The notes: generated by a model not told the origin, from the sequence alone. A stretch of DNA of 37,007 bases from Patescibacteria group bacterium (GCA_038078675.1 JBBTUC010000084.1:1-37007); one strand, 5' to 3'; shown: positions 1 to 37,007, numbered from the stretch's first letter. Numbers and translations: made by a program.

Positions 1-51
1 GGGCGAGCTAACGCAACGCCTGAAATTCGGTTCGAACGTTTTGGTACAACT

Positions 52-159
52 CGACTAGCATAGAATCAGAAAAAACCAAATTTTCAAGACCTCGCGCGGT
101 GCGGGCGCGCGAGACGGCTGCGAAGCCCTGGCGGAAACCGACGGTGAGCCGGCGGTTCG
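52..159. repeat. Left arm of 108-bp inverted repeat bracketing the serine recombinase gene
   Basis: 52-159 is the reverse complement of 1606-1713, 107/108 identical (single mismatch at 150 vs 1615). Read directly from the sequence. Confidence 0.95.
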
Positions 160-209
160 CAACACACAAAAGGAACAAAAAGACCCCGCAAAAATTTTCT
201 TAAACACCT

Positions 210-1772
210 ATGACCAAATACATTGCCTACTGTAGAAAATCGAGAGACGAAGCGGATAGGCAAATTCTCTCCATCGAGGCACAGATTGCGGAACTCAAAG
301 AATTTGCCAAGAAGGAACGACTTGAGATTGTCGAGTTTATCACCGAAGCCAAAACTGCTAAGATGCCCGGTCGCGTACAGTTTGCTGAAGTCCTTAAAAA
401 GATTGAGAGAGGCGTAGCTAACGGTATTGTTGCCTGGCACCCAGACCGCCTTGCTAGAAACTCCATGGACGGGGGAAAGATCGTCTATTTCCTTGATACA
501 GGGAAACTCGTGGACCTGAAATTTCCAACCTTCTGGTTTGAAAACACGCCGCAAGGGAAATTTATGCTCTCCATCGCCTTTGGTCAGTCAAAGTATTATG
601 TGGACAATCTTTCGGAGAACGTGCGGCGTGGGCAACGACAAAAATTACGAAACGGCGTCCTTCCCCTTAAAGCTCCTTTTGGTTACGTCAATAATCCTAA
701 GACTCGCGGTATTGATGTTGACCCGGAAACCTCAAAGATCGTCAAAGAAATGTTCGCCATGTTTGCCCAGGGAAATAAGTCGTTTACTGACATTCTCAGA
801 CATTTATATGACGTGTATGACCTGAAAAAGAAAAACGGGAAACCCTGGCACATCGACACGATCCGGCATCATCTGTCCAATAGATTTTACGTTGGCATTA
901 TTACGTTTAACGGCGAATATTATGACGGGATTCACGAACCCATTATCAGCAAGGAACTATTTGCCCAAACACAACAGCAGATTAACAAGATCTCTCGCCC
1001 TCAGTACGGTGGCAATCATTTTCCTTTTATTGGCTTTGCCCGATGCGGATCGTGTGGTGCCGCGATTACCGCGGAAACGCATACCAAAATTTATAAAATG
1101 ACGCATCGGACTGCCACCTACAACTATTATCGTTGTACCAGAAAACTTAAACCATGTACCGAGCGACCAGTGACAGAACAAGACTTGGAAAATCAACTCC
1201 GTCAAATTCTTTCTGATGTTTCCCTACCTCAATCATGGGCGGATCAATGGAGCCAGTGGATCGATAGAGATGAAATTGTTGAAAAACAAACAGCAGAAGA
1301 AACGCTACAAAAACTCAAAGACCATCTATCTGAAATTGATCGAAGGGCAAACATTCTTCTCGACAGTTACCTTGATCAGATTATTGACTCCGAAACCTTC
1401 AAGCAAAAGAAAAACCAATTCTTTGAAGAAAAGATCAAACTTCAAGAGATGATGGCAAAAATAGAATTACAGGGTTCGACGTGGATTGAACTTATGAGAG
1501 AATTCGTAAAAACAGCAGTAGAGTGCGAAAAAATCGCGCGCGCAAAAAAGAATCCCGATGAATTAGCATTCATCGGCAAACGGGTCGGCTCGAACTTCCT
1601 TTTGACGAACCGCCAGCTCACCGTCGGTTTCCGCCAGGGCTTCGCAGCCGTCTCGCGCGCCCGCACCGCGCGAGGTCTTGAAAATTTGGTTTTTTCTGAT
1701 TCTATGCTAGTCGGGGCGACACGATTCGAACGTGCGACCACACGACCCCCAGCCGTGTGCTCTACCAACTGA
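210..1772 (+). CDS. Large serine recombinase (resolvase-type catalytic domain + recombinase domain + zinc ribbon + coiled coil)
   Basis: N-terminus YCRKSRDEADRQILSIEAQ and WHPDRLARN match the resolvase/invertase catalytic domain. Central recombinase domain, Cys cluster CGSCG...YYRCTRKLKPC (zinc ribbon), and a K/E/Q-rich helical tail. There is no in-frame stop before 1772, so the last ~55 codons run through the right IR arm and antisense to tRNA-Pro. The true C-terminus is uncertain. Confidence 0.88.
   Translation: MTKYIAYCRKSRDEADRQILSIEAQIAELKEFAKKERLEIVEFITEAKTAKMPGRVQFAEVLKKIERGVANGIVAWHPDRLARNSMDGGKIVYFLDTGKLVDLKFPTFWFENTPQGKFMLSIAFGQSKYYVDNLSENVRRGQRQKLRNGVLPLKAPFGYVNNPKTRGIDVDPETSKIVKEMFAMFAQGNKSFTDILRHLYDVYDLKKKNGKPWHIDTIRHHLSNRFYVGIITFNGEYYDGIHEPIISKELFAQTQQQINKISRPQYGGNHFPFIGFARCGSCGAAITAETHTKIYKMTHRTATYNYYRCTRKLKPCTERPVTEQDLENQLRQILSDVSLPQSWADQWSQWIDRDEIVEKQTAEETLQKLKDHLSEIDRRANILLDSYLDQIIDSETFKQKKNQFFEEKIKLQEMMAKIELQGSTWIELMREFVKTAVECEKIARAKKNPDELAFIGKRVGSNFLLTNRQLTVGFRQGFAAVSRARTARGLENLVFSDSMLVGATRFERATTRPPAVCSTN
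1606..1713. repeat. Right arm of 108-bp inverted repeat bracketing the serine recombinase gene
   Basis: Reverse complement of 52-159. The outer 3 nt (1711-1713) are shared with the 3' end of tRNA-Pro. Confidence 0.95.
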
Positions 1773-1783
1773 GCTACGCCCCG
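1711..1783 (-). tRNA. tRNA-Pro (anticodon GGG)
   Basis: Hand-folded cloverleaf on the minus strand: CGGGGCG-TA-GCTC-AGTTGGTA-GAGC-A-CACGG-CTGGGGG-TCGTG-TGGTC-GCACG-TTCGAAT-CGTGT-CGCCCCG-A. It is 73 nt with a C1-G72 pair and G37, both typical of tRNA-Pro. No encoded CCA. Confidence 0.93.
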
Positions 1784-1866
1784 ATTGCATCTTGTATTCT
1801 ACCATTTTTTGTGTAAGAATGGCATGAATTCTTCAATAATGTTCCTGCCCCCAAAAGGAGACCGTT

Positions 1867-2903
1867 ATGCCAACAGATCCGAAACTCGCCGCTATCCGCC
1901 TCGCCATGGATCAGATCGAAAAACAGTACGGCAAAGGCTCGATCATGAAGCTTGGTGAGCAGACCCAAGGGAAGATGGCCATTGACGTTATCTCGACTGG
2001 AATCCTGCCCTTAGATTTAGGTCTTGGAGTGGGCGGTTTGCCCTGCGGCAGAATCGTTGAAATATATGGCCCGGAGGCCTCAGGCAAAACCACCGTGTGT
2101 CTTTCAGCTATCGCCGAAGCGCAAAAAAATGGGGAGTGGCGGCATTCATCGATGCAGAACATGCGCTTGATCCGCAGTGGGCCGAAATTCTCGGCGTGAA
2201 GCTTGATGATCTTCTCATCTCTCAACCCGATACCGGTGAACAAGGGTTGGAGATTGCAGAAACTCTTATCCGAAGCGGTGGCATTGATATCATTGTTATC
2301 GACTCTGTTGCGGCCCTTGTGCCGCGGGCGGAAATTGAAGGCGAGATGGGAGACAGCATGATGGGGGTCCACGCCCGTCTTATGTCCCAGGCTCTCCGGA
2401 AATTGACGGCGGTCATCTCCAAGTCCAAAACTATCGTGATTTTTACCAATCAACTCCGCCAGAAAATCGGCGTCATGTTTGGTAATCCCGAGACGACGAC
2501 CGGTGGGATGGCACTCAAGTTTTACGCGAGCATCCGGATGGACAGCCGCAAAATTGAAAGCCTCAAAGACGGTGACCGCGTCATCGGGAGTCGTCACCGT
2601 GTGCGGATTGTCAAAAATAAAGTGTCACCACCTTTCCGTGTTGCTGAATTTGATGTGATGCACGATGGTATTTCCAAAGAAGGCGGGTTAATTGACGTAG
2701 GGCTTGAACTCAATATCCTGACGAAATCCGGAGCGTTTCTCAAGTATGGGGCGCAAATGCTCGGTCAGGGGAGAGAAGCAGCTAAACTTTTTCTGAAAGA
2801 AAACGGGAAGTTGACGAAAGAAATTACCGATGCCATCTGGAAGGCGGTCAAAACCGGTCAAGCCCACACCAAAGTCGCCATGGGTGTCGAGGAGGCAGAG
2901 TAG
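1867..2903 (+). CDS. recA: Recombinase RecA, reading frame broken near 2131-2134 (ORFs 1867-2199 and 2097-2903)
   Basis: First ORF carries GPEASGKTT (Walker A) and AIAEAQKNG. The second resumes with [35 protein letters not shown] and [20 protein letters not shown]. The two parts join perfectly if one extra G is added to GGGG at 2131-2134, just after the A7 run at 2123-2129. AAGGAG RBS lies 9 nt upstream of the ATG at 1867. Confidence 0.9.
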
Positions 2904-2906
2904 AAA

Positions 2907-3392
2907 ATGGACGATCTCTACGCTAAACTTCTGCAATCTTCAATTCGTTTTGTATCTTTCCGCCCCCGTAGTGAAAAAGAGTTTAAATATTTTTTATTGA
3001 AAAAACTTGCTCGTTTTTCCGTCATCCCCGCGCAGGCGGGGATCCAGCTTTCTGTTATTGATCGTGTTATTCTCCGCCTTCGGGATCTCGGATACGCCGA
3101 CGATGCTAAATTTGTTTCCTGGTGGATCAATCAGCGTCAGTCGCATAAGCCGAAGGGTATGCGCCTCATTGCCCAAGAGCTTAAGGATAAGGGGATAGAA
3201 GTGAGAGATCTCAAGCTTGATGAAGATGTACTCGCGCGGCAGGTCGTAGCAAAGAAGCTTCCATTGTGGGAAAAACTTCCGCCTTTTGAACGCAAAAAGA
3301 AGATTTACGGTTTTTTAGGCCGCCGCGGTTTTGACGCAGATACGATTCATCGCGTCATTGACGGGGTGCTTGACGATGAGATAGAATCATAG
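2907..3392 (+). CDS. recX: RecX family regulatory protein
   Basis: Sits immediately downstream of recA. About 160 aa, helical-repeat protein with LRDLGYADDAKF and GFLGRRGFDADTI motifs typical of RecX. Confidence 0.75.
   Translation: MDDLYAKLLQSSIRFVSFRPRSEKEFKYFLLKKLARFSVIPAQAGIQLSVIDRVILRLRDLGYADDAKFVSWWINQRQSHKPKGMRLIAQELKDKGIEVRDLKLDEDVLARQVVAKKLPLWEKLPPFERKKKIYGFLGRRGFDADTIHRVIDGVLDDEIES
3021..3047. repeat. 27-nt GTCAT-hairpin-ATCCAG element inside recX, in frame (encodes VIPAQAGIQ)
   Basis: gtcatccccgcgcaggcggggatccag, hairpin TCCCCGC/GCGGGGA. Related copies lie at 12447-12473, 12487-12514 (inverted), 26123-26149, and 32479-32507 / 32519-32546. Confidence 0.85.
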
Positions 3393-3432
3393 AATAGAGA
3401 TTGTTGTTTGAGGAGTGAGTACGATTGAAGTG

Positions 3433-3462
3433 TTGTAGGACATTATGAAGGTATCATATAAT
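3433..3462 (+). promoter_or_regulatory. Candidate sigma70-type promoter upstream of rny
   Basis: TTGTAG (3433-3438), 18-nt spacer, TATAAT (3457-3462). Sequence match only. Confidence 0.4.
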
Positions 3463-3531
3463 TTATTGCGTTTTCCTACATATATATCCCTGCAGTAATC
3501 TGAGGGATTCTTCCGTTGTGCTTCCTAAATC

Positions 3532-5061
3532 ATGTTTGATGTATTAAAAACGCTTACAGGACTTGTCCAGGGGAGAAAACAGCCGTCCCGATCAAAGGCC
3601 AAGACCGCGCGTCCCGCGGTCAAACCGCAGGAAAAAACCATAAAACAGCCAGAGCTACCGCAAACTTCCCCTATACCAACGCAATCACGTCAGGATGTGG
3701 AGCAAGCGCTCAACATGGCCCAAACTCAAGCTCGTGAAATTGTTCTTGAGGCCAAAGACGAGGCTCTCCGGATTCTTCGGGCGTCAGAAGAAGAAACACG
3801 CCGGAAAAACGAATCCGTTGATCGCAGAGAACAATCTCTTGACGAGCGGGAGAAACGCCTTACGGGAATAGAAGAAGATGTCCGGGGGAAGCTTGCGGAA
3901 GCAGAGAAAGCTCGGGAAGAGCAGGTTCTGAAATTAGAAAAAGCTAGCCATATGACGCGCGATGAAGCAAGAGTTGTGATCCTTGAGGATATGAAATCCA
4001 AGCTTCGGGAAGAAGTAGCCCGTGAGATAAGGCAGTCCCAAGCGAGCGCGCAGGAAGAAGCAGAGGGGAAAGCCCGGGAAATTCTTGTCGATGCCATGCG
4101 CCACGGGGCGACCGATTACGTATCCGAGTTTACGGTTTCGGTTGTGAAGATAACCGATGAAGATATAAAAGGCAGGATTATCGGTAAAGAAGGCAGAAAT
4201 ATCCGCGCGTTTGAAACGGCGACCGGAGTAGATGTGGACTTGGACGAAGAAGGCATTATCCGTCTTTCTTCGTTTGACGCAGTACGCCGTGAGGTAGCCC
4301 GGGTGTCTCTCGAGCGGCTCATGCGTGATGGCCGCGTCCAACCAGGGAGGATTGAAGAAATTGTCGTGCAAGTGCGAAAAGAAGTTGAGCGGATTATGTT
4401 TGAAGAAGGTCAGAAGCTCGCCCACGCGGTTGGCGTCTACAATCTTCCGGCTCCGATTATCGCGATGCTCGGGCGATTTAAGTATCGTACATCCTACGGC
4501 CAAAATATGATTGCCCATACTCTCGAGGAGACCAAGATTGGTATCTCTCTGGCCCATGAGATTGGGGCGGACGTAAATATTGTCCGTCTTGGATGTTTAC
4601 TTCACGACATCGGTAAAGTCATTACCGGAGAGGAAGGAAGTCATGTGGATTTGGGGGTTTCGTTTCTTAAAAAGTACGGGATGCCCTCCAAGGTCATCGA
4701 TTGCGTCGCTCAACATCATGAAGACACACCGTTTACTTCGCTCGAATCCATGCTTGTCTATATAGCCGATGCAATATCCGGAAGCCGTCCGGGTGCGCGT
4801 CATGAGGACATCGAAGGGTACGTGAAGCGCCTCAAGGAATTGGAAGCGATAGCCAAATCCAAAAAAGGCGTTAAGGAATCATTTGCTTTTTCTGCGGGCC
4901 GAGAATTACGGGTGATGGTTGATCCGGGGTCTGTCGACGATGCAACAGCGACGATAATAGCAAGCGAGATAAAAGACGAAATAGAGAAAAAATTGACGTT
5001 TCCGGGGCAAATAAAAATTTCAGTTATCCGGGAATTACGCGTGACCGAGATAGCAAAATAA
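3532..5061 (+). CDS. rny: Ribonuclease Y
   Basis: Charged coiled-coil N-terminal part, KH domain (IIGKEGRNIRAFETATGVDVDLD) and HD domain (LLHDIGK...AQHHED). Conserved C-terminal IKISVIRE. Confidence 0.9.
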   Translation: MFDVLKTLTGLVQGRKQPSRSKAKTARPAVKPQEKTIKQPELPQTSPIPTQSRQDVEQALNMAQTQAREIVLEAKDEALRILRASEEETRRKNESVDRREQSLDEREKRLTGIEEDVRGKLAEAEKAREEQVLKLEKASHMTRDEARVVILEDMKSKLREEVAREIRQSQASAQEEAEGKAREILVDAMRHGATDYVSEFTVSVVKITDEDIKGRIIGKEGRNIRAFETATGVDVDLDEEGIIRLSSFDAVRREVARVSLERLMRDGRVQPGRIEEIVVQVRKEVERIMFEEGQKLAHAVGVYNLPAPIIAMLGRFKYRTSYGQNMIAHTLEETKIGISLAHEIGADVNIVRLGCLLHDIGKVITGEEGSHVDLGVSFLKKYGMPSKVIDCVAQHHEDTPFTSLESMLVYIADAISGSRPGARHEDIEGYVKRLKELEAIAKSKKGVKESFAFSAGRELRVMVDPGSVDDATATIIASEIKDEIEKKLTFPGQIKISVIRELRVTEIAK

Positions 5062-5071
5062 AGTTGATATA

Positions 5072-5100
5072 TTGACATTACGCTCTATATTATCTACATT
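5072..5100 (+). promoter_or_regulatory. Candidate promoter upstream of HU gene
   Basis: TTGACA (5072-5077), 17-nt spacer, TACATT (5095-5100). Confidence 0.4.
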
Positions 5101-5181
5101 GCCTCATAGATCCCGTTACAAAGGGATAAAGAAAATTTCTTCTTGTTCTATCCTTCTGCCCGATAGGAGGTGAAAAATAAA

Positions 5182-5454
5182 ATGACAAAAGCAGATCTCA
5201 TTGAGGTTGTTGCAAGAAAAGCAAATCTCACGGCAAAAGCAGCACGCGAATCAGTAGTAGCGGTATTTGGCGCAGTTACTGACTCTCTGAAAAAGGGAGA
5301 AAAAGTCGTTGTGACAGGATTTGGAACATTTATGGTTCGGTCAAGGAAATCCAGAACCGGCCGAAATCCGCAGACGGGTGCCGCGATAAACATTCCGGCT
5401 CGGAAAACCCCCGGGTTTACCGCTGGTAAAGCTTTGAAGAAAGTTGTTCGGTAA
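5182..5454 (+). CDS. hup: HU family DNA-binding protein
   Basis: MTKADLIEVVA...GFGTF...RTGRNPQTGAAINIPARKTPGFTAGKALK is a classic HU/IHF signature. AGGAGG at 5165-5170 favours the ATG at 5182 over the GTG at 5170 used in the ORF track. Confidence 0.9.
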   Translation: MTKADLIEVVARKANLTAKAARESVVAVFGAVTDSLKKGEKVVVTGFGTFMVRSRKSRTGRNPQTGAAINIPARKTPGFTAGKALKKVVR

Positions 5455-5468
5455 GCGTGGTTGACCGT

Positions 5469-5513
5469 AGAGACAAAGAGACGCTCCCTCATACATGGGA
5501 GTTGTCTCTTTTG
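5469..5513 (+). terminator. Candidate rho-independent terminator after HU gene
   Basis: Stem AGAGACAA (5469-5476) pairs with TTGTCTCT (5502-5509), with an inner CTCCC/GGGAG stem, followed by TTTTGG. Confidence 0.55.
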
Positions 5514-5536
5514 GTATACTGATAATTACGCACATT

Positions 5537-5619
5537 GTCATTGCGAGGAGCGTTTGGCGACGCGGCAATCTCATCAGAAATATTCTTGAGAGATTGCTTC
5601 GCCTTTGGCTCGCAATGAC
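5537..5619. repeat. 83-nt hairpin repeat with termini GTCATTGCGAGG...CTCGCAATGAC (copy 1)
   Basis: Terminal inverted repeats gtcattgcgag/ctcgcaatgac and inner pairing ggcaatctc/gagattgc. A second copy lies at 13066-13164. The TTG start proposed for the ABC ATPase at 5605 lies inside this repeat. Confidence 0.85.
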
Positions 5620-5628
5620 AAGCTAGTC

Positions 5629-6603
5629 ATGATTATTTCCATTCAGCATCTTAAAAAATATTACAAAGTTCATCAGAAAGAACCCGGATTCATGGGATCG
5701 TTGCGCTCACTGGTTCACCGTAAGTACCAGACGGTCAAGGCGGTTGACGATATTTCTTTTGAGATAGGGGAGGGTGAACTGGTCGGATTTATCGGGCCCA
5801 ACGGGGCAGGCAAGACGACGACACTCAAGTGTTTGTCCGGCTTGTTGTATCCCACAAGCGGTTTGGTTTCTGTATTAGGCTTTACGCCGTTTGACAGGAA
5901 AAATGCCTATCTGAAACAAATTGCCCTCGTCATGGGGCAAAAAAATCAGCTCTGGTGGGATCTGCCGGCACAGGAAACGTTTCTTCTCAATAAAGAAATC
6001 TACGAGATTGGAGACGACGAGTACAAAAAGACGCTCCAGACCCTGGTCGAACTTCTGGATGTGGGAGCGCTTCTCAAGATACAGGTCCGGAAGCTTTCTT
6101 TGGGTGAGCGCATGAAGATGGAGCTTATCGCGGCGCTTATTCATTCTCCCAAGGTACTATTTCTTGATGAACCCACGATCGGCTTGGACGTGGTTATGCA
6201 GAAGAAGATGCGTGATTTTATACGGGCGTACAATGAGTTGAAAGAGTCGACGATTCTTCTCACTTCTCACTACATGGAAGATGTCCGTCAGTTAGCAAGC
6301 CGCGTGATCATCATTGATCACGGGAAAATCATCTACGACGGGAAACTCGAAGCCCTGGTCAAGAAATTTGCCAAGCACAAGGTGCTTTCCGTCATTTTGG
6401 ATGAGTACGTGGCGCCGGATAAACTCAAAACGGTAGGGGAACTCGTTGAGTACAATTATCCCAAAGCCGTCATTCGGGTGGCCAGAGGTGCGAGCAACGT
6501 GGCGGCCGCCCAGCTTCTCGAGAAATTCCCGGTTGATGACCTCAACATCGAAGAGCCGGACATCGAAGACATCATCCGGGATGTGTTCACCCAGAAAAAG
6601 TAG
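5629..6603 (+). CDS. ABC transporter ATP-binding protein (ABC-2 type exporter ATPase)
   Basis: Walker A GPNGAGKTT, signature LSLGERMK, Walker B LFLDEPTIGLD, H-loop TSH. The ATG at 5629 is preferred because the upstream extension is repeat-derived. Confidence 0.9.
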   Translation: MIISIQHLKKYYKVHQKEPGFMGSLRSLVHRKYQTVKAVDDISFEIGEGELVGFIGPNGAGKTTTLKCLSGLLYPTSGLVSVLGFTPFDRKNAYLKQIALVMGQKNQLWWDLPAQETFLLNKEIYEIGDDEYKKTLQTLVELLDVGALLKIQVRKLSLGERMKMELIAALIHSPKVLFLDEPTIGLDVVMQKKMRDFIRAYNELKESTILLTSHYMEDVRQLASRVIIIDHGKIIYDGKLEALVKKFAKHKVLSVILDEYVAPDKLKTVGELVEYNYPKAVIRVARGASNVAAAQLLEKFPVDDLNIEEPDIEDIIRDVFTQKK

Positions 6604-6604
6604 T

Positions 6605-7369
6605 ATGCGCTACTTCCGCATTTTTCTATTATTTTTTGAACATGTTTATCAATACCGCAGTAGAATTTTTGTGTGGTTCCTTGTTTCTTTACTTCATCCT
6701 CTCATCTACTTACTCTTCTGGTCAGGTCGTGGGATAAATACGACTGGTATCATCACATATTATTTGTTCTATATTATTGCAGGTGGTTTTTTTGTTCATG
6801 TTGAAGAGGATGCACGTCCAGATATCCTTGAAGGTCAATTATCCATGTATCTCATGAAACCCTTTTCGTACCTTCAATTAAAGTTTTTTAGTGAGCTTCC
6901 ATGGAGAATGATACAGGGGTCGATGGGGTTTATCGTGCTTAGTTTTATTGCATTTGTTTTTGCGGTACCAATTCGGATTGTAGGGTTACCTCATGAGATT
7001 TTATTGGCTATAGTAATTGCTTTTTTTGGATATTGTGTGATGTTTATGTTTAAAATGATCATTTTGCTTACCGCGTTTTGGACGATAGATATATCGGGAT
7101 TTCAGCAATTATCAGAGATGATAGTTGTCATATGCGCAGGATTTATTATGCCCATTTATGCGCTATCAGAACCCGTACAGCGGATTATTTATCTTACCCC
7201 ATTTCCTTATATGATCTATTTTCCTGTTATGGCATTTATGGGGAATTTATCATCCTCAGATTATTCCAGGATTTTTCCTGTTCAGGTGATCTGGTTGGTT
7301 CTTTTTTATGGAATGTACCGGACTCTCTGGCGCAAAGGTATTAGAAAATTTACCGCAGTTGGAATATGA
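6605..7369 (+). CDS. ABC-2 family transporter permease (P1)
   Basis: Polytopic membrane protein directly after the ATPase (stop 6601-6603, ATG 6605). C-terminal W-R-x-G-x-R-x-F-T-A-x-G tail is shared with P3. The 6446 ORF-track start overlaps the ATPase and was rejected. Confidence 0.75.
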   Translation: MRYFRIFLLFFEHVYQYRSRIFVWFLVSLLHPLIYLLFWSGRGINTTGIITYYLFYIIAGGFFVHVEEDARPDILEGQLSMYLMKPFSYLQLKFFSELPWRMIQGSMGFIVLSFIAFVFAVPIRIVGLPHEILLAIVIAFFGYCVMFMFKMIILLTAFWTIDISGFQQLSEMIVVICAGFIMPIYALSEPVQRIIYLTPFPYMIYFPVMAFMGNLSSSDYSRIFPVQVIWLVLFYGMYRTLWRKGIRKFTAVGI

Positions 7370-8154
7370 AAAAATTGTTAAAACTTTGGTTAGCTCTAGT
7401 ACGAATAAATTTTTCAAATTTTATTATCTACAGAGGAAATTTTTGGGGTACTGCAGTTGTAAGTTTGGGATGGGCGGTTTTTTCTGTCGTTTCTATGTTG
7501 CTTTTGATATCAAACGTTACGTTGATATTTGGTTGGACACAAGTGGAGCTATTGATACTTACAGGGGTATATAGCGTCATAGCAGGACTGTTTCATATTT
7601 TTTTTACTGCCAATTTTTGGCACATGCCACGTATTATTCATTTAGGTCAGTTAGATGGCGTATTGTTGAAGCCTGTGAATTCACAGTTCTTGTTAAGCGT
7701 CAGGTATATAAATTTTCCCACATTTCCCCGTGTTATAGCGGCAGTTTTGTTTATTTTCTATCTACTTTCGTCTAATAATATAGAAGTTACGTTTTTACAA
7801 TGGATTTATTTTATTGTTTTATCTCTTTTTGGTTTACTTCTTTTTTATTCTGTTTGGTATATTTTTATGACTATTTTACTGTGGCAATCTCATCTCACAA
7901 ATCTCACTGATTTACTTTTCCGTGTTATGGATACCGCAAAGTATCCTAAGGAAATGTATGAAAATTTAGGTCAATATATTTCCATTTTTTTGTTACCGTT
8001 TGTGTTGACCATAACGTTGCCTACTAAAGTATTATTTGGACGTGCATCATTCGCCGATGCATCCATAATTTTGGTCGTTAGCGTATGTCTTTTTTTCTTT
8101 TCCAAGTTTTTTTGGCGTTATGCTCTCCGGCATTATACAAGCGCGAGCAGTTGA
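7366..8154 (+). CDS. ABC-2 family transporter permease (P2)
   Basis: ATGA start/stop overlap with P1. Polytopic, with C-terminal RHYTSASS tail matching the P4 tail SQYSSASS. Confidence 0.75.
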   Translation: MKKLLKLWLALVRINFSNFIIYRGNFWGTAVVSLGWAVFSVVSMLLLISNVTLIFGWTQVELLILTGVYSVIAGLFHIFFTANFWHMPRIIHLGQLDGVLLKPVNSQFLLSVRYINFPTFPRVIAAVLFIFYLLSSNNIEVTFLQWIYFIVLSLFGLLLFYSVWYIFMTILLWQSHLTNLTDLLFRVMDTAKYPKEMYENLGQYISIFLLPFVLTITLPTKVLFGRASFADASIILVVSVCLFFFSKFFWRYALRHYTSASS

Positions 8155-8167
8155 AGACTGCGTTATC

Positions 8168-8254
8168 TCATCGGTTCATTTTGAAGAATACGATATAGAC
8201 GGCGATGACGCCGAAGATGGCAGCGAGCACGTACACGATCGTTTCTAGTGTCAT
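8168..8254 (-). CDS. Candidate 28-aa hydrophobic peptide (MTLETIVYVLAAIFGVIAVYIVFFKMNR)
   Basis: Hand-translated; not in the ORF track (under 60 aa). Single predicted TM helix. Third ORF of a same-strand series, 7 nt after the previous stop. No strong RBS. Confidence 0.35.
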   Translation of the reverse strand: MTLETIVYVLAAIFGVIAVYIVFFKMNR

Positions 8255-8261
8255 AGATTTG

Positions 8262-8369
8262 TTACTTTTCCTCGACACGGGTATCAAGATAGATATAGAG
8301 AATAAAGATACATGTAAAAAGAAATCCAAGTGTGTAAGCAAACAAAACAGGATTTTGTATTGTATTCAT
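8262..8369 (-). CDS. Candidate 35-aa hydrophobic peptide (MNTIQNPVLFAYTLGFLFTCIFILYIYLDTRVEEK)
   Basis: The ATG overlaps the stop of the upstream 69-aa ORF (ATGA), with AAGGAG 5 nt upstream. One TM helix. Confidence 0.45.
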   Translation of the reverse strand: MNTIQNPVLFAYTLGFLFTCIFILYIYLDTRVEEK

Positions 8370-8575
8370 AAACGCTCCTTCTGGCATAATACAGCCAATC
8401 GTAAAGATAGAAAACTTGCTCCCAAACTTAAGAATGTCAGCAACAATCCCCCGGCGATTGCCGTTTGTGGTGCGACAATGGGTGCTATTATGCCTCCAGC
8501 AAACCACGCAACAGCCAATTGGGTTAAAAATTCAGCGTAGACGTATCTACGGGATTCGAACCACGATGCTCTCAT
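8366..8575 (-). CDS. Candidate 69-aa two-TM membrane protein
   Basis: ORF-track entry. Two hydrophobic segments (FLTQLAVAWFAGGIIAPIV and AIAGGLLLTFLSLGASFLSL). A consensus-like promoter ends 6 nt upstream of its ATG. Confidence 0.45.
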   Translation of the reverse strand: MRASWFESRRYVYAEFLTQLAVAWFAGGIIAPIVAPQTAIAGGLLLTFLSLGASFLSLRLAVLCQKERL

Positions 8576-8581
8576 GACTTT

Positions 8582-8610
8582 ATTATCAACATCTCAAAGC
8601 CGATAGTCAA
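8582..8610 (-). promoter_or_regulatory. Candidate promoter for the antisense mini-ORF series (near-leaderless)
   Basis: On the minus strand: TTGACT (8610-8605), 17-nt spacer, GATAAT (8587-8582), then 6 nt to the ATG at 8575. Confidence 0.45.
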
Positions 8611-8670
8611 GGTAGGTTTCGGATTCTCATATTGGCTTTTCGTTCTGTGAGCGATATAGTGCGATATGCG

Positions 8671-9464
8671 ATGAAGGCCTATCTTCAGATCATCAAAGGA
8701 ACGGTAGAAGAATACGCCACGTACCGTTTGAGTTTTGTTCTTTGGCGCGTGCGTTTGGTTGTGCAACTTTTAGTTGTTTATTTTATGTGGTGGGCGATTT
8801 TTTCCGAACACAATGAGCTCTTCGGGTACACCCAGGGCGCGATGCTGACCTATGTTCTCTTCAGTTCGTTTGTCCGGCCTTTCGTCATGGGGACGCGCAC
8901 GCAGGAGGTGGCGGAATATATCAGGAGCGGGAGTTTATCCAATTATCTTCTCCGCCCCATGCGGTTTCTTGGGTTTTGTGCGTGTCGTGATATCGCCGAT
9001 AAGCTCTTAAACGTTTTTTTGCCGTATTTGAAATCATCGTATTGTATCTTTTGCTTCGGCCGTCCCTTATGATTCAGACAAACATAGTGATGATTCTCCT
9101 TGCATTCGCGGCCCTTATCATGGGAATGATACTTTTTTTCTATTTCAGTTTGCTTCTTTCCTATATGGGTTTTTGGACACCGGATGTCTGGGCACCGCGG
9201 TTTCTCTCATTTGTCTTTGCTGAGTTTTTTACCGGCGCGCTTTTTCCTCTGGATATTCTTTCGGCACCTCTCTATTTTGTCAGCCAAAGCCTACCGTTTT
9301 TTTACTTTATCTACTTTCCGCTTAAGGTCTATCTTGGGCAATTATCTTCTCTAGCCATCATACAGGGATTTTTCGTGGGGCTGTTATGGACAGTAGGATT
9401 GTGGGGTTTTGCGCGCATTGTCTGGACGCAAGGGTTACGCGCATATACGGCAGAGGGGAAATAA
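8671..9464 (+). CDS. ABC-2 family transporter permease (P3), frame broken in T7 run 9014-9020
   Basis: ORFs 8632-9072 and 9042-9464 join into one ~264-aa permease if the T7 run is read as T8 (..LLNVFFAVFEIIVLYLLLRPSLMIQ..). C-terminal RAYTAEGK tail is paralogous to P1. The ATG at 8671 is the likely start. Confidence 0.7.
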
Positions 9465-9466
9465 CT

Positions 9467-10258
9467 ATGAATTCGGTCAAGCGGTACGTCCGCATTTGGT
9501 GGAAGCTCACGATGAGTTCTTTCATGATTTCCCTTCTTAGCCGATTTAACGCGGTTGTTTTTTTTGCGGGCAAATTCCTCCGGTTTTTATTTTTTCTTGT
9601 CTTCCTCCTTACCGTTTTTACCCGAACGGAGTCTCTGGCCGGCTATACGGGTAGTCAAATGATATTTTTTTATTTATCCTTTAACCTCATCGATACGGTC
9701 ACGCAACTTTTATTTCGCGAGGTCTACCGTTTCCGTCCGCTTATCGTGAGCGGAGATTTTGATTTTGCTCTCGTCAAGCCCATGAGTCCACTGCTTCGGG
9801 TGCTCGTCGGTGGGGCAGACCCTTTAGATCTGGGCATGCTCCCTTTTTATATCTCTGCGGTCATCTATATGGCAGGGAGATTGGGATACGTGAGTGGCAT
9901 CAATATCGTATTTTATGTACTACTTTTGGTAAACGGGTTAATCATTTCTACGGGATTTCATATCCTCGTGTTAGCATTGGGGATTCTCGCGACAGAAGTG
10001 GATCACGCAATTATGATTTTTAGAGACGTTATCAACATGGGTAGAATACCGACAGATCTTTATCACGAACCACTCCGTAGCGTATTAACATTTGTCCTGC
10101 CTGTTGGTCTCATGATGACGTTTCCAGCGAAAGCCTTTATGGGACTATTATCTCCGTGGATGATACTTTTTTCCTTTGTCCTGGGCTTATTGTTTATTGT
10201 CCTCTGTCTTAAAGCATGGCGCTTTGCCCTCTCCCAATACTCCTCGGCCTCGAGCTAG
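9467..10258 (+). CDS. ABC-2 family transporter permease (P4)
   Basis: ATG lies 2 nt after the P3 stop. Polytopic, with C-terminal SQYSSASS tail paralogous to P2. Confidence 0.75.
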   Translation: MNSVKRYVRIWWKLTMSSFMISLLSRFNAVVFFAGKFLRFLFFLVFLLTVFTRTESLAGYTGSQMIFFYLSFNLIDTVTQLLFREVYRFRPLIVSGDFDFALVKPMSPLLRVLVGGADPLDLGMLPFYISAVIYMAGRLGYVSGINIVFYVLLLVNGLIISTGFHILVLALGILATEVDHAIMIFRDVINMGRIPTDLYHEPLRSVLTFVLPVGLMMTFPAKAFMGLLSPWMILFSFVLGLLFIVLCLKAWRFALSQYSSASS

Positions 10259-10305
10259 CCCTTGGGACTTGCGAGTTTTGTTGATTTCTGTATACTATAC
10301 GTACC

Positions 10306-11121
10306 ATGCCAATTAAACGGAAAGCAGTTCACAAGAAAGAAGAATCCGCCCCTGAGGACAAACCCGCAAAGACACAATTTGTTACAGAGGTTGTAGAAGA
10401 TCTGCCCGTCAATGAAGGTGTGGATGTATCGGAGGAGGCGCTTGAAACCATAAAAGAAAGTGCAGAGAAAATCGAAGAAGTAGTTGAGGAGATTCAGGAA
10501 GAAAAAAAAGAAGCCCTTTCCGAGACCCCCCCAACCGTGGAAACGGATCCGGTGGAAGAGAAAAAAGAAGAGGAGAACGAAATACTTTCGGAAATCTTTG
10601 CCAAAGAATCTTCAGCGAATGTATTTCCCGATATTACCGAGCGTAAGCGGACGAGCGCTGCTCCGGTATTTCTCTGGGCGATTATCATTATCGCGGTTGC
10701 TCTATTGACCGGTGGAATGCTTCTCGTCGTGGTCAGCGGACTACCGAAGCTCCCGACGCTTTTTGTCAAACCCACGCCTCCTGCGAAGCAGGACCTTGCT
10801 CCGCAAGGGACGCCGACGCCTACTCCGGCAGCGCCACAGCGAAGTGATATCAAAGTACAGGTCCTTAACGGTGGTGGTACCCCCGGCTCTGCCGGCAAGG
10901 CCAAAACGTTTTTGGAGGAAAAAGGCTACAGCGTCGCTGACGTCGGCAACACTCCCGAGTACACGTATGCAAAGACGGAAATCCTCGTTAAGTCGGGAAA
11001 AGATGCGTATCTTGAGTTTCTCAAAGCAGATCTTGCAGATGAATATACCATCGGTACTGCTGCTGCCACATTGCCGGAGGATATAGCCTTCGACGCTCAA
11101 GTCATCGTCGGGAAAAAATAG
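10306..11121 (+). CDS. Membrane-anchored protein with C-terminal LytR_C (LytR cell-envelope-related C-terminal) domain
   Basis: Acidic E/K-rich N-terminal part, one TM helix (VFLWAIIIIAVALLTGGMLLVVV), a Pro-rich linker, then IKVQVLNGGGTPGSAGKAKTFLEEKGYSV...AQVIVG, typical of LytR_C. Confidence 0.7.
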   Translation: MPIKRKAVHKKEESAPEDKPAKTQFVTEVVEDLPVNEGVDVSEEALETIKESAEKIEEVVEEIQEEKKEALSETPPTVETDPVEEKKEEENEILSEIFAKESSANVFPDITERKRTSAAPVFLWAIIIIAVALLTGGMLLVVVSGLPKLPTLFVKPTPPAKQDLAPQGTPTPTPAAPQRSDIKVQVLNGGGTPGSAGKAKTFLEEKGYSVADVGNTPEYTYAKTEILVKSGKDAYLEFLKADLADEYTIGTAAATLPEDIAFDAQVIVGKK

Positions 11122-11127
11122 ACACGA

Positions 11128-11874
11128 ATGAAGTATAAAGCGTTATTTCTCGACCTCGACGGTACCACGATTCCCAATAAGCGTGACGGCATGCCTTCTC
11201 CGCACGTGACCGAGGCTATACATAAGGCGAAGAAACACGTTTTTGTCTGTATCGCTACCAGCCGGCCTCTATTTATCGCCAGACACATCATAGACCATTT
11301 GGATATCCGTGGACTTTGTTCCGTCAACGATTCTACCCAAATCTATGACCCTGTTAAAAAGAAATTTTTACAGACGATTTATATCGATAGTATCTGTATT
11401 CCTAAAATTATGCGGATTGCCAAACGATTTGGTGTGAAGCTGGTGATGAATAACGGACGGAGTGAAAGGATAGCGGGAGAAGGATGGAAGAAAACGAAAG
11501 TTTGTTCTCTTTATATCCCGTCCGTCGCTCCGGAGATTGCAGAGAGAATCATAGAAGATCTGACAAAGATTCCTAATATTGCCGTTCATAAAATATTATC
11601 TTGGACCAAAGGAGAGATAAGTATCAGCATGAGTCATATAACGGCGACGAAACTCCATAGTGTTGTGCGGGTCGCAGAGCTTCTTGGGGTAAAAACAGAA
11701 GAAATGATCGGGGTGGGCGACGGGTACAACGATTATCCACTCCTTTCCGCCTGTGGCCTGAAAATCGCCATGGGTAATGCTGCCCCGGAGCTTAAAGCAA
11801 TCGCTGATTTCATCGCGCCTACAGTCGACGAAGACGGGGTTGCAACAGTTATAGAAAAATTTATTTTATCATGA
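11128..11874 (+). CDS. HAD-IIB (Cof-type) family hydrolase
   Basis: Motif I FLDLDGTT and motif IV GVGDGYNDYPLL, plus Cof-like C-terminal NAAPELKAIADFIAPTVDEDGVA. Confidence 0.85.
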   Translation: MKYKALFLDLDGTTIPNKRDGMPSPHVTEAIHKAKKHVFVCIATSRPLFIARHIIDHLDIRGLCSVNDSTQIYDPVKKKFLQTIYIDSICIPKIMRIAKRFGVKLVMNNGRSERIAGEGWKKTKVCSLYIPSVAPEIAERIIEDLTKIPNIAVHKILSWTKGEISISMSHITATKLHSVVRVAELLGVKTEEMIGVGDGYNDYPLLSACGLKIAMGNAAPELKAIADFIAPTVDEDGVATVIEKFILS

Positions 11875-13061
11875 AATACTGGATAGTCACGTTCGGATGC
11901 GCTGCAAATGAGGCGGATAGCGAGCGGATCGCGAGTATCTATGCGGCAAGGGGATATAAAAAGGCGCGCTCAATGCGTCTTGCCGACGACGTGATTATCA
12001 ATACCTGTATGATTCGGGAGAAAGCGGAAAATCGTGTCTACGGGCTCGTCCACAACCTCACTCTGGAGAAACAAAAAGGGAGGAGCATCAAAATTGTCGT
12101 TACGGGTTGCATGGTAGGGATGGCGACGCGGGAAAAAACCGGTAAGATGCTTGGGGGTCTCAAAAAGAAAATGCCCGGAGTTGACGAATTTTTGCCCATT
12201 GAAGAAGTCGGTTTTGACCACGCGCCCATCCGTACGGACAAAAATCACGCATTGGTTCCGATTACGAACGGGTGTAATAATTTTTGTACGTTTTGTGTCG
12301 TCCCTTTTACGCGCGGGAGGGAGGTTAGCCGGCCATTTGAAGATATTCTTATGGAATGTCATGAGGTAACCCGGCAGGGTATTGCCCACGTGACGCTCGT
12401 CGGTCAAAACGTCAATTCCTATGGAGCGGATTTATTGCTCGGCGGTGTCATTCCCGCGAAAGCGGGAATCCAGTGGAGAAAAAAGACTGGATCCCCGATC
12501 AGGTCGGGGATGACAAAGAGGGTTACATACGTTTCGCACCTTGGACGACTTCGGATTCCCACACTGTTTCCGAATCTGCTTGAGGAAATCTGCAAGATTG
12601 CGGGGATTGAATCCCTTGACTTTATCTCGAGTAACCCGTGGGATTTTTCTGATGAACTCATCGGGGTTATCAGAGCAAACCCCAAGATTTCCCGCCACAT
12701 CCATTTACCGGTTCAGTCTGGAGATAACGAAGTGCTGCGTCGGATGAACCGGTGGTACACTCGTGAAGAATATCTGAGCTTGGTGAAAAAACTGAGAGAG
12801 AATATACCCAGAGTTACTCTGTCAACGGATATCATTGTCGGTTTTTGTGGGGAGAGCGATGATCAATTCCAAAGCACTGTCGACCTTGCAATAGAAGTGG
12901 GGTTTACCAAAGCATATGTGGCGATGTATTCTGACCGGCCCATGACGGCCGCCCACAAAGCGTATATTGATGATGTACCACACGGAGAAAAAAAACGCCG
13001 ATGGCAAATTTTAGAAGATCTGATAAATAAGACAAATCTTAAAGCAGGTACATATCAATGA
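11871..13061 (+). CDS. miaB: tRNA methylthiotransferase MiaB-like (radical SAM)
   Basis: N-terminal MTTase Cys residues (FGCAANE, NTCMIREKAE, VTGCM) and radical-SAM CNNFCTFC. Adjacent to miaA. It is short at the C-terminus (no clear TRAM domain) and carries a repeat-derived in-frame insertion. Confidence 0.8.
   Translation: MKYWIVTFGCAANEADSERIASIYAARGYKKARSMRLADDVIINTCMIREKAENRVYGLVHNLTLEKQKGRSIKIVVTGCMVGMATREKTGKMLGGLKKKMPGVDEFLPIEEVGFDHAPIRTDKNHALVPITNGCNNFCTFCVVPFTRGREVSRPFEDILMECHEVTRQGIAHVTLVGQNVNSYGADLLLGGVIPAKAGIQWRKKTGSPIRSGMTKRVTYVSHLGRLRIPTLFPNLLEEICKIAGIESLDFISSNPWDFSDELIGVIRANPKISRHIHLPVQSGDNEVLRRMNRWYTREEYLSLVKKLRENIPRVTLSTDIIVGFCGESDDQFQSTVDLAIEVGFTKAYVAMYSDRPMTAAHKAYIDDVPHGEKKRRWQILEDLINKTNLKAGTYQ
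12447..12514. repeat. Composite (head-to-head) pair of GTCAT-hairpin elements inside miaB
   Basis: gtcattcccgcgaaagcgggaatccag (12447-12473) plus the inverted copy ctggatccccgatcaggtcggggatgac (12487-12514). Translated in frame as VIPAKAGIQWRKKTGSPIRSGMT. Confidence 0.85.
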
Positions 13062-13065
13062 TTTT

Positions 13066-13164
13066 GTCATTGCGAGGAGTCCCGCCGGGCGGGACGACGT
13101 GGCAATCCCACAAAAGAGATTGCTTCGCTTGCGCTCGCAATGACATCGAAGTGCTCGCAATGAC
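13066..13164. repeat. GTCATTGCGAGG...CTCGCAATGAC hairpin repeat (copy 2, duplicated right terminus)
   Basis: Same termini and inner ggcaatc/gattgc pairing as 5537-5619. ctcgcaatgac occurs twice (13134-13144 and 13154-13164). It fills the miaB-miaA spacer. Confidence 0.85.
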
Positions 13165-13172
13165 ATTACACG

Positions 13173-14027
13173 ATGAATAAATTACTCATCATTTGCGGTC
13201 CGACGGGGACGGGGAAGACCAAGCTTGCCTTGACCTTAGCGAAAAAATTCAATGGTGAGCTCGTAAACGCCGATTCCCGGCAGGTCTACAAAGGACTCGA
13301 TGCGCTTACCGGGAAGGATCGTTCGAATGAAGTATCGATTTGGTTATATGATGTCGCGGCCACGGATGAAGTGTTCTCTGTTTCTCACTTTGTAAGGATC
13401 GCGCATCACGCAATAGGTGATGTACACAAGCGGGAGCGATTGCCGATCATTGTTGGCGGGACAGGTTTTTATCTGCGCGCGCTCACGACTGCAATTGATA
13501 CAATTGCGATACCCCCAAATCCGATTCTTCGAAAGACACTCAATGCTAAATCTCCGGAAGCGCTTGGGCGGCAGCTACAACGCGTTGATCAAGCTCGGTG
13601 GGGGACAATGAATGAATCGGATCGGAAAAACCCGCGACGGCTCATTCGGGCAATTGAAGTAGCCATGTCAGAATCACATGTTCCGTCTATCAGGCCAAGT
13701 TACGACGCACTTTGGGTTGGCCTTACAACTTTTTTACCGGTTCTCAAAGAGCGGATTGCCCAGCGTGTGTCCGGGCGTTTTGATAAAGCCGCAACCGAAG
13801 TTCGTGAAGGCTTGCCCCCAATACTGGGAGTGGACCCGCTCCTCTCATTTGTGCATGGCGAAAGCACGAAAGAAGAAGCGCTCAAGGAGTGGGCTCAAGC
13901 GGAATATCAGTACGCCAAACGTCAGATGACATGGTTTCGGAAAGAAAAGAGAATCCGTTGGTTTGATGCGTTGGAGCGGAATTTGACGGAGCAGGTTATT
14001 GACGTTGTTAAAGCGTGGTATACTTAA
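13173..14027 (+). CDS. miaA: tRNA dimethylallyltransferase
   Basis: P-loop GPTGTGKT, then NADSRQVYKGLD, GGTGFYL and a YAKRQMTWFR C-terminal motif. Confidence 0.9.
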   Translation: MNKLLIICGPTGTGKTKLALTLAKKFNGELVNADSRQVYKGLDALTGKDRSNEVSIWLYDVAATDEVFSVSHFVRIAHHAIGDVHKRERLPIIVGGTGFYLRALTTAIDTIAIPPNPILRKTLNAKSPEALGRQLQRVDQARWGTMNESDRKNPRRLIRAIEVAMSESHVPSIRPSYDALWVGLTTFLPVLKERIAQRVSGRFDKAATEVREGLPPILGVDPLLSFVHGESTKEEALKEWAQAEYQYAKRQMTWFRKEKRIRWFDALERNLTEQVIDVVKAWYT

Positions 14028-14030
14028 GAT

Positions 14031-15005
14031 ATGACTTCCAAGATTGAAATTTCCCATAGGACTATTATTTTTACCGTCATTTTTCTTCTTGCTCTGTGGG
14101 TGCTATTTCAGATTAAAGATATTCTGTTTCTCATTTTTATTGCCTTCATTCTCATGACAGCGCTTCGTCCCTTGGTAGATTGGCTGGTATGGGCACGGAT
14201 TCCGAGGGTATTGGCGATACTTTTGATATATGCGATAGTTTTTGGCTTTTTCGGAGTGTCGTTTGCCGGAACCATACCCTCGCTCGTTATCCAATCCACC
14301 AAGTTTGTACAGGAGCTCCCGACATTCTTGGAGAAAGTGCTTCCTTACTGGAATATCGACGCGCGCAGCCTTTCGCAGCAAATTGCACCGATAAGTGAAA
14401 ACATTCTTAAACTTACCTTGGGTATATTTTCTAATCTCCTGACTACTCTGACGGTATTGGTCTTTACCTTTTATTTCCTGCTCGATCGCAATAAACTTGA
14501 AAGTTTACTTACCAATACCATGGGTGAAGACGCCGCAGAGCGCATTATTATGACCGTCAAAGACGTCGAGGTGCGTCTGGGCGCCTGGGTCAACGGTGAG
14601 CTTTTTCTCATGGGGCTGGTCGGCGTGTCCGTTTACCTCGGACTCGTCCTTCTCCATGTAGACTTTGCCCTGCCGCTTGCCATCATCGCGGGGGTTTTAG
14701 AGATTATACCGATGATCGGTCCCATTGCCTCGGCAATACCGGCGGTATTGGTAGCCCTTACCTTGTCGCCGTTTCTCGCCCTTTCCGTTGTGGCACTCTA
14801 TTTTATTGTTCAGCAGGTGGAAAATAATATTTTTGTTCCGCTGATATTTCGAAAGAGCGTGGGGCTTTCTCCCATAGTGACCATCTTTGCACTTATGGTT
14901 GGAGGAAGACTTGCTGGTGTTGTGGGAGCGATTTTGGCAGTACCGATTGTTTTAGTGTTGCAGGTTGTCCTTCATGCGTTTCTTTTTTCCCCGCAGAAGA
15001 AATAG
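14031..15005 (+). CDS. AI-2E family transporter (PerM/UPF0118)
   Basis: Polytopic membrane protein with the conserved LEIIPMIGPIASAIPAVLVAL block typical of the family. Confidence 0.8.
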   Translation: MTSKIEISHRTIIFTVIFLLALWVLFQIKDILFLIFIAFILMTALRPLVDWLVWARIPRVLAILLIYAIVFGFFGVSFAGTIPSLVIQSTKFVQELPTFLEKVLPYWNIDARSLSQQIAPISENILKLTLGIFSNLLTTLTVLVFTFYFLLDRNKLESLLTNTMGEDAAERIIMTVKDVEVRLGAWVNGELFLMGLVGVSVYLGLVLLHVDFALPLAIIAGVLEIIPMIGPIASAIPAVLVALTLSPFLALSVVALYFIVQQVENNIFVPLIFRKSVGLSPIVTIFALMVGGRLAGVVGAILAVPIVLVLQVVLHAFLFSPQKK

Positions 15006-15015
15006 AATATATCCT

Positions 15016-16638
15016 TTATATCTCTATAACTTCCCCTCCCATTTGATTAATAAAGTATGTGTCATGAGAGATATAAAGGATTCCTCCGCCAAAGGCGCTA
15101 AGCGCCTTTTCAAGTTCTTCGATCGAGGGTAAATCCAGATGATTTGTAGGTTCGTCTAAGATAAGGAGATTTGGTTTTGCGGCGAACATTTTTATGAGTT
15201 GAAAACGGGCCTTTTGTCCACCTGAAAGATTTATAATTTTTTGTCGCCCGTCTATAATCGGATCAAATAAATACTGCGCAAGTAAACTTTTGACCTGCCT
15301 GTCTTCCATGGGGATTCCCATTTCTGAATAGTACAAGACAATGGCTTCTTCTAGGGACATCAAAAGATATTTTTCACTAATTTCTTGTTCATACTCTCCT
15401 ATGCGCAAGCGCGTACCCAGTTTTATTTCGCCGGTCATTTGTTTGGCGCTCGGAACTTTCTGTTTTGTGAGGGAAAGGATCGTTCGAACGATGGTGGTTT
15501 TTCCGGCGCCATTTCTCCCTTTTATCAACATTCGATCGTCATTTTTCAGAGAAAAGGTTATGCCGGAAAATAGAGGCGTACTATAGCCTAAGGAAAGTTT
15601 CTTCACCGAGATGAGATCGCTCACCCGTTCCTTGGTGGTGTGGATTGCGATCGAAATATTTTTTTCTTTAAATTTATGATAGGAATCCAACACTCTTTTA
15701 TCGAGGGATTCAACAGAATTTTGATCAATCCAGAAGGACGGCTTGACTGTTTCAGCTTTAATTTTTTCATAGTCTCGTAGCCAATGTTCATACCGTATCT
15801 TCCATGCTTTGCTTTTTGCCCGCATCTGGAGGCCCCATTCTACGCGCTTACGCGCTTCTTTCAGCCGATTTAATTGGTCAGAGTACAGTTTGACGGAGTT
15901 TGTCGTTTGTGTTGCGTTTTGCGCGATATACTGGTCATAGTTTCCATCATAAACAGAAAGTTTTTTGTCTTTTAATTCGATTATTTTTGTCACATGTTTT
16001 AATACATCCCGGTCGTGTGTTACAATAACAACGCTTTCTCGGATTTCCTTCATCCAGGAAATAAATTGCTCTTTCCCTAAATAATCCATATGGTTAGTCG
16101 GTTCATCAATTAAAAAAAGATCAGACTGTGAATACATGAGTCGGGTCAGCTCTACATATCGTTTTTCTCCACCCGAGAGTTTGGAGAGCGGAAGTTGCGA
16201 TTGTTCATTGGAAATTTGAAAGCCCGAAAGTGTCCCAAGGATTAAGTCTTTTTTGTAGAAATAGCCATTTTGAGCAAATCGTTCCAGTGCTTCCGAATAC
16301 CGAGGGATATCCGTGAGAAGCCCCCTTTCAAAATCATGAAGTATTTTTTCGAGTGAATAATAATCAGGGACACTTTTTAGTATGTATGTCAGCGCAGATT
16401 GTTGAGTATCCTCGATATGTTCCTGTTTAGTGAGTGTTACCCGGAGATTTTTTCGAGTTATGACCGTCCCGTCAAAATCGGTATCTTCACCCGCTAAAAT
16501 TTTAAGCAGGGTCGTTTTTCCTTGGCCATTGCGTCCGATCAGAGCAATTTTTTCCCTCGTATCGATCGTAAATGTCAAATCCTTAAAAAGATCCTTTGGC
16601 CCGATAGATTTAGATAGATTAGTAGTTTCGAGTAACAT
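15016..16638 (-). CDS. ABC-F family ATPase (two tandem ABC domains, no TM domain)
   Basis: Two Walker A motifs (GRNGQGKTT, GRNGAGKTT), two signatures (LSGGEKRY, LSGGQKAR) and two Walker B motifs (LFLIDEPTNHMD, LLILDEPTNHLD), with a charged inter-domain linker. Confidence 0.9.
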   Translation of the reverse strand: MLLETTNLSKSIGPKDLFKDLTFTIDTREKIALIGRNGQGKTTLLKILAGEDTDFDGTVITRKNLRVTLTKQEHIEDTQQSALTYILKSVPDYYSLEKILHDFERGLLTDIPRYSEALERFAQNGYFYKKDLILGTLSGFQISNEQSQLPLSKLSGGEKRYVELTRLMYSQSDLFLIDEPTNHMDYLGKEQFISWMKEIRESVVIVTHDRDVLKHVTKIIELKDKKLSVYDGNYDQYIAQNATQTTNSVKLYSDQLNRLKEARKRVEWGLQMRAKSKAWKIRYEHWLRDYEKIKAETVKPSFWIDQNSVESLDKRVLDSYHKFKEKNISIAIHTTKERVSDLISVKKLSLGYSTPLFSGITFSLKNDDRMLIKGRNGAGKTTIVRTILSLTKQKVPSAKQMTGEIKLGTRLRIGEYEQEISEKYLLMSLEEAIVLYYSEMGIPMEDRQVKSLLAQYLFDPIIDGRQKIINLSGGQKARFQLIKMFAAKPNLLILDEPTNHLDLPSIEELEKALSAFGGGILYISHDTYFINQMGGEVIEI

Positions 16639-16670
16639 AATGATTTATACATATACCATTATAGGATTAC

Positions 16671-16701
16671 AAAAAAGATCCTCATTGAGAGGATCTTTTT
16701 T
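16671..16701. terminator. Bidirectional rho-independent terminator (ends rnpB on the minus strand)
   Basis: AAAAAA-GATCCTC-attga-GAGGATC-TTTTTT. A perfect 7-bp stem flanked by an A-run and a T-run. Confidence 0.75.
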
Positions 16702-17074
16702 GTGCACACTGGCATCTCATAAGCCAGATTCTGTTTTTAGTCGCTCATTTCTCTAGGCCCGTAAACTTCTCCCCGCCTCCCTTGTGGGATATTTTGAATG
16801 CGTATTTATGGCGGGGAAATCGCCGGTTGCAGCGGGTGGGATTGCCAGCGTTTCACCCATCGACCATAGCCGTCAGGCTACAGGTTGATGATCGTCTCTG
16901 TGGCTCTCTCATCCTGTCAGTTCAGGAATCGTTTCCCTCGATTTTCATCTGGGGGATCACCAGTCCCGACGTTACGTCGGAATCAGTGCTTACGCACAGT
17001 CCCCTGCATTCTGCTGTCTGGACTTTCCTGGGGGTGCCATACGGTACCCCCCGAGCGTCCGGATGCCAATGTGC
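16702..17074 (-). ncRNA. rnpB: RNase P RNA (bacterial type A)
   Basis: Minus strand contains AGGAAAGTCCAGAC (CR-I), ATGGGTGAAACG, GGGCCTAGAGAAATGAGCGAC and ACAGAATCTGGCTTAT (CR-V), closely parallel to E. coli M1 RNA blocks. P1 pairing is GCACATTGGCATC (17074-17062) with GATGCCAGTGTGC (16716-16704). An extended -10 TGGTATAAT lies at 17089-17081, 6 nt upstream of the P1 start. Confidence 0.9.
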
Positions 17075-17137
17075 GAAACAATTATACCATAAACCTGGCT
17101 CTTGTGCGCCCTGCAGCGGGGCTATACTAAGTAATTC

Positions 17138-17596
17138 TTAATTGAGATCAGAGCGTACTGCTCCTTCAAGTTGTTTGAGGAATTCATTCACAGTGAGGAT
17201 CTGCAGTTGGTGTGGAAATTGTTCCTGTTTCAGCGCTAACAGGTCTTTGTCTCCCGATACCAGGAAATCAGATTTTCCGTCAAGCGCGGTAGCAAGAACG
17301 ATGATGTCTTTTGGGTCGCGTAGAGGTACGTCATGGGATTGAACGTTCTCTACAAGAAGAGAGCGGCGGGCCATTCGAGCGACAAAAGCGTCAATAGAGG
17401 TTGTTTTAAGTGAGTATTTATTGAGAAAAATCGGTCGTTTTAAAACAAATTCTAGTTCATGCAAGAGAAAAGCAGAGGTGACAAGCTGAAACAAATTTCG
17501 TTTCCATGCACTGATGAGGTGGCCGGGTTTGCTTTTGGGGACGATAAGGCCGCTAACAACGACATTTGTGTCAAGGACTGCCGAAGGCCTTTTCAT
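17138..17596 (-). CDS. PIN-domain toxin (VapC-like, PIN_3 type)
   Basis: N-terminal VLDTNVVVS (acidic PIN residue) and C-terminal LVSGDKDLL. Overlaps the upstream antitoxin gene by 26 nt. Confidence 0.8.
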   Translation of the reverse strand: MKRPSAVLDTNVVVSGLIVPKSKPGHLISAWKRNLFQLVTSAFLLHELEFVLKRPIFLNKYSLKTTSIDAFVARMARRSLLVENVQSHDVPLRDPKDIIVLATALDGKSDFLVSGDKDLLALKQEQFPHQLQILTVNEFLKQLEGAVRSDLN

Positions 17597-17888
17597 ATAT
17601 CTTTTTTCGTACTTCTTCTACGGCTTCGGTAGCATCTTTCTCAACTTCCTCAATAGTTTTTTCGGTATTTCGTGCGCGAATTTCGTCGATGAGAGCAAAC
17701 AATTCTTGATCTTCTTTTATGCGGTTGTATTCTTCCAGAATATCCATGCTGATAATTGCGGCTTGTGGGGTATTGTTTGCCATGACGACGATGGGCTTTT
17801 TGGTTTTTTTGACGGTGTCAAAGACTTTTTTATAGCCACGTTGAATTTCGCGGGCGGAAACAGTGGTTGGAAAGGTAAATGGTTGCAT
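17571..17888 (-). CDS. Phd/YefM-type antitoxin
   Basis: N-terminal VSAREIQRGYKKVFDTVKKTKKPIVVMANNTPQAAIISMDILE resembles the Phd/YefM fold. It sits directly upstream of, and overlaps, the PIN gene. Confidence 0.7.
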   Translation of the reverse strand: MQPFTFPTTVSAREIQRGYKKVFDTVKKTKKPIVVMANNTPQAAIISMDILEEYNRIKEDQELFALIDEIRARNTEKTIEEVEKDATEAVEEVRKKIYEKAFGSP

Positions 17889-17896
17889 ATGAGCAA

Positions 17897-17925
17897 AGTG
17901 TAGCAGAGTAACTATCGTATGTCAA
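17897..17925 (-). promoter_or_regulatory. Candidate promoter/operator of the toxin-antitoxin operon (near-leaderless)
   Basis: Minus strand: TTGACA (17925-17920), 17-nt spacer, TACACT (17902-17897), then 8 nt to the ATG at 17888. The -35 lies within the inverted repeat TGTCA-N6-TGACA. Confidence 0.5.
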
Positions 17926-17968
17926 GTTGATGACAAAATTTGGATAGGTGGAAACCCCTTAGAAAACA

Positions 17969-18010
17969 GAAAGAAAACCCCAAGATCAAAGATTGATAGG
18001 GTTTTCTTTC
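17969..18010 (-). terminator. Candidate terminator after the 46-aa zinc-ribbon gene
   Basis: 12-bp stem GAAAGAAAACCC / GGGTTTTCTTTC, followed on the minus strand by a T-rich tract. Confidence 0.55.
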
Positions 18011-18039
18011 GCGAGTAAAAAACGTTTTGTCTTTTGCAG

Positions 18040-18180
18040 TTAGCCACCGATCCTGTACATTCCGGTGCTACAAACTGGACATTTCCCTTTCATTGCCGGT
18101 TTGCCGTTTTTCATCGTCACTTTTACTGCGCTCGGATCTTCTCTCTTTGCGCGACATTTTACACAGTACATGCTTGCCAT
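18040..18180 (-). CDS. 46-aa zinc-ribbon protein (DUF5679-like): MASMYCVKCRAKREDPSAVKVTMKNGKPAMKGKCPVCSTGMYRIGG
   Basis: Not in the ORF track (under 60 aa). CxxC...CxxC motif, with GGAGGTG RBS 8 nt upstream of the ATG and a terminator hairpin downstream. Confidence 0.7.
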   Translation of the reverse strand: MASMYCVKCRAKREDPSAVKVTMKNGKPAMKGKCPVCSTGMYRIGG

Positions 18181-18248
18181 AGTTTATTTCACCTCCCCTC
18201 TCCCTCCGTAGCTTTACGCGTAGGAGGGTTTAGCTCTATAATTTTCAA

Positions 18249-18539
18249 TTATTTTATTATCAAAGATAGTCCTATCTCCCCGCTGATTGCTACAACTGCG
18301 AGAACTAATGTTTTGATAAGATCACGCCGTATCGAGGTATCGTACGGTTGGTTCGATTCTACGAACGACCCTGATGGTTGTGCCGTATTGCGATACGCAT
18401 AGGTATACGATTTTTCTATTTTTTGAGGGTGTAAATTTATTGGAGAATCGTCCTGATTTGGTGCAAAGGGTAAACGTAAACCCGAGAGCTTGCGATGGTA
18501 TTGAGCGATTATTTTTTTCCGTTTGGTCTTCTTTGGCAT
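18249..18539 (-). CDS. Hypothetical tail-anchored small membrane protein (96 aa)
   Basis: Basic N-terminus MPKKTKRKK and a single C-terminal TM helix (LVLAVVAISGEIGLSLII). No recognisable catalytic motif. Confidence 0.5.
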   Translation of the reverse strand: MPKKTKRKKIIAQYHRKLSGLRLPFAPNQDDSPINLHPQKIEKSYTYAYRNTAQPSGSFVESNQPYDTSIRRDLIKTLVLAVVAISGEIGLSLIIK

Positions 18540-18614
18540 GTGAGTTGAAGCTAGTTAGCCTCGAGTGCCCACGAGCGTAGCACGTAGGGAATGGTTTTGT
18601 CAATAATCTATGGA

Positions 18615-18644
18615 TTGACAAGTGCTGAGAGCGGATCGTACTAT
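18615..18644 (+). promoter_or_regulatory. Candidate promoter upstream of the DUF4446 gene
   Basis: TTGACA (18615-18620), 18-nt spacer, TACTAT (18639-18644). The inverted repeat TTGTCAAT..ATTGACAA overlaps the -35. Confidence 0.45.
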
Positions 18645-18655
18645 GATCAATACCA

Positions 18656-19126
18656 ATGGTGTTTAGTGACGGATTTATAATCACGCTCGTTGTCATTTTG
18701 TATTGTGTACTCGGTGTGGTAGTATTTTCCATTTGGAAGATTCGAACACATTACGATCGATTAACCAAGGGGGTGGCCGATGCAACGCTCACGAGTATCC
18801 TTACAGGACTTCTGGGGGAAGTGAAATCGCTTGAGAAACGGGTTCGGCTCATTGAGCTTGCGATAGAAGAGATTCACACAGAAGGGATGCATCATGTAAA
18901 GCGCGTGGGCATTGTACGGTTTAATCCATTTTCCGATACCGGCGGCGCGCAGAGCTTTACGATAGCAATATTGGATGGCCATAAGAGTGGCATCGTTATG
19001 ACATCTCTTTACGCGCGCATGGGGAATCGTTGGTATGTCAAAGCGGTTGTGAAAGGGCAAGGGAAAGATATGGAATTATCCAAAGAGGAATTATCTGCGA
19101 TTAAGCAGGCGATAGGAGATAAATGA
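18656..19126 (+). CDS. DUF4446 family protein
   Basis: N-terminal TM helix, then VGIVRFNPFSDTGGAQSFTIAILDGHKSGIVMTSLYAR, characteristic of DUF4446. Confidence 0.7.
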   Translation: MVFSDGFIITLVVILYCVLGVVVFSIWKIRTHYDRLTKGVADATLTSILTGLLGEVKSLEKRVRLIELAIEEIHTEGMHHVKRVGIVRFNPFSDTGGAQSFTIAILDGHKSGIVMTSLYARMGNRWYVKAVVKGQGKDMELSKEELSAIKQAIGDK

Positions 19127-20292
19127 AACAACAATTTTTCATGATGAGCATTGTGGGGCTTGCGATATATCTCATCGCGACTGGCCTTTCGTTCGGTGTT
19201 TTTGCTATGGTGCGGACGCCTGGTCCGTCACTCGTGCAGTCGCCGGTTACGGGCAATGGGCCACAGGGACATTTTGTCGTTGATCCGTCTCTTCCGAAAA
19301 CAGAAATATGTCCGTTGAACGGGGCGTACTTTACGAAGCAGGAACGGGAACTATGGGAGAAGCGTCGACCGTTGGCCGTCATGATTGAAAATCATGCAGA
19401 GAGCCGTCCACAGTCTGGATTATCCTCAGCGGATATTGTCTACGAGGCAGTTGCAGAAGGCGGGATTACCCGATTTATGGGGGTTTTTTACTGTGGTGCC
19501 GCGGGAAACGTGACCGTTGCTCCTGTCCGAAGTGCACGGATATACTTTTTACCATGGGTATTGGAATACGACGCACTCTATAATCACGTGGGCGGCGCCG
19601 GCAATTGTAACGACGACACGGTCGATGATCGTGCCAAGGCGCTCTGTCAGATAGAAAACTGGAAAGTAAAAGACATGGACCAGTTTGGCATTTCTTTCCC
19701 CACGTGTTACCGTAATTATGACCGGCTCGATCACGCAGTGGCGACAGAACATACGATGGTATGTTTTACCGATAAGCTTTACAAACTTGCATCCGAACGC
19801 GGGTGGACGAATGTTGACACCAAGGGAATCGCATGGGACAAATCTTTTGAGCAGTGGAAGTACAAAGACGATTCTCCCCAGTCCCAGCGCGGTTCGTCGT
19901 TTTCGGGCAGTTTTGTCGCCTGGAAAGGCTATGAGCGTGAGTATGGGGTCCGTTGGGACTGGGATCCGGCTACGAATACCTATATTCGGTTTAATGGGGG
20001 AGTAGCACATACCGACCTTGAGAATAAAGAGCAGCTGCGCGCAAAAGTCGTTATTGTCCAACTTGCAAAAGAGACCGGGCCTGTTGATGATCACGCCCAT
20101 CTTCTTTACGAAAATATAGGATCTGGAACGGGTTTTCTGTGGCAGGATGGCCGCGAAAGTCCTATTACTTGGAAAAAAGCTACACGGACTGCCCGGACTA
20201 AGTTTTATGATGCCGCAGGCAAAGAGCTTTCGCTCAACCGTGGCCAAATTTGGATAGAGTTATTGCCCATCGGAACACTAATAAAAAAATAA
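19123..20292 (+). CDS. DUF3048 domain-containing protein (YerB-like, membrane-anchored/secreted)
   Basis: N-terminal TM/signal anchor, then RPLAVMIENHAESRPQSGLSSADIVYEAVAEGGITRFMGVFY, the typical DUF3048 N-terminal block. Confidence 0.75.
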   Translation: MKQQFFMMSIVGLAIYLIATGLSFGVFAMVRTPGPSLVQSPVTGNGPQGHFVVDPSLPKTEICPLNGAYFTKQERELWEKRRPLAVMIENHAESRPQSGLSSADIVYEAVAEGGITRFMGVFYCGAAGNVTVAPVRSARIYFLPWVLEYDALYNHVGGAGNCNDDTVDDRAKALCQIENWKVKDMDQFGISFPTCYRNYDRLDHAVATEHTMVCFTDKLYKLASERGWTNVDTKGIAWDKSFEQWKYKDDSPQSQRGSSFSGSFVAWKGYEREYGVRWDWDPATNTYIRFNGGVAHTDLENKEQLRAKVVIVQLAKETGPVDDHAHLLYENIGSGTGFLWQDGRESPITWKKATRTARTKFYDAAGKELSLNRGQIWIELLPIGTLIKK

Positions 20293-20334
20293 ATTGGTTG
20301 GATTATTTCTTCTTCTGCCCCGAAGGGAGTGGTT

Positions 20335-20922
20335 ATGATACTGGAAGACATCATTATTTCTCGGGTTCGGGTAAAAATACTTTCACTTTTTCTTGGTAGT
20401 CCGGGTCACATGTTTTTTGTCCGGGATATCGTACGTAAGGTGAGTGAGGAGATAAATGCGGTACGGCGCGAACTTGCACACATGGAGAAGGCTGCGATGG
20501 TTTCTAAGGAACAGCGGGCCAACCGATTGTTTTATTCATTCCGAAAAGATTATCCACTGTACTATGAACTCATAGAACTTATCGGAAAAACCACAGGTCT
20601 TGGGTGGGACATAGTCAAGCAAAAGGCAAAACTTGGCAAGATTAAGTACGCTATGCTCTCCGGAAGGTTCCTCCGCGCATTGCCCAAGCGGGGTTTGCAC
20701 GATGTGGATCTACTTATAGTTGGCACAGTTGTTCTCCCTGAACTTGGTCAGATTGTTAAATTAGAAGAAGCCAGACGGGAAAGAGAACTTAACTATACCG
20801 TCATGACGGAAGAGGAGTTTCTCTTCCGGAAGCGCCGTCGTGATCCTTTTGTGCTCTCTATTCTTACCGGATCCCGCACCATGTTGCTTGGGGACGAGGA
20901 AGAACTTGTTGACGGACTATAA
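20335..20922 (+). CDS. Winged-helix transcriptional regulator-like protein
   Basis: N-terminal RVKILSLFLGSPGHMFFVRDIVRKVSEEINAVRRELAHMEKAAMV resembles ArsR/MarR-type wHTH. GGGAG RBS lies 5 nt upstream of the ATG at 20335. Confidence 0.5.
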   Translation: MILEDIIISRVRVKILSLFLGSPGHMFFVRDIVRKVSEEINAVRRELAHMEKAAMVSKEQRANRLFYSFRKDYPLYYELIELIGKTTGLGWDIVKQKAKLGKIKYAMLSGRFLRALPKRGLHDVDLLIVGTVVLPELGQIVKLEEARRERELNYTVMTEEEFLFRKRRRDPFVLSILTGSRTMLLGDEEELVDGL

Positions 20923-20946
20923 CCACCGCGTGATACAATTGTTTTT

Positions 20947-22311
20947 ATGTTCAAAAATCCCAGACGAGTATTTCTTCTCATCATTCTTCTGACGATTGGC
21001 CTGGCTGCCATTGACCTGCCGGAAAATTTTCGTATTCAGAGGGTCCTCTTCGGAAAAAAGATAGATGTCACCATCAATCCTCCGGAGATAAACGTTAACG
21101 CATTAAATATTCATATAAAGAAACAGTTCAAAACACATCTGGGACTCGATCTCAAGGGAGGCACGCATATTGTCCTCAATACAGATATGACCCAAATCCC
21201 ACCGGCAGAGAGGAACGACGCGCTTGAGTCTTCGCGGCAGGTCATAGACCGGCGGGTTAACTTTTTCGGCGTTGCAGAGCCGGTCGTTCAGACCGCTAAA
21301 TCCGGCGATACCTATCGGATCATTGTCGAACTTCCGGGGGTGACGGATGTGGAGTCTGCCGTTGCCCTCATTGGTCAAACGGCAAGCCTTGAGTTTCGTG
21401 AATTTCGAGACCCGGCGGCCGCAACCGGCGCTGCATTGATATTTCCCTCCCTGTCAAACACTGCATCGGTACATATCACCGGCAAGGATCTCAAAAGTGC
21501 CAAGCTTGATTTCGGGAGTGATACCGGTGCTCCGCAGGTCGCCCTTGAGTTCACCGCGGGTGGCACCGTTAAGTTTGCTTCTGCTACTGCACGGCTTATC
21601 AATAAGCAGCTTGCGATATTCCTGGACGATCAGCCGCTTACCTGGCCGCGTGTTAATACAGCTATAACTGACGGAAGAGCCGTTATTACCGGCGGTTTTA
21701 CCGTTGAGCAGGCCAAAAATCTCTCGCTTCAGCTTGCGGCCGGTGCGCTTCCCGTGCCGGTTAAGGTAGTAGAGAAGCGTACCGTTGGGGCCTCTCTTGG
21801 CGCTATGTCTGTCACAAAAAGTGTGCGGGCGGGATTCATCGGGCTTGCCATTGTAGCGATCTTTATGATTGCCCAATACGGTAGGCTTGGATTGCTCGCG
21901 GATTTAGCGCTTATTGTCTATGGATTGGCAACCTTTGCCCTGTTTCGTTTGATTCCGATCACGCTCACGCTTCCTGGCATTGCCGGATTTATCCTTTCAA
22001 TCGGCATGGCAGTAGACAGTAATATCCTTATTTTTGAACGGTATAAGGAGGAACTCCGACGCGGCAAGCCAGCGGGTATTGCCATGGAGCAGGCATTCGG
22101 AAAAGCATGGGACAGTATCAGGGACGCCAACATTACGACTATTCTTACTGCCATCATCCTTTATAATCCGGGAAACTGGCAGTTTTTGCCCAGTTCCGGT
22201 ATGGTGAGAGGATTTGCGCTCACGTTATTTTTAGGGGTCATTGTAGGATTATTTACCGGCATTGTGGTCACGCGGACGTTTGTGAGAGTGCTGTATAAAG
22301 AAAAGGTATGA
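20947..22311 (+). CDS. secD: Protein translocase subunit SecD
   Basis: LGLDLKGGTHIVL motif, a periplasmic domain, and a C-terminal 6-TM block ending in AVDSNILIFERYKEE. Confidence 0.9.
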   Translation: MFKNPRRVFLLIILLTIGLAAIDLPENFRIQRVLFGKKIDVTINPPEINVNALNIHIKKQFKTHLGLDLKGGTHIVLNTDMTQIPPAERNDALESSRQVIDRRVNFFGVAEPVVQTAKSGDTYRIIVELPGVTDVESAVALIGQTASLEFREFRDPAAATGAALIFPSLSNTASVHITGKDLKSAKLDFGSDTGAPQVALEFTAGGTVKFASATARLINKQLAIFLDDQPLTWPRVNTAITDGRAVITGGFTVEQAKNLSLQLAAGALPVPVKVVEKRTVGASLGAMSVTKSVRAGFIGLAIVAIFMIAQYGRLGLLADLALIVYGLATFALFRLIPITLTLPGIAGFILSIGMAVDSNILIFERYKEELRRGKPAGIAMEQAFGKAWDSIRDANITTILTAIILYNPGNWQFLPSSGMVRGFALTLFLGVIVGLFTGIVVTRTFVRVLYKEKV

Positions 22312-22440
22312 CCAGGTAGTAGAAATTCGACCAATCCGCCGTTCGGGCGGATCGAAAGACTCCTGGCGTGTAAAAAAAAGATTATTAATATGAGAATTTA
22401 TAGATTTACGAAGTAAATTTGTCGAATTTTCACTACCTGG
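22312..22440. mobile_element. 129-bp MITE-like insertion between secD and secF
   Basis: 20-bp terminal inverted repeats CCAGGTAGTAGAAATTCGAC / GTCGAATTTTCACTACCTGG (18/20) flanked by the direct repeat TATGA (22307-22311 and 22441-22445). Internal hairpin TCCGCC-gttc-GGGCGGA. Confidence 0.75.
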
Positions 22441-22441
22441 T

Positions 22442-23257
22442 ATGATTCGTTTTTCCAAATATTATTGGGTTTACTTCTTCATTTCCGCTTTGGTGCTTGT
22501 GCCGGGTGTCTATTCGCTTGTGCGTTTCGGGCTTCGTCAGTCTATTGATTTCACCGGAGGGACGCTCCTGGAAGTATCCTTTGATAAACCCGTGGAGGAG
22601 AGTCTTCTTAGTCAAGCGGTAAAGACAAGCAACAACACCTATCTTTTTCGTATGAAGCCGGGTGAGAGCGAAAAGGTTGCGAGTACCGCGACGATCCTCC
22701 GGAACGAAACCGTCGGACCGGTCCTTGGGAGCGAGCTTTTGGTGAAATCGGTGGTTGCTGCGGTGCTCGCTATTTTCGGTATATTTTTTTACGTCGCTTA
22801 TGCATTCCGAAATGTAAAATTTGGTGCGTCAGCAATTGTTGCGCTCATCCATGACCTCCTCGTGGTTCTCGGGGTGTATTCGCTTCTCGGGGTATTTTTG
22901 GGGGTTGAAGTAGATACGCTTTTTGTCACGGCATTTTTGACGACCATGAGTTTTTCCGTGCACGACACCATCGTCGTTTTTGATCGAATACGCGAGTATA
23001 GGAGAAGAGATGAAAAGACTGCATTTGACCAAATCGCCGACCGGGCACTCAACGAAACGATGGGCAGGTCACTGACGAATTCTTTTACGATCGTTTTTAT
23101 GTTACTCTCTCTCATTCTTATGGGCGGGGAGACCATCAAATGGTTTGTCGTAGCGCTTTTGGTCGGTACGATTTCCGGTACATACTCATCGCCCTTCGTG
23201 GCCACGCCTATCCTTCTTTTGTGGGATTGGTGGGAGAAGAAGAGAAAGTCGCGCTAA
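22442..23257 (+). CDS. secF: Protein translocase subunit SecF
   Basis: IDFTGGTLLEV motif and a 6-TM SecF block with HDTIVVFDRIRE. Confidence 0.9.
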   Translation: MIRFSKYYWVYFFISALVLVPGVYSLVRFGLRQSIDFTGGTLLEVSFDKPVEESLLSQAVKTSNNTYLFRMKPGESEKVASTATILRNETVGPVLGSELLVKSVVAAVLAIFGIFFYVAYAFRNVKFGASAIVALIHDLLVVLGVYSLLGVFLGVEVDTLFVTAFLTTMSFSVHDTIVVFDRIREYRRRDEKTAFDQIADRALNETMGRSLTNSFTIVFMLLSLILMGGETIKWFVVALLVGTISGTYSSPFVATPILLLWDWWEKKRKSR

Positions 23258-24571
23258 GAGCGCTTCCCGTTCGTTAACCAGCGTTCTTTCTTCGACCTCG
23301 GCAAACAGCTGATCCAGAATTTTCCCGATGATAGGTCCCGGTTTCACATTCAATTTGTTCATCACGTCGTGGCCGTCCACCGCCAGATCGTGGACGGTAA
23401 AGGGTTGTTTCTGTACTTCCACGAGTCGTTTTTTATAAAGCTCCAGCCGCCAGGATGTCTCCCGCGCACCGCCGCCGAGACGATCTCCTATCCGAAGATC
23501 CAGGATATCGTTCAGGTTTTCTTTTCCGACCCTGCGGATAAAGCGGCGAAGAGCCGCGTCCGTTTGGCGCTCGTCTACGCTAAACTGATGCCAGCGGACG
23601 AGCGAGAGGACTTTATCCGTATCTTTTTTGGAGAATCGTAATCGTTTGAGGATGCCTCGAGTCAAATAGGCGCTGACGACTTCATGGTTATAAAATGTGA
23701 TGACGCCGCGCCCATCCTTGAGAAATGTTTTTGGCTTCCCGATGTCATGGAGAAGGGTCGCGAAGCGGACTACGGCATCTTTACTCGGACAGAACTTGAG
23801 TGACATGACCGAGTGTGTGCCCACGTCATAGATGTGGTGCCGCTGGGGACTTTTTTGTGGTGTGTTAAATGCGTCGTCAAGCTCAGGGAGTAGGAGGGTA
23901 AGGAGGCCGGTACTTTTGAGGATTATGACTCCGTCAGCGGCGTAGGGCGCGGCGAGAATTCGTAGGAGTTCATCGTGGATGCGTTCCACAGAAACAGTCG
24001 TCATAAGGCTCGCGTTTTTTTTGATGCCTTCAAGAGTCGCGTCCTCAATCATAAATCCGAGCTCACTAGCCAGCCGCACGGCACGCATCAAACGGAGCGC
24101 ATCTTCTGCGAATCGCTCCTTGGGATCCCGGACAGCCCGGATGATTTTTGCTTCAATATCATGTTGTCCGCCGTATGGGTCGATGATTGTGCGTCCGTCC
24201 CAGGCAATTGCGTTAATCGTAAAGTCCCGCCGCGAGAGGTCTTCTTCGATGGTTTTTCCCCACGTGACGTGGTCCGGATGCCTGCGGTCGCTATAGCCTT
24301 CTTCACTTCTGTATGTCGTGATTTCATAAATATCAACAACTTCCTCTTTTTCTTTTATTTTGATACCAACGGTACCGAACTGATTATCATAAAAACTGTC
24401 AGAAAAAAGATTAAGGATTTCTTCGGGGTTTGCGTTGGTTGTGAAATCCCAACCCTTCGTGGGTCTGCCCAAAGCCATGTCGCGTACCGACCCGCCCACG
24501 GCGTACACTTCAAATCCGGCCGTTTTGAGGGTATCAATAATCTTTTGGGCATTTTCCGTGAGGGTCATCAT
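23186..24571 (-). CDS. cca: CCA-adding tRNA nucleotidyltransferase with HD domain
   Basis: AVGGSVRDMALGRPTKGWDFTT (PolyA_pol head), RDFTINA, and the HD motif LLHDIGKP. The last 72 nt overlap the convergent secF end. Confidence 0.85.
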   Translation of the reverse strand: MMTLTENAQKIIDTLKTAGFEVYAVGGSVRDMALGRPTKGWDFTTNANPEEILNLFSDSFYDNQFGTVGIKIKEKEEVVDIYEITTYRSEEGYSDRRHPDHVTWGKTIEEDLSRRDFTINAIAWDGRTIIDPYGGQHDIEAKIIRAVRDPKERFAEDALRLMRAVRLASELGFMIEDATLEGIKKNASLMTTVSVERIHDELLRILAAPYAADGVIILKSTGLLTLLLPELDDAFNTPQKSPQRHHIYDVGTHSVMSLKFCPSKDAVVRFATLLHDIGKPKTFLKDGRGVITFYNHEVVSAYLTRGILKRLRFSKKDTDKVLSLVRWHQFSVDERQTDAALRRFIRRVGKENLNDILDLRIGDRLGGGARETSWRLELYKKRLVEVQKQPFTVHDLAVDGHDVMNKLNVKPGPIIGKILDQLFAEVEERTLVNEREALLARLSLLLPPIPQKKDRRGHEGR

Positions 24572-24572
24572 G

Positions 24573-24592
24573 GCCTTATGATATCATAAGGC
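24573..24592. promoter_or_regulatory. 20-bp perfect palindrome filling the divergent cca-recJ spacer
   Basis: GCCTTATGAT|ATCATAAGGC occupies 20 of the 24 intergenic nt and contains TATGAT (-10-like) on both strands. Confidence 0.5.
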
Positions 24593-24595
24593 ACA

Positions 24596-26299
24596 ATGAA
24601 GAAATGGGAAATAGTAAACAAGTCAAAAGGTGATGACATAATCAAAATTCTTCTTGAAAATAGGGGACTCAAAACAAAAAAGGACATAGAATTATTTTTA
24701 AATCCTCCTGACCCCTCCAAACTTACTGCTTCTGACGTTGGCATAGACAAGGCCTCGTTGGTTAAGGCGATCACGCGTATCCAGAAAGCAATTCATGACA
24801 AAGAATCCATCGTGGTTTATGCCGATTACGATGCAGATGGTATCACGGCAGGCGCGATTATGTGGGAGGCGCTCCATAGCTTGGGTGCAAACGTTATGCC
24901 GTATATCCCTCATCGCGTGGAGGAGGGGTACGGGTTGTCTGTTAAGGGGATTGACGCGGTGCGGGAGCAGTTTGATCCATCTCTTATTATCACCGTTGAT
25001 CATGGCATTACAGCATGGGAAAAGGTGAAATATGCAAGAAGCCAAGGGATAGACGTCATTATCACCGATCACCACGTCAAACCCAAAAAACTCCCTGACT
25101 GCACTACTATCCATACGACGAAACTCTCCGGTGCCGGCGTCTCTTGGTTTTTGGCAAAGGAAGTTCTCGGAGTACTCAAAAGGCGTCACCCTGCTTGGCA
25201 GGGTGACGCCTTTATAGAATTGGCCGCCATTGGCACGATTGCCGATATGATGCCGCTTACCGGACCCAATCGGTCAATTGTTAAGTATGGGTTAGCTGCG
25301 ATTAATCTCACTACACGCGTTGGGCTCGAAGCACTTATTGCTGATGCAGGATTTACTAAAGGGGCACTGGATGTCTATACGGTTTCTCATGCGCTCGCCC
25401 CACGTCTCAACGCCATGGGCAGGCTCGAACACGCAATGGATGCACTCCGGCTCATTTGTACGAAGCAGGAAGTCAAAGCGAGACTGCTTGCCGGGAAATT
25501 GGGGTTGATTAACCGGCAGCGCCAAAAACTTACAGAAGAAACGCTTGTCCATGCGTTGAAAGGTCTCACCTTGCGTTGGCAAGGTGAGACCTTTTCAGAA
25601 TCTAAACTTATCTTTATCTCTCACGAATCCTACAATCAGGGAGTCATCGGTCTTGTGGCAGGCAAGCTCGTCGAAGAGTATTATCGTCCGGCGATAGTGG
25701 TGAGCAAGGGAGAGATCTTCAGTAAAGCCTCTGCACGGTCTATCAACGGATTTAATATAGTAGAGGCGATCCGTTCCTGCAGCGATATCCTCGTGGACGT
25801 GGGTGGTCACCCGATGGCCGCAGGATTTACTGTGGAAACGAAAAATCTGGCGGTACTGCAAGAACGGCTTGAAAAGCTTATAGAGAAAGAGCTTGATGAG
25901 GATAAACTCACCCGCACACTCAAAATAGATGCAGAGATTCCTTTAGACGATGTAACTCCGGAGTTATACAAAGAACTCCAAAAGCTTCAACCCTTCGGTT
26001 TTGGCAATCCCGAGCCGGTTTTTGCCACAAGAGATGTTGTGGTTAAGGAAACCCGCCTTGTGGGCGCTGACGGCAAACATCTTAAACTCCGCGTTTCTTC
26101 TTCTGTCAATCCTATTCTCACTGTCATCCCCGCGAAGGCGGGGATCCAATCTTTTTTGGACGCAATAGCCTTCAACTTCGGAAGCTTGTATGGAAAATTA
26201 CAGAATAATTCCATCGTCGACCTTGCCTACACCATCGACATGAACACCTGGAACGGCAATTCCCGCCTGCAGCTTAAAGTCAAAGATATACGCCTATAA
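24596..26299 (+). CDS. recJ: Single-stranded-DNA-specific exonuclease RecJ
   Basis: DHH motifs ADYDADGITA, VDHG and ITDHH, and the DHHA1 motif GGHPMAAG. Carries three in-frame hairpin-repeat insertions. Confidence 0.9.
   Translation: MKKWEIVNKSKGDDIIKILLENRGLKTKKDIELFLNPPDPSKLTASDVGIDKASLVKAITRIQKAIHDKESIVVYADYDADGITAGAIMWEALHSLGANVMPYIPHRVEEGYGLSVKGIDAVREQFDPSLIITVDHGITAWEKVKYARSQGIDVIITDHHVKPKKLPDCTTIHTTKLSGAGVSWFLAKEVLGVLKRRHPAWQGDAFIELAAIGTIADMMPLTGPNRSIVKYGLAAINLTTRVGLEALIADAGFTKGALDVYTVSHALAPRLNAMGRLEHAMDALRLICTKQEVKARLLAGKLGLINRQRQKLTEETLVHALKGLTLRWQGETFSESKLIFISHESYNQGVIGLVAGKLVEEYYRPAIVVSKGEIFSKASARSINGFNIVEAIRSCSDILVDVGGHPMAAGFTVETKNLAVLQERLEKLIEKELDEDKLTRTLKIDAEIPLDDVTPELYKELQKLQPFGFGNPEPVFATRDVVVKETRLVGADGKHLKLRVSSSVNPILTVIPAKAGIQSFLDAIAFNFGSLYGKLQNNSIVDLAYTIDMNTWNGNSRLQLKVKDIRL
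25179..25213. repeat. 16-bp-stem perfect hairpin inside recJ (encodes KRRHPAWQGDAF)
   Basis: AAAGGCGTCACCCTGC-ttg-GCAGGGTGACGCCTTT. Paralogous to 25568-25603. Confidence 0.85.
25568..25603. repeat. 16-bp-stem perfect hairpin inside recJ (encodes KGLTLRWQGETF)
   Basis: AAAGGTCTCACCTTGC-gttg-GCAAGGTGAGACCTTT. Same architecture and reading frame as 25179-25213. Confidence 0.85.
26123..26149. repeat. GTCAT-hairpin-ATCCAA element inside recJ, in frame (encodes VIPAKAGIQ)
   Basis: gtcatccccgcgaaggcggggatccaa. Same family, orientation and translated frame as the recX and miaB copies. Confidence 0.85.
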
Positions 26300-26382
26300 C
26301 TTCCTCTAAACTCCTCTAAAATCCTTTATGATGCCAAGCGGTTATTCAATGTTTCTTAAAGCGAAAGAGGTGCGGTCGCACG

Positions 26383-26601
26383 TTATTTTTGTGGGTAATA
26401 CAACGTAGTTGGCTCACCAGAAGAATCCCACACTACAACCGGCTTTACGGGTACCCATACGCTCTCTCCATTTCCATTTGTGACCGAAACGCAACTCACG
26501 CCGTTAGCATGTGCTCCTTCTACGGCTAACCCTTGTCGAGCAAGAGCTTCAATTACTTCATTTAGCGGCATACCAGATAGTGGATTAAGAGTTTCTGCCA
26601 T
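26383..26601 (-). CDS. Hypothetical 72-aa protein
   Basis: ORF-track entry with GGAGGTG RBS 7 nt upstream of the ATG. No recognisable motif. Confidence 0.5.
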   Translation of the reverse strand: MAETLNPLSGMPLNEVIEALARQGLAVEGAHANGVSCVSVTNGNGESVWVPVKPVVVWDSSGEPTTLYYPQK

Positions 26602-26738
26602 ATTTGTTCACCTCCTCTGTTATCCCAGTAAAACGCTTGCCGCTCCCGAGGGCTACGTCCTCGCGTCGCGGTGTCGCGTCTACGGGATTGATGGTTGCTA
26701 AGCTTGCGAATATGAATTCGCTCGCAAAGCAACACATC

Positions 26739-26881
26739 AAAAAAACCTCCCGACTTTGGGAGGTTCGTGTGATTTATAAAAGAAAAATTAAGCAGTCATC
26801 ACACGACCTCCCCCGCATCGGGCGGGGTTAATAAGGAGGACGTGAATAAACTGGTGACTATTCGTTTGCTGCATAGTATAA
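26739..26881 (-). promoter_or_regulatory. Attenuator-like leader (alternative helices + intrinsic terminator) with a 28-aa mini-ORF, upstream of the 72-aa gene
   Basis: All on the minus strand. Terminator is ACCTCCC-aaagtc-GGGAGGT followed by T7 (26764-26739). A competing 15-bp helix pairs GGGAGGTCGTGTGAT (26812-26798) with ATCACACGAACCTCCC (26773-26758). An upstream hairpin is CCCCGC/GCGGGG (26827-26811). The mini-ORF at 26874-26788 is MQQTNSHQFIHVLLINPARCGGGRVMTA. Candidate promoter: TTGACA (26917-26912), 18-nt spacer, TATAAA (26893-26888). Confidence 0.45.
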
Positions 26882-26910
26882 AAGATTTTTATATCATCTT
26901 ACGGCTCTAC

Positions 26911-26939
26911 TTGTCAAGAGGAAAAATGCGTGGTATAGT
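26911..26939 (+). promoter_or_regulatory. Candidate promoter of the T-box leader/aspS
   Basis: TTGTCA (26911-26916), 17-nt spacer, TATAGT (26934-26939). Its -35 overlaps the -35 of the divergent minus-strand promoter. Confidence 0.5.
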
Positions 26940-26945
26940 AGATGA

Positions 26946-27113
26946 AGAAAGCAAAAAAGCGATGACGGCTCAACAAGCCAGAGCATTGGGAAGAAATCCG
27001 TAAGGAAATTAGACCCCGACGGGTAAGCCCGTGATAGCAGAAATGAGTAAAGAAGGGTGGTACCTTCGCGACAATCAAGCGAACCCTGACGAGTATTATC
27101 GTCAGGGTTTATC
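26946..27113 (+). promoter_or_regulatory. T-box riboswitch leader of aspS
   Basis: T-box sequence AAGGGTGGTACC at 27053-27064. Antiterminator is AGGG[TGGTACC]TTCGC...GCGAA-CCCT (27054-27087) with the canonical 7-nt bulge. The competing terminator CCCTGACG-agtattat-CGTCAGGG plus a T-rich tail lies at 27084-27113. A GA/K-turn-like GATGAAGAAAG sits near the 5' end. The specifier codon was not resolved by eye. Confidence 0.8.
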
Positions 27114-27132
27114 TGTTATTATGGAGAATAAT

Positions 27133-28974
27133 ATGGAGAGAACGTTAGCCAAAGAGACATCATTGAAAGTTGGTAAAGAAATTCTCCTTCAAGGCTGGGT
27201 AAACACCCGCCGCGATCATGGGAAAATTGTTTTTTTGGATTTGCGTGACCGATCCGGTATTGTGCAGATGGTTACGACAAAGCCGATAGCCCTGTCGGTA
27301 GGCAAGGAAGACGTTATTGAAGTCGCTGGGTTTGTCAAAGAGCGCCCGGCCTCTATGGTCAACCCTAAGATTGCAACCGGCACGATTGAAGTGGAGGTCA
27401 AAAAGCTTAAAATTATTTCTCATGCCAAGGTGCTTCCATTTCCGATTGATACCGATGGAAAGGAAATCAATGAAGATGCTCGCATTAAATATCGCTACCT
27501 GGACCTGCGCCGTCCCAGGCTTCAGAAAAACATCCATCTTCGGTCAAAATTTGTTGACCTTGTGCGGCAATACTTGTTTTCACTGGATTTTACGGAAATC
27601 GAGACGCCGATGCTTTCTAAATCAACTCCTGAGGGGTCACGAGACTTCCTGGTTCCCTCCAGGCTTCAACCGGGTAAATTTTATGCATTGCCTCAGTCGC
27701 CGCAGCAATACAAACAACTATTGATGGTTGCGGGGTTTGAAAGATATTTTCAAATTGCCCGCTGTATGCGCGATGAAGATTTGCGTGCGGACCGGGGCTT
27801 TGAACATTCACAGATAGATATAGAAATGAGTTTTGTTGATCGCGAAGCAGTCATGGCGATGGACGAGGCAATGATGACGTCTGTGATGGAATCTTTGGGA
27901 TATACCATAAAACAAAAGCCATTTCCCGTCATAACCTACGCGCAGGCGATGAAAGAATACGGCGCAGATAAATTTGATATGCGTTCCCAAGAAGACAAGA
28001 AAAAAGGCATACTCGCCTTTGCGTGGGTCGTTGATTTCCCGTTTTTTGAGAAAACCCAGGAAGGTGGGTGGACATTCACTCATAATCCATTCTCGTCTCC
28101 TAAGACTGAACACAAAGAATGGCTGATCAATAAACAAAACGTCGGCGAAATTTTAACTACCCAATATGATTTGGTATGTAACGGCTGTGAAGTGGGCGGA
28201 GGAAGTATCCGAAGTCACGAGCCGGCGCTCTTGGAGTCCACCTTTGCAGTGATGGGCTATGAAAAGGAGAAAATCCATGAACAGTTCAGTCACATGCTTG
28301 AGGCATTCACTTATGGTGTTCCGCCCCATGGGGGACTGGCACACGGAATCGAACGACTCCTCATGACCATAACGCAGGAACCTTATCTTCGGGAAGTCGT
28401 GGCATTCCCACAAAGCGCGGGAGGCAAGACGAGTGTCATGGACGCTCCAAGTGTTGTGACCGAAGAACAACTTGGCGAACTGGGTATTTCAGTAATCGGC
28501 AAAAAAGGAAGTGTTTTTGAACGGATTGTTGAAGTTTTGAAGGTAGCCGGTGTTCCCTATAAAACATATGATCATGAGCCAGTGTATACATCGGAGCAGG
28601 CTGCAAAGATCCGTAAGACAGCTCTCCATACCGGACTAAAAGCATTGGTGATGTATACAGACGGAAAACCCGTTATGATTGCGGTCCCTGCTGATTATAA
28701 AGTTGACTTTAAGCGATTTAAAGAAGAATTTAAGGTCAAAGACTTGCGCATGGCAACGGCAGAGGAGGTCAAAAAAGTCGCTTTGGTACCCATAGGTGCA
28801 GTTCCGCCGTTTGGAGAAATTTTTGGAATTCCGTTATATGTAGACAAAAGTGTAAAAGAGAACAAAACCATTGTGTTTAATGCCGGGCTGCATACTCGGT
28901 CGATTTCACTGACAGAAACCGACTATGAAAAGGTGGCCAAACCTCTCATTGGCGAATTTTCCAAACCACTGTAA
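27133..28974 (+). CDS. aspS: Aspartyl-tRNA synthetase (bacterial type lacking the GAD insertion) fused to a C-terminal YbaK/ProX-type aminoacyl-tRNA editing domain
   Basis: OB-fold N-terminus (LLQGWVNTRRDHGKIVFLDLRD). Class II motifs FYALPQSPQ, FQIARCMRDEDLRADR and GGGSIR...GLAHGIERL. C-terminal ~155 aa (28507-28971) reads YDHEPVYTSEQAA...LKALVM...VPADYKVDFKRFK...GAVPPFG...VFNAG, resembling the YbaK/tRNA_edit domain. GGAG RBS supports the ATG at 27133; the ORF-track start at 27031 translates the T-box. Confidence 0.88.
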   Translation: MERTLAKETSLKVGKEILLQGWVNTRRDHGKIVFLDLRDRSGIVQMVTTKPIALSVGKEDVIEVAGFVKERPASMVNPKIATGTIEVEVKKLKIISHAKVLPFPIDTDGKEINEDARIKYRYLDLRRPRLQKNIHLRSKFVDLVRQYLFSLDFTEIETPMLSKSTPEGSRDFLVPSRLQPGKFYALPQSPQQYKQLLMVAGFERYFQIARCMRDEDLRADRGFEHSQIDIEMSFVDREAVMAMDEAMMTSVMESLGYTIKQKPFPVITYAQAMKEYGADKFDMRSQEDKKKGILAFAWVVDFPFFEKTQEGGWTFTHNPFSSPKTEHKEWLINKQNVGEILTTQYDLVCNGCEVGGGSIRSHEPALLESTFAVMGYEKEKIHEQFSHMLEAFTYGVPPHGGLAHGIERLLMTITQEPYLREVVAFPQSAGGKTSVMDAPSVVTEEQLGELGISVIGKKGSVFERIVEVLKVAGVPYKTYDHEPVYTSEQAAKIRKTALHTGLKALVMYTDGKPVMIAVPADYKVDFKRFKEEFKVKDLRMATAEEVKKVALVPIGAVPPFGEIFGIPLYVDKSVKENKTIVFNAGLHTRSISLTETDYEKVAKPLIGEFSKPL

Positions 28975-28987
28975 GCTATATATTGAG

Positions 28988-29986
28988 ATGTCAAAAGCAA
29001 AGAGTAGTTATCAGGGATCTCATCCGTGGATAAAAGCATCGTGGGGAAAGATGCTTTTTCTGATGGTGCTCGCCGGATTTTTCTTAGGGTACCCGGGGCA
29101 GCACCCGTATCTTTTTTGGCGCGATATTCCCAGACTGCAGGATCGCACTCTTCCATTTTTATTGCCGTCGCCCGCGCCGTATCCGAAAAACGCGACGGGC
29201 GTGTATCCCGGTGCAGAAGTGACCGCCGACGGGATCGTGATAGAGGACGTAGACTCGGGTGTCATACTCTACGAACGCAATAGTTCCCGGCCGTTTGCTC
29301 CCGCTTCAACGACCAAGATACTCTCGGCTCTGGTCGCCCTTGATATATATACACTTGATGATGTGCTGACGGTAAAAACTCTTATGAATAACGGTGCCAC
29401 CATGAAGCTTGTTCCCGGTGAGCGGATTACCGTAGAAAATCTTCTCTACGGGACGCTCATACAATCCGGCAACGACGCCGTGTATACATTGGCAGAAAAT
29501 TATCCCGGTGGGGTAGAGGCGTTTGTCGCATCCATGAACATAAAAGCCAAGGCAATTAATTTAGAACATTCTTCATTTACCAATCCCGTGGGGTTTGACG
29601 ATCCCAATCATAAAATGACGCCGATCGATCTTGTGCGTTTGGCCGCAGTAGCCCTTACGAATAAAACAATCGTCAAGATGGTTGCAATTCCTCAGATTAC
29701 GGTCTCCGATGTGACCCATACGTATTTCCATCCGCTGGTCAATGTGAATCAGCTTTTGGGTAAAATCCCCGGTGTGGGGGGCATTAAAACAGGTTGGACA
29801 GAGGAAGCAGGGGAGAATTTGGTCACACTCGTCGAACGGAATGGCCTGCCTGCCGGCAGGCAGGGCCATCGTATGATCGTTGTAGTCCTCAAAAGTAAAG
29901 ATCGCTTTGGTGACACGACGAAGCTTATTGACTGGGTATTTGGGAATTACCGTTGGGAGACGTTTACTCAGTCCACTCGGGAATGA
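28988..29986 (+). CDS. D-alanyl-D-alanine carboxypeptidase (serine-type, peptidase S11/PBP5-like)
   Basis: SxxK (ASTTK), SGN (QSGND) and KTG (IKTGWT) motifs, with an N-terminal TM/signal anchor. The ATG at 28988 follows the aspS stop. Confidence 0.85.
   Translation: MSKAKSSYQGSHPWIKASWGKMLFLMVLAGFFLGYPGQHPYLFWRDIPRLQDRTLPFLLPSPAPYPKNATGVYPGAEVTADGIVIEDVDSGVILYERNSSRPFAPASTTKILSALVALDIYTLDDVLTVKTLMNNGATMKLVPGERITVENLLYGTLIQSGNDAVYTLAENYPGGVEAFVASMNIKAKAINLEHSSFTNPVGFDDPNHKMTPIDLVRLAAVALTNKTIVKMVAIPQITVSDVTHTYFHPLVNVNQLLGKIPGVGGIKTGWTEEAGENLVTLVERNGLPAGRQGHRMIVVVLKSKDRFGDTTKLIDWVFGNYRWETFTQSTRE
29841..29869. repeat. Palindromic insertion inside the carboxypeptidase gene (encodes GLPAGRQGH)
   Basis: Perfect 20-nt palindrome CCTGCCTGCC|GGCAGGCAGG (29845-29864), flanked by ATGG / (G)CCAT. 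Confidence 0.8.
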
Positions 29987-31016
29987 TTGCGGGGACGAAT
30001 CCGAGAAAATTATTGTCTCCTTCAAACACGTATATTGGTTGTAAGTACATTTGCGGGTCAAAACTGTCGTAATACCCCAAATACACCTGTCGGACGGTAA
30101 TAGTGCTGCTTCCGTCTATTGAGTGTCGCGCGATATATCCCTTCCCGCTTTTCAATTCTTCCCACGCGGTGGCGCTTGGTTTGAGAGCATATGTACCTGT
30201 CGTTTCGTAGTCTATGGGCCAGAGGGTATAGGCAAATTGGACAATTTTTTTCTTATTGTCTTTCGATCCGGAAAATATAAACACCACCTGTCCTTCGTCC
30301 GGATTCGGGGTGAAGAGACGCAGTGAACTTACAGATTGTCGGAAAAAGTCGATGCGTATTGCATCTGCCTGTGAAAGACTCGTCGTGGGAATTAATTTAT
30401 CACCCACGAGTTTGAGAAATATAGCAATGGGAGTGCCTTTGGAAATATCCGGGGAATAGAGATTAAATGTTTGCATGAGGGACCTGCTTTCGGCGATCCC
30501 CGCATCCACTCCGGGGAGGTTTCTCTCTGAAAAAAGTCCGGTATCCTGCTCAAATCCATATCGTAAAATAAAGTTATTGGATACGATATCGTAGCGGAGC
30601 CTCCGTAGCGGGGTCGTGTCGTCATCAAATCGATAGACGGATTTACTTTCCTCAATGGGATTGGGGTTTAAGCCTAAACGTTTAGCAAATTCCTGCGTCT
30701 TAGTAAGCGCGAGTAAATTAGCCGCTTGTTTCGGCATGAAGTACACCACTGCCGAATTTGATGCCGCGGGAACTATACCCTCAATGGTTTCCAGGGTAAA
30801 CGTGAGCTGTCCGGATGGCGAGGATTCCGGGAATTTGATGGCCGGCAGCTTTCCAAACCGGAAATTCGGGGGTATTGGTTTGGGCGGGAAAAGATAGATC
30901 CACAAGACCATGAATATGCTGAAAGCAATGCGAAGTATGATATACATGATGACGGCGAGAATCATCCAGTTGATCGTCCGGCGTGTGTAGTAGGCAGTTT
31001 CAGTAAGATTAGCCAT
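29964..31016 (-). CDS. Hypothetical N-terminally membrane-anchored protein (~350 aa)
   Basis: Long ORF with one N-terminal TM helix (INWMILAVIMYIILRIAFSIFMVLWIYLF) and no catalytic motif recognised. The start could be 31016 (MANLTE) or 31055. Confidence 0.6.
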   Translation of the reverse strand: MANLTETAYYTRRTINWMILAVIMYIILRIAFSIFMVLWIYLFPPKPIPPNFRFGKLPAIKFPESSPSGQLTFTLETIEGIVPAASNSAVVYFMPKQAANLLALTKTQEFAKRLGLNPNPIEESKSVYRFDDDTTPLRRLRYDIVSNNFILRYGFEQDTGLFSERNLPGVDAGIAESRSLMQTFNLYSPDISKGTPIAIFLKLVGDKLIPTTSLSQADAIRIDFFRQSVSSLRLFTPNPDEGQVVFIFSGSKDNKKKIVQFAYTLWPIDYETTGTYALKPSATAWEELKSGKGYIARHSIDGSSTITVRQVYLGYYDSFDPQMYLQPIYVFEGDNNFLGFVPAIIPEWTE

Positions 31017-31065
31017 TGTACCTTTGAGTATACGTTCGTACGATGATAGAATCAATCATATAGGT

Positions 31066-32517
31066 ATGAAAACCGTCCGCACCCGCATCGCTCCCTCGCC
31101 TACCGGAGAAAATCTTCACATCGGCAATGCTTATACGGCGCTCATCAACTTCGTGGTGGCAAAACAAAACAACGGTCAGTTTATCATCCGTATTGAAGAC
31201 ACCGACCGGACGCGGTTTGTCCTAGGGTCAGAACGTCGGATCTTGGAGTCGCTTGCATGGCTTGGTATTCCCCATGATGAAGGACCGGATAACGATGGGC
31301 CATTTGCTCCATACCGCCAATCCGAACGACTTGAATTTTATAGAAAATACGCAGAAGAGTTAGTTGAGAAGGATCACGCCTACTACTGCTTCTGTACGCC
31401 GGATCAGCTTGGCGAGATGAGAAAAGAGCAGGAAGCTCGGCACGAGCCGCCGAGGTATGACGGTCACTGTCGTGAACTCAAAACTCAAAATTCAAAACTT
31501 CCCGCGAAGCGGGATCCCGCTCCGCGGGACAAAATTCAAAATGGCGAAAAGTACGTAATCCGATTGAAAGTTCCTGACGAAGGGGTCACCACGTTCACCG
31601 ACCTTATCCGCGGAGAAATTTCTTTTGAAAATAAGCTCATTGATGATCAGGTACTTCTCAAATCCGATGGGTTTCCGACGTACCATCTCGGCGTGGTTGT
31701 GGATGATCATGGTATGGAGATTTCCCACGTCATTCGCGGTGAAGAATGGATTTCGTCTACCCCTAAACATATTCTCCTCTACCGATTTTTTGGATGGGAC
31801 ATCCCGGTTTACGCCCACCTGCCGCTTCTTCGAAATCCGGACAAAAGTAAATTATCCAAACGGAAAAATCCCGTATGGGCGTCGTGGTACAAAGAACAGG
31901 GGTACTTGCCGGAAGCGCTCCTCAATTATTTAGCGTCGATGGCATGGGCACATCCTAAAGGGGATGAACTATTTTCTATCGACGGGATGATAAAAGTATT
32001 TGATCTTAAGGATGTGCAGACCACGGCACCTATCTTTGATATCGAAAAATTGAGATGGATGAATGGGGAGTATTTACGAAGCTATCAGCTGTCAGCTATC
32101 AGCTATCAGCTTTATAATTTTTTTAATCAAAAATACCCCTTAGAGATGATTGAACAAATATGGCCGCTTGTACGTGAAAGAATGAAAACACTGAAGGAAT
32201 TTGAGTCTCTTGCCGGATTTTTTTTCGAGCGGCCGAAGGAATATGAGAGGCCGGTGGACAAAAAACTATTAACATTCTCGCATCATGCGCTTGAATTATC
32301 TGATTGGAATCATGACGCGATGGAAAAAAGGATCCGTGAAGCCGCGGAAAAATCTGGCATAAAGGCAAAAGACCTCTTTATGGAACTTCGTATTGCCATT
32401 ACCGGTAAATCCGTCGGCCCACCGATTCTCGAGTCCCTCGAAATTCTTGGCCGCGAGGAAAGTCTTAAAAGACTTTCTGTCATTCCGGCCCCCGAGCCGG
32501 AATCCATTACCATCTAA
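31066..32517 (+). CDS. gltX: Glutamyl-tRNA synthetase
   Basis: RIAPSPTGENLHIGNAYTA (HIGH-type motif), KLSKRK (KMSKS-type motif) and GFPTYHLGVVVDD. The ATG at 31066 is preferred over the TTG at 31024. Confidence 0.9.
   Translation: MKTVRTRIAPSPTGENLHIGNAYTALINFVVAKQNNGQFIIRIEDTDRTRFVLGSERRILESLAWLGIPHDEGPDNDGPFAPYRQSERLEFYRKYAEELVEKDHAYYCFCTPDQLGEMRKEQEARHEPPRYDGHCRELKTQNSKLPAKRDPAPRDKIQNGEKYVIRLKVPDEGVTTFTDLIRGEISFENKLIDDQVLLKSDGFPTYHLGVVVDDHGMEISHVIRGEEWISSTPKHILLYRFFGWDIPVYAHLPLLRNPDKSKLSKRKNPVWASWYKEQGYLPEALLNYLASMAWAHPKGDELFSIDGMIKVFDLKDVQTTAPIFDIEKLRWMNGEYLRSYQLSAISYQLYNFFNQKYPLEMIEQIWPLVRERMKTLKEFESLAGFFFERPKEYERPVDKKLLTFSHHALELSDWNHDAMEKRIREAAEKSGIKAKDLFMELRIAITGKSVGPPILESLEILGREESLKRLSVIPAPEPESITI
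31498..31529. repeat. Tandem mini-hairpins inside gltX (encode LPAKRDPAPRD), flanked by a 12-nt direct repeat
   Basis: CCCGC-gaa-GCGGG and CCCGC-tcc-GCGGG. The direct repeat CAAAATTCAAAA lies at 31486-31497 and 31530-31541. Confidence 0.75.
32080..32114. repeat. Heptanucleotide tandem repeat inside gltX
   Basis: AGCTATC AGCTGTC AGCTATC AGCTATC AGCTTTA, translated as SYQLSAISYQLY. Confidence 0.85.
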
Positions 32518-32546
32518 GATGGATCCCGGGTCAAGCCCGGGATGAC
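32479..32546. repeat. Composite head-to-head GTCAT-hairpin element spanning the gltX stop codon
   Basis: gtcattccggcccccgagccggaatccat (32479-32507) and the inverted atggatcccgggtcaagcccgggatgac (32519-32546). The gltX C-terminus SVIPAPEPESITI and its TAA (32515-32517) lie within the element. Confidence 0.8.
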
Positions 32547-32549
32547 AAT

Positions 32550-33419
32550 TTACACATATTCCATCCAATGCGTGTCCGTTTCGACAGTGAGATCAAGGTA
32601 GACTTTCCTGTTCGTCGCGGTTTCCAGTTCTTTACGGGCTGCCATGCTTATTTCTTTTATCATAGTGCCGTTTCTGCCAATGATCATGGATTTATATCGG
32701 TCAGCAGACGTGAGAATTCGGGCTTTCACGTACAATACTCCGTTGTCGCGATCTATGGTGTCATCAATGACTGCGGTCATTGAGTAGGGCACTTCCCGAC
32801 GAAGAAACAGAAACGCCTTTTCCCGGACTATTTCAGCAAGGAACATTTTGCTATCGAGGTTGAGACCCGGCTGTATAAGTGTTTTGGTATCGATTGCGGG
32901 TTTGCCTTCGGGGAGAAACTCAAATATTACCTCCAGGAGATGCCCCAGGTTTTTTCTTGCAAATGCGGATACTTCGACGACTTCGTCAAATTCTTCCTCC
33001 ATAAACTTATACTCAACGATATGCGTGGGTTTGACGACGTCTATCTTATTAATCACCAAAATTTTGTGCCCCTTGAATTTTCTGACCAGTCCGAGCGTTT
33101 TGTTTTCCTCAAGATCCCGGGATCGCGTATGGTCCACAAGGTATATGACGAGATCAATATGTTGGTTGAGCTGTTCTTCGGCGCGAAGATTTATGCGTCT
33201 TGCGAGAGGATCGACGACTTTCCCCATGATTCCCGGAGTGTCGATAAATACGATTTGGCCTCGGTCGTCTTCGTAGACTGCCTGGATTGCAAACCTCGTC
33301 GTTTGGGGTTTGGGTGAGGTGATCGAAACCTTTTGCTTCAGGATATTATTGAGAAGCGTGGATTTTCCCGCGTTTGGCCTGCCGATTATCGCGACAGTAC
33401 CTGTCTTTTGGTTTTTCAT
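32550..33419 (-). CDS. era: GTPase Era
   Basis: G1 GRPNAGKST, G2 TT (PQTTR), G3 DTPG, G4 NKID, and a C-terminal KH domain (IIGRNGTMIKEI). Confidence 0.9.
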   Translation of the reverse strand: MKNQKTGTVAIIGRPNAGKSTLLNNILKQKVSITSPKPQTTRFAIQAVYEDDRGQIVFIDTPGIMGKVVDPLARRINLRAEEQLNQHIDLVIYLVDHTRSRDLEENKTLGLVRKFKGHKILVINKIDVVKPTHIVEYKFMEEEFDEVVEVSAFARKNLGHLLEVIFEFLPEGKPAIDTKTLIQPGLNLDSKMFLAEIVREKAFLFLRREVPYSMTAVIDDTIDRDNGVLYVKARILTSADRYKSMIIGRNGTMIKEISMAARKELETATNRKVYLDLTVETDTHWMEYV

Positions 33420-33489
33420 GGCCCTAGTATTCTACCACAAGAGGCTGTTGCTATTGACAAAGTTGGATTTACCGTGTCATGATGTTTCT

Positions 33490-34179
33490 ATGCTCGTAAG
33501 GCGGTCAGTTGCGGTAAGTATCGGGGTTCTTCTCCTTGTTGTTCCCGGGGTTTGGGCAGAGGCGACGGCACCGGGCACGCTCAAAGAGCGCCGTACAGAA
33601 GTGCGTGAGGCGGCTCGCGAGCGTTGGGAAGAACTGAAAACAAATCGTGAAGCGAAGCGTGAGGAAGTTAAGGCGAACGTACAAGCCAAGCGCGAAGAGA
33701 TAAAAGCAAAAGTTGAGTCAGTACGTGACGAGCGAAAGAAACTGGTTGTTGAACGGGTACAGGAGAAGCTTGGAAATGTCAACGAAAAAAGAACAGATCA
33801 TTTCCTGAAGGTTCTTGAGCGGCTTTCAACGATTCTGGATAAAATACAGTCGCGTACCGAGAAAGCCAAAGCAGAGGGTAAAAATGTCACTGCCGTTGAA
33901 ACGGCCATTGCATCCGCCCGGACAGCGATTACAACAGCGGAATCAGCAGTAAATGCGCAAAAAGCAAAAACCTACCAGGTTACGGTCAACGACGACACGA
34001 CTGCAAGGAGTGACGTTGGAGCTACCACCAAGCAGTTGCAGGAAGATCTTCGGGCAGTACAAGATACGGTTGCAGCTGCCCGGAGTGCCGTGCAAAATGT
34101 GTTTAAGGAGATAAAGACACTCGTCGGTTCAAAGAGCACAGCGACGCCGAGTGCAACCGATAGTAGCGCCGCGCAGTAA
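33490..34179 (+). CDS. Hypothetical secreted alpha-helical (coiled-coil-like) protein
   Basis: Signal-peptide-like N-terminus MLVRRSVAVSIGVLLLVVPGVWAEA, then K/E/R-rich repeats (REAKREEVKANVQAKREEIKAKVE). The ORF-track start at 33310 is antisense to era and was rejected. Confidence 0.55.
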   Translation: MLVRRSVAVSIGVLLLVVPGVWAEATAPGTLKERRTEVREAARERWEELKTNREAKREEVKANVQAKREEIKAKVESVRDERKKLVVERVQEKLGNVNEKRTDHFLKVLERLSTILDKIQSRTEKAKAEGKNVTAVETAIASARTAITTAESAVNAQKAKTYQVTVNDDTTARSDVGATTKQLQEDLRAVQDTVAAARSAVQNVFKEIKTLVGSKSTATPSATDSSAAQ

Positions 34180-34592
34180 TGACTATGCCAGAAACTACTC
34201 CACAATTAATGCCAACCGAACCCGCACCCTCGGCAGTGCCGCAGGCTGCTCCCGTACGTACGGTTGTTCCTCCCGCAGAGCAGCCTAAGAAGGGGTCCGG
34301 TTTACTTTGGCTTGCGATCGTTTTAGGTGTTTTAATCCTTGGAGGAAGCGCATATTTTCTTTATACAAAGGAGCAAAAGCCACTTGAGAAATCCTCGATG
34401 ACACCTCCGAGTTTAGTTACACAAGAAGGTAAACCAAATCAGGGGTTCGGTTTGTCTACTCCTACACCTTCGGCTACCCCGACAATTACTTCATCTGATA
34501 GTGTCACGGATATCGAAAAAGACCTCTCCGGCACGACTATCGAGTCCGGCAATTCTTCGGAATTTGATGCCGACCTCCAAAGCCTCGAGTAA
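34179..34592 (+). CDS. Hypothetical Pro/Thr-rich single-pass membrane protein
   Basis: Pro-rich N-terminus, one TM helix (LLWLAIVLGVLILGGSAYFLY), and an S/T/P-rich tail. The ATG overlaps the preceding stop. Confidence 0.5.
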   Translation: MTMPETTPQLMPTEPAPSAVPQAAPVRTVVPPAEQPKKGSGLLWLAIVLGVLILGGSAYFLYTKEQKPLEKSSMTPPSLVTQEGKPNQGFGLSTPTPSATPTITSSDSVTDIEKDLSGTTIESGNSSEFDADLQSLE

Positions 34593-35423
34593 ATGAAGCT
34601 TTCTCCAAGACGTATAGCCTCTTTTCAACATAAGATTTTTAGTTGGTGGACCACTCATAAGCGCGACCTCCCGTGGCGGCATACCCGCGATCCCTACGAG
34701 ATTATGGTATCCGAGGTTATGCTCCAGCAGACGCAGGTATTACGCGTAATCGCTAAATATACCGAGTTTATCGAGGTGTTTCCGATGGTTTTTGATCTTG
34801 CCAAAGCCAGCCCGGCACAAGTCCTCCGTATTTGGAAGGGGATGGGGTATAACCGTCGTGCTTTGTATCTTCAGAAGACAGCCAAGACGATTATTGATAT
34901 CTATCACGGAAAGTTTCCTGTTAGCGAGCGCGAGCTTGTCAAACTCCCCGGATTGGGCAAATATACTGCTCGAGCAATTTTGGTGTTCGCTTATAAGCAG
35001 GAAGTCCCGCTAGTCGATACAAATATCCGCCAGATTATTACGCATTTCTTTTTTAAGGATCAGCCACAAAAAGAGTCCGTAGTTGAAGAAGTCGCCCGGC
35101 AATTAGTGCCCAGTGGTAAATCTTGGGAATGGCACCAAGCGCTTATGGACTATGGAGCCCTTCGACTCGCTCGCGCTCGCTCAGGGTCTTTGACCAAAGC
35201 GAGTCGAAGGACCCCCGTTTCTTTCCGCGACTCAAACCGCTTTTACCGTGGCCGCATCATCGACCGATTGCGGGAAGGAGATATATCGGAAAAAAAGTTT
35301 CTTAATGAGCTAGGGAAAACGTATACCAAGCCGGTAGCATTCCTTCACTCTGTTATCGAGTCGCTCATTAAAGATGGACTCATGCAACGAACCTCCCGGG
35401 GTATCCTTCGCCTTCCAGTTTAA
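34593..35423 (+). CDS. MutY-like HhH-GPD adenine DNA glycosylase, cysteine-free and lacking the NUDIX-like C-terminal domain
   Basis: WRHTRDPYEIMVSEVMLQQTQV (catalytic Glu context), HhH LPGLGKYTA, and VDTNIRQI (catalytic Asp context). The 276-aa translation contains no Cys at all. Confidence 0.8.
   Translation: MKLSPRRIASFQHKIFSWWTTHKRDLPWRHTRDPYEIMVSEVMLQQTQVLRVIAKYTEFIEVFPMVFDLAKASPAQVLRIWKGMGYNRRALYLQKTAKTIIDIYHGKFPVSERELVKLPGLGKYTARAILVFAYKQEVPLVDTNIRQIITHFFFKDQPQKESVVEEVARQLVPSGKSWEWHQALMDYGALRLARARSGSLTKASRRTPVSFRDSNRFYRGRIIDRLREGDISEKKFLNELGKTYTKPVAFLHSVIESLIKDGLMQRTSRGILRLPV
35160..35209. repeat. 50-nt hairpin inside the mutY-like gene (encodes LRLARARSGSLTKASRR)
   Basis: 12-bp perfect stem CTTCGACTCGCT (35160-35171) pairs with AGCGAGTCGAAG (35198-35209). 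It sits right after ALMDYGA, where MutY/Nth proteins carry the Fe-S Cys loop. Confidence 0.8.
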
Positions 35424-35439
35424 TCACCATGTTCTAACC

Positions 35440-35473
35440 ATCACAAAATTATGCACGTGCATAATTTTGTGAT
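35440..35473. repeat. 34-bp perfect palindrome, copy 1 (upstream of the PaaX/Cas2-like gene)
   Basis: ATCACAAAATTATGCAC|GTGCATAATTTTGTGAT. Identical to 36215-36248. Confidence 0.95.
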
Positions 35474-35488
35474 ACTCTGGAGTGTGAT

Positions 35489-36157
35489 ATGGTGAAGCGA
35501 AGTTTCGTCAAGGAATCATCAATGTCCGATGAGCAGCTTCAAAAAACGGCGTCATTTTTGTATGAACGGTATAAAAAGGACGAACGCGAAAGAAAGTACG
35601 CCTCGGTCAGGCATATCCTTACTTACCTCGGAATAGGTGCGACGATTGCTACAGCGTTTGTCTCGCCAAACGCAGCAGGCGCTATCGCAAAGATGTTTTA
35701 TTCTCCGTCTTTCTCGTATGACCCCAACGGATGGAAGCGGTATAACAAAGGATACCTTCGGCAATCATTGCGGCGGCTTGAGGCGCAGAAACTTGTCAAG
35801 TACGTGAGTTTAGACGGACAAGACGTCGTCACGATTACCAAAGAAGGAAAAAAGAAAATCTTAAAATATACACTTGAGCACTTAGAAGTGAAGAAACCTG
35901 AAAGTTGGGATGAGAATTGGCGTGTCGTCATTTACGATATTCCTGCCCGCGATAGGAGTCTGCAATTGGTTATTCGTGATGCGCTGAAAGCCATGGGGTT
36001 TTACCAGATGCAGGAGAGCGTCTATCTTTTTCCGTATCCGTGTTATGACGAAGTAGAATTCTTGCGTTCGTTTTACGGCGTGGGTGACATGGTGAAGTAT
36101 CTTCTCGTAACTAAACTTGAAGACGACGCTCCATACCGGCAGTATTTTGGAGTCTGA
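35489..36157 (+). CDS. PaaX-like protein: winged-helix domain + C-terminal Cas2/VapD-like (ferredoxin-fold) domain
   Basis: wHTH-like LRRLEAQKLVKYVSLDGQDVVTITKEGKKK. The C-terminal WRVVIYDIPARDRSLQLVIRDALKAMGFYQMQESVYLFPYP matches the Cas2/PaaX_C pattern (hydrophobic-YDI...G-F...Q-S-V-hydrophobic). GGAG RBS lies 6 nt upstream of the ATG. Confidence 0.6.
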   Translation: MVKRSFVKESSMSDEQLQKTASFLYERYKKDERERKYASVRHILTYLGIGATIATAFVSPNAAGAIAKMFYSPSFSYDPNGWKRYNKGYLRQSLRRLEAQKLVKYVSLDGQDVVTITKEGKKKILKYTLEHLEVKKPESWDENWRVVIYDIPARDRSLQLVIRDALKAMGFYQMQESVYLFPYPCYDEVEFLRSFYGVGDMVKYLLVTKLEDDAPYRQYFGV

Positions 36158-36214
36158 AAGCTTTCTGTAGACGTATCTTATATTTCACCAATGACATTGA
36201 AGAGACGTCAAGGC

Positions 36215-36248
36215 ATCACAAAATTATGCACGTGCATAATTTTGTGAT
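36215..36248. repeat. 34-bp perfect palindrome, copy 2 (downstream of the PaaX/Cas2-like gene, upstream of the tRNA cluster)
   Basis: Identical to 35440-35473. A candidate promoter follows within about 12 nt: TTGGTA (36261-36266), 18-nt spacer, TATAAT (36285-36290). Confidence 0.95.
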
Positions 36249-36310
36249 GGATTCCGTGGGTTGGTAGGGAGGATTGAAGTAGGATATAATCATGTCGTTG
36301 GGGCTTGAGC

Positions 36311-36483
36311 TGGGAGGTCGTATAACGGTAGTACGTCCCGCTTAGCGGGACTATCTTGGTGAGTTGTTATTAGCGCTGCGGGATCGTATAACGGTAGTAC
36401 ACATCCCTCTGGAGGATGGTATCTTGGTTCGAATCCAAGTCCCGCAGCGCTGCTAACAATAAAATGGAATCCAAGCCTCCCAG
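36311..36483 (+). other. Split, diverged tRNA-like gene whose T-loop position is occupied by tRNA-Gln
   Basis: The 5' part (36311-36360) aligns to tRNA-Gln, with identical blocks tcgtataacggtagtac and tatcttggt, but has its own acceptor strand TGGGAGG. The matching CCAAG-CCTCCCA-G lies at 36471-36483. The anticodon arm GTCCC-GCTTAGC-GGGAC is non-canonical (C33). Probably a pseudo-tRNA; function unknown. Confidence 0.4.
36377..36447 (+). tRNA. tRNA-Gln (anticodon CTG)
   Basis: Hand-folded: TGCGGGA-TC-GTAT-AACGGTA-GTAC-A-CATCC-CTCTGGA-GGATG-GTAT-CTTGG-TTCGAAT-CCAAG-TCCCGCA-G. It is 71 nt, with a U1-A72 pair and G73 as in bacterial tRNA-Gln. No encoded CCA. Confidence 0.9.
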
Positions 36484-36755
36484 CTCAGATCCTAACGGTG
36501 CAGTAGTATGTTCCGCTTCGCGGAGATGAGAATCTAGGAGCAACATCACCGGTGCGGAAATATCCGAATGGGCACAAGTCCCGTAGCACAGTTTCACTTA
36601 CACATACTTCATAAGTATGATGTTCGAGCATTTTTGTATAATTTCAATACCCAGCGCAGGAATCCCCATCCCTTTTAGGGGTGGGGAGGAATGCGCCGCC
36701 CGGAGAGATGCAAGTCTTCTTGCGTCTCGGAGGCATCTTCTGTCATGATTTGTTC

Positions 36756-37007
36756 ATGACGGAATACTGGAAAGGTTCATCAACAACACACAGAATTGTG
36801 ACTCATCTGGTGTTCTGTCCGAAATACCGAAGACGGGTATTGATTGGCAAAATAGCCAAGAGAATAGAGCAGTTGTTTATCCAGTGTTGCCAGATGAACA
36901 AGTGGGAGATTCATGAGTTAGGATTTGATCGGGATCATGTGCACATGATGATTGTCAAGTACCCCGTTTTTCAAGAACACTTTCTGAGTATTTTTGTTTA
37001 TACTGAT
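36756..37007 (+). CDS. tnpA: IS200/IS605 family transposase TnpA (Y1 HUH), 5' part, runs off the window
   Basis: Hand-translated; not in the ORF track: MTEYWKGSSTTHRIVTHLVFCPKYRRRVLIGKIAKRIEQLFIQCCQMNKWEIHELGFDRDHVHMMIVKYP. This shows the HLVF.PKYRR and DHVH (HUH) signatures. Upstream hairpins and a TGTATAAT extended -10 at 36635-36642. Confidence 0.8.
   Translation, partial: MTEYWKGSSTTHRIVTHLVFCPKYRRRVLIGKIAKRIEQLFIQCCQMNKWEIHELGFDRDHVHMMIVKYPVFQEHFLSIFVYTD

Follow-up and report, generated by a model that had tools for sequence, protein, structure and literature searches.

In the window analysed here, a 37,007-nt stretch that forms the end of the Gottesmanbacteria-like Patescibacteria contig CAYHOT010000006.1, a complete tRNA-Gln(CUG) gene is nested within the T-loop of a second gene of the same specificity. 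We conclude that this locus is probably the scar of a T-loop-targeted invasion of a resident tRNA-Gln gene, hereafter G-type, by tRNA-Gln cassettes. The outer halves belong to the tRNA-Gln(CUG) gene originally present at the locus, related genomes hold the same site uninterrupted, and the same T-loop point is interrupted again and again in relatives, where small GIY-YIG genes directly adjoin tRNA-Gln genes. The mechanism of the invasion is proposed by analogy with T4 SegB and may have involved a nuclease-made break. Since the same insertion hot spot occurs in related groundwater bacteria, the most fitting reading is that of a scar left by selfish-DNA traffic, not of a novel kind of tRNA.

The first-pass annotation of this DNA had described a tRNA-Gln inside a split, still self-complementary tRNA-like gene, followed by a third, armless tRNA-like module. 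The nested part was recovered with all its listed sequence features in place, whereas the third module was not upheld. Among the explanations then offered, the integration of a tRNA-Gln-carrying segment into a paralogous gene agrees with our results; a genuinely split or intervened tRNA is disfavoured, a role of the adjacent IS200/IS605 element finds no support, and an argument drawn from compensatory differences between the acceptor stems proved wrong.

The resident gene and its empty sites

The minimum free energy fold of 36296-36550 is the nested structure itself (-112 kcal/mol, z = -6.7, equalled by none of 200 shuffles). All features described below lie on the plus strand unless otherwise indicated. 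A promoter-like site, TTGGTA-18-TATAAT (36261-36290), is also found in the related loci L040, L043 and L053, and a transcript initiated there would have its 5' end at about the leader strand of the resident gene. A 36-bp palindrome lies 12 nt upstream of this promoter, and a gene for a PaaX-like protein is also found upstream.

The leader strand CGTTGGGGCTTGAGC (36296-36310) pairs with the trailer strand GCTCAGATCCTAACG (36483-36497) in the extended stem of the resident gene. The leader is followed by the outer acceptor 5' strand TGGGAGG and the D-arm TCGTATAACGGTAGTAC (36311-36334), identical to the intact gene of L043, and, beyond an aberrant anticodon arm, by the outer variable region, the T-stem 5' strand and the first T-loop base (TAT CTTGG T, 36352-36360), delimited by repetition in the inner tRNA and by alignment with L043. 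Downstream of the insert, the 3' half of the T-loop (GAAT), the T-stem strand CCAAG, the acceptor strand CCTCCCA and the discriminator G (36467-36483) are again identical to the intact L043 gene, and they are perfectly complementary to 36311-36317 and 36355-36359. As had been noticed, the upstream part repeats the 5' part of the inner tRNA: the 17-mer TCGTATAACGGTAGTAC is present at 36318 and 36384, against a chance expectation of 0.04 matches, the D-arm being the same in the outer and the inner copy, and a second block, TATCTTGGT, recurs at 36352 and 36420. The perfect complementarity reported between 36306-36317 and 36476-36487 is likewise real, and the flanks widen it to a 22-nt inverted repeat (36296-36317 with 36476-36497).

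The outer halves thus retain the 7-bp acceptor stem (TGGGAGG/CCTCCCA) and the 5-bp T-stem (CTTGG/CCAAG) of a tRNA; they have neither a 7-nt anticodon loop with U33 nor a 7-nt T-loop. They gave no match to the Rfam tRNA model (RF00005) even at E <= 10 and no ARAGORN call in intron mode, so that, with only 36377-36447 matching Rfam tRNA, the outer halves do not stand as a tRNA by covariance model.

A D-arm/T-loop pattern scan of species-representative genomes yielded 34 loci, designated here by numbers preceded by L. Two tRNA-Gln(CUG) paralogues occur among them, a C-type with the acceptor TGCGGGA/TCCCGCA, found as an ordinary gene in L005, L006 and others, and a G-type with the acceptor TGGGAGG/CCTCCCA, found as an ordinary gene in L019, L017 and L043. 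The differences between the inner and outer acceptor stems, previously taken as compensatory and as a sign of more than simple decay, are therefore differences between two pre-existing paralogues, each of them ordinary in relatives. The G-type gene always sits on a 15-bp leader/trailer helix (L019, L017), which is common to the ordinary genes of L043, L053, L019 and L017 and to the inner tRNA of L041. In an alignment of six lineages, 86% of the cells of this helix are paired and four pairs show double changes, compared with 26-55% of cells paired in slid controls.

Syntenic loci were found via orthologues of the upstream PaaX-like protein, and comparison with these related genomes revealed the empty outer tRNA. 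Whereas the site is occupied in the window and in L040, it is empty in L043/L044, where the flanking PaaX-like protein is 90% identical, and in L053-L056, where it is 77% identical; in the empty sites the same palindrome, promoter, leader and trailer surround one uninterrupted G-type tRNA-Gln(CUG). A base-by-base alignment of the window with the empty site leaves two differences, the anticodon arm and the TC of the T-loop. The outer halves are best read as a relic whose perfect pairing was inherited from the resident gene, not selected for a new function.

The inserted tRNA-Gln and its stalk

The insert comprises 106 nt (36361-36466), takes the place of the T-loop TC and consists of a complete TGCGGGA-type tRNA-Gln with its stalk. 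The canonical tRNA-Gln(CUG) that had been annotated at 36377-36447 was confirmed by both ARAGORN and the Rfam tRNA model (57.6 bits; 36377-36447/8), and it is the sole tRNA that either recognises in the region. It is a C-type gene (acceptor TGCGGGA/TCCCGCA), identical at 71 of 71 positions to the stand-alone C-type gene of L005, and this match, together with the empty sites, supports the integration of a tRNA-Gln segment into the T-loop of a paralogue. The inner tRNA is predicted to be a functional gene and the only tRNA at the locus able to decode.

The inner tRNA carries the C-type bases A26 and G44, whereas the bases beside the hairpin that occupies the outer anticodon position, G26 and C44, are G-type; with the identity to L005, this indicates that a whole C-type gene was inserted. 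A two-insertion model, in which the inner tRNA would be a chimera using the resident anticodon arm, is less parsimonious in view of the same four bases. An origin by tandem duplication was also rejected: the spacer that precedes the inner tRNA bears no relation to the native leader, and the outer flanks are native on both sides.

The stalk consists of a 5' strand, GAGTTGTTATTAGCGC (36361-36376), which pairs with 36447-36460 at 13 of 14 positions, and a 3' strand, CGCTGCTAACAATAAAATG (36448-36466), delimited by fold and complementarity. The earlier observation that the spacers GCGC/GCGC and TTGTTA/TAACAA prolong the inner acceptor stem into a rod was thereby borne out. A better-matching copy of the 5' strand lies ahead of a truncated C-type tRNA in L057. 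Leader/trailer pairing is absent from stand-alone C-type genes, while inserted C-type tRNAs sit on stalks that pair in every nested group despite their differing sequences; between L015 and L038 the stalk shows one compensatory change, from A-T to G-C. Neither an ORF, nor an integrase, nor a duplicated core was found in the insert from its sequence and its alignment to the empty site.

A dispersed palindrome at the outer anticodon position

The outer anticodon arm had rightly been called aberrant. The segment GTCCCGCTTAGCGGGAC (36335-36351) folds into a 7-bp stem with a 3-nt loop (z = -4.8), a closed hairpin GTCCCGC-TTA-GCGGGAC that stands in place of the 17-nt anticodon arm and includes the 15-nt core of a dispersed GC-rich palindrome; where L043 has CATCC-CTCTGGA-GGATG, the window has TCCCGC-TTA-GCGGGA. 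Because 21 sites with the core TCC[CG][CG]C-N3-12-G[CG][CG]GGA were counted in 349 kb of loci and shuffles gave only 0-2, the hairpin is a copy of this dispersed palindrome and not a decayed anticodon arm. Seven copies of the core lie in the window, among them an in-frame tandem pair inside the GluRS gene (31500-31529) and another at the GluRS C-terminus, and the 15-mer of the L015 hairpin has exact copies in L005 and, on the minus strand, at position 31500 of the window. Derivation of the hairpin from the C-type acceptor strands (nt 65-71 plus 2-8) was considered as well; the resemblance is real, but the dispersed palindrome explains the hairpin better.

With C33 and a 3-nt loop, the outer copy of the window cannot decode. 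The hairpin stems change compensatorily between lineages (GTCCCGC/GCGGGAC, ATCCCAC/GTGGGAT, GTCCCGA/TCGGGAC), and the 5' module as a whole (D-arm, hairpin and TATCTTGGT) differs hardly at all among the window, L040 and L042, whose flanking genes are only about 80% identical. Some constraint on this module at the RNA or DNA level is therefore possible.

Composite tRNA-Gln loci in related genomes

Genome and metagenome scans brought further composite loci to light. L040 is syntenic with the window and has the same 5' module and insert, the outer 3' half being absent. L042 has the same cassette followed by a G-type 3' half; its 5' acceptor is C-type, with a hairpin inserted after position 9, and its outer acceptor halves consequently do not match. 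L015 and L038 contain a C-type tRNA inside a C-type gene whose outer flanks are the same as in L006 and L026, where the gene is ordinary. The nesting is reversed in L041, in which an outer C-type gene with an intact CUG anticodon arm is cleanly split (CTTGG TTC|insert|GAAT CCAAG) by an inner G-type gene that brings its own leader/trailer helix. In L024/L039, tandem 5' copies, each terminating at TTC, are followed by a live tRNA and then by a GIY-YIG gene. Finally, L009 and L051/L052 have a 5' copy that runs to TTC, a 30-nt double hairpin (TCAGCC-RAAG-GCTGA, TCCGCC-TCT-GGMGGA), GAATC with a relic acceptor, a GIY-YIG ORF and a full tRNA. In L045 and L043 the live tRNA is followed by the 30-nt element and then by GAATCC with a relic acceptor strand.

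The break point TTC^GAAT, between T-loop positions 56 and 57, is shared among these loci, with no target duplication. The distinct nature of the inserts means that at least three unrelated sequences have entered at one and the same point of the T-loop. The closing helix of the outer gene was lost in L024 and in L040 and L042; as the last two are two of the three closest nested relatives of the window, closure is dispensable. Between L015 and L038, the distal stalk and outer T-stem differ at about 9 of 25 nt, one T-stem pair being broken, although the flanks are about 97% identical. The tRNA-Gln variant at the syntenic site also changes from species to species (L043, L045/L046, L047, L050, L053), which indicates frequent replacement. 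When further L041-like loci were sought via a flanking protein, the orthologous places had no tRNA; the D-arm/T 5' pattern was unmatched in viral contigs, and the literature searched contained no account of one bacterial tRNA lying inside another.

GIY-YIG proteins and the proposed invasion

Jackhmmer searches of all six-frame ORFs of the 8-kb loci identified GIY-YIG ORFs abutting tRNA-Gln in about 11 loci, L009, L017, L020, L023, L024, L033, L035, L036, L041 and L051 among them, with one further ORF 1.4 kb from the tRNA in L042 and none elsewhere in these 8-kb loci. One metagenome-assembled genome carries two such GIY-YIG/tRNA-Gln loci, L009 and L033. The encoded proteins, of about 90-156 aa, consist of the catalytic domain alone (Pfam PF01541, 53-63 bits) and have no recognisable DNA-binding domain. 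The window contains no GIY-YIG ORF, and a nuclease would be linked to it only by association in relatives.

We infer that the window is one case of a process common to the whole lineage of Gottesmanbacteria-like Patescibacteria. Invading DNA would enter the T-psi-C loop of tRNA-Gln genes between positions 56 and 57, bringing either a tRNA-Gln of its own or whatever part is required for rebuilding one, and it would often be accompanied by the gene of a predicted small GIY-YIG nuclease. Such a nuclease may cut an intact tRNA-Gln gene at or near GGTTCGAATCC, whereas a copy interrupted in its T-loop would be immune, and the break would be repaired by recombination or microhomology, as in T4 SegB homing. 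The T-arm sequence TTGGTTC is also present in the conserved trailer TTGGTTCTCAGCC of L051 and L009, where it would permit microhomology joining after a break. In the window, two events at the DNA level disrupted the resident gene: a 106-nt cassette bearing a stalked C-type tRNA-Gln(CUG) replaced the TC of the T-loop TTCGAAT, and a 15-nt copy of the dispersed GC-rich palindrome replaced the 17-nt anticodon arm. The inner tRNA would then be transcribed from the resident promoter within a long precursor, from which it is presumably freed by RNase P and 3' processing.

If this reading is correct, an essential tRNA gene has become a battleground of selfish DNA in the genome-reduced Patescibacteria, with the T-loop, the most conserved 11 nt of the tRNA, as the landing site. 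Invaders would spare the host by bringing a replacement tRNA, and their relics would accumulate as nested or tandem fragments, thus explaining puzzling tRNA-like debris and possible false calls of suppressor tRNAs in metagenome-assembled genomes. The set of occupied and empty sites could also serve as a test bed for the abundant small GIY-YIG proteins of these bacteria as homing nucleases. A bolder version, which we consider unlikely in its entirety, is that the tRNA on its stalk may be an undescribed, very small mobile cassette, a full tRNA-Gln between inverted repeats, which would target, by homing, position 56/57 in the T-psi-C loop of further tRNA-Gln genes and offset the damage with a working copy of its own; in recent cases, L041 for instance, the outer tRNA might still mature, one tRNA being in effect the intron of another in Bacteria. 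Were the cassette self-mobile, it would rank among the smallest known gene-carrying mobile units.

A function for the outer RNA?

Rather than a scar, the composite might be a functional precursor in which the outer 5' module and the stalk are a selected leader or scaffold for the inner tRNA, assisting its folding, its protection or its processing by RNase III or RNase P. The near invariance of the 5' module in the window, L040 and L042, with similar modules in L015/L038 and L024, would fit such a role, as would the covariation of the hairpin stems between lineages, the pairing of the stalks in all groups despite differences in sequence (including the single A-T to G-C change in L015/L038), the covarying conservation of the G-type leader/trailer helix and a promoter that puts the transcript 5' end at the leader. 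We nonetheless find this rather unlikely, for most relatives (31 of the 34 loci; L043, L053) have stand-alone C- and G-type genes that work with no 5' module, and the outer closure is lost in L040, L042 and L024. Moreover, the hairpin is a dispersed repeat that is not specific to the locus, gene conversion with the inner copy can explain the identity of the D-arm and of the T 5' block, and the independent lineages are few.

It has also been proposed that the outer halves form a split or intervened tRNA-like RNA once RNase P and RNase Z have processed the inner tRNA; the halves might then act as a split tRNA or be ligated into a second tRNA-like molecule. Removal of the insert in silico does turn the outer gene of L041 into a perfect tRNA-Gln(CUG), and in the window, where the outer acceptor and T-stem pair perfectly, ARAGORN calls an outer tRNA when the T-loop is restored. 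The anticodons called after such removal and restoration are UUA for the window and UUC for L015, a true CUG being obtained for L041. Against this explanation, the anticodon loop of the window copy has only 3 nt, with C33, and, the TC being missing, no T-loop is left; the outer closure is absent from L040, L042 and L024, and Rfam finds no match in the outer halves. A bulge-helix-bulge motif was not found at the junctions, where the folds show a continuous helix with TTC paired to GAA, nor is the layout that of a permuted or split gene, the order being 5' part, insert and 3' part on one strand. To our knowledge, no bacterial pathway trims and joins such tRNA halves. This explanation is accordingly disfavoured, and we regard it as very unlikely for the window.

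Downstream debris and the IS200/IS605 element

The third armless module formerly proposed at 36483-36541 is not supported: its fold has a z of -0.17, with 75 of 200 shuffles as stable, and the closing stem suggested for it is absent from the minimum free energy fold. Its 5' strand (36483-36497) is the conserved trailer, which pairs with the leader (36296-36310). The region from 36498 to 36587, which includes the remainder of the proposed module, is decayed tRNA-like debris (fold z of -0.17 and -1.25) and not a structured module. It holds a D-loop-like AACGGT and the hairpin TCCGC-TTC-GCGGA followed by GAGAATCTAG, and at 36575-36587 a 3'-end-like sequence, CAAGTCCCGTAGC. In L043, L045 and L051, relic 3' fragments of a similar kind follow the live tRNA. 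Two further candidate relics were rejected. The interval 36520-36587, taken as a whole decayed tRNA, reached an alignment score of 27 against a shuffle 95th percentile of 26, and an anticodon-arm-like sequence at 36599-36619 aligns with the IS copy of L033, homology at BLAST level beginning only from about 36642.

The tRNA-like modules had also been envisaged as a target or structure used by the adjacent IS200/IS605 element; they might equally be part of it, or have been moved as hairpin DNA by its Y1 transposase. Y1 transposases insert near short motifs without target duplication and act on hairpins of single-stranded DNA; all inserts seen in these tRNA genes form hairpins, and an IS200-type tnpA (PF01797) lies 270 nt downstream. 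Homology to the copy in L033, however, sets the left end of the IS at about 36600-36642, which leaves more than 100 nt between it and the 3' end of the outer gene, and in L033 the element has no tRNA pieces beside it. No IS200 was found near the other nested loci (L040, L042, L015, L038 and L041), and the insert has no separate left-end and right-end subterminal hairpins, its two ends pairing with each other. An origin of the nesting in this element thus has very little probability, and IS200 accounts for the end of the contig.

Despite the metagenomic source, the repeated tRNA blocks and a contig that terminates in an IS, an assembly chimera joining two tRNA-Gln loci can be practically dismissed, since the nested locus is identical in the NCBI MAG contig and in an independent ENA assembly (Hainich groundwater), the blocks common to the inner and outer copies do not exceed 17 nt, which makes a k-mer chimera unlikely, and five other projects hold related, non-identical nested loci.

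Comparison with known systems

Integrative elements that target tRNA genes use tyrosine integrases that strike the T-loop or the anticodon loop, and they carry a replacement for the 3' part of the gene. As at the locus described here, a tRNA gene is the target, the T-loop is a crossover point, the incoming DNA keeps a working tRNA in place and displaced tRNA fragments remain. Those elements nevertheless span kilobases, encode an integrase and are bounded on either side by direct repeats of the tRNA 3' part, whereas the present insert has 106 nt, brings a whole tRNA and shows neither integrase nor direct repeat.

The hairpin family resembles REP- and MITE-like repeats in being made of short GC-rich palindromes scattered genome-wide, coding regions included. 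Unlike the case of those repeats, no transposase or mechanism was identified for this palindrome family, and REP or MITE repeats have not been described as inserting into the anticodon arm of a tRNA.

Disrupted tRNA genes of archaea and algae comprise genes with non-canonical introns in the T-loop, split tRNAs and permuted tRNAs (PMC4033280, PMC3978253). They resemble the window in that helix-extending sequence interrupts the T-loop, but they are spliced at bulge-helix-bulge motifs by a dedicated endonuclease and a ligase to give a working tRNA. Here, the host is a bacterium, such a motif is absent, a tRNA forms the insert and the anticodon loop of the outer copy has been lost.

T4 SegB, on which the proposed invasion is modelled, is a free-standing GIY-YIG homing endonuclease encoded among clustered tRNA genes; it recognises a site containing GGTTCRANTCC, cuts near the 3' end of the tRNA and not in the T-loop, and spreads along with the tRNA genes around it (PMC2330249). 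It differs from the system described here in possessing a DNA-binding domain, where the GIY-YIG proteins of our loci have the catalytic domain only, and in that its homing replaces genes and does not nest them; the window, for its part, lacks a nuclease gene. What the two have in common is a GIY-YIG gene directly beside tRNA genes (here in the relatives), the involvement of the T-psi-C motif, which the recognition site of SegB includes, and a polymorphism of presence and absence between related genomes.

tRNA-Gln fragments and inserted hairpins

Additional tRNA-Gln 5' fragments, with hairpins inserted in the D-arm, were found in three relatives: in L024 (1098-1283) and, upstream of the live tRNA (the intact functional tRNA-Gln gene of the locus), on the minus strand of L042 and in L035. 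The L024 fragment comprises two perfect 93-nt tandem repeats, TTGCGGGATCGTA[CCGTGTCCTCC...GGAGGA]TAACGGTG..., while those of L042 and L035 contain hairpins of the GCC(C/T)GCCTGC...GCGGGC type inserted directly after position 9. Related locus L017 (5010-5125) carries a complete G-type tRNA-Gln (acceptor TGGGAGG/CCTCCCA), behind which its 3' two-thirds are repeated; in this second copy, a hairpin containing GCGCCTCATCGGCGGACA stands in place of the 5' part. The same 18-mer also breaks a truncated C-type tRNA (acceptor TGCGGGA/TCCCGCA) in L057 (1600-1660).

A degenerate self-copy precedes tRNA-Pro(CGG) in L037 (1261-1440). Since the anticodon position of this copy is occupied by a closed hairpin (GTCCCGA-CTTGAG-TCGGGAC) like the one in the interrupted outer tRNA-Gln of the window, composite or hairpin-interrupted tRNAs may not be limited to tRNA-Gln.

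Palindromes of the window

Short GC-rich palindromes of the form TCCSSC-loop-GSSGGA constitute a dispersed family in the window (12452, 13080, 22335, 31500-31529, 32484 and 36336), enriched approximately tenfold or more relative to shuffled sequences, and some are flanked by GTCAT...ATCCAG. The GluRS ORF contains a tandem pair of these palindromes in frame, and another one forms its C-terminus (VIPAPEPESI).

A different, perfect palindrome, CATCACAAAATTATGCACGTGCATAATTTTGTGATG, occurs twice, at 35440-35473 and 36214-36249; one copy is located immediately 5' of the start of the PaaX-like gene, and the other precedes the -35 of the tRNA-Gln promoter by 12 nt. All syntenic relatives have kept the two copies, and where the palindrome varies, it does so symmetrically: L050 has a GCTCGAGC centre, and L051 has the arms CTCCAC...GTGGAG and the centre CCTAGG. 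It looks like a putative operator of the PaaX-like regulator, which, if so, could also control the tRNA-Gln promoter.

Mobile DNA, and probable gene replacement at the syntenic site

The syntenic tRNA-Gln locus attracts mobile DNA of several kinds. In L047 (3869-5362), the gene directly 3' of the tRNA-Gln encodes a large serine recombinase (Resolvase/Recombinase/Zn_ribbon_recom); in L048 and L049 its place is taken by an rve-type transposase.

The window ends in an IS200-type element (36600-37007). Its left-end hairpin spans 36654-36696, and its tnpA, which starts at 36756, has a reading frame that diverges from the family past HVHMMI; the contig also ends in this element. A copy 77% identical to this element is found in L033 (3991-4303).

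The tRNA-Gln(CUG) at the syntenic site differs strongly among close species (L043, L045-L047, L050, L051 and L053). The differences affect both acceptor type and D-arm type, and they suggest that the gene has been replaced repeatedly instead of diverging by vertical descent.
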